Assembly (NCBI GenBank): GCA_041686025.1
Contig: JAWLEP010000029.1
Location: forward strand, 2,776-38,233
DNA length: 35,458 bases
DNA from: Candidatus Fermentibacteraceae bacterium
GTDB taxonomy: Bacteria > Fermentibacterota > Fermentibacteria > Fermentibacterales > JCC-6
Direction of reading: 5' to 3'
Position numbers and translations under genes: made by a program. Shown in pieces: positions 1 to 35,458 of this stretch. Positions within the stretch are counted from its first letter, which is position 1; the number at the start of each line of letters is the position of its first letter. The notes below the pieces were generated by a model, which saw only the letters and a program-made list of their open reading frames with translations, searched no databases and was not told where the DNA came from.

Positions 1-170
1 TCCAGACGCTCCGTGGGCCAGTCCGGGTACTTACGGAAGGCTGCGTCAAGAAGCGCCCTGGCCAGCCGGAAGGGGGATGGGGGCCACTCCGGGACTCCCT
101 CGTTTACGTTTCGGCCCCAGGGGGTGGCATGGTACCGCCCCGCCGGAAACCGTATCTCCATTACAACCAT
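1..170 (-). CDS. csb2: Type I-G CRISPR Cas5/Cas6 fusion Csb2, N-terminal fragment truncated by window edge
   Basis: Not in the ORF track. Manual translation from ATG at 170 gives MVVMEIRFPAGRYHATPWGRNVNEGVPEWPPSPFRLARALL, the YHATPWG...EWPPSPxRL signature of Csb2. Starts 13 nt after the csb1 stop. Confidence 0.9.
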   Translation of the reverse strand, partial: MVVMEIRFPAGRYHATPWGRNVNEGVPEWPPSPFRLARALLDAAFRKYPDWPTERL

Positions 171-183
171 GGCCGCACCCGGT

Positions 184-1161
184 TCAGCTCTTCTTGAGGA
201 CGACGTCGACGCCCAGCTCGGTAACGGGAGGGCTGGCGAACATGTCCGCGCAGGCATCGATCTGCTCGCGAAGCTCGACCAGCAGGCCGTCCTCCGAGGG
301 GATCGAGACGCCCTCCGGAGCGGTTGCGCGAATGCCGTCCTCCGTTGCCAGGTCGCAGGCGGTTCTGAGACGAAGGCCCGTTCTCAGAAAACGGCGGATC
401 TTGAAGAGGGCGAGGTTCACCAGGAGGTCGGTGGCGGTATCGCCCAGGTCGTAGCTGCGCAGCCGGGCGAGGTCGATGTTGAAGTAGGCCCTGATGTCGC
501 CGGCGGTGTACTCCGTCCTCGTATAGGGCACGTTGCTGTAGACGTCACGCTGCTCGGCTTCCGTCCGCAGCCGGCCCTGGGGGTCGAGGGGGTTGTTCTT
601 GACGCCGCCGGAGACCGCCTCGTTGACGTCGCTGGCCTCTATGAAAGCGGATACGGCCCTGGGGATCCTCATCCTAGCGTCTTTCTTTCCCTCCTTCTTG
701 ACGTTGGAGAGGAAGATACCGTGCAGTAAGGAATTCACGTCGTATTTGAAGAGCGTCTTCGCCAAACGGGTCCAGTCGATAAGCCCTGCGCTTCGATAGC
801 CAGCGTCCTCTAAAAACCTGTTAAGGAAGTCCTCTTGCGAGATGATGTAGGGCGAGTTGAGGCGGTGCGCCTCCAGCAGGGTGGTTGTCTTCACCTGGGC
901 GTCGCCCTCGAGGTTCGCGCGTACGTATGACAGGCCCTCCAGCTCGGGGATGATCTCCCCGTCGGGGGTCATCACCGCCGCCTCCAGCCTGTTGGCCATC
1001 GACTGCGAGGATTCCACCAGCAGCTTGCGGGTGCCGTCGGCCAGCTCGTAGGTGGCCGCGCCGAGCTCGGCGAAGCCGGTGGGCTGGAAGCGGTCTCCCT
1101 GGACGGGGCGGAGCTTCGCCTCGGCCAGCATCCTCGGAGCGTCGTTGAGCTTCTCGATCAT
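184..1161 (-). CDS. csb1: Type I-G CRISPR backbone protein Cas7 (Csb1)
   Basis: Motifs DRFQPTGF, LLVESSQSMANRLE, EAHRLNSPY, SGGVK, LRLRTACDL. ATG at 1161 overlaps the csx17 stop (ATGA) and has GGAGG upstream. Confidence 0.92.
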   Translation of the reverse strand: MIEKLNDAPRMLAEAKLRPVQGDRFQPTGFAELGAATYELADGTRKLLVESSQSMANRLEAAVMTPDGEIIPELEGLSYVRANLEGDAQVKTTTLLEAHRLNSPYIISQEDFLNRFLEDAGYRSAGLIDWTRLAKTLFKYDVNSLLHGIFLSNVKKEGKKDARMRIPRAVSAFIEASDVNEAVSGGVKNNPLDPQGRLRTEAEQRDVYSNVPYTRTEYTAGDIRAYFNIDLARLRSYDLGDTATDLLVNLALFKIRRFLRTGLRLRTACDLATEDGIRATAPEGVSIPSEDGLLVELREQIDACADMFASPPVTELGVDVVLKKS

Positions 1162-3479
1162 TCCTGAACCTCCTTCTCCTTGAGAACAAGTGACTTGAGC
1201 GTGTTCGTGTCCCAGACGGGGAAGAGCAGTGCGGCTGCGAGCCTCACCGGGTCGCAGTCGCATTCCCAGGCAAGCGAAAGGACCGGCAGCTCCGCCACGT
1301 GCCTGAGCCTGGCGGCGGCAAGGTCGCACGCCTCGGATACCCTGCCAGCAGCTGCCAGCCTTAGCACCCTTCCTTCCGCGCCTACCGGTGAGTCGTGGAT
1401 CCTGGGGGTCATCATCAGCTTAAGCAGCGCCCAGCTGCGGGAGATCGGCCTGGGCTCATCCTCCCCGGGCGGGCTGGTCCTCATGCCGGAGTCCCATCTG
1501 ACAAGCGTGAATCCGAAGAGCAGCTCCTCGATTGCGGTCTCGTCCACCAGGCCGTAGATGAAGGGCGAGACCTGACGCGATGAGACCTTGAGCATTGCGT
1601 CGAGAGGCAGGTTTCTCGCATCCAGCCTGCCCATCTCGAGAATTCGCCGGGAGAGCACGGAGATCATCCTTTCGGGCAGACTGGAACCTGTCCAGCACTG
1701 CTGCGAGTCCCCCCACTCCCAAGGGCGCCTTGGATCCACTCCCGATGTGTTGCTGCGGATCGGGCCGACTCCTCCCGTACCCCGGATCGAGGAGAGGGAG
1801 GCGGCCAGAGTCGCCTCCGGGCAGGCGGGGAGGCACTGCCGTACCCATTCCGGTGAAAGCCCCGCAAGGGGGCGGGAGAGGAATCCTTCCGCGCCGTGGT
1901 TCATTCTGGCCAGCCTCATCTCAAAGCGGCCCAGGGCGCGGACGAGTCTCGTGAAGGCGAGGGCAGATGGTCTCCGGCTGGTCTGGAACAGCTCCTCCTC
2001 TATCCTTCGCCTTGCCGTGGAGAGCGCTGCCGGGACATGGTCGCCGTAGCGACGGATGAAGCCGTCCATTCTCTGCAGTATGGGATCCAGCTCATCCAGA
2101 AGCGCAAGCTCAGGACGGTAAGCTACGTCTACCTCCCCGGCCGGCAGGGCCACGTAGCTCTTTCCCCTGCGTACGACGAATGCGTAGCGGGTGAAGCTGG
2201 AGAGGCCGCGGTCGACGCCCAGCTGGCCCAGCGCCCGGCAGAAGTCGATGCCGTTTCTGGCCTGCCTTCTGCCCAGGCTGCTGCGGCCCTCGGCGAACAG
2301 AAAGGCCACCTCACCCAGGGTAGCGGGATTCGACCAGGTGGGCAGCCAGGTCTCGGACTGTCCGTCATCCTGCTGGCTGTCGGAGGAGAAGCCCACGGGG
2401 CTGAAGTCGACGGTGAAGGGAAGGGAGGCTTCCTTCCAGCCGTCTGAGGTGCTGCGCTTCGTGGCCGAGGCGGCCAGCAGCAGCGCTCCCTCGAACACGA
2501 AGAGGTACTCCCAGGGATTGATCTTGAACTTCTTCGTCTCCACGTCTTCGCCCATGTTGTAGCCGCCTGCCCTGCCCGGGTCGAACTGGCCTATGGCCCA
2601 GGAGTCCAGGCCGTCGACGGGTGTGTTGACCAGGGTTGCCCTGAGCAGCCTCTGGGATCCTTCGTCCTCCCCGAGCAGCAGCTGGCTGGCAATGGCCATG
2701 TAGTTCCTGCTGAAGTCCAGGTTGCCGTCGTTGCCTCCCGTGCCCAGCAGTCGGAAGTAGGAGGGGGACTCGCTCGAGGTGATGGCAATGGCGGCGTCGA
2801 ACCAGCGCAGGGACTCCTCCGGGAGCCTTGCCCGACACGCGCCGAGGTTCTCCTTCAGCAGGTTGCGTCGATTCGTGGAGAGGGTTGTCACCCCCTTCTT
2901 GACCTTGCTCTTGAGCCCTTTCCAGAAGGGGGCATGGGATTCGTCCTCCTCCTCGATCCGGCCCGAGAGCAGCTCCATGACGTCCACCGAGGGAGCGTCG
3001 AGCTCCGGGTTCCCCGAGATGATTCCCTCGATGTCGTCCAGGTGGTTGTGGGCCTTTCCGATCTCGGACTTCGAACCCTCCGCGGCCAGTATGCGGAGCC
3101 GGTCCATGAAGTCCCCAAGGCTGCCCAGACCCATATCCAGCTCCGGCCATGTACGGACGCGCCGGATAACTTCCCGGTAGTCCCGGAAGCGGGGATCGTC
3201 GGATGCCATGATCCTGTCCATTCCCTCGCGGTTGTCGTTGGGCCAGAAACCGCTGCCTCCGTTCCAGGGGGATACTATCGGTGTAGGTGCGTAGCGGTTC
3301 AGGATGAAGTCGATGAGGCCGTCAAGGCTCATCTCCGTCTCCAGGACGAATGCCCCATCCTTCCAGAATCCGGCGGCGGCATGATCGGCCTGCTCGGCGG
3401 TGATCCTGAAGACGGCGAGGGCCTTGAGATAGCTTGCCAGGGGCTGGGTGGCACATCCCTCAAGCCTTATCCTGCTCAC
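1158..3479 (-). CDS. csx17: Type I-G large subunit Cas8g (Csx17)
   Basis: Motifs LEGC..PLASYLKAL, SPWNGGSGF, LLGTGGNDGNLDFS, NPWEYLFVFEG, ETWLPTW, LGVDRGL. GTG start at 3479 with GGAGGT RBS. Lies between cas3 and csb1. Confidence 0.9.
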   Translation of the reverse strand: MSRIRLEGCATQPLASYLKALAVFRITAEQADHAAAGFWKDGAFVLETEMSLDGLIDFILNRYAPTPIVSPWNGGSGFWPNDNREGMDRIMASDDPRFRDYREVIRRVRTWPELDMGLGSLGDFMDRLRILAAEGSKSEIGKAHNHLDDIEGIISGNPELDAPSVDVMELLSGRIEEEDESHAPFWKGLKSKVKKGVTTLSTNRRNLLKENLGACRARLPEESLRWFDAAIAITSSESPSYFRLLGTGGNDGNLDFSRNYMAIASQLLLGEDEGSQRLLRATLVNTPVDGLDSWAIGQFDPGRAGGYNMGEDVETKKFKINPWEYLFVFEGALLLAASATKRSTSDGWKEASLPFTVDFSPVGFSSDSQQDDGQSETWLPTWSNPATLGEVAFLFAEGRSSLGRRQARNGIDFCRALGQLGVDRGLSSFTRYAFVVRRGKSYVALPAGEVDVAYRPELALLDELDPILQRMDGFIRRYGDHVPAALSTARRRIEEELFQTSRRPSALAFTRLVRALGRFEMRLARMNHGAEGFLSRPLAGLSPEWVRQCLPACPEATLAASLSSIRGTGGVGPIRSNTSGVDPRRPWEWGDSQQCWTGSSLPERMISVLSRRILEMGRLDARNLPLDAMLKVSSRQVSPFIYGLVDETAIEELLFGFTLVRWDSGMRTSPPGEDEPRPISRSWALLKLMMTPRIHDSPVGAEGRVLRLAAAGRVSEACDLAAARLRHVAELPVLSLAWECDCDPVRLAAALLFPVWDTNTLKSLVLKEKEVQE

Positions 3480-5802
3480 GATCCACCTCCTTTCCCGCAG
3501 CGCTTGCCCGTTCATCGGCCACCTTTATCAGGGCTTCCAGGTATGCCAGTCTGAACGGTCCGAGGCTGTCTCTGAGGGAGATCATCCGCGAGAGCCAGCT
3601 GGCGCCCCGGTAGCCGCGGCCCAGTTCCATCAGCGACAGGTCGAGCAATGTGCGGGGCATCGTTACACCGCCTCCCAGATCCGTCTGCGGAAGCACATCC
3701 CCATCGTAGATGCCCCGGGCAAAGCGCGTCTCGGGATCGTCCGGGGGACGCTCGGTTGGAAGCGAGCGAATCGACAGCCTGACCTTCCCGTGGTGCGCGG
3801 CGGCAAGATACGCTTCCAGATCACTCATTCCACAGGCCAGAGCGGCCAGGCCGGATGCCAGCTCATGGCGGAAGCCCCTCCTGTCGTAGCGTGAGAGGGA
3901 AGGCCCCTTCGCCATTGATTCTCCGGGATTCCGCCCCAGTGCCTTCTGGAAGACTTCATGCGCCTTTCCGGCGTCGTGCCAGCGGGCCGCGGCGAGGAGG
4001 GCGCTGCGATGCTCCTCATCGATGAAGGGAAGCTGTTCAATAACGGACTCCAGCTCGCTGACCACCTGGTCGCTGTGCTCGGATACGGTCTGGAAGGGCG
4101 CCCTCGCATACGAGTCCGAGTCGTTGGAGTCCGAGACCTGTCCGGATGGGGGGAGGGGCGGTGCGGCCCTCCGGCCCTTGCCGGTCCATCCAAGATCGCT
4201 GTCGTAGCCGCCGGAGCTGCAGGGCAGAAGAACCGTCATTCCCGGCCTGAGCCGATGGGGACTGGCCCGTGTCCATGCCCCTTCCAGATAATCCCAGACC
4301 CAGCCCTGCCTCCTGCCCAGGAACTTCGAGAGATCGCCCACCGGTACCGAACACAGCTCTTCTGCGGAGGGGCGTTCCTCGCTCTCATCGGGCGGCTGTT
4401 CAATATCCCTCCAGAAGACCTGAAGATCGGTATCCTCTGTGTCCCTTATGAAACGGGATATGTCCAGGTCTGCCCCGGCCAGGTCGGGCGTTGTGTCGAA
4501 CAGCTCCAGGATGTCGCGCCTTCGGGGAATGTCGCCGGTCTTCGGCTTCCGCTCCACAGGCGGCAGGGACCGCGGCGACGCGTTGGAGATGGCGCGCAGC
4601 TTTTCTACAGAAGCTTCGATTTCTGCGGGCTCATAGGGCGCGAGACTCTTCGGCCTGGAGAGGTCCGGGGGAATCCAGAGAATGTGGGCTGCATTCGACT
4701 CTCCGTATCGATTGCACCTGCCGAAACGCTGAACCATGGATGGCCAGGGCGCGGTATCCGTAACCAGAAGCCTTGAGGTGATGTCCACTCCGGCCTCGAC
4801 AACCTGTGTGGAGACACAGATGCTTCCGGCGGGGCCGGGTTCGGACATGGCCCTGTCCATGGCGGCCGCCCTGTCCGGTGGACGGAACCTGGAGTGGAGA
4901 AGCACAGCTTCGGCATCCGGCTTGAGCTTCATGAGCGATTTGTAGATCCTGACCGCCCTCCGGACGGTGTTGACCACGCAGAGCGTTCGTGTTCCCGGTG
5001 TATGCCGGCTGAGAATCAGCTCGGCTTCAAGCCTCCCCTTTCCGTCAGGCATGAAGCCAGCCTCCTCAAGGGGCTTGTTTGCCTCTGCGCGCGGGCGTAT
5101 CGCGGGCGATGACCAGTCGGCCTCGGAAGGAGCAAGCAGATCGCTTTCCGGGGAGTGATCTATCGTTTTCAGCCACTCAGGCCGTACCGTGGCGCTCATC
5201 CAGAGGGTATGGGCGGGCCCGAAAACACCCATCTCGCTGCGAAAGGCCTGCAGCTGGGCGGAAGTGTCGAGGCCTGCGCCCATGAGCTGGACCTCGTCCA
5301 TGACCCAGAGCGTGTCGTTGTTGAGAAGGCCGAAGTGCAGGGGCCATCGGTAGCGGCTCATGGAGTATCCGCGGTTGAGCCCGCGGGAGAGGAGCATGTC
5401 CTGGGTGCCGACGATCATCGCCTCACCCTCGGGGGCCAGGTCCCATCGCGAGTCGACCTCGCCACCCATGAGCAGGCATACGGCAATACCCTTCCCGCCC
5501 GGCTGCTTCGCCAGCAGGCCGAGACGATCCAGCCAGCGCTCCATGGCCTGGCAGGTCTGCTCGGCCAGCACGCGCATTGGCAGACAGTACACAAGTCTCC
5601 TGGGAGTGGCGTCTCTGATGGGGTCAGCGGCGTATTTCCGGCGCCACAGCCATCCGAGGACGGCTGCCGCCGTCTTGCCCATGCCGGTGGGAACGGAGAT
5701 CGTCTCGGGCAGAGGGCTGGACCCGGCCAGCCTTCCCTGCCAGGGGAAGGGTCTGAAGCCTGTTGCTCTTTCGAAGAAGGTTGCGAAGTCCATTTCCGTC
5801 AT
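3460..5802 (-). CDS. cas3: CRISPR helicase-nuclease Cas3, type I-G architecture (SF2 helicase then C-terminal HD nuclease)
   Basis: Walker A PTGMGKT, DEVQ, SAT, HSRF, TQVVEAGVD, QRFGRCNR. C-terminal HD motifs WHDAGK, RHELAS, AHHGK, ADERAS. ATG at 5802 is preceded by GGAGG. Confidence 0.95.
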   Translation of the reverse strand: MTEMDFATFFERATGFRPFPWQGRLAGSSPLPETISVPTGMGKTAAAVLGWLWRRKYAADPIRDATPRRLVYCLPMRVLAEQTCQAMERWLDRLGLLAKQPGGKGIAVCLLMGGEVDSRWDLAPEGEAMIVGTQDMLLSRGLNRGYSMSRYRWPLHFGLLNNDTLWVMDEVQLMGAGLDTSAQLQAFRSEMGVFGPAHTLWMSATVRPEWLKTIDHSPESDLLAPSEADWSSPAIRPRAEANKPLEEAGFMPDGKGRLEAELILSRHTPGTRTLCVVNTVRRAVRIYKSLMKLKPDAEAVLLHSRFRPPDRAAAMDRAMSEPGPAGSICVSTQVVEAGVDITSRLLVTDTAPWPSMVQRFGRCNRYGESNAAHILWIPPDLSRPKSLAPYEPAEIEASVEKLRAISNASPRSLPPVERKPKTGDIPRRRDILELFDTTPDLAGADLDISRFIRDTEDTDLQVFWRDIEQPPDESEERPSAEELCSVPVGDLSKFLGRRQGWVWDYLEGAWTRASPHRLRPGMTVLLPCSSGGYDSDLGWTGKGRRAAPPLPPSGQVSDSNDSDSYARAPFQTVSEHSDQVVSELESVIEQLPFIDEEHRSALLAAARWHDAGKAHEVFQKALGRNPGESMAKGPSLSRYDRRGFRHELASGLAALACGMSDLEAYLAAAHHGKVRLSIRSLPTERPPDDPETRFARGIYDGDVLPQTDLGGGVTMPRTLLDLSLMELGRGYRGASWLSRMISLRDSLGPFRLAYLEALIKVADERASAAGKEVDREQDKA

Positions 5803-6113
5803 TCTGTCCTCCATTCGGAATGGATGTCGCCACGAGGGGAAACGCAGAAGGCGCGGCCCGGCAGGCGGGAATACCCGGGCCCATTTGCCGGAAGGCTGTT
5901 CTGAAGATGTACGGTGTGTGCGTTAGGCGGAATCGAGACCATTCTACCTCTCATCATTGCGCATTTATTCACTATTAGATACATGATCGGTCGATTCACC
6001 GTCAACGCTGGCCCTCTTTGCCTTGCCGAGGCCGCCCATCGCTCGAGAGGGCCCCAGTCGGATGAGAGACTCAATCCGCAGAAACGGAGAAGAGTCGAGC
6101 AAGACGGGTGCCA

Positions 6114-6146
6114 TCGCAATTATATGCTATCCTGACATTATATTGA
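6114..6146 (-). promoter_or_regulatory. Candidate promoter/operator upstream of the cas operon
   Basis: AT-rich patch with two perfect TATAAT hexamers on the minus strand (6137-6142 and 6119-6124). No convincing -35 element. Confidence 0.4.
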
Positions 6147-6230
6147 TGCTCCTGGCGTGTGTTCTACAGCAGGGGGCGCATTATTTGAAGGTACGGCGCA
6201 GTTCCTGATGGGGCGGCCGGAGGGCAGGGG

Positions 6231-6264
6231 AGGGGACGGGGCGCCGTCCGGCGCCCCGTCCCCT
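6231..6264 (-). terminator. Strong hairpin after the M16 peptidase gene (terminator-like, no U-tract)
   Basis: Perfect inverted repeat aggggacggggcgccg-tc-cggcgccccgtcccct, 7 nt past the stop codon. Confidence 0.65.
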
Positions 6265-6271
6265 GTCTCGG

Positions 6272-8956
6272 TCAGCGGTTCGGCGGCGCCAGGGGGGCCA
6301 GATCCTCCGTGATTCCGCCGGCGATGGAGACGAACCAGCCCGGGCGGTCCAGGTACTCGGCCGCCACCTCCAGCACGTCCTCGGGAGTCAGCTCCACCAC
6401 CTGCCGCAGCCTTCGAATGTCGTGGTCGGGCGCGAACCCCTGCACCGCCGTGCCGGTGAGGTAGCGGGCGATGCTGCCGTAGCTGGAGGCGGAGACGGCG
6501 TGCCTTCCCACCTCGCAGGACTGGGCCAGGCGCAGCTCCACGTCGTCCACGGGCTCGGAGGATATGCGCTCGAACTCCGCCAGGACCGACTGCAGCGCCT
6601 GGGGAGCGTAGTCCGCCCGGGTGGAGAGGTAGGCGCCGAACCTCCCCGCCTCCTCCAGGGATGACAGGTAGGAGCCCACCACGTAGGCCAGGCCCTGCTC
6701 GTCGCGGACCGAGTGGCCCAGCCGCGAGCCTATTCCGGCTCCCAGAATCCGGTTCATGACGCCGAAGGCAACGTAGTCCTCCGAGAGGTATCCGGGGCCG
6801 GGAGCCCCCACCATCACGCCCGCCTGCATCCTTCCCGGCATGGTCTCCACCAGCGTGTCGCCGGCGGCCTCGGGGAAGGGGGGGTACTCGGCCGGCAGCA
6901 GCGTTGACTTGGGGTTGTCCCAGTCCGCGAACAAAGCCTCCGCCATGGCCATGACCTCCCCGGTCTCCACGTCGCCCACCACGGTGATCACCGCCGCCTC
7001 CGGACGGCAGAAGCGCCCGAAGAACTTGAACACCTCCCGGCGGGTGATCCCGTCGAGGGACTCCAGCGTGGTGACGTGCGCCGCCTCCGGCCGCAGGCTG
7101 AGCAGACGGTCGAGGTTGTCCCCGGCCACTCCGAAGACGCTCTCGGCATTGGACTCCACGGAGGCCCGGGCCTCCTCCAGCACCCGCTGCAGATCCTCCT
7201 CGCGCAGGGCGGGTCTTCGGAGCAGGTCGGCCACCGTGCGCATGCCCACGTCCAGGTCCTCGGCGAGCATGGTTATGGACCCGGAGGCGCCGCGGCTGCC
7301 GGCCCCGAAGCTCAGGGAGGCTCCCAGCCGCTCCAGGCGGCGGTGGAACTCCCCGTAGCCCAGCTCGTCCGTTCCCCGCATCATGGTCTCGGCGGTTACG
7401 TCGGCCAGGCCCGCCAGCAGGGGGTCCTCCCGGTAGCGGCCCATGGGCACGCTGAACCGCACCGAGGCGATGGGGAAGGTGTGGTCCTCCAGGACGAAGA
7501 CCCGCAGGCCGTTCTCCAGCACCAGCGAGTCCACGCCGGTGGAGATGGAACGGGAAGGGGGCCTGAGCATGTTCTCCGGTATCTCCAGGCCCTCGTAGCT
7601 GATGGCCTGCGGCTCCTGGACGTCGGTGGGAAGCCGGTCCGGCTCCCCGGCGGCTCCTGCCCGGCCGCCCTCCGGCTCAAGGACGGCCACCGTGGACCTG
7701 TCCGGGTTCAGGAACTGGGCCGCTATGCGCTGGATGTCCTCGGCGGTTACCGTGTCCATGGCCTCCACCTGACGCTGCGTCAGGCGGTGGTCTCCGAAGG
7801 CTGCCATGTCCATGGCCATGCCCAGGGCCATGTGTATGGGGCTGGCCTCGGAGATGATCTCGCCCGCCTGCGTTCGGCGGCGGAGGACATCCAGCTCCTC
7901 CTCCGGCAGGGGGTCGGCGGCCAGGCGGCTCAGCTCGGCCTCCACCGAGTCGATGGCGGCGGGGACGTTGCCTTCGGGAGGAAGGGTCAGCCCGATGACG
8001 AAGAGTCCCGGGTCGATCCCTCCCTCGTTGTAGGCGTAGGCGGAGGTGACCACTCCCGTGCCCACCAGGCTCTGCTCCAGCCAGCTGGACCTGCCGGAGG
8101 ACAGGTAGGATGAGATCATGCTCAGGGCCGGGGTCGCCGGATGGTCCCCGGCCGGGGTGTGGAAGGCCAGCAGCGCCCGGGGGAGGTTGGAGGGATGGGA
8201 GATCTCCACCCGTCTGCGCCCGGTCTGCTGCGGCTCGGTAGCCGAGGGCTCCGGCCCCGGCCCCCTCTCCGGCAGGGCTCCGAAGTACTCCTCCACCATG
8301 GCCATGACGCTGTCGGTCCGGAAGTCGCCCACCAGCGTCAGCACCGCGTTGGACGGGCAGTAGTAGCTCTCGTAGTAGGCCCGGGCCCGGTGGTGGTCGT
8401 AGTCGAGGATGTTCTCGTCGTAGCCGATGATGGGGTTGCCGTAGGGATGGCGCCTGAAGGCCTCCTCCCTCATGGCCTCGTAGAGGGCGCCCGAGGGGCT
8501 GTCGGTGGTTCTCATCCTGCGCTCCTCGTGGACAACTCCCCGCTCGGCCGCCACCTCCGCGGAGTCGATGGTGCAGCCGGTCATCCGGTCGGACTCGATG
8601 CGCAGGGCGTCCTCCAGCCTTCGGGCCGGGAGCATCATGAAGTAGACGGTGAGGTCAGAGCCTGTGAAGGCGTTGGCCCATCCCCCGTCGCGCTGGATGA
8701 TCTGCCAGAACCTGGACTTGGGCATGGAGGGCGTGCCCTTGAACATCAGGTGCTCGCAGAAGTGGCTCATTCCCAGTATGCTGTCGGGCTCGTTGCGTCC
8801 GCCCACCCGGTAGGCGATGGCCGATACCGCCACGGGGGCGTAGTGCATCTCCCTGGTTATCACCGTCAGGCCGTTGTCCAGACGGTGGACCTCCGCCTCT
8901 TCGGCAATCGCCGGCACGGCGGCAAGAAGCGCGGTGAGCAGCAGCAGGATTCGCAT
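6272..8956 (-). CDS. Secreted M16 (pitrilysin/insulinase family) zinc peptidase, fused two-half form
   Basis: Signal peptide MRILLLLTALLAAVPAIA; inverted zincin motif HFCEH, ANAFT, ERGVVHEE. The second half (LENGL, RDEQGLAY) lacks HxxEH. Confidence 0.92.
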   Translation of the reverse strand: MRILLLLTALLAAVPAIAEEAEVHRLDNGLTVITREMHYAPVAVSAIAYRVGGRNEPDSILGMSHFCEHLMFKGTPSMPKSRFWQIIQRDGGWANAFTGSDLTVYFMMLPARRLEDALRIESDRMTGCTIDSAEVAAERGVVHEERRMRTTDSPSGALYEAMREEAFRRHPYGNPIIGYDENILDYDHHRARAYYESYYCPSNAVLTLVGDFRTDSVMAMVEEYFGALPERGPGPEPSATEPQQTGRRRVEISHPSNLPRALLAFHTPAGDHPATPALSMISSYLSSGRSSWLEQSLVGTGVVTSAYAYNEGGIDPGLFVIGLTLPPEGNVPAAIDSVEAELSRLAADPLPEEELDVLRRRTQAGEIISEASPIHMALGMAMDMAAFGDHRLTQRQVEAMDTVTAEDIQRIAAQFLNPDRSTVAVLEPEGGRAGAAGEPDRLPTDVQEPQAISYEGLEIPENMLRPPSRSISTGVDSLVLENGLRVFVLEDHTFPIASVRFSVPMGRYREDPLLAGLADVTAETMMRGTDELGYGEFHRRLERLGASLSFGAGSRGASGSITMLAEDLDVGMRTVADLLRRPALREEDLQRVLEEARASVESNAESVFGVAGDNLDRLLSLRPEAAHVTTLESLDGITRREVFKFFGRFCRPEAAVITVVGDVETGEVMAMAEALFADWDNPKSTLLPAEYPPFPEAAGDTLVETMPGRMQAGVMVGAPGPGYLSEDYVAFGVMNRILGAGIGSRLGHSVRDEQGLAYVVGSYLSSLEEAGRFGAYLSTRADYAPQALQSVLAEFERISSEPVDDVELRLAQSCEVGRHAVSASSYGSIARYLTGTAVQGFAPDHDIRRLRQVVELTPEDVLEVAAEYLDRPGWFVSIAGGITEDLAPLAPPNR

Positions 8957-8958
8957 GA

Positions 8959-12137
<3,179 letters not shown>

Positions 12138-12153
12138 CACCGGAGGTTTGCGC

Positions 12154-13695
12154 ATGATCGAAGGCGGAGTCGCCATACTCGACTTCGGGTCCCAGTACAG
12201 CCAGCTCATCGTCCGCAGGCTGCGGGAGATGGACGTCTACTCCGAGCTTCTGCCGGGCAACTGTTCCCTGGAGGAGGTCCTGGCTCTGGCCCCCGCCGCC
12301 GTGATCCTGTCCGGCGGGCCCTCCAGCGTCTACGAGGAGGGCGCTCCCCGGGCCGACGAAAGGCTGTTCGAGACCGACCTGCCCATGCTGGGCATCTGCT
12401 ACGGCATGCAGCTTCTGGCCCTGGCCGACGGGGGCAGCGTGGAGGGCGGGCACACCGGGGAGTACGGCCGCGCCATGGTCGAGCCCCGGGAGGGCTCGGC
12501 GCTGCTGGCGGGAATCGAGGCCGGGCGGCAGGCATGGATGAGCCACGGGGACAGGGTGACGGAGGTCCCGCCCGGCTACGGTGTGGCCGCATCCACGCAG
12601 AGCCTGCCGGTGGCGGCAATGGAGAACGCCTCCCGCCGCCGCTTCGGCGTCCAGTTCCACCCGGAGGTGAACCACACCGTCTTCGGAGAGGCCCTGCTGC
12701 GTCGCTTCCTCTTCGATGTGGCCGGGGCGAAGGCGGACTGGACGATGGAGGCCTACAGGAAGATGGCGGTGGAGCGGATCAGGGAGCAGCTGGCGGACGG
12801 CGGCAACGTGATCCTGGGCCTGTCCGGAGGCGTGGACTCCGCGGTGGTGGCCGCCCTTCTGCACCAGGCCGTTCCCCGCCGCTTCCATCCCATATTCGTG
12901 GACACCGGCCTGCTGCGGCAGGGGGAGAGGGAGTCGGTGGAGGAGACCTTCCACGGGCACTTCGGCATGCGCCTGCACACCGTGGACGCCTCCCGGCACT
13001 TCCTGCGGGAGCTGGCGGGAGTGGAGGACCCCGAGCAGAAGCGAAAGATCATAGGCCGGGTGTTCATCGAGGTGTTCGAGAGGGCCGCCTCGGGCATAGA
13101 GAACGTTACCCACCTGGCGCAGGGCACCCTCTACCCGGACGTGATCGAGAGCGTGTCCTTCCGCGGGCCATCGGAGACCATAAAGAGCCACCACAACGTG
13201 GGCGGCCTTCCGGAGCGGATGAACCTGGAGCTGATCGAGCCGCTGCGGGAGCTGTTCAAGGACGAGGTGCGGGCCCTGGGGCGCGAGCTGGGGCTTCCCC
13301 ACCACATAATAGGCCGCCATCCCTTCCCGGGCCCCGGCCTGGCGGTGCGGATACTGGGGCCGGTGAACCGGACAGACCTCGAGCTGCTGCGGAGCGCCGA
13401 CCGCATCTACATCGACTACCTGCGGGACAACGGCCTCTACGACGAGATCTGGCAGGCCTTCGCCGTCCTGCTGCCGGTGAGGACCGTGGGCGTCATGGGC
13501 GACAGGCGCACCTACGACCGGGTGGTGGCCCTGCGGGCGGTTACCTCCCGCGACGGCATGACGGCCGACTGGTACCGCATGGACCCCGGCCACCTGGCCC
13601 GGATCTCCTCCTCCATTGTGAACAGGGTGGCGGGCATAAGCCGGGTGGTGTACGACATCTCCTCCAAGCCCCCCGGAACCATCGAGTGGGAGTAA
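12154..13695 (+). CDS. guaA: GMP synthase (glutamine-hydrolysing)
   Basis: LDFGSQY, GICYGMQ, QFHPEV, SGGVDS, IKSHHNVGGLP, HPFPGPGLA, SKPPGTIEWE. GGAGG RBS. Confidence 0.98.
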   Translation: MIEGGVAILDFGSQYSQLIVRRLREMDVYSELLPGNCSLEEVLALAPAAVILSGGPSSVYEEGAPRADERLFETDLPMLGICYGMQLLALADGGSVEGGHTGEYGRAMVEPREGSALLAGIEAGRQAWMSHGDRVTEVPPGYGVAASTQSLPVAAMENASRRRFGVQFHPEVNHTVFGEALLRRFLFDVAGAKADWTMEAYRKMAVERIREQLADGGNVILGLSGGVDSAVVAALLHQAVPRRFHPIFVDTGLLRQGERESVEETFHGHFGMRLHTVDASRHFLRELAGVEDPEQKRKIIGRVFIEVFERAASGIENVTHLAQGTLYPDVIESVSFRGPSETIKSHHNVGGLPERMNLELIEPLRELFKDEVRALGRELGLPHHIIGRHPFPGPGLAVRILGPVNRTDLELLRSADRIYIDYLRDNGLYDEIWQAFAVLLPVRTVGVMGDRRTYDRVVALRAVTSRDGMTADWYRMDPGHLARISSSIVNRVAGISRVVYDISSKPPGTIEWE

Positions 13696-13701
13696 CCGGC
13701 C

Positions 13702-15714
13702 CTAGAGCAGCTCCACCAGCAGCGCCCTCAGCTCCTCGAGAGCAAGAGATTTCTGCCTGACGGCGTCGACGGGCTTCTCGCGTCCTACTTCGAAATCCGA
13801 GATGTAACCGGCCAGAAGCGCGATGGGCAGATTCGGATCCAGCTCCCTGAGCCGTCGGGCCAGCTCCAGCCCGGTCATCCCGGGCATCAGCCGGTCCAGT
13901 ATCGCCGCGTCGTACACCCCGGCCTCGAAGGAGGCCAGTGCCTCCTCGGGGGAGGAGAAGGCGCTCACCCGATGGCCGTCGAGCTCCAGCAGCGACTTGA
14001 GCACCTCCAGGCATCCCGGCTCGTCGTCCACCGCCATTATGCGGGCGGACTGGGGTACTCCCGGCTCCTCGCGCCGGGGCGCGGTGGCTCCCTCATGCGC
14101 GGCCAGCGGCAGACTGACCTCCACGGTGGTTCCCGCTCCGGGGGCGGACTCTATGGAGAGCCCCCCGCCGTGCTCCTCGACGATGGACCTGACCATGGCC
14201 AGGCCCATGCCGGTTCCCTTTCCACCCTTGGTGGTGAAGAAGGGCTGCGTGCACTCCTCGCGGACCTTCGGGGTCATGCCGGCGCCGTCGTCCGAGACCC
14301 GGAGCAGCAGCCGCCCGTCCCTCTTACGGGTGACCACCCGGATACTGCCGCTGCCCTCTATGGCGTCGATGGCATTCACCAGGAGGTTCAGCAGCATCTC
14401 CCTCAGCTCGGAGGGGGATCCCCTCAGGTACGCGCCCTCGACCAGATCGGTCTTCAGGTCTATCTCGCGCTCCTCCTCCATCCGGGCGCTGGCCAGCCTG
14501 GGCTCCAGAAGCCGGGCAACGAATCTCACCAGCACGGCGGTGTCCACGAGATCGCCGCACTCGCTGGACTCCCGCGAATGGAACGCCCGCATCCTGGCCA
14601 CCAGCTCGGCGCCGTCCCGGCCCACCTTCCGCATGCTCTCCAGCCTCTCCCGGAGTCTGGACCCGGGCTCGAGGTCCTCCTCCTCCAGGATGAGGTCCAC
14701 ATTCCCGGTTATCACCGAGAGGATGTTGTTCAGGTCGTGGGCCAGGCCGCTGACCATGGTCCCCAGCAGGCGCAGGCTCTCCTGGCGGGCGAGGAGGGAT
14801 CTGGCCTTGCCCAGCTCTGCAAGGGCACGGGTCAGCCTGCGGTTCTTCCCATCCAGCTCCCGCGTGCGCAGGCGCACCTGCCACCTGGTAACCAGGTACA
14901 GCGCCAGGGTCAGGGCCACCAGCGCCGCAGCGGCCCCCAGGGCCCAGGGAATGTATTCGGGAACTCCCTCCTCCCCCCGGCCGTCGAACCACTTTTCGAG
15001 GGCGTTGAAGTACTCTGAGTCCCTGTCGGCCATCATGGCGACCAGCTGGCTGTCCACAGCGTCCAGCAGCTCCCTCTCTCCGGGGGGCGCGGCGAAGTGG
15101 AGCCTGGTGGGATGGAAGACCACGGGAGTCTCCACCAGGCCGAAGGTGTCGGCGTGCTCGACTGCGAAGTATCTGTTGCAGAGCGCGATGTCCGCGTCGC
15201 CAGAACGCACGGTACCGAAAACGTGGTAGAAGGTCGAGCAGGGGACCAGTGTGAAGTCCATTCCCTCCTCGCGGAGCATCGTCTGCAGCAGATCGTGCTG
15301 GATGGACATCTGGAGGACGGCCACGCGCCGGCCCTCCATGTCGGAGGTGGAGCGCACCTCCACTCCCGGCGAGGCGTATGCCATGAACCAGTCGGAAAGT
15401 GCCGGCATCTGGCAGAAGCTGAACCTCTCGGCCCTGCCCGGGGAGTAGGCCACATCCACCATGAGGTCCAACTCCCCCGACTCCAGCCTGTGCAGGCACT
15501 GGCTCCAGGTGCCGGGAACGTACACGATGTCCCATCCCGACCGGCGTCCTATCTCCTCGGTGATGTCGGCGAAGAAGCCGCTGACCGCGCCGTCCTCGTC
15601 TACGCGGATCTTTGGCGGGTTGTTGTAGACACCCACCCGTACGTCCCTGGCGGAGGCGGGAGAGGCCAGCAGAACGGCAAAGGCGGCGAGACAATGGCGA
15701 TAATTCAGGCTCAC
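13702..15714 (-). CDS. Hybrid sensor histidine kinase (periplasmic SBP family 3 sensor, TM, HisKA, HATPase, receiver)
   Basis: Signal peptide, SBP3-like domain, TM helix, H-box AHDLNN, N-box NLLVNAIDA, DDGAGM, FFTTK, GTGMGL, receiver VDDE...ILDRLMP. GTG start at 15714 is inferred. Confidence 0.92.
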   Translation of the reverse strand: MSLNYRHCLAAFAVLLASPASARDVRVGVYNNPPKIRVDEDGAVSGFFADITEEIGRRSGWDIVYVPGTWSQCLHRLESGELDLMVDVAYSPGRAERFSFCQMPALSDWFMAYASPGVEVRSTSDMEGRRVAVLQMSIQHDLLQTMLREEGMDFTLVPCSTFYHVFGTVRSGDADIALCNRYFAVEHADTFGLVETPVVFHPTRLHFAAPPGERELLDAVDSQLVAMMADRDSEYFNALEKWFDGRGEEGVPEYIPWALGAAAALVALTLALYLVTRWQVRLRTRELDGKNRRLTRALAELGKARSLLARQESLRLLGTMVSGLAHDLNNILSVITGNVDLILEEEDLEPGSRLRERLESMRKVGRDGAELVARMRAFHSRESSECGDLVDTAVLVRFVARLLEPRLASARMEEEREIDLKTDLVEGAYLRGSPSELREMLLNLLVNAIDAIEGSGSIRVVTRKRDGRLLLRVSDDGAGMTPKVREECTQPFFTTKGGKGTGMGLAMVRSIVEEHGGGLSIESAPGAGTTVEVSLPLAAHEGATAPRREEPGVPQSARIMAVDDEPGCLEVLKSLLELDGHRVSAFSSPEEALASFEAGVYDAAILDRLMPGMTGLELARRLRELDPNLPIALLAGYISDFEVGREKPVDAVRQKSLALEELRALLVELL

Positions 15715-15796
15715 AACATTTTCCCCCTGTGCTCGGGGCCGCATTCTCAGTCTAGACGGACGAAGGTCCCTGGTCAAGCTTCCGGGCGGGCGGTCT

Positions 15797-15825
15797 TTGA
15801 GATTGCCGGCCGGCGCAATTATATT
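15797..15825 (+). promoter_or_regulatory. sigma70-type promoter
   Basis: TTGAGA(15797-15802)-N17-TATATT(15820-15825), followed by GGAGG and ATG at 15846. Confidence 0.65.
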
Positions 15826-15845
15826 TGCTTCAGGGAGGGAGAGAT

Positions 15846-16655
15846 ATGCCTTACGGCCTGCCCGGCTTCCTGAGGAGGATGGCCGCAAGCGGCATCGGCG
15901 AAGGCGTCAATCAGGATGTCCGTCGCCGAATGGCGCTGGTGAACGCCTTCTGCATCATCATCTTTCTCTTTTCGGCGATCATGGCGGTGCTCAACGTCTT
16001 CGCGGGGGAAACGCGCTACATCCTGCTGGTGGGAGGGCTGGCGGCAATGGCCGCCGCGTCCATCTACCTGAACCACATTACCCGGAACGTGGTTCTGGCC
16101 ACTCTGCTCATACTGCTGGCGGTAAACGCAGCAGCGGTCTATCTCGTGGCAACCGGAGGCCATGGAGGAAGCGGGCATCTATGGCTTTTCTTCATACCCA
16201 CGCTGATTTTGTTCTCCTTCGGCCTGCGGGTGGGCCTGATCTCCATGGGGGCTCTCATCGCGGTCTGCGCCCTGATTCTCTTCTATCCCGGAGATGCCCT
16301 TGCTGTCCACGATTACGCCCTCGGGTTCGGAATACGCTACCTGATCGCCCTGACGGGAGCGACACTGTTCTCGGGGGTGGCCGAGTACTCACGGAAGATC
16401 ACCTACGAAAGGCTGGAGCGGAGGAACGGGCAGCTGGAGAAGGCCCTTGGGGAGATCCGGGAGCTCAGCGGCCTGATACCCATATGCGCATCCTGCAAGA
16501 AGGTCAGGGATGACGAGGGTTACTGGAGCGAGGTCGAGGTCTACATGAGAAGGCACTCCGATATGGACTTCAGCCACAGCCTCTGCCCCGACTGCGCGGC
16601 CAGGCTCTATCCGGAGCACGCCGGCGGGGGCGAAGACGAAGAAAGCGGGGACTGA
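15846..16655 (+). CDS. Multi-pass membrane protein with coiled coil and C-terminal Zn-ribbon (LIPICxxCKK...SHxxCPDC) domain
   Basis: About 6 hydrophobic segments, then LERRNGQLEKAL and LIPICASCKKVRDDEGYW...FSHSLCPDC. Confidence 0.8.
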   Translation: MPYGLPGFLRRMAASGIGEGVNQDVRRRMALVNAFCIIIFLFSAIMAVLNVFAGETRYILLVGGLAAMAAASIYLNHITRNVVLATLLILLAVNAAAVYLVATGGHGGSGHLWLFFIPTLILFSFGLRVGLISMGALIAVCALILFYPGDALAVHDYALGFGIRYLIALTGATLFSGVAEYSRKITYERLERRNGQLEKALGEIRELSGLIPICASCKKVRDDEGYWSEVEVYMRRHSDMDFSHSLCPDCAARLYPEHAGGGEDEESGD

Positions 16656-16657
16656 CC

Positions 16658-17278
16658 ATGTTCAGCTTCAGGGTGGAGTGCAGCATCAAGTGCCCGCGGT
16701 GCGACAGGCCCGTCTTCCTCAACGGCCCGGTGACCGCCACCCGATGCAGGTCGTGCCGAAGCGAGATAGAGATCCCCCGGGAGTACTGGGAGGGGATCCT
16801 GGAGGACGGCATACCCGAGATGAGGGACAGCGAGAAGGGCACCGGAACCGGGTCCACCATATTCGGCACCTTCAACACCAGCCTTACCCTGGCGCGGTTC
16901 GACCCCTACTGCGACAGCTGCAAGACCGACTTCACCGCCCCCTGGAGCCTCACCCCCGGGACGGACTACAAGTGCGGCGAGTGCGGCGAGGTCTACCCTG
17001 TGGACCCGCCCCCCGGCTGGATGTCGGAGAAGCTGGCGACGGTGGCCATGCTGGTCAACGCCGAGCTGGACGCGGACGGGGATGGGGACGCGGAGGAAAC
17101 CGTGTCCGAGCCGGTTGCCCTGGCCTGCCCGCAGTGCGGGGGCTGGCTGCAGGCCGACGGCAGCGACCGTCTGGTGAGCTGCCAGTACTGCGACGTGCAG
17201 GTCTACCTGCCCGACGACCTCTGGTTCAGGCTCCACCCGGTCCGCAGGAAGCGCCGCTGGTTCGTGGTCTGCCGCTAG
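16658..17278 (+). CDS. Hypothetical multi-Zn-ribbon protein
   Basis: Six CxxC motifs (CPRC, CRSC, CDSC, CGEC, CPQC, CQYC). Starts 2 nt after the upstream stop. Confidence 0.75.
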   Translation: MFSFRVECSIKCPRCDRPVFLNGPVTATRCRSCRSEIEIPREYWEGILEDGIPEMRDSEKGTGTGSTIFGTFNTSLTLARFDPYCDSCKTDFTAPWSLTPGTDYKCGECGEVYPVDPPPGWMSEKLATVAMLVNAELDADGDGDAEETVSEPVALACPQCGGWLQADGSDRLVSCQYCDVQVYLPDDLWFRLHPVRRKRRWFVVCR

Positions 17279-17287
17279 GCTGATTCC

Positions 17288-19471
17288 CTAACGGTTCACC
17301 AGTATGCGCCCCGTCCAGTCCGGACGGGAAACCTCTCCGCTCCTCAGCAGCTCCCGCCAGGCCTCGTCGGTGAGCCTGTCGTCCATGGGCCAGGTGAGCT
17401 CCCAGTAGCTGAGGACAGGGCCCACCACCGCCTCCAGGTGCCCGTCGGGGCGGGCCCGGATCAGCAGCATCCTGTCCAGGTTGCCCGATCCCACCTCCAG
17501 GACGCTGCCCAGGTTCTGGTCGGTGTGGACGTCGGCGATCATGCTGGTCTCGGTGCCCTCCCGGGTCTCCATGCCCGGTGCGATCACGGTCTCCAGCCTC
17601 TCTGCGAAGGACTGGAGGAAGAGGTTGTCGGACTCCTCCAGCGGCTGGCCGATGAGCTCCCGCTCGGCTATGGACTGCAGCTGACGCATCATGGCATCGG
17701 CGCTCTCCAGCTGCCTGGACATCTCCTGGTCCATCATGCCGTAGTCCTCCAGACCCCTGCGGGCCATCTGCAGGGCGGCCCTGATCTCCGCGTAGACCCC
17801 GGGGACCGGCTCCACGAAGCCGGCGGAAGGCTCGGGGCCGGGGGGCGCCGCTCCGCAGGTGGGGGTGTAGGTCTGCTTGATGTAGAGGATGGTGTCGTGT
17901 CGGAGCATGGCCCAGGAGGCCAGGAAGTTGGACATCACGTGCGTCTGCCAGGCGGGGGTGCGCATCCACGCGGCGTAGCCCTCTCCCCGGGGGCGGACGT
18001 AGAGCTTCAGGGCGTGCAGCCAGGTGTTGTACAGCGTCCTGTGCCACTGATCCAGCGACATCGAATCGATGGATGCCCGAAGGGCCTCCATGCTGTCGGC
18101 GTAGTGGGCGAACCCGTAGACGCCGTGGGCCCTCTGCATCTGGGCGGCCCTGGCCACCCCGAAGGCGTTGGCCACGTCCAGGCCCGAGGGCATGAGACGC
18201 TGCTCGCCCTCTGAGTTCTCGCCTACGGCGGGGAATACGACCGCAGCCAGTATCCTGCTGTCGAAGGCGTACCTCTGGCCCATGAAGCGGAACCCCGCCG
18301 TCCTGCCCAGCACCTCCACCATCTGCCCGGGGCTGTATCCTCCCGCCGAATCGGGCATTATCACGGCCTCGCCGGTGCCGCCGTATATCCGCGGCCCTCC
18401 GAAGCGCTCCAGCACCTCGGTTCGGAAGGCTTCGTAGAAGGCGTCTTCACGAAGCTCGTCGCCGCCGGCCTCCTGGCCCGCCACCGCCCGGGCCGCCTGC
18501 AGGTACTCGGGGACCGAAAGGTCGTCGGAGAAGCCGGCGAAGAAGGCGGTGACCTCGTATATGCGCCGCCACTTCAGCAGGAGCGTCTCGCCGCCGGCCT
18601 CCATGGCGGCCAGCATGGAGGAGATCCTCACCCCGGCGGCGGTCTGGGCCATGGCCACCTCCCGCGGCACCAGGTAGTCGGCCGCGGGACCGTGGGGCTG
18701 GCCGCCGTTGAGCAGGAAGGTCATTCTGCCCAGCCACATCATCCCCATGAAGTAGCGCCTCAGGCTGTCGCTGGCCGTGTAGTGGCCCCGGGGCACGTAC
18801 TGCGAGTAGTCCTCGCGGTACTCGAACAGGGCGCTCTCCGAGAAGCCCTCGTGGGCCCGTATCATCTCCACCTCGTCGGAGACCGGTCCGGCAACCAGGG
18901 GATCGGCCTCGAAGCCCGGGTCCAGAAGCGAAAGCGCCACGCCGAAGTAGGCGGCGGTCAGGCGGTCCTCCCGCTCCAGGCTCCTCTCGTAGAGGGCGCG
19001 GCAGATCTCGACAAGATCGGGAAGGATGTACCTCTGCTCCACCTGCTGCAGCAGCTGGTCGAAGAACACGTGCAGCATGTGCAGCGGTATGCCGGCGGAG
19101 ACGTACACCGGCTGCCCCGACCCCTCCAGCATGGAGAAGGCGTCCACCGGATCGTCGGTGGGGCGGGGCGAAGGGTATACGGCGAACCCGTTGGCAAGCA
19201 GGCGGGGGTCCGGCTCCTCGGCGCCCACCAGGTGCAGGGCCTCGGGGAGGTTGATCACCTCCTCGGGGTGGACGGGGAGCGTGTAGGAGGGCATGGCCAC
19301 GTCGTGCGACCATTCCACCGGCCTGTAGAACCGCTCTGCGAAGCCCGAGTCCGAAGCCTCCGGCTCGGGAAGCGGATACGTGCCGCCGGCCCCTCCGCCG
19401 GAGCCCGTTGCGCAGGCCATGGAAAAGAGCAGCAGCGATGGAAGCACGATACCGGCAGTTCTGACAATCAT
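17288..19471 (-). CDS. DUF3160-family lipoprotein
   Basis: Lipoprotein-like signal (LLLFSMA-C). Family motifs YSQYVPRGHYT, WAMLRHDTILY, GFVEP, IADVHTD, RLTDEAW. Alternative start at 19486. Confidence 0.85.
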   Translation of the reverse strand: MIVRTAGIVLPSLLLFSMACATGSGGGAGGTYPLPEPEASDSGFAERFYRPVEWSHDVAMPSYTLPVHPEEVINLPEALHLVGAEEPDPRLLANGFAVYPSPRPTDDPVDAFSMLEGSGQPVYVSAGIPLHMLHVFFDQLLQQVEQRYILPDLVEICRALYERSLEREDRLTAAYFGVALSLLDPGFEADPLVAGPVSDEVEMIRAHEGFSESALFEYREDYSQYVPRGHYTASDSLRRYFMGMMWLGRMTFLLNGGQPHGPAADYLVPREVAMAQTAAGVRISSMLAAMEAGGETLLLKWRRIYEVTAFFAGFSDDLSVPEYLQAARAVAGQEAGGDELREDAFYEAFRTEVLERFGGPRIYGGTGEAVIMPDSAGGYSPGQMVEVLGRTAGFRFMGQRYAFDSRILAAVVFPAVGENSEGEQRLMPSGLDVANAFGVARAAQMQRAHGVYGFAHYADSMEALRASIDSMSLDQWHRTLYNTWLHALKLYVRPRGEGYAAWMRTPAWQTHVMSNFLASWAMLRHDTILYIKQTYTPTCGAAPPGPEPSAGFVEPVPGVYAEIRAALQMARRGLEDYGMMDQEMSRQLESADAMMRQLQSIAERELIGQPLEESDNLFLQSFAERLETVIAPGMETREGTETSMIADVHTDQNLGSVLEVGSGNLDRMLLIRARPDGHLEAVVGPVLSYWELTWPMDDRLTDEAWRELLRSGEVSRPDWTGRILVNR

Positions 19472-19550
19472 TCTAACGCCTTTCATCCGTTTCGCCCCGT
19501 CTGTGCTCCGCCGGTGCTACCCGGCGGTGAAGGTAGATATTCCGCAGCCC

Positions 19551-19979
19551 TCAGTAATCGGCGGGGTCGGGCTTTTGCCTGAGCTTCTTCTTCCGGGACC
19601 GCTTCTTCTTCTCCCGCAGCCGCCTCTCCTTCGCCGCCTGCGACGGCCGGGTCCTCTTTCTCCTCTTCGGCCTTCTGGCCGCCCGCCGCAGCAGCTTCAC
19701 CAGCCTGGACATGGCCAGCCTGCGGTTGCGGGACTGGCTGCGATGGGTCCGGCACTCGACCATCAGCCTGCCGTCGGCGCCGATCCTGCCCCCGGCGATC
19801 TCCTCCAGCCTCCTGCGCATGTATTCGGGGAAGCCTGCCCTTTCCAGGTCCAGGAAGAGCTGAACGGCGGTGTCCGAGGTGTTCACCTTCTGGCCTCCGG
19901 GCCCCCCGGACCTGGTGAAGCGGACCTCCACCTCGCCGTCGTCCAGCACGATGCCGTCGGCGATTCTGATGCGGGCCAT
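19551..19979 (-). CDS. arfB: Alternative ribosome rescue peptidyl-tRNA hydrolase ArfB
   Basis: RSGGPGGQKVN, RSQSRNR, basic C-terminal tail (ERRLREKKKRSRKKKLR). Confidence 0.95.
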   Translation of the reverse strand: MARIRIADGIVLDDGEVEVRFTRSGGPGGQKVNTSDTAVQLFLDLERAGFPEYMRRRLEEIAGGRIGADGRLMVECRTHRSQSRNRRLAMSRLVKLLRRAARRPKRRKRTRPSQAAKERRLREKKKRSRKKKLRQKPDPADY

Positions 19980-20065
19980 CTCCACCTCCGCTTAATACGG
20001 GCTTAACAGGTCACAAGGATGATCTCTCTTCCTACATTACCATATCCTACAGGGAAAGGCGGCCC

Positions 20066-20500
20066 ATGAGTAAGACCCGCGTCCTGTTCCTCTGCACCGG
20101 GAACTCCGCCCGCAGCCAGATGGCCGAGGCCTTTCTGCGGAAGCACGGAGGCCGGAGGTACGAGGTTTTCAGCGCCGGATTCCAGCCCCGGGAGATGGAC
20201 CCCCTGGTATCCAGGGTGATGGCGGAGAAGGGCTGCGACCTCTCCGACCAGTACGCCAAGTCGGTGACCAAGTACATGGGAAAGGTGCACTTCGGCTATC
20301 TCATAACCCTCTGCCGGAAGGCCAACGATCTTTGTCCCAGCACTTTCCCCGACATCAGCAATCGTCTTCACTGGGAGTTCCCCGACCCCACGGAGGCCCG
20401 GGGGACCGAGGAGGAAAGGCTGCAGGTGTTCCGGGAGGTCCGCGACGCCGTGGAGGAGAAGATCCTCCACTGGCTGGAGGAAGACCCAGCCAACCGCTGA
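20066..20500 (+). CDS. arsC: Thioredoxin-type arsenate reductase / LMW-PTP family
   Basis: P-loop CTGNSARSQMAE, resolving Cys pair TLCRKANDLCP, HWEFPDP, FREVRD. Confidence 0.85.
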   Translation: MSKTRVLFLCTGNSARSQMAEAFLRKHGGRRYEVFSAGFQPREMDPLVSRVMAEKGCDLSDQYAKSVTKYMGKVHFGYLITLCRKANDLCPSTFPDISNRLHWEFPDPTEARGTEEERLQVFREVRDAVEEKILHWLEEDPANR

Positions 20501-20542
20501 CACCGGCGCCTCCTCCGGCGATATTGACCGGGGAGGTGGGAT

Positions 20543-21655
20543 ATGAAGGTCACCGTTCTCGGGGCCGGACGGGTGGGAGGGGAGATAGCCGCCGACCTGC
20601 TCAGATCCGGCCACAGCGTAACCTGCGCCGACATCTCCGGCCTCAGGCTGTCCACACTGGCAGACGGTGTGGAGGGGTCCCGGGCCGACCTGTCCGAGCC
20701 GCCGGCCGTCAGGAAAGTGACCGAGGGCCGCGACCTGGCGGTCTGCGCCGTACCCGGCCACATGGGGTTCCGGACCCTCAGATGCCTGCTGGAGACCGGC
20801 ATCGACGTGGTGGACATCTCATTCGCCCCGGAGAACCCGCTGGGGCTGGACAACCTGGCCCGCAGAAGCGGCAGCCGGTGCCTGGTGGACATGGGCGTGG
20901 CCCCCGGCTGCAGCAACCTCTTCCTGGGCCACCTGCTGGGCAGGTACGAGTCCCTGCGGTCCTTCAGGTGCCTGGTGGGAGGTCTGCCCCAGGAGCGGGT
21001 GAAGCCCTGGGAGTACAGGGCCCCGTTCTCTCCGGTGGACGTGATCGAGGAGTACACCAGGCTGGCCAGGATAGTCCGGGGGGGCCAGATAGTCAGCCTG
21101 CCCGCCCTCAGCGATCCGGAGCCGGTGGACATCCCGGGAGTGGGCCGTCTGGAGGCCTTCCTCACCGACGGCCTCAGAAGCCTGCTGCGTTTCGCCCCCC
21201 GGGTGCCCAGGATGGAGGAGAAGACCCTCCGCTACCCCGGCCACCGGGACCTGGTGGCGTGTCTCAGGGATTCGGGCTTCTTCGACACGAAGCCGCTTCC
21301 GGCGCCCGGTGGAGGCAGCATCGTGCCCCTGGAGGCCACTACCGCCATACTGCTGCAGGAATGGGACATGGAGCCGGAGGACCGGGACCTGACGGCCATG
21401 GTGCTGGAGGCGGAGACCCGGGAGGGCGAGCGCTTCAGATGGACCATGGTGGACCGCTACGACCCGGAGACCGGGACAACCTCCATGGCCAGGACCACCG
21501 GCTACACCTGCACCGCCGGGGTGGGGCTGATCTCCCGCGGGCTCTGGAGCCGGCCAGGGGTGTCCGCTCCGGAGGACGTGGGCGGAGACCCCGAATGCTT
21601 CCGGGCGGTTGTGGAGCACCTGGAGAGCCGCGGGGTGGTGTTCGGGGAGGGCTGA
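20543..21655 (+). CDS. Saccharopine dehydrogenase / lysine 6-dehydrogenase family protein
   Basis: Rossmann VLGAGRVG, DMGVAPG, VGGLP, EEYTR, LEAFLTDGLRSL, EKTLRYPGH, SMARTTGY. Confidence 0.88.
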   Translation: MKVTVLGAGRVGGEIAADLLRSGHSVTCADISGLRLSTLADGVEGSRADLSEPPAVRKVTEGRDLAVCAVPGHMGFRTLRCLLETGIDVVDISFAPENPLGLDNLARRSGSRCLVDMGVAPGCSNLFLGHLLGRYESLRSFRCLVGGLPQERVKPWEYRAPFSPVDVIEEYTRLARIVRGGQIVSLPALSDPEPVDIPGVGRLEAFLTDGLRSLLRFAPRVPRMEEKTLRYPGHRDLVACLRDSGFFDTKPLPAPGGGSIVPLEATTAILLQEWDMEPEDRDLTAMVLEAETREGERFRWTMVDRYDPETGTTSMARTTGYTCTAGVGLISRGLWSRPGVSAPEDVGGDPECFRAVVEHLESRGVVFGEG

Positions 21656-21662
21656 GCCGGGG

Positions 21663-23717
21663 TCAGCGGCGCCGCAGCGCCAGGACCGCGCCGGGGACCG
21701 CCATGATCCCGGCAACGGCCAGCAGGGAGAGGGCGGCCCCCAGCAGGGGGAAGAGCACCAGGGGGAGCAGCACTCCGCCGGCGGCGCTTCCCGAAAGGTC
21801 GGCCATCTCCAGCAGCCCCACGTTTCTCCGTCCCCCTCCCGCCGCCTCCGCCGCCAGAGGGAACTGCGCCCCCGCTGCCGCTCCCAGGACCAGCAGCCCC
21901 GCCAGGGCGATTGCGGCCAGGGGCGCGGTGGTGAGGACCCCCCAGTCGTAGAGGGCGCAAACGGCCGCCAGCATCAGCACCGCGCCCAGGGCAACCGCGT
22001 GCACCCTGCCCAGCCCCGACATCCTGCCCCTCTCCCCCAGCCAGGCGCCAGCCGCCAGCCCCCCCATGGCGCAGGCGGAGACCAGGCCCACCAGCGAGTA
22101 GGAGTACCCCAGGGTGGACTGGATGATCAGTATCACCGCCGTCTCCGCCGATATCTCGCCCAGCCCGATGGAGGATAGGGAGAGGCACAGGGAGCGCCTG
22201 CCGCGGTGGATCATGGCTATTCCCAGCAGGAGGCCGCACACCCCCAGCAGCGCCCAGGGAGCGGGCCCCAGGCCGGACCTCCCTCCGGTGCGGACCCTCC
22301 ACAGCTCCCCCGCCGTCTCCACCGCCGAGGGTCTCAGGTCCCGGTTGGGCCTGGCGCTCACTCCGGAAAGCTGGTCGGCGAAGGCCGACAGCCGCCATTC
22401 GGAGAGCTCGAACTCCAGCGTTCCCGGGGTCAGCCAGACGGTCTCCGCGCCCGACTCCTCCAGAAGGCGTGCCAGCCGGTCTCCGCCCACCCGCAGGGAG
22501 TCCCGGCGGGAGAAGAGGAACAGCGCTCCGCCCAGGGGGATCACCCGGGCGGCGGAGAACCGCTGCCTGCCGGCGGCCATGACGGCCTCCACCAGCACGG
22601 CGTCCCGGGGCAGCATGCGGTTGCGGCCCACGTGGAAGCCGAAGCTCAGAACGCCCCCTTCGGAGAGCCTGCGGGAGGCAAGCTCCATGAGCTCTGCGGT
22701 GTAGAAGCGGTTGGCGGCCAGGGAGAGGGGCAGGCCGCCGTCGATGATCACCAGGTCGGCGTCATCCTCCATTCCCGACAGCCAGGCCCTTCCGTCCCCC
22801 TCCACCAGCGTGACCTCCCCGGGAAGACGGTCCTCGCCCACCAGGGCCCGGCCCGTGAGGGCCACCATCACCACCTCCTCCACTCCCGGCCAGTCCGCCA
22901 GCAGGGAGGCGGTCGCCGTGCTGTAGCCGATGTACACCACCCTGCGGGGGCCGGCCAGGAGGAGGGGCACCACCGCAGCGGTCTCGGATGTCTCGGGTGT
23001 GCCGGCGGAGCCCACCAGGACGCCGCCCAGGTAGACGGCGGGCTGTCCCCCCCGCGGGACCACGGAGACCTCCCCGTAGGCGGAGGGGAAGCTCCGCGCG
23101 TCTTCCCCGGGCAGGCTGGACTCCATGACCTCCTGCAGCCTGTCGGGAAGCCCGGAGAGGCCGATGCCCAGGGCGGCGGCGGCCAGGAGAGAGGCGGCCG
23201 GGACGGAGGCCGCGAGAAGACCGGCCCCGGCCAGTCCCAGCCCCGCCACCAGCATCCACGGCGTAAGCAGGTGAGGCGAGAGGAGCAGAAACGCAAGGCC
23301 GCCGGCCACCGCCCCCAGGGCCTCCAGCATGTAGGCCCGGGCGGCCCGGAGCAGCTCGAAGGGCTGGACGAAGACCAGGCCCGCCAGCATGCCGGAAGGC
23401 AGGACGCACAGGGAGGGCGGAAGGGACCCCGCCCGCAGCAGCACGACGGCCAGGGCGGCTGCCGGAACCAGGAGCCCCGCTCCCAGCCCCCAGCCGAGGC
23501 GGGGGCTTCGCAGCCGCGACCCCAATGCCGCGCCCAGCCCCGACCCCAGGAGCCACCCCGCCAGCAGCAGGCCGGTCTGGAGCTCCGCCAGCCGCTGGCC
23601 GTAGAGGCCCTCCCGCAGCAGCACCGACTGGCTGAAGACCGAGATCAGGCCTCCGGCGAGGGCGGCCATTCGGGGATGGATTCGCCGGCCTCCCGTGCCG
23701 CTAGCCTCCCTCTTCAC
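21663..23717 (-). CDS. Membrane-fused spermidine-synthase-like protein (TM block, methyltransferase-fold domain, TM block), degenerate
   Basis: Hydrophobic N- and C-terminal blocks flank SAYGEV, DGRAWL, DLVIID, NRFYTAE, GGVL, NRDLRP. Start uncertain (23717 GTG or 23669 ATG). Confidence 0.72.
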   Translation of the reverse strand: MKREASGTGGRRIHPRMAALAGGLISVFSQSVLLREGLYGQRLAELQTGLLLAGWLLGSGLGAALGSRLRSPRLGWGLGAGLLVPAAALAVVLLRAGSLPPSLCVLPSGMLAGLVFVQPFELLRAARAYMLEALGAVAGGLAFLLLSPHLLTPWMLVAGLGLAGAGLLAASVPAASLLAAAALGIGLSGLPDRLQEVMESSLPGEDARSFPSAYGEVSVVPRGGQPAVYLGGVLVGSAGTPETSETAAVVPLLLAGPRRVVYIGYSTATASLLADWPGVEEVVMVALTGRALVGEDRLPGEVTLVEGDGRAWLSGMEDDADLVIIDGGLPLSLAANRFYTAELMELASRRLSEGGVLSFGFHVGRNRMLPRDAVLVEAVMAAGRQRFSAARVIPLGGALFLFSRRDSLRVGGDRLARLLEESGAETVWLTPGTLEFELSEWRLSAFADQLSGVSARPNRDLRPSAVETAGELWRVRTGGRSGLGPAPWALLGVCGLLLGIAMIHRGRRSLCLSLSSIGLGEISAETAVILIIQSTLGYSYSLVGLVSACAMGGLAAGAWLGERGRMSGLGRVHAVALGAVLMLAAVCALYDWGVLTTAPLAAIALAGLLVLGAAAGAQFPLAAEAAGGGRRNVGLLEMADLSGSAAGGVLLPLVLFPLLGAALSLLAVAGIMAVPGAVLALRRR

Positions 23718-24195
23718 GGGACCCCGAGTCCCTCCGGGCCCGCGGGCCGGCGGTCTCCAGCCACCCGCACCTGATGCCCTCTTTCCTGTCGCGGTCGGTG
23801 TAGGGCTTGATGTCCAGCAGGGGCGTTCCGTCGGCCATGTCCACCCCCCGCACGTGGAGGAACCTCCCGTCCCTGCCCAGCAGCGTGACCACGGTCAGGG
23901 CCAGGGGATTCACCCGGTAGGGGCTGCGGGTGGCGAACAGCCCCCGCGGCGGGGGTATGGAGTGCCTGGTGGGACAGCAGGTGAGCTCGCAGCCCTCGGA
24001 CCTGTGAAACAGCCAGATGACGAAGAGGTGCGAGAAGCCCTCCACGTCCTGCAGGGCCTTCTCGTATCGGCTGCAGATCTCAAGGCGGCCCTCCGCCTCC
24101 TCCGGCTCCTCCACGTCCCGGGGTCCGGAGAAGGGCGTGTGGGCCACGCCTATGGGGACCAGCCGGGGAGAGTCTCCGCCCCGCTTCGCCGTCAT
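23701..24195 (-). CDS. tsaA: TsaA/TrmO-family SAM-binding protein (tRNA m6t6A37 methyltransferase-like)
   Basis: PIGVAHTPF, GFSHLFVIWLFH, GLFATRSPYRVNPL, DMADGTPLLDIKPY. ATGA overlap with the upstream gene. Confidence 0.9.
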   Translation of the reverse strand: MTAKRGGDSPRLVPIGVAHTPFSGPRDVEEPEEAEGRLEICSRYEKALQDVEGFSHLFVIWLFHRSEGCELTCCPTRHSIPPPRGLFATRSPYRVNPLALTVVTLLGRDGRFLHVRGVDMADGTPLLDIKPYTDRDRKEGIRCGWLETAGPRARRDSGSREEGG

Positions 24196-25694
24196 TGCGC
24201 GCCGGGGGAGAAGACCTGGGCGCCGAAGCGGAACAGAAGCGCCCGGTCCGGGTCGTAGCCGTCCGGCGGAAGGCCGGCCTTCATGGCCAGGTTGCGGACG
24301 TACTCCCTGCGGTCCCAGCCCTGCTCCACCGGGACCTGGGGCAGCAGGACCCCGGACCTGCCGCCCTGGATCAGGTACAGGCCGTCCTCTCCCACCTCCA
24401 CCTGCGAGGTGTCCTCCACCAGCCGCAGCGGAGACAGCACCGATATCTCCAGCCGGATCTCCTCCAGCTCGTCCCGGGAGATGGGGGGGAAGCGGGGATC
24501 CTCATCGGCCGCCTGCCGCGCCATCCGGGCCACCGCCTCTCCCAGGGGCTGGACCGGGCGTATGGAGCCGATGCAGCCCCGGAGCTCGCCCCCCCGGCGG
24601 TAGGTAACGAAGGCTCCCCGGGGAAGCTGCAGCTCGGGGTCGGCCGGCTCGTACTCGCCGGGGGGTTCGTCCGCCGCCGCCCTCTCCAGCTCTGCGCGGG
24701 CCATCTCGCACAGCCTCTGCCGGGTCTGCGCGGAGATCTCATCGCCGGAGTCACCCGGCGGCACGGTGGTGACAATGGCGGCATAGCCCACGGTGCGGCC
24801 CGGATCGCCGCCGCGGTCGGCGCTGTTGGACAGCTCCAGCAGCCGGCTGCTCCATCCGCGGTGCAGCCGGTTGTAGTAGAGGGCGGCGGTCATGGGAAGC
24901 CTGCCGCAGGCCAGCGTGGAGACCCCCGGACGGGATGCCCCCGCCGTGAACGACGCGAACTCCTCCGGGTCCCCCTCCAGGTAGCTCTCCACGGTCCCCG
25001 AGTCCACCGTCTCGGCCACCTCCGCGGTCGGGTAGTGAGAGAGGTCCGAGCTGGCCAGCACCAGAACCCGTCTGTCGGCTCCCTCGGCGTACATCAGCTC
25101 CGCCAGGAAGGCCAGGTCGTCGGTGGGGCAGCCGCCTATGAGGACGGGCACCACCGAGAAGTCCCCGGGCAGGACCCTCTTCAGGAAGGGAAGCTGCACC
25201 TCTATGGAGTGCTCCCGGACGTGGGGGTCCCGCCCCAGCTCCGCGGCCGGATGAGCCTCGGCCAGGCGCCGGGCGGCGGCCCGGGCCACCGGGACGCTCC
25301 CCAGAGGCGTGGCGCAGGAGTCTGCGTCCAGCACCGAGATGCCCCTCAGCGGGTAGCTGTGGGCGGGGGCCAGGATGTAGACCAGGTCGAGGCTGTCGCC
25401 GGAGAGCGCCGCGTAGACCTCGGCTGCGGCGGGAGCGGAGAAGCGGTACCCGGCGTGGGGGACCACGGCCGAGATTATCCGTCCCTCCCCGACCTCGGCA
25501 TCGGTCATGGCCAGGTACCCGTCCACCGCCACGGCCAGCTCGTCTGCGCCCCCGGGGTAGAACTGCCCGGCAAAGGCGGCGGGCCTGGTCCAGGCAGGCG
25601 GGGAGGGGGACGACACCTGGTCGGGGTCTGGGTCGCTGTCCCCTCCGGCGCAGCAGGCCAGCAGGATCAGTCCCAGGGCCGCGGTGCGCATCAT
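24192..25694 (-). CDS. amrB: AmmeMemoRadiSam protein B-A fusion (MEMO1 plus AMMECR1) with lipoprotein signal
   Basis: MEMO1 motifs RPAAFAGQFYP, PHAGY, EHSIEVQLPF, SSDLSHY, VGYAA. AMMECR1 motifs GAFVT, LRGCIG, DPRFPP, EISVLS, GVLLPQV, KAGL. N-terminus MMRTAALGLILLAC. Confidence 0.92.
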   Translation of the reverse strand: MMRTAALGLILLACCAGGDSDPDPDQVSSPSPPAWTRPAAFAGQFYPGGADELAVAVDGYLAMTDAEVGEGRIISAVVPHAGYRFSAPAAAEVYAALSGDSLDLVYILAPAHSYPLRGISVLDADSCATPLGSVPVARAAARRLAEAHPAAELGRDPHVREHSIEVQLPFLKRVLPGDFSVVPVLIGGCPTDDLAFLAELMYAEGADRRVLVLASSDLSHYPTAEVAETVDSGTVESYLEGDPEEFASFTAGASRPGVSTLACGRLPMTAALYYNRLHRGWSSRLLELSNSADRGGDPGRTVGYAAIVTTVPPGDSGDEISAQTRQRLCEMARAELERAAADEPPGEYEPADPELQLPRGAFVTYRRGGELRGCIGSIRPVQPLGEAVARMARQAADEDPRFPPISRDELEEIRLEISVLSPLRLVEDTSQVEVGEDGLYLIQGGRSGVLLPQVPVEQGWDRREYVRNLAMKAGLPPDGYDPDRALLFRFGAQVFSPGAQ

Positions 25695-25873
25695 CCCGCC
25701 AGCTTCCTGTAGTGGCGGGCCCTCCTTCTGGAGAGGCGGCCCTCCCGGCCCGGGTCTTCGCCCCCCGTCCGCAGGGGCCACAGGGCCCCCAGTCCCGCCA
25801 GCCCGGCCAGGCCGGCGGCGGCCCTTCTCAGGAATCTCCTTCTGTCCATTCGGCCTGAACTCTTCGGTCTCAT
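25691..25873 (-). CDS. 60-aa twin-arginine-signal small protein
   Basis: MRPKSSGRMDRRRFLRRAAAGLAGLAGLGALWPL...LSRRRARHYRKLAG. ATGA overlaps at both ends (amrS stop and amrB start). Confidence 0.75.
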   Translation of the reverse strand: MRPKSSGRMDRRRFLRRAAAGLAGLAGLGALWPLRTGGEDPGREGRLSRRRARHYRKLAG

Positions 25874-26847
25874 TGCCAAACCCCCGGTATCTCACGGCCG
25901 CACTCGGCGCATCTTCGGTCTTCGATTCCGTTCTCGACGATGCGGAAGCGGTCCCTCCGCACCACCGCCCGTCCGCATTCGGGGCAGAAGGTGTCGTCCC
26001 CCCGGCTGGTGACCACGTTGCCCACGTATACGTACCGCAGGCCGGCACCGGACGCGATCTCACCCGCCCGCTCCAGCGTCTGCAGCGGCGTGGGCGGCCG
26101 GTCGGTCATCCTGTAGGTGGGGAAGAACCTGCTGAAGTGCAGGGGCACGTCGGGCCCCAGGTTGTCCGCGATCCAGGAGCAGAGCTCCTCCAGGTCCTCC
26201 TCGGAGTCGTTCAGCCCCGGCACCACCAGGTTGGTTACCTCCAGCCAGACGCCCATCTCCCGCAGGACCTCCAGCGTGTTCAGCACCGGCCCCACGGTTC
26301 CGTGGCACACCGTGCGGTAGTAGTCGTCGCGGATGCTCTTGAGGTCAACGTTGACCGCGTCGATAAGGGGGGCCAGCTCCCGCAGCGGCCCCTCGTTTAT
26401 GTAGCCGGCGGTGACCATGATGTTTCCCATCCCCGCCTCCCGGGCCAGCCGGGCGGTGTCCTCCACGTACTCGTAGAAGACGATGGGCTCGGTGTAGGTA
26501 TAGGCCACGGATGAGCAGCCGGTCTCCTCGGCCCGGGAGACCACCTCTCCGGGCTCCATGCGGTAGGGGGGCACGTCCTCCGGAGCGGCCTGGGATATCT
26601 CCCAGTTCTGGCAGAACTCGCAGCCCAGGTTGCAGCCGGCGGTGGCTATGGAGAAGGTCTTCGTCCCGGGCAGGTAGTGGTAAACGGGCTTCTTCTCCAC
26701 CGGATCCACGTGGGCGGCCACCGGCCGGCCGTAGACCAGGCTCACCAGCTCGCCGTCCAGGTTCATCCTTACCCGGCAGGTGCCCCGCTGGCCCTCCTCC
26801 AGCCGGCAGGTGTGGGGACAGAGGAGGCACTGAACGCTTCCCGACAT
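25870..26847 (-). CDS. amrS: AmmeMemoRadiSam radical SAM enzyme
   Basis: CLLCPHTC, GTCRVR, DPVEKKP, CNLGCEFCQNWEISQ (CxxxCxxC), YTYTEP, NVDLK, HFSRFFP, YVYVGNV, terminal CPEC/CAEC. Confidence 0.95.
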   Translation of the reverse strand: MSGSVQCLLCPHTCRLEEGQRGTCRVRMNLDGELVSLVYGRPVAAHVDPVEKKPVYHYLPGTKTFSIATAGCNLGCEFCQNWEISQAAPEDVPPYRMEPGEVVSRAEETGCSSVAYTYTEPIVFYEYVEDTARLAREAGMGNIMVTAGYINEGPLRELAPLIDAVNVDLKSIRDDYYRTVCHGTVGPVLNTLEVLREMGVWLEVTNLVVPGLNDSEEDLEELCSWIADNLGPDVPLHFSRFFPTYRMTDRPPTPLQTLERAGEIASGAGLRYVYVGNVVTSRGDDTFCPECGRAVVRRDRFRIVENGIEDRRCAECGREIPGVWQ

Positions 26848-26848
26848 G

Positions 26849-27121
26849 CTACCGCCGCTCCTCCCCTGTGGAGTCCTCCTCCAGCTCGATCGACCACTTC
26901 GCAGGATGCCGGGTGAGAAAGCCCCGGCGGATAAGCTCCCGGAACCGCTCCATGTCCACGAAGGAGGGCGGCCTCACCGCCACCGTCCGGGCCGAGTCGG
27001 CCCTGGAGACTATCTCCCAGAGGATACCCGTCCGGCCGGTGCCCGTTCCCCCTTCGCCGGGGTCCCGGGCAGCGGCGGCCACGGTGAGCGCCAGGGCCAT
27101 TGGCAACAGCGTACGTTTCAT
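26849..27121 (-). CDS. 90-aa secreted hypothetical protein, first gene of the amr operon or split amrS N-terminus
   Basis: C-terminal part of track ORF 26849..27892. Sec-type signal MKRTLLPMALALTVAAAA; stop is 1 nt before the amrS ATG. Confidence 0.6.
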   Translation of the reverse strand: MKRTLLPMALALTVAAAARDPGEGGTGTGRTGILWEIVSRADSARTVAVRPPSFVDMERFRELIRRGFLTRHPAKWSIELEEDSTGEERR

Positions 27122-27175
27122 GTAGTGCATAATAAGAAGAGGGTTTCCGCAATCCAAGGCCCGGAGGTTATCGAG

Positions 27176-27952
27176 ATGGCAAGGTCTTCCTCCATAGAGG
27201 CTTACGTCACGCTGAGGTTCTACGCCGAGCTGGGCGACTTCCTGCCTGAGGAGAAGCGGGGAAGGGCCTTTCGCCGACCGCTGCCCGCCGGAGCAACGGT
27301 GAAGCACGTCATCGAGTCCGCCGGCGTGCCCCACACCGAGGTGGAGCTGGTGCTCCGCAACGGCGAGTCGGTGGGGTTCGGGGACCGTCCCCGGCCCGGC
27401 GACCGGCTGAGCGTCTACCCCGTCTTCGAGAGCCTGGACGTCTCGCCCCTGGTGCGTGTGAGGGAGGAGCCCCTGAGGAAGACGCGCTTCGTCCTGGACG
27501 TTCACCTGGGCAAGCTGGCGCTGATACTCCGGCTTCTGGGCTTCGACGCCCTGTTCCCCGGCGACTGCGACGACGGGGAGCTGGCCCGCATCTCCGCCGA
27601 GACCGGCAGGATACTGCTCACCAGGGACATCGGCCTGCTGAAGCGCAGCGCGGTTACCCACGGCTGCTACATCCGCTCCGACGACCCCACCGAGCAGGCG
27701 GGGGAGGTGCTGGACCGGCTGGACCTCCGCGGCCGCGTGGAGCCCTTTCGCCGCTGCGCCCGCTGCGGCGGAGAGCTGCAGGAGGTGGACAAGGAGGAGA
27801 TACTCCATCGGCTGGAGCCCCTGACGAAGAGGTACTACCACCAGTTTCGGACGTGTCCCGACTGCGGCAGGATCTACTGGAAGGGCAGCCACTACCCGGC
27901 CCTGAAGAAGCTCCTGGAAGACCTGGGTGTAGGCAACGACGACGGCGACTGA
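27176..27952 (+). CDS. Ubiquitin-like plus Mut7-C (PIN-fold) RNase domain protein
   Basis: LRFYAELGDFLP, GVPHTEVEL, FVLDVHLGKLA..LRLLGFD, RILLTRD, RCARC, CPDCGRIYWKGSHY. GGAGG RBS. Confidence 0.92.
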   Translation: MARSSSIEAYVTLRFYAELGDFLPEEKRGRAFRRPLPAGATVKHVIESAGVPHTEVELVLRNGESVGFGDRPRPGDRLSVYPVFESLDVSPLVRVREEPLRKTRFVLDVHLGKLALILRLLGFDALFPGDCDDGELARISAETGRILLTRDIGLLKRSAVTHGCYIRSDDPTEQAGEVLDRLDLRGRVEPFRRCARCGGELQEVDKEEILHRLEPLTKRYYHQFRTCPDCGRIYWKGSHYPALKKLLEDLGVGNDDGD

Positions 27953-27959
27953 CCCCGGA

Positions 27960-28496
27960 TCAGATCTCCCGGCAGCTCACGAAGAGCATTCGGGGAATCC
28001 TCCCGGAAGCGGACAGCCGCACTCCCTCCATATCCAGCAGCGTGCGCTTCATGTCGACACCTCCCCGGTACCCCCCCAGGCCTCCGTCGGCTCGTACGGT
28101 GCGATGGCAGGGTATCACCAGCGGGAAGGGGTTGGCGGCCAGGGCCCGGCCCACCGCCCGCGCGGCCCCGGTATGCCCGGCGGCTTCGGCCAGCCCGCCG
28201 TAGCTGATCACGCGGCCGCGGGGTACGCGGCACTCCGCCTCCAGCACCCTTCTCTGGAACCGGCTGCAGGAGCCCAGGTCCAGCAGGCCGGTGGCCGGCT
28301 CGACGGCACAGCCCTCCAGCATCCTGCGGATGCTCCCGCAGAGCTCGTCCACCGCCGGGCAGCTTCGCATCCGGGGCGGATAGGGGCTGCCGGGCAGGGC
28401 TATGCGCAGTACTACCGGCCTGCCCCGGCGGACCCGCCAGACGACTGCCAGCCGGCCGAACTGCGAATCGACTTCCGCGGAGTACCTCGTCTGCAT
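27960..28496 (-). CDS. ogt: Methylated-DNA-protein-cysteine methyltransferase
   Basis: FQRRVL, VPRGRVISYGGLA, ARAVG, NPFPLVIPCHR, GGYRGG. Confidence 0.92.
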   Translation of the reverse strand: MQTRYSAEVDSQFGRLAVVWRVRRGRPVVLRIALPGSPYPPRMRSCPAVDELCGSIRRMLEGCAVEPATGLLDLGSCSRFQRRVLEAECRVPRGRVISYGGLAEAAGHTGAARAVGRALAANPFPLVIPCHRTVRADGGLGGYRGGVDMKRTLLDMEGVRLSASGRIPRMLFVSCREI

Positions 28497-28558
28497 GTGT
28501 CGCCGTTCCAGGATTGCACTCTCTTCTGAACTCCGGTGGCCGGAAAGCGGGACAGCCG

Positions 28559-29833
28559 TCAGGCGCGGCCCTCCAGCTCCTCCTCCACCTGTTTCATCAC
28601 CCTGTCGAAGTTGAGCTCCGCCGGGCTGCCGGAGGCCGCCAGCAGGGCCTTGGTCAGATCCTCGGTGGTTGATTCCAGCGCCTCCATGAAGCGCCACCGG
28701 GCGAACTGCCTGCGGGGGTCCTCGGCGTCTGTACCGTAGAGCAGGTCGATCAGCTCCTCGATCATCTGATCCATCTCGTAGAGCTTCAGGTGCAGCAGCT
28801 CGTGGACCACCAGCTCCTCGATGAACGAGTCGTCCACCTCGTGATGCACCATAAGCACCGCCATGCGGTTGGAGGTGTCGATCTTGATGTCCCCCCTCTT
28901 CCGCCAGTCCTGCTGCACTACCGTGTGCCGGATGTCCCAGTCCTGCAGGCGGAGTATCCCCGACCACCTCTGGATCAGGGCTTCCGGCTTGATTCCTTCG
29001 GGCTTCATGGCTTCCCTTTCCGTGCGGGCCGGGTCCCGGGTCCGACTCCGTGACGGCCTCTGCCCCGAGGCCGCTCTCTCCACGGATGTCGACGGGGCCA
29101 GCGTCCGTTCGCCCCGGGGCAGCATCTCCGATATCGCATACGCCGTGACAAAGACCAGGGGCAGGTGGATGAAGTAGGCCGGCAGGGCGTGGCGGCCCAG
29201 GTAACGCAGCGGCCGGGACCTGCGCCTGCCGGCCCCGGTCATGTCCGGCCGGCCGCCGCGGACCATGATCCTGCCGGCGAACATGCCCAGGAACACAACG
29301 CCTATCCATGGAAGAACCGGGTAGATGTCGATGGTGTACACCGGGTGGTGCAGGCCCAGCCATACCAGCCAGGGGAAGTCGAAGCTCATGCTCTGCAGCT
29401 GGATTCCCGCCGCCAGGAGCAGGACGCCCAGCAGGAGGTTGAGCCAGGTGAAGCGGATGAAGGGGAAGGCCAGGACGATGGCCAGGCCTATGAAGTGAAG
29501 AATGCCGAAAAAGACGAAGCCCTCCGGCTTGAACACCAGTGAGCCCAAAGTGATGATCAGGCCGTAGCCGAAGATCCGACCGCCCCTCGACAGGTACTTG
29601 CCGGCGGAGGCCGAGGGGGAATGGCTCAGGACCAGGCTCACCCCCACCAGGGAGATGAACAGCCCGCCGGTGGCCTTCTGGAAGAGGTTCCAGAAGCCGT
29701 CGAACGGAGCGGGTGCGTCCACGCCGAAGTAGGCCAGGCTCCACTGCAGATGGAACGCCACCATCATGAGCACCGCGACACCGCGCAGAAGGTCTATCTG
29801 CGGTACGCGGCGCCCTCTGCGTTCATCGTTCAT
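28559..29833 (-). CDS. DUF1624 (HGSNAT-like) membrane protein in frame with a C-terminal HExxH domain; possibly two genes
   Basis: IDLLRGVAVLMMVAFH, FGILHFIG, DIYPVLPW, LGRHALPAYFIH, then a polar linker and a domain with VVHELLH. In-frame internal ATG at 29008 with a purine-rich RBS-like sequence. Confidence 0.75.
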   Translation of the reverse strand: MNDERRGRRVPQIDLLRGVAVLMMVAFHLQWSLAYFGVDAPAPFDGFWNLFQKATGGLFISLVGVSLVLSHSPSASAGKYLSRGGRIFGYGLIITLGSLVFKPEGFVFFGILHFIGLAIVLAFPFIRFTWLNLLLGVLLLAAGIQLQSMSFDFPWLVWLGLHHPVYTIDIYPVLPWIGVVFLGMFAGRIMVRGGRPDMTGAGRRRSRPLRYLGRHALPAYFIHLPLVFVTAYAISEMLPRGERTLAPSTSVERAASGQRPSRSRTRDPARTEREAMKPEGIKPEALIQRWSGILRLQDWDIRHTVVQQDWRKRGDIKIDTSNRMAVLMVHHEVDDSFIEELVVHELLHLKLYEMDQMIEELIDLLYGTDAEDPRRQFARWRFMEALESTTEDLTKALLAASGSPAELNFDRVMKQVEEELEGRA

Positions 29834-29956
29834 GCAGCTTCCCGTCCAGGCTCGGGGTGATGACTTCCGCAATCAATATCGTTATCCAAGACCAGGCAGC
29901 AAATGGAATTCCGGCGGATCCTCACGGTTCCGGCGATGAGCAGGGAGGAAACAAAG

Positions 29957-31108
29957 ATGAGATCGCAGCCCACAAGACGAGGCACCGCAGCAGGGGCGGC
30001 CATCACCGCCGCGCTGCTGCTGGCGGCTCTGGCCGGAAGGGGGGCCGCATCGGTGGCGGACAGGATTCCCTACCCCGGCCTGGATGGGATCAGCCTGCCG
30101 GAGGGCTTCGGAATCGAGGTCTACGCCCCGGACGTGCCCGGAGCCAGGTCGCTGTGCCTGGGGAGCGAGGGTACGGTGTTCGTAGGAAGCAGGGGAACCG
30201 GCGCTGTCTACGCCCTCTCCGACACCGACGGAGAGCCGGGAGCCGAGGAGGTCCATGTTCTGGCGGAGGGCCTGAACATGCCCAACGGTGTGGCCTTCCG
30301 TGACGGGGACCTCTACGTGGCCGAGATACACAGGGTGATACGATTCGATGACATCGAGGCCAGCCTGGCCGACCCTCCCGACCCGGTGGTGGTCCGCGAC
30401 GACTTCCCCCGGGACAGGGCCCACGGGTGGAAGTTCATCGCCTTCGGGCCCGACGGCATGCTCTACGTTCCCGTGGGAGCGCCCTGCAACGTCTGCGACC
30501 CCGAGGACTGGCGCTACGGGACCATACTGAGGATGATGCCCGACGGATCCGGCCTCGAGCTCTACGCAGACGGGATACGCAATACGGTGGGATTCGACTG
30601 GCACCCGGAGACGGGGAGGCTCTGGTTCACCGACAACGGCCGCGACGGCATGGGTGACAACGTACCTCCGGACGAGCTGAACAGGGTCACGGAGAGGGGA
30701 CAGCACTTCGGATTTCCCTACCTGCACGGCCGCGACGTACGTGACCCGGAGTTCGGCGACCACGCCGGTCCCAGGGACATCCGTCTGCCGGAGATGGAGC
30801 TGGGCCCGCACGTGGCGGCCCTGGGCATGCGTTTCTATACGGGGGAGATGTTCCCCGAGGAGTACGGGGGCCAGATCTTCATTGCCGAGCATGGCTCCTG
30901 GAACCGCAGCACGCCCCTGGGCTACCGCGTCATGCTGGTGCGGCTGGAGGACGGTGAGGCGGTGAGCTACGAGGTTTTCGCCGAGGGATGGCTTACGGAT
31001 GGGGGAGCCTTCGGCCGGCCGGTGGACGTGCAGGTGATGCCCGACGGGGCGCTGCTGGTCTCCGATGACCGGGCGGGCAGGGTCTACCGCATCCACTACG
31101 GGGGCTGA
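29957..31108 (+). CDS. Exported PQQ-dependent sugar/sorbosone dehydrogenase family beta-propeller
   Basis: HGWKFIAFGPDG.LYVPVGAPCNVC, GIRNTVGFDW, DNGRD, PPDELN, HGSWNR, GRPVDV, LLVSDD. N-terminal signal peptide and GGAGG RBS. Confidence 0.9.
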   Translation: MRSQPTRRGTAAGAAITAALLLAALAGRGAASVADRIPYPGLDGISLPEGFGIEVYAPDVPGARSLCLGSEGTVFVGSRGTGAVYALSDTDGEPGAEEVHVLAEGLNMPNGVAFRDGDLYVAEIHRVIRFDDIEASLADPPDPVVVRDDFPRDRAHGWKFIAFGPDGMLYVPVGAPCNVCDPEDWRYGTILRMMPDGSGLELYADGIRNTVGFDWHPETGRLWFTDNGRDGMGDNVPPDELNRVTERGQHFGFPYLHGRDVRDPEFGDHAGPRDIRLPEMELGPHVAALGMRFYTGEMFPEEYGGQIFIAEHGSWNRSTPLGYRVMLVRLEDGEAVSYEVFAEGWLTDGGAFGRPVDVQVMPDGALLVSDDRAGRVYRIHYGG

Positions 31109-31141
31109 CCCCGCCCGCGCCGTAAGACGCTGTAGTGCGGG

Positions 31142-31555
31142 TCAGTACTCCTCCACCATCTCCTCGGCGGTCTCCACCATCACCACTCCGGTCATGGTGG
31201 TGTAGAGACGGCAGAAGTAGGGGTAGACACCGGTCTCTTCGAAGGTGTGGCTGAAGCGCTCGCCCCGGAAGATCCTGTCGCTGGTGAACTCGCCGTTCTC
31301 GTCACCGGGAAGGCCGTCGGTGATCTCATGCCCGAAGCTGTCCCTGTTGATCCAGGTGACCGTGGCCCCCTCGATGACCCGAAGGGTCTCGGGAACGAAA
31401 GCGCCCTCCTCGATGGAGATGATGTTGTCGTCGACCTCCTCCATCTCCTCTCCGGAGGGGTTGTGGCCGCTGGCGTATGCCACCGCGCTGAGTCCCAGCA
31501 GCAGAGCTGCTCCGCAGACCAGCGTAAATGCCTTGCGTCCTCTTCCTGAGAACAT
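31142..31555 (-). CDS. Exported cupredoxin (plastocyanin/amicyanin-like) with atypical ligand loop
   Basis: FVPETL, GATVTWINRD..GH, FSHTF, G.YPYFCRLYTTMTG; signal peptide. Confidence 0.85.
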   Translation of the reverse strand: MFSGRGRKAFTLVCGAALLLGLSAVAYASGHNPSGEEMEEVDDNIISIEEGAFVPETLRVIEGATVTWINRDSFGHEITDGLPGDENGEFTSDRIFRGERFSHTFEETGVYPYFCRLYTTMTGVVMVETAEEMVEEY

Positions 31556-31615
31556 CTTTCCACCTTTCCGTGTTCGTTTTCTCATCTCGCTCCATGCCCG
31601 CGTCGCGCCTGCCGG

Positions 31616-31935
31616 TCAGCCTCCGGTCTCCATCTCCTCCACCACAGACCGGTAGATCTCGTGGACCACCTGGCGGTCGAACTCCCGGAAGCCTTCCAGA
31701 ATCGACACGTCCTCTTCGTCGGTGAGGTACCTGCGGGCCGCCGGAAAGAAGTCGTCATCCTCCTTGCGGATGTGCTCGGGGTACATGCCCACCAGCTCCC
31801 GAATGCATTCGGCGATGTCGTCCAGCGCCGACTCCTCGCCCCTTCCGATTCGATCCGGGACAGACGCTCCTCCATCCGGGCCATCATCCTCTCGATAAGG
31901 CGGTGCTCGATCATCAGCAGGCTGCGTGCCTGCAT
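31616..31935 (-). pseudogene. Hemerythrin/HHE cation-binding protein with internal deletion and frameshift
   Basis: The first frame reads MQARSLLMIEHRLIERM. After about 31840 another frame reads GEESALDDIAECIRELVGMYPEHIRKEDDDFFPAARRYL...FDRQVVHEIY, stopping at 31616. The central HHxKEE helices are absent. Confidence 0.8.
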
Positions 31936-31950
31936 CCCGCCTACCTCCCC

Positions 31951-32148
31951 TCAGTCCTTCTCGTAATTGATTACGTCCACCGGGCAGGCCTCGGCGGCTT
32001 CCAAGATGCAGTCCCCGTTGGCGTCGAGGTCGGCTCCGCCCTTCACCTCGGCCTTCTCCTCACCCATCTCGAAGACGTCCGGGCACTGGGTCTCGCACAG
32101 TCCGCACAGGGTGCATCCGTCCTCTACCCACACCTTCTTGACAGCCAT
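31951..32148 (-). CDS. Small monocluster [4Fe-4S] ferredoxin
   Basis: CTLCGLCETQCPDVF...EACPVDVI; acidic; GGAGG RBS. Confidence 0.92.
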   Translation of the reverse strand: MAVKKVWVEDGCTLCGLCETQCPDVFEMGEEKAEVKGGADLDANGDCILEAAEACPVDVINYEKD

Positions 32149-32230
32149 TCCATGCCTCCTTCCGTCTGCAGGTCAAATTGTCGCTCGTGCGTCTCAAACC
32201 AGGCACATAGATCCTTACTCGTTGCAAGGT

Positions 32231-32293
32231 GGGCCCGGCCACGCCCTTGGGGCGGGCCGGGCCCCGACCAACCCGCGGGGAGGGACCGCGGGT
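32231..32293 (-). terminator. Tandem GC-rich hairpins after the encapsulin gene
   Basis: acccgcgg/ccgcgggt (32271-32293) and gggcccggcc-a-cgccc/gggcg-ggccgggccc (32231-32264). Confidence 0.55.
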
Positions 32294-33084
32294 CAGCCTC
32301 CTATCGCTATCACCGCCGCCGGCTCCAGTACCCGGAAGGTGAAGGCCTCCGTCAGGTAAAGGGTAACCGATTCGCCGGAGTGTCCCTCGTAGCCGATGGA
32401 GAAGTCGTGGCCCAGGGTGAGCTCCATGTCTCCGCCCCGGATGGAGACCATGAGCGCTCCCTCCAGCTGGGGGCTGTAGTAGAGCGGACCCTCCAGCTGC
32501 TCGCGGATCTTCTTCAGAAGCGGATATCCCCGACTGATGGAGTTGATCTCCAGCCAGGTGTCGCGGCCCACCATCAGCGCGTACGGCCCCTCGATCGAGG
32601 CGTCTATGAAGGCCGCCTTCCCGTCCGCCACGGTGCGGCGCATCCCGTCGGCATCCTCGGGAGCCGGCAGCGTGGTGTCGGCCGCATCGAAGAGGCCCTC
32701 TATCCCGGCCCTCTCCAGTCCGCTGTAGATTGCCCTGTCCTCGAAGGCAGCCGCTTCTGCCGCGGCTTCCTCCAGAGGCTCCAGGTCGGCGTCCTCCGCT
32801 CCCCGGACCACGTTGTCCAGCTCCCATACGTTCAGCTGGAAGGGAACCCGCGTCTCCACCAGCGGCATCACCTTTCGCAGCCCGTAGCCGATACCGCCGT
32901 CGGTGTCCTCCGCCACCTCCAGGCGGCCCAGGTTCACCGCAGCATGCTCCCTACCCAGCGGTCCGGCCACGTCCACGAACCACCTCGCGGAGAGGTGGTT
33001 CTTCAGCACGAGTCTCGCCTGCTCGTCTATCTCCTCCCAGGCCTCGTCCGTTATCGGGGCCAGTCCTCTCTTCAGAATGTCCAT
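32293..33084 (-). CDS. Family 1 encapsulin shell protein (Linocin M18 family)
   Basis: MDILKRGLAPITDEAWEEID, ARWFVDVAGPLG, WELDN..RG, EDRAIY.G, RGGDMEL.LG.D.SIGY, EAFTFRV. Confidence 0.96.
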   Translation of the reverse strand: MDILKRGLAPITDEAWEEIDEQARLVLKNHLSARWFVDVAGPLGREHAAVNLGRLEVAEDTDGGIGYGLRKVMPLVETRVPFQLNVWELDNVVRGAEDADLEPLEEAAAEAAAFEDRAIYSGLERAGIEGLFDAADTTLPAPEDADGMRRTVADGKAAFIDASIEGPYALMVGRDTWLEINSISRGYPLLKKIREQLEGPLYYSPQLEGALMVSIRGGDMELTLGHDFSIGYEGHSGESVTLYLTEAFTFRVLEPAAVIAIGG

Positions 33085-33101
33085 GTCCGCCTCTCCGGTA
33101 T

Positions 33102-33452
33102 CTATCTCAGGCCGCCTATTCCCAGGCTGCCGTCATCGTTCTCTCCGCCACCTTCTTCCTCGTCCTCGTCCTCCAGCTCGGTAATCGGCCGGTCGGTGAA
33201 GAGGTAGGTCCTCAGGTTCTCGTCCCAGGCTGGCATCCTCCTGCGCAGCCACTCGATGGCCATGCAGGCGTGCTCCACCTCCTCGTCGCGGTTGTGCGCC
33301 AGCACGTCCCGCAGGCCGTCGTCGGAGGCCGTGGCCACCCGCTGGTGGTACCAGTCGATGGCCTCCACCTCCTCCTTCAGGCTCACCAGGGCCCTGATGA
33401 TGTCCCTGTCGCTCTGCTCAAGCTCCTCCACCGGCTCGTGGTACTGCGCCAT
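33102..33452 (-). CDS. Encapsulated ferritin (EncFtn/Flp) cargo
   Basis: YHEP, SLKEEVEAIDWYHQR, HNRDEEVEHA, EWLRR, YLFT, acidic linker and C-terminal targeting peptide DGSLGIGGLR. Confidence 0.96.
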   Translation of the reverse strand: MAQYHEPVEELEQSDRDIIRALVSLKEEVEAIDWYHQRVATASDDGLRDVLAHNRDEEVEHACMAIEWLRRRMPAWDENLRTYLFTDRPITELEDEDEEEGGGENDDGSLGIGGLR

Positions 33453-33508
33453 ATCTCAGCCCTTCCGCTGTTCGTGTTTCGCCTCTCGCTGCACGGGAAG
33501 CCCGCCTC

Positions 33509-33958
33509 TCAGGGCGCGTACCGTCCGGAGAGGTCCGCCCGCCCCAGGACATGGCCGTTCATGGCCTTCTCCAGGTCGGCCTTCCGGGCGGAGGAGGGCA
33601 GGTCCATCTCCGTGTCCAGCGCGTAGAGCCTGAACCTGTAGGTGTGCTCCCTGTCGGGGGGGTTGGGTCCTCCGTAACCCGTCTCGCCGTAGTCGGTGGT
33701 GCCCTCCGTTCCGCCCTTGGGGACGGCTCCCTCCGGAACCTCCGCGGCGTCCGGGTCGATGTTCCAGACCACCCAGTGGTCCCAGACCTTGCCGGCGGGC
33801 TCCATGGCGTCCGGGTCGTCCACCACCAGGGCCAGAGACTCGGTTCCCTCCGGAACATCGGCTATCTCCAGCGGGGGGCTTGCGTTGGCCTCCGTGTATC
33901 CGTGCTTCCTCGGTATGGTGCCGCCGTCTTCGAATGCCGGGCTGGAAAGTCTCAACAT
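33509..33958 (-). CDS. YbhB/YbcL (PEBP/RKIP-like) protein
   Basis: LSSPAF..G..IP, SPPL, DDPDA, WDHWVVWNI, YGGPNPP, HTYRFRLYALD. Confidence 0.93.
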   Translation of the reverse strand: MLRLSSPAFEDGGTIPRKHGYTEANASPPLEIADVPEGTESLALVVDDPDAMEPAGKVWDHWVVWNIDPDAAEVPEGAVPKGGTEGTTDYGETGYGGPNPPDREHTYRFRLYALDTEMDLPSSARKADLEKAMNGHVLGRADLSGRYAP

Positions 33959-34004
33959 CTACCTCCTCTGTCTTCTCGGGAATGGCGTCTCGCCGCGCGT
34001 GTCA

Positions 34005-34208
34005 TCACCCAATGTCCTCCCATATCCTTATGGCTTCGCTGGGACACCGGCCGGCCGCCCTCCGGCAGTCCTCCTTATAGCGCCCCGGTACGGTTGCGAC
34101 CTTCACATGGGCCTTCTTGGTCCCGCGCCTGAACTCGAACACCGCCGGACATATCCGTACGCAGAGGCCGGTGGTGTCGCATCTCGTGGGGTCGACGCCG
34201 GCTCTCAT
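34005..34208 (-). CDS. Small monocluster ferredoxin, probable [3Fe-4S] type
   Basis: VDPTRCDTTGLCVRICPAVF...AAGRCPSEAI; the middle Cys of CxxCxxC is replaced by Thr. Confidence 0.8.
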   Translation of the reverse strand: MRAGVDPTRCDTTGLCVRICPAVFEFRRGTKKAHVKVATVPGRYKEDCRRAAGRCPSEAIRIWEDIG

Positions 34209-34420
34209 ACGCTTCCTTCCCGTTGGCCTGCGATCCTCTGCGTCTAGCATTATCCCGGCTTGAGGCGTTCGGGTGAATCGGAGAAACCCCCATTGCGGTC
34301 ACGGGAGAGCCACCAGCGCGGGACGGGGCGGGAGGCGGAAGCCGCACCGATGCGTTATTCTAGGGCTGTTGGCTGGTGGTCCGACCGGCCCGGTGAGGCC
34401 GGACATCCCGGGAGGCGGGT

Positions 34421-35206
34421 TTGATCTACGCTATGGCCGTTCTGGCTTCTCTTTCCGTTCCGGAGGGTACCGTAATCTCCGGTGAGGATACCGTTTCGGT
34501 GGATTCGATGATGGAGGCCCTGGAAGGGGCCGACGTTGTCTTCGTGGGGGAGAAGCACGACGACCCCCTGGCGCACAGATGGGAGCTGTACATCTGGCAG
34601 CGGCTGGCCTCGGACCGCAGGGCCCTGGCCCTGGAGATGTTCGAGACGGACGTGCAGGAGCTGCTGGAGCTCTATCTGGAAGGGGTGCTGGACGAGGAGG
34701 ACCTGCTCTCAAAGGGCAGGCCGTGGGGAAACTACGAGACCGATTACGCGCCCATGGTGCGCTACGCCAGGGAGAACGGCTACAGGGTGATAGCCGCCAA
34801 CGTACCCAGGCGCTACGCCTCCCGGGTGGCCCGGGGGGGATGGGGCGCCATCGCCGGAGAGCCCTTCTTCGACGAGCTGGACGTGGACTCTTCCAGCGAC
34901 GGCTACAGGGAGCGTTTCCTGGCCACCATGGAGGAGATCGGCGACCAGATGCACGCCATGCCCTTCGATTCCATGGACATCTACAGGGCGCAGCTTCTGA
35001 AGGACGCGGTCATGGCGCGGTCGATCCGCGGCAGTAGGTGCGTGTTCGTGTGCGGCGCCTTCCACTGCGACTACCGCTCGGGAGTACCCGACCAGCTGCC
35101 GGCGGAAACCGATTATCTCACGGTGAGGGTGATGGCTGAGGGGGAGGACCCCGACCCGGAGCTGGCGGACTACGTGCTCCTCAGACCCGGCAGCGGGCGG
35201 GAGTAG
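34421..35206 (+). CDS. ChaN-family (EreA/ChaN-like, heme-uptake-associated) protein
   Basis: DVVFVGEKHDD, LALEMF, WGNYETDYAPMV, IAANVPR, AQLLKDAVMA, GAFH. TTG start after GGAGG. Confidence 0.85.
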   Translation: MIYAMAVLASLSVPEGTVISGEDTVSVDSMMEALEGADVVFVGEKHDDPLAHRWELYIWQRLASDRRALALEMFETDVQELLELYLEGVLDEEDLLSKGRPWGNYETDYAPMVRYARENGYRVIAANVPRRYASRVARGGWGAIAGEPFFDELDVDSSSDGYRERFLATMEEIGDQMHAMPFDSMDIYRAQLLKDAVMARSIRGSRCVFVCGAFHCDYRSGVPDQLPAETDYLTVRVMAEGEDPDPELADYVLLRPGSGRE

Positions 35207-35242
35207 GGAAAGCGCCCCCGGGCATTGCCCGGGGACGCTTCC
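35207..35242. terminator. Hairpin between convergent genes
   Basis: ccccgggca-t-tgcccgggg core extended by ggaaagcg/cgcttcc. Confidence 0.6.
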
Positions 35243-35254
35243 GCGGGATTCGGC

Positions 35255-35458
35255 CTAGCCCTGGTACCGGGCGTCGCCGAAGGCCAGTATGGGGTAGAAG
35301 ACTACCGGCAGCAGGATCATGCCGATGGCGAAGCCCGAGCTCTTGCCGAACTGCTCGGCTATGGCCAGCGCTATGATGATGGCGATGATGATGTTCACGA
35401 AGGGTATGAACATCAGTATGATCCACCATTCCGGCTTCTGGGCTATCTGAAGCATCAC
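35255..35458 (-). CDS. DUF5684-like small membrane protein, C-terminal part truncated by window edge
   Basis: KPEWWIILMFIPFVNII...FGKSSGFAIG...FYPILAFGDARYQG. Confidence 0.75.
   Translation of the reverse strand: MMLQIAQKPEWWIILMFIPFVNIIIAIIIALAIAEQFGKSSGFAIGMILLPVVFYPILAFGDARYQG

What the first reader, a model, noticed from the sequence alone, without database searches (positions are those of the whole stretch)
21663..27121. Six-gene, translationally coupled AmmeMemoRadiSam operon that appears built for export
Seen: small Sec-signal ORF, amrS, Tat peptide, amrB-amrA fusion, tsaA and a membrane spermidine-synthase-like gene, joined by a 1-nt gap, three consecutive ATGA overlaps and a 17-nt overlap. 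Three products carry export signals and one is polytopic. Known: the AMMECR1/MEMO1/radical SAM trio has no established function and is usually proposed to modify nucleic acids in the cytoplasm. Inference: this is an envelope-associated variant with two extra SAM-binding-fold partners, possibly an undescribed modification or SAM-derived metabolite pathway.
Basis: partly seen in the sequence, partly recalled or inferred. Interest (0 to 1): 0.8.

Follow-up and report, generated by a model that had tools for sequence, protein, structure and literature searches.

The report
Exported radical-SAM operon with detached signal
This operon encodes the unexplained Memo/AMMECR1/radical-SAM enzyme trio in a form predicted to work outside the cell membrane: the iron-sulfur enzyme lacks its first beta-strand and any export signal, and two tiny neighbouring proteins carry that strand, one likely ferrying the folded enzyme out and the other likely docking it there.

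Summary
The six genes and the 1-nt and three ATGA junctions are real; the 17-nt overlap depends on a doubtful GTG start. Five genes form a conserved unit (12 of 34 relatives in the order). tsaA is a genus-level passenger (2 of 103 loci), and the spermidine-synthase-like domain lacks the aminopropyltransferase motifs (0 of 42). The Tat peptide and the upstream small protein each end in a match to it. A stand-alone Tat ORF follows 55 of 62 headless AmrS genes and 0 of 40 strand-bearing ones. The small protein's motif is elsewhere the tail of a permease-flavin-FeS fusion. Best reading (0.55): the peptide likely carries folded AmrS out through Tat, where it would dock beside a lipoprotein AmrB-A and a 14-helix permease. 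The scan noted this system before on other DNA. I found no paper on it but could not read Burroughs 2019.

The parts
26849..27121 (-). 90-aa exported partner ('docking tail'): short Sec-type signal, then a helix-Gly-strand motif that matches the first strand missing from AmrS; in other phyla the same motif ends a permease-FMN-FeS fusion
   Evidence: top 0.64% of 11,957 background segments; 14 of 41 genomes, always just upstream of headless amrS
25870..26847 (-). AmrS radical SAM enzyme, 325 aa, headless: starts six residues before the first CxxC and lacks both the EAxYY strand and a signal peptide
   Evidence: TIGR04337 406 bits, match begins at profile position 10; CxxxCxxC at 72; alignments
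25691..25873 (-). 60-aa Tat peptide: twin-arginine signal, then a short mature part ending in a match to the AmrS first strand and a C-terminal Gly
   Evidence: TIGR01409 above cut-off; strand score top 0.11%; such ORFs follow 55 of 62 headless and 0 of 40 strand-bearing amrS
24192..25694 (-). AmrB (Memo)-AmrA (AMMECR1) fusion, 500 aa, with a lipoprotein-type signal; Memo motifs and the AMMECR1 RGCIG and DPRF motifs intact
23701..24195 (-). TsaA/TrmO-type protein, 164 aa; likely a passenger inserted in this genus
   Evidence: TIGR00104 103 bits; 2 of 103 loci; only copy found in the genome
21663..23669 (-). 668-aa membrane protein (684 aa from the GTG at 23717): two related 6-helix bundles, each with one extra helix, around a degenerate spermidine-synthase-fold domain predicted to face outward

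Best explanation
The operon encodes a version of the AmrS/AmrB/AmrA system predicted to work outside the cytoplasmic membrane, in which the radical SAM enzyme lacks its first beta-strand and a signal peptide, likely binds the 60-residue Tat peptide by accepting that strand from it, and would be carried folded through the Tat pore. Steps: (1) shown: AmrS is headless and both small proteins end in a match to the missing strand. (2) inferred: AmrS gets its [4Fe-4S] cluster in the cytoplasm, binds the peptide and hitchhikes out. (3) inferred: outside, the exported small protein supplies the same strand and docks AmrS; in other phyla this tail sits on the permease and a flavin/FeS electron conduit. 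(4) inferred: AmrB-A is a lipoprotein on the outer face. (5) inferred: the 14-helix protein is a permease with an outward nucleoside-binding cap that would supply SAM or take back 5'-deoxyadenosine and methionine. (6) weakly inferred (about 0.25): the substrate is an adenosine-type small molecule or envelope component handed on to the Memo metal site and the AMMECR1 cysteine, not cytoplasmic RNA. tsaA is likely a passenger.
For: Strand-bearing AmrS proteins have KEAxxYxKL before the first CxxC. A model of one (pLDDT 94) places that segment as ordered strands next to the CxxC strand. A stand-alone Tat ORF follows 55 of 62 headless loci; 2 more have it fused to AmrB-A and 5 cannot be judged. It follows 0 of 40 strand-bearing loci, 36 of them with room. 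The docking-tail profile hits 19 of 38 headless loci not used to build it and 0 of 40 strand-bearing loci at E<0.01. In whole genomes it hits 14 of 41, each time directly upstream of a headless amrS; 6 of the 14 were not training rows. Of 99 longer homologues of the tail, 98 carry PF12801; in 99 of 99 the motif follows a membrane helix. FMN-binding plus PF12801 proteins are described as extracytosolic electron conduits (PMC8238504, passages). They lie beside 21 of 62 headless, 3 of 20 leader-bearing and 0 of 20 leaderless amrS. In a quick tree, headless AmrS lie among leader-bearing ones, apart from leaderless ones. Lys/Arg alternation over the loops puts the spermidine-synthase-fold domain outside. 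TatC is present.
Against: No binding, export or activity is shown. 31 of 52 Tat peptides (Planctomycetota, Verrucomicrobiota and others) do not score in the top 5% for the strand. Profile-profile comparison finds the strand only weakly for the tail (probability 1.5%, E 0.034) and not at all for the Tat set. Only 12 of 52 peptides match TIGR01409 at E<=1, and many are very basic. The long forms of the tail are never AmrS proteins, so the small protein is not shown to be a detached AmrS N-terminus. No flavin/FeS conduit lies in this operon or in the 20 regions from relatives, and the genome's one FMN-binding gene is on another contig, so the electron source here is open. The window's cap domain has lost an Asp kept in 35 of 42 homologues. 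Positive-inside support for the tail is 60 of 99, with 16 against and 23 equal, and the stretch before helix 8 is basic though predicted outside. Some leaderless AmrS in Bacteroidales sit beside AmrB-A with hydrophobic N-termini. The loci are related, and four pairs are near-duplicates.
Confidence: 0.55

Rival explanations
1. The Tat peptide is the substrate: AmrS, a structural relative of glycyl-radical activating enzymes, makes a radical at the peptide's C-terminal Gly, and the modified peptide is exported, as with a ribosomally made, modified peptide.
For: C-terminal Gly in 52 of 54 peptides, with all four codons and all three stops, and in 120 of 120 listed database homologues (these were found with a profile that holds the Gly). 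The top fold and sequence hits of AmrS are pyruvate formate-lyase activating enzyme. Radical SAM maturation of an exported protein in the cytoplasm has precedent (PMC13128918, passages).
Against: The peptide occurs only where AmrS lacks the strand (0 of 40 strand-bearing loci), although 11 of 20 leader-bearing loci keep the same membrane partner. It is fused to AmrB-A with no free Gly in L063 and L066 and ends in Val in G001. The same Gly follows the strand in several intact AmrS proteins. In 17 of 17 Fermentibacterota loci the last codon is tied to an ATGA overlap.
Confidence: 0.15
2. AmrS stays in the cytoplasm, held at the inner face of the membrane by the peptide acting as an uncleaved anchor; only AmrB-A and the small protein are outside, and the permease passes an intermediate between the two sides.
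For: SAM and low-potential reductants are cytoplasmic (general knowledge). There is no conduit in this operon. Weak Tat-model scores in 40 of 52 peptides.
Against: The RRxF motif is nearly invariant. The second strand donor is predicted to be outside and co-occurs strictly with headless AmrS. Sister AmrS proteins carry fused Tat or Sec-type leaders.
Confidence: 0.17
3. All six products form one SAM-derived metabolite pathway in which TsaA methylates and the membrane protein transfers an aminopropyl group.
For: tsaA is joined by an ATGA overlap. The membrane protein's domain has the spermidine synthase fold.
Against: tsaA is in 2 of 103 loci; it is on other contigs in 7 operon carriers and not found in 3. 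It has no export signal. GGG[DE]G and DxxD are each found in 0 of 42 homologues.
Confidence: 0.07
4. The small ORFs are pieces of a frameshifted or misassembled amrS gene.
For: The small ORF ends 1 nt before amrS.
Against: The same split is found in 12 relatives and several other phyla. Contigs of a roughly 94% identical relative have no gap at these junctions. The Tat peptide lies downstream of amrS, where no frameshift could join it.
Confidence: 0.01

Closest known systems
AmmeMemoRadiSam system (NCBIfam TIGR04335, TIGR04336, TIGR04337; AMMECR1-dioxygenase-radical SAM neighbourhood of Balaji and Aravind 2007, PMC2034487)
   Same: All three components score above cut-off, with catalytic motifs intact and the known B-A fusion.
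   Different: AmrS is headless; AmrB-A has a lipoprotein-type signal; two small strand-bearing proteins and a 14-helix membrane protein are added. The passages read propose RNA base modification and say nothing of export.
Tat hitchhiker systems (NiFe hydrogenases, PMC10924467; the small gamma subunit of Burkholderia FAD glucose dehydrogenase, PMC6719666; PaoABC, PMC4273604)
   Same: A cofactor-loaded enzyme with no signal beside a small partner that carries the twin-arginine signal.
   Different: Here the carrier is little more than a signal plus about 25-30 residues that match the passenger's own missing strand, and a second exported protein carries the same strand. Export is predicted only.
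NapH/NosR-like flavinylated electron conduits (PF04205 + PF12801; PMC8238504)
   Same: In other phyla the small protein's motif and the membrane protein are fused to such a conduit.
   Different: No conduit lies in this operon. The main-text passages read do not mention radical SAM or spermidine-synthase partners (supplement not read).
Polyamine aminopropyltransferase (SpeE) and membrane-fused SpeE-like proteins (PRK03612)
   Same: Fold of the central domain; weak hit to PRK03612.
   Different: Both catalytic motifs are absent; the domain is predicted to face outward between two 6-helix repeats.

Membership tests
AmmeMemoRadiSam system | AmrS, AmrB and AmrA above NCBIfam cut-offs and clustered | tested here: met
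   406/220, 221/26 and 164/99 bits
AmmeMemoRadiSam system | CxxxCxxC in AmrS; RGChG and DxRa in AmrA (PMC2034487); Memo metal motifs (recalled) | tested here: met
   for the AmrA motifs
AmmeMemoRadiSam system | First strand (EAxYY) on the AmrS chain, as in other members | tested here: not met
   match starts at profile position 10; alignments
AmmeMemoRadiSam system | Proposed nucleic-acid base modification | not testable with these tools
   no activity assay; the family has no solved structure in the sequence search
Tat hitchhiker pair | Twin-arginine signal on the partner, none on the passenger, TatC in the genome | tested here: met
   only 12 of 52 homologous peptides match TIGR01409
Tat hitchhiker pair | Complex of partner and passenger, and Tat-dependent export | not testable with these tools
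Polyamine aminopropyltransferase | Spermidine synthase fold | tested here: met
   profile E 1.7e-35; Foldseek E 1.2e-9; 28 of 42 members hit PF01564
Polyamine aminopropyltransferase | GGG[DE]G and DxxD catalytic motifs (recalled) | tested here: not met
   0 of 42 for each
Major facilitator superfamily | Two related 6-helix bundles and MFS sequence or fold match | tested here: inconclusive
   internal repeat 96%, E 1e-9; MFS_1 in 7 of 42 members, not in the window's own protein; no MFS among the listed fold hits
TsaA/TrmO | TIGR00104 above cut-off | tested here: met
   103 against 93 bits; tRNA methylation not tested
Radical-SAM-modified peptide (RiPP) precursor | Precursor present wherever the maturase acts; modification of the core | tested here: inconclusive
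   conserved C-terminal Gly but absent beside strand-bearing AmrS; modification not testable

The most novel reading that the evidence does not exclude
A radical SAM enzyme works outside the cytoplasm and gets there by donor-strand exchange: a free-standing Tat signal peptide completes the enzyme's fold, carries it across the membrane and hands it to a second strand donor on or near the SAM permease and electron conduit. This would be both extracytoplasmic radical SAM chemistry and a signal peptide acting in trans.
Probability: 0.4. Interest if true: 0.9.

Novelty: new variant of a known kind. Interest (0 to 1): 0.72.

Why it matters
Radical SAM enzymes need SAM, an oxygen-sensitive cluster and a strong reductant, and are taken to be cytoplasmic (general knowledge); my ten searches found no exported one. 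A multi-phylum branch with export signals, a permease and often an electron conduit would overturn that. It would also argue against RNA modification as the only role of the Memo/AMMECR1 trio, whose human homologues lack a known reaction. The split design is simple to test, and a 60-residue signal that works in trans could be a tool for exporting folded iron-sulfur proteins.

Tried and rejected
Complex prediction of AmrS with the Tat peptide was not available, so there is no result either way. The wide structural search of the membrane model never ran; the Foldseek list showed only spermidine synthases. Transcription: four RNA-labelled runs were held as contigs only; the best contig runs on across the convergent neighbouring gene and is DNA-like, and the others give scattered short pieces, so no co-transcription was shown. 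The promoter and terminator scan found 0 sites. Profile-profile comparison of the Tat set with strand-bearing AmrS failed. The strand score of the small-protein set (20 of 24 in the top 5%) is circular, because the set was picked by a motif pattern; I rely instead. The ESM Atlas gave no hit for the small protein and PF01564 clusters for the membrane protein. The careful tree did not finish; the quick tree (87 of 103 rows; partial, cut, frameshifted and duplicate rows left out) needs 2 changes for 'headless', so a single origin is neither shown nor excluded. TatC is in 39 of 41 genomes and does not separate carriers from non-carriers. Rejected: frameshift artefact; tsaA as a core partner; SpeE catalysis; the small protein as a detached AmrS N-terminus (its long forms are conduit tails).

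Full report
Observation. The six minus-strand ORFs are real, with GC3 of 0.80-0.91 in frame. They are a 90-aa small protein, AmrS (TIGR04337, 406 bits), a 60-aa Tat peptide (TIGR01409, just above cut-off), an AmrB-AmrA fusion, TsaA and a membrane protein. The 1-nt gap and three ATGA overlaps are as described. The 17-nt overlap needs the GTG at 23717; homologues align from about the ATG at 23669, which gives a 31-nt gap, and G001 has an opposite-strand gene in that junction. The closest named AmrS relatives are Ca. Aegiribacteria and Fermentibacterales, so the organism is likely Ca. Fermentibacterota. The genome also has a leaderless amrB-amrA pair, a leaderless amrS, and a leader-bearing amrS beside a second membrane gene. 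The window's operon is thus a specialised extra copy.

Conservation. Four pairs are near-duplicates and many loci are kin. The order small-amrS-Tat-amrBA-membrane gene is kept in 12 of 34 relatives of the same order, in three families; two are cut by contig ends and one lies on two contigs. tsaA lies within 2 of 103 loci, the window and the same-genus G001. It is the only tsaA found in this genome, lies on other contigs in 7 operon carriers and was not found in 3. It is likely a passenger.

The split. Other AmrS proteins begin with KEAxxYxKL before the first CxxC, often behind a Tat or Sec-type leader. In a model of one such protein (pLDDT 94) the segment forms ordered strands beside the CxxC strand. 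The window's AmrS starts six residues before that CxxC. Of the 103 loci, 62 are headless, 40 bear the strand and 1 is partial; three loci that the pattern called headless were moved by eye. A stand-alone Tat ORF follows 54 headless genes by script and one more by eye. In two loci it is fused to the AmrB-A N-terminus, and five cannot be judged. None of the 40 strand-bearing genes has one (36 with room). Against 11,957 background segments, the window's Tat tail scores in the top 0.11% and the small protein's tail in the top 0.64% for the AmrS strand. Against this, 31 of 52 Tat peptides do not reach the top 5%, profile comparison finds the strand weakly for the tail and not for the Tat set, and only 12 of 52 peptides match TIGR01409. 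The peptides end in Gly in 52 of 54 cases, with every codon and stop. A database search gave 295 relatives; the named ones among the 120 listed are called hypothetical. Contigs of a close relative have no gap at the split junctions.

The small protein. Its motif profile hits 19 of 38 headless loci outside the training set and 0 of 40 strand-bearing loci at E<0.01. In whole genomes it hits 14 of 41, once each and directly upstream of a headless amrS; the other 27 have best AmrS matches of 48% identity or less, and I did not inspect all of their N-termini. Of 99 longer homologues, 98 carry PF12801 and none is listed with the radical SAM family (the profile included such tails). They are mostly the membrane protein fused to FMN-binding and FeS domains, with the motif at the very end behind a last membrane helix (99 of 99; Lys/Arg bias favours outside in 60, against in 16, equal in 23). 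Proteins with these two domains are described as extracytosolic electron conduits (PMC8238504). The small protein is therefore best read as a detached docking tail, not as a piece of AmrS. Here it has a short, probably cleavable signal. No conduit lies in this operon or in the relatives' regions.

The other parts. AmrB-A has a Cys after a hydrophobic stretch in all 21 Fermentibacterota copies (18 by pattern, 3 by eye) and intact motifs. The membrane protein models as 7 helices, a soluble domain and 7 helices (pLDDT 93). The two 6-helix bundles are related (96%, E 1e-9), and Lys/Arg alternation puts the soluble domain outside, apart from a basic stretch before helix 8. The domain has the spermidine synthase fold but neither catalytic motif (recalled motifs; 0 of 42 each), and it is more degenerate here than in most homologues. 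MFS membership is inconclusive (7 of 42). The gene lies beside 39 of 62 headless, 11 of 20 leader-bearing and 0 of 20 leaderless amrS; conduits lie beside 21, 3 and 0 (leaders judged by eye, loci often cut short). In a quick tree, headless AmrS lie among leader-bearing ones, apart from leaderless ones.

Mechanism. Most likely (0.55), AmrS is loaded with its cluster inside, takes the strand from the Tat peptide, is carried out folded, and docks on the exported tail beside lipoprotein AmrB-A and a permease that moves SAM or its products. The anatomy and co-occurrence are shown; binding, export, topology and transport are inferred. The substrate is a guess (an adenosine-type small molecule or envelope component, about 0.25). 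Rivals: AmrS held at the inner face (0.17); the peptide as substrate through its C-terminal Gly, since the AmrS fold is closest to pyruvate formate-lyase activating enzyme (0.15); a six-enzyme pathway (0.07); artefact (0.01).

Literature. Ten searches found no description of an exported or split form. Seen as passages: PMC2034487, PMC7159879, PMC13673990 (0 occurrences of 'radical SAM'), PMC6719666, PMC8238504 (supplement not read), PMC13128918 (its radical SAM enzymes are placed in the cytoplasm) and PMC10924467. PMC4273604 was seen as a listing with the start of its abstract. Burroughs et al. 2019, the main comparative paper on Memo-AMMECR1 systems, is not held and may describe these forms. 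The library lacks most subscription papers.

Earlier notes of this scan. 98 findings in at least 92 genomes share the key words, and several give the same split reading. My reading was written down first. One note is marked as having partly fallen, without saying which part; it prompted the checks. These notes are not independent support.

Verdict: a new variant of a known kind; interest 0.72.

Noticed in passing
G000:C18:43800-47100 (outside the window): A second amrS with a fused Sec-type leader and intact first strand, directly followed by a second copy of the membrane gene; the genome thus holds split, fused-leader and leaderless forms.
   Followed up: partly
L063:7050-8630 and L066:6628-8208: The Tat peptide with its strand is fused in front of the AmrB-A lipoprotein signal, a natural fusion that shows the module is mobile.
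   Followed up: partly
window 27182-27952 (+): Mut7-C RNase gene divergent from the operon; also beside it in G001, G006, G028 and G032.
   Followed up: no
L031:4040-4702 (+): In G001 an opposite-strand gene for a probably exported protein lies between tsaA and the membrane gene.
   Followed up: no
window 184-5814 (-): CRISPR-associated genes: Cas_GSU0053 and a Cas3 helicase with a C-terminal HD domain, recalled as typical of type I-G.
   Followed up: no
window 32293-33452 (-): Encapsulin shell gene (Linocin_M18) with an encapsulated-ferritin-like cargo gene upstream.
   Followed up: no
window 28559-29872 (-): HGSNAT-type membrane acyltransferase domain that runs on into a soluble part with a weak HExxH-family hit; possibly two genes joined.
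   Followed up: no
L102, L109, L122 (AmrS N-termini): Tat-leader AmrS proteins of Acidobacteriota and Eisenbacteria have a CxxCH-containing insert between the first strand and the first CxxC.
   Followed up: no
window 16658-17278 (+): 206-aa Cys-rich protein with several CxxC pairs and only sub-cut-off zinc-ribbon hits.
   Followed up: no

Follow-up and report, generated by a model that had tools for sequence, protein, structure and literature searches.

The gene for AmrS, the radical SAM enzyme of the AmmeMemoRadiSam system, appears from its sequence to have lost its leader and first segment in the window, the whole stretch of 35,458 nucleotides that was analysed, and the next gene encodes a small protein which reads as the lost parts: an R-R-x-F motif, a hydrophobic core, a linker and the segment. 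We propose that this peptide is the detached Tat leader of AmrS, by which the folded enzyme is probably exported in hitchhiker fashion. The features of the locus are collected in Table 1.

Table 1. Features of the amr locus, with positions counted from the first letter of the window
Feature	Position	Strand	Size, basis or remark
Membrane protein, weak spermidine-synthase-like domain	21663..23717	minus	weak match (E 4e-4), well short of the cut-off
trmO-like gene, ATGA-coupled to amrB-A	23701..24195	minus	TIGR00104, 103 bits
amrB-amrA fusion (Memo + AMMECR1), lipoprotein-like leader (lipobox by eye)	24192..25694	minus	500 aa; TIGR04336, TIGR04335
Tat-type small protein, putative detached AmrS leader	25691..25873	minus	60 aa (52 aa from Met9, 25849)
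Peptide tail, residues 47-60, candidate copy of the AmrS N-terminal segment	25694..25735	minus	profile, hhalign, predicted complex
Hydrophobic core of signal/anchor, residues 18-34	25772..25822	minus	sequence and hydropathy
Twin-arginine motif R-R-x-F, residues 11-14	25832..25843	minus	invariant in 42/42 aligned peptides
Headless amrS, AmmeMemoRadiSam radical SAM enzyme, first Cys at residue 7	25870..26847	minus	325 aa; TIGR04337
Upstream protein: hydrophobic leader without RR, amphipathic helix, degenerate second segment copy	26849..27121	minus	90 aa
Shine-Dalgarno-like GGAGGAG within the upstream ORF, 10 nt from the ATG of amrS	26858..26864	minus	sequence
Helix-segment part of the upstream protein, with homology to the end of the leader in anchor-fused AmrS	26879..26956	minus	

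A small conserved gene behind a headless amrS

AmrS matches TIGR04337 with 406 bits (cut-off 220), while the adjacent amrB-amrA fusion matches TIGR04336 and TIGR04335 with 221 and 164 bits; as an AmmeMemoRadiSam system requires, amrS, amrB and amrA are each above the curated cut-off and neighbor one another. The AmrS match spans positions 10-333 of the 349 in the profile, congruent with the preliminary description, according to which the protein begins abruptly without its usual segment. Indeed, it starts six residues ahead of its first cysteine, with no export signal, and its own frame scores -3.1 bits for the N-terminal segment before the first CxxC. Here we refer to an AmrS lacking both leader and N-terminal segment as headless. 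Among the 109 top AmrS homologs that could be parsed (11 of 120 could not), 83 begin at most 14 residues before the first cysteine, and 26 carry a leader ending in an LSxxEAxYYxxL-type segment. By their source names, close AmrS homologs assign the organism to Ca. Fermentibacteria. Downstream of the peptide, amrB or amrB-A was recovered in 11 of the 20 headless loci sampled, with 39 of 106 candidate open reading frames scanned. Genes resembling the membrane protein with the weak spermidine-synthase-like domain occur also in other amr loci (L077, L168 and L181).

The peptide gene is an open frame of 60 codons closed by TGA. D-R-R-R-F-L at residues 10-15 is followed by a hydrophobic core, a linker and a 14-residue tail, and the core reaches a maximum 15-residue Kyte-Doolittle value of 1.57, the peptide thus combining R-R-x-F with a moderately hydrophobic core as Tat signal peptides require. 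The Tat signal model TIGR01409 is passed marginally (17.2 bits, cut-off 16.7), and the Tat-signal HMM matches 14 of the 42 members of the peptide family at E<=0.05. ATGA overlaps tie the start of the gene to the amrS stop and its stop to the amrB start. The exact start is ambiguous, as the protein database and the Atlas both begin at Met9, giving 52 amino acids; we favor Met1 because of the overlap with the amrS stop. A consensus scan for promoters and terminators found none at the locus, and Atlas searches with the peptide returned unnamed clusters only, at 0.90 or below. Two metatranscriptome runs contain contigs spanning the gene, which are silent on transcription, strand and level and were given no weight.

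The gene is conserved. Its pooled dN/dS is 0.28 (eight pairs, not fully independent), falling to 0.12 in the last 14 columns, and it is located 3' of amrS in all 17 close-relative loci with downstream sequence (L001-L017, the window included). A profile search across 1.84 billion representatives recovered 43 matches at E<=0.001, 40 of which are no longer than 75 amino acids (50% clustering). Residues R11, R12, F14, A59 and G60 are invariant among the 42 aligned peptides, and no conserved AxA column is present in that alignment. A short frame with an ambiguous start, in GC-rich DNA with many spurious open reading frames, may raise the suspicion of a chance frame, or of a gene-calling or assembly artefact such as a frameshifted amrS. 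Against this speak the dN/dS over the eight pairs, the 40 short homologs, contigs from other studies that cross the stretch without indels, and a frame offset between the upstream open reading frame and amrS that differs among lineages, which is at odds with one programmed frameshift; we give an artefact next to no credence. The peptide open reading frame is a real, conserved gene. The preliminary description had proposed as much, listing a 60-residue frame with twin-arginine motif, hydrophobic core, linker and tail that is ATGA-coupled on both sides, and in frame, residues and overlaps it was correct, with selection and homologs now added; its inventory of the locus nevertheless overlooked a second segment-bearing open reading frame, of 90 codons, upstream of amrS.

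The peptide tail and the vacated place in AmrS

The suggestion that the tail resembles the part missing from AmrS is supported by alignment. Against a 13-column profile of the AmrS segment, built from 33 of 34 intact AmrS and with the column window picked after the peptide had been seen, the tail scores 18.9 bits and ranks first when all 29,093 stop-to-stop frame ends of the genome are compared. None of 500 shuffles scored as high, and the shuffle test was passed (p<=0.05) by all 22 close peptides and by 33 of 36 further ones. The similarity is not confined to the tail: hhalign of the 42 peptides against the 34 intact AmrS yields a probability of 83.6% (E 8e-6) over leader and segment alike, and the peptide profile matches the leaders of intact Tat AmrS in two places in one genome (G048) and in another (G060). 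The distance from the twin arginines to the end is also preserved, with a median of 51 residues in 41 peptides vs 52 in 63 intact R-R-x-F leaders. As leader and segment align and the spacing agrees, the peptide is best read as the whole leader in detached form.

Structure prediction was exploited to shed further light on where the tail may reside. In the model of a natural intact AmrS (P0118, pLDDT 94), strands 67-68 and 72-74 belong to the segment and neighbor strands 80-82 and 108-111, the pairing being read from adjacency. For AmrS of the window with peptide residues 31-60, the predicted complex scored 0.90, compared to 0.04 for the best of three controls; among solved complexes 116 of 157 attain this mark, and among mismatched pairs 2 of 215, with the limits that halves of a split gene may pass through likeness to the intact fold and that predicted monomers were possibly in the training data. 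The runs agree in at least 83% of the contacts, with a partner pLDDT of at least 68. Peptide residues 54-56 are predicted to contact AmrS 5-9, and residues 50-52 to contact AmrS 34-36, which in the intact model correspond to positions 80-84 and 109-111, adjoining the segment that this protein itself carries. Tail residues 50-56 would pair with AmrS strands 5-9 and 34-37 away from the CxxxCxxC motif, Cys72/76/79 being outside of the predicted interface, and complete the small N-terminal beta domain of the enzyme. The model supports a putative binding of the tail to headless AmrS in the slot of the missing segment, and so provides, as a prediction, the interface anticipated in the preliminary description.

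No solved AmrS structure is present among the sequence and Foldseek structure matches. The closest solved sequences and folds for the AmrS core are pyruvate formate-lyase activating enzymes (sequence E 5e-16; Foldseek E 6e-14), which by sequence cover only positions 79-240 of 334 of the profile, whereas AmrS has additional cysteine-rich N- and C-terminal parts. Of these, the N-terminal one is predicted to receive the peptide, at a distance from the active site.

Next, we compared the surroundings of amrS across genomes. Loci were gathered via AmrS (80 per scan of at least 598 confirmed), a sample that favors AmrS close to that of the window, and the fetched loci contain 223 amrS matches, 49 of which were assigned as headless by eye; the divergent paralogs L029, L030 and L033 were counted as other rather than headless. 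Copies with at least 200 nt downstream were compared, leaving out 17 of the 223 matches; the duplicate or non-amrS entries L031, L038, L065 and L146 and loci without a match to the amrS N-terminus were likewise dropped before counting. An automatic rule (an R-R-x-F-like motif and a hydrophobic core in a small open reading frame of 30-85 amino acids 3' of amrS) was satisfied beside 41 of 46 headless copies vs 2 of 160 others, and the latter two are unrelated frames with segment scores below zero. By eye the number rises to 43 of 46, L072 and L079 having been missed by the rule, with no adjacent peptide at L036, L125 and L196. The hosts of headless amrS with peptide include Omnitrophota, Elusimicrobia, Nitrospiraceae, Syntrophales, Desulfomonilaceae, Planctomycetota and Lentisphaerales. 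The small open reading frames to be looked for beside amrS, according to the preliminary description, do recur: several phyla have them 3' of a headless amrS, whereas next to intact copies hardly any are seen.

Of the 47 genomes in the order of the window, 18 have headless amrS, and all of these contain full-length peptide matches, whereas the remaining 29 contain none. Since some of the same loci had contributed to the profile, the weight of this comparison rests on the negatives and on genome G005. Related loci are not independent of one another, however, and in the amrS tree the headless form needs four changes, suggesting several origins. A single origin is compatible with the AU test (p 0.265), for which reason the co-occurrence may reflect as few as one to four events.

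The same comparison bears on another use for the peptide, as a substrate of the radical SAM enzyme. It might be modified, for example, at its terminal glycine, in a manner similar to the reactions of glycyl-radical activases or RiPP maturases. Among solved structures, those nearest to AmrS are the pyruvate formate-lyase activases, which act on a peptide glycine, and 31 of 41 peptides end in glycine, including those with unrelated tail types. However, 158 of 160 intact amrS have no such peptide adjacent, though the same substrate should be needed there, and the terminal glycine is missing in 10 of the 41. Moreover, the LAG-like residues are part of a hairpin turn in intact AmrS, the last codon of the peptide is constrained by the ATGA overlap, the predicted contacts avoid Cys72/76/79, and AmrS has no SPASM, twitch or RRE Pfam domain at E<=0.1. 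We consider this alternative, which the preliminary description had also offered, very unlikely.

Returning to the peptide as detached leader, the segment itself is not uniformly distributed. In six loci (L070, L077, L079, L140, L148 and L149), no adjacent gene other than that of a segment-type peptide carries the segment. In 11 headless loci, L117, L168 and L181 among them, on the other hand, the twin-arginine peptides end in W-x-G or L-A-G tails with segment scores of -5.6 to 1.4, and no upstream copy exists, so the segment is not always supplied as a peptide tail. Either these unrelated tails fill the slot in another manner, or the segment is dispensable there.

A second segment-bearing protein upstream of amrS

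The 90-residue open reading frame stops one nucleotide before amrS. It has no Pfam or NCBIfam match, an Atlas search with it returned nothing usable, and its predicted structure is poor (pLDDT 65, pTM 0.30), with residues 51-80 alone being confident. Nonetheless, its dN/dS of 0.36, and of 0.19 in the part with helix and segment, points to purifying selection. The protein is present in 28 of the 49 headless loci, including all 19 from Fermentibacteria, and missing from 21, some of which have little upstream sequence. The segment copy in the window is degenerate (4.6 bits, rank 393), while the copies in L018, L022 and L069 are strong, at 17-19 bits, as high as the peptide. A regular-expression search for R-R-x-F yielded none among 20 aligned upstream proteins. 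With hhalign, the upstream proteins reach 1.2% against intact AmrS, yet in the expected register, and the match between peptides and upstream proteins (7.5%) extends over the hydrophobic cores only. Joining of the upstream frame and amrS by one programmed frameshift was considered and rejected, since the offsets differ among lineages and amrS has its own Shine-Dalgarno-like site.

The arrangement raises the question of which of the two proteins complements AmrS. The upstream protein might be the true complement, the 5' half of a split gene, with the peptide as a duplicate that acts elsewhere, for example on AmrB-A, or competes. Its position is where such a 5' half belongs, it retains the helix found ahead of the segment in AmrS with a fused anchor, and it is under purifying selection and present at every headless locus of Fermentibacteria. 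Conversely, it is absent from 21 of 49 headless loci, whereas the twin-arginine peptide accompanies 43 of 46; its copy is degenerate in precisely this genome, by profile score and hhalign; lacking R-R-x-F, it would be unable to take a folded enzyme through the Tat channel; and the peptide by itself passes the test for a predicted complex. We therefore regard the upstream protein as the true complement as quite unlikely. Judging from their occurrence across headless loci, the peptide is the partner that recurs, with the upstream protein as a facultative addition, for what seems to be one single slot.

Proposed export of AmrS and related systems

If the peptide is the Tat leader of AmrS, the Tat machinery should accompany it. 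TatC is encoded in this genome (E 1e-62) and in all 18 relatives of the order with the module, but also in 46 of the 47 genomes of the order, and in five of five further genomes of the phylum of G053. More discriminating is a set of 80 genomes sorted by AmrS leader, in which TatC was detected with twin-arginine leaders in 40 of 43, with other hydrophobic leaders in 3 of 19, with headless AmrS in 11 of 13 (10 of 12 with peptide) and with no leader called in 4 of 5, the leader classes stemming from a crude pattern and the TatC counts being given without genome completeness. In one phylum TatC was found in none of 26 genomes, 22 of which have close AmrS homologs with fused leaders of the non-twin-arginine type. 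Thus, the twin-arginine motif likely acts as a real Tat signal, as both such leaders and the peptides track TatC; at the same time Tat is not essential to the AmrS family, since AmrS with other leaders persists in genomes without detected TatC. In locus L173, tatC is positioned directly upstream of headless amrS. By the same crude pattern, 94 of 174 non-headless amrS in the sampled loci carry a twin-arginine leader.

An exported radical SAM enzyme would be unusual. The chemistry requires SAM and a reductant, both cytoplasmic, which is why enzymes of this class are regarded as cytoplasmic. The peptide might accordingly bind the same slot and only tether or regulate AmrS at the cytoplasmic face of the membrane, with the twin arginines as a positive-inside feature or a relic. 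Such a role gains from the cytoplasmic location of SAM and reductant, from the AmrS forms with plain hydrophobic leaders in genomes without detectable TatC, where the leader could be a mere anchor, and from the peptide cores being somewhat more hydrophobic than those of intact twin-arginine leaders (median 1.88 vs 1.49). It does not, however, account for the invariance of R-R-x-F in 42 of 42 aligned peptides, nor for the tracking of TatC. With a basic N-terminus inside, a single helix would place the tail outside, unable to hold a cytoplasmic enzyme, and the AmrB-A encoded after the peptide has an export-type leader in most of the loci compared for leaders. Finally, five intact AmrS with twin-arginine leader carry a CxxCH insert, a heme-c-type motif that is matured outside the cytoplasm, although it could bind zinc instead. 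Taken together, a tether that remains inside is unlikely.

For the favored hitchhiker, the following route may be envisaged. The complex of AmrS and peptide would form in the cytoplasm after loading of the Fe-S cluster and be exported as such by TatABC. Outside, AmrS would work beside the signal-bearing AmrB-A, held by the hydrophobic core of the peptide. More speculatively, the upstream protein without twin arginines, where present, might take over the slot after export and serve as a dock, and such a hand-over would explain the two copies. The leader has been retained beside headless copies as a gene of its own, which suggests export to be under selection.

With distinctly less confidence, a broader interpretation is possible, in which the N-terminal segment of a radical SAM lineage would have become an address tag that can be exchanged. 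A minimal Tat subunit would plug into the folded, cluster-loaded enzyme and export it, and in many genomes a Tat-independent protein with the same segment would take the slot outside. In that case AmmeMemoRadiSam would be a radical SAM pathway that operates beyond the cytoplasm, and the pair of segment and slot a portable plug for folded Tat cargo. The detached leader, if correct, predicts the workplace of AmrS and the partner needed for purification and structure determination in a widespread system of unknown function. It would represent a minimal form of Tat hitchhiking, by completion of the fold of the cargo itself, and it points to a family of genes of 45-75 codons left unnamed by annotation.

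Tat hitchhiker heterodimers, in which one partner bears the signal and the cofactor-loaded partner without signal is exported by binding to it, are described in the accessible part of PMC10924467. The logic for the [NiFe]-hydrogenases, HyaA or HybO with their large subunits, and for formate dehydrogenases is the same as proposed here, as one partner bears the signal. In those systems the signal partner is a folded redox subunit, whereas here it is a piece of 52-60 amino acids without cofactor ligand; the carrier would be the leader and first segment of the cargo itself, and the cargo a radical SAM enzyme. A still closer parallel is offered by the M2(D)-type periplasmic [FeFe]-hydrogenases NdHydAB and SoHydAB, for which the accessible part of the source reports a small Tat subunit and a large Fe-S subunit without signal, the small one wrapping around the large one in NdHydAB (10.64898/2026.10.15.759383). 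Different from HydAB, the split-off piece here is N-terminal, its gene follows the one for the cargo, and upstream there is often another copy without Tat signal. HydB, which represents the C-terminal part of monomeric hydrogenases, is also about twice as long as the peptide and unrelated in sequence. By analogy, the peptide works most like the small Tat subunit of HydAB, yet it is a member of neither the hitchhiker nor the HydAB family. In the Atlas, a HydB cluster was listed at 0.83 for the peptide, which was taken as a lead only.

With the AmmeMemoRadiSam system (TIGR04335/04336/04337) the window shares amrS, amrB and amrA; unlike in the standard system, AmrS lacks its head here, and the small proteins on either side of it are unnamed in the libraries searched. 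Memo-AMMECR1-radical SAM systems were reportedly described by Burroughs et al. in 2019. The accessible part of PMC7159879 (eLife) cites that work for AmmeMemoRadiSam-type systems, and that of PMC11081632 contains nothing on bacterial operons. The literature searched, which extended to sources other than subscription papers such as the 2019 description of the systems, holds no description of the peptide, and no mention of TIGR04337 or TIGR02811. The latter, the 'formate dehydrogenase region TAT target', is a small uncharacterised family that likewise comprises a small Tat-signal protein beside a cofactor enzyme, with a tail and neighborhood that differ from those of the window peptide. The window peptide itself does not match TIGR02811, while 9 of the 42 peptides do at E<=0.05 (best 4e-4), probably via the signal.

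Small proteins around headless amrS

Directly upstream of amrS in the window lies the gene of an unnamed 90-aa protein. Its leader lacks the twin-arginine (RR) motif, and it repeats the N-terminal segment of AmrS, the stretch preceding the first Cys. Such an upstream protein is present at 28 of the 49 loci that were assigned by eye as headless, that is, with an amrS devoid of both leader and segment. Besides the segment-tailed RR peptides, two additional RR small-protein families were observed downstream of headless amrS, directly 3' of the gene in L110, L116, L166-L169, L173, L181 and L190, and also in L117 and L172. Their tails are of the types YPGxL..W.G and P.KP.DP..D(W/L)AG, neither of which matched the AmrS segment on comparison. 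At L007, a 21-nt unit directly 3' of amrS is present three times across the junction of the amrS stop and the peptide start, yielding three possible starts for the peptide.

AmrS leaders, TatC and additional copies

Throughout L039-L060 (the phylum of genome G057), and in L021, AmrS carries a fused leader that is Sec-like or of the anchor type. TatC was found in none of 26 genomes of this phylum, and likewise not in G059. These are cases of an Fe-S enzyme with an export-type leader but no Tat component identified by the TatC search. At L173, headless amrS is directly preceded by tatC. In five intact RR-leader forms (L094, L156, L180, L184, L205), the segment and the first Cys are separated by an insert with a CxxCH motif, which may be a heme c site.

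The window's genome, G000, encodes two additional AmrS paralogs. One has its own segment and a hydrophobic leader, the other a short divergent N-terminus; a peptide gene adjoins neither. Both copies of the intact tandem pair at L065 bear a non-RR leader.

Neighboring genes

The FMN-binding, NapH/NosR-like proteins of L069 and L070 are candidates for a trans-membrane electron donor. Membrane proteins resembling the spermidine-synthase-like one of the window also adjoin amr genes in L077, L168 and L181.

Features in the window and at related amrS loci
Feature	Position	Strand	Remark
CRISPR-associated genes	window 184-5814	-	
GSU0053-family gene	window 184-1329	-	within CRISPR-associated stretch
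785-aa ORF	window 1158-3515	-	within CRISPR-associated stretch; without match
Cas3-like helicase/HD	window 3460-5814	-	within CRISPR-associated stretch
trmO-like gene; gene of a spermidine-synthase-like membrane protein	window 21663-24195	-	downstream of the amrB-amrA fusion gene
90-aa protein	window 26849-27121	-	upstream of amrS
Mut7-C RNase gene, ubiquitin-like	window 27176-27952	+	divergent from amr operon
FMN-binding, NapH/NosR-like 4Fe-4S membrane protein	L069 428-2026	+	upstream of headless amrS
FMN-binding, NapH/NosR-like 4Fe-4S membrane protein	L070 5473-6795	+	upstream of headless amrS
tatC	L173 2389-3132	+	Pfam TatC, 198 bits
amrS paralogs of G000	C18 43807-44814 and C20 37095-38057		L032, L033
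Tandem amrS pair	G082, C53 7050-9689		L065
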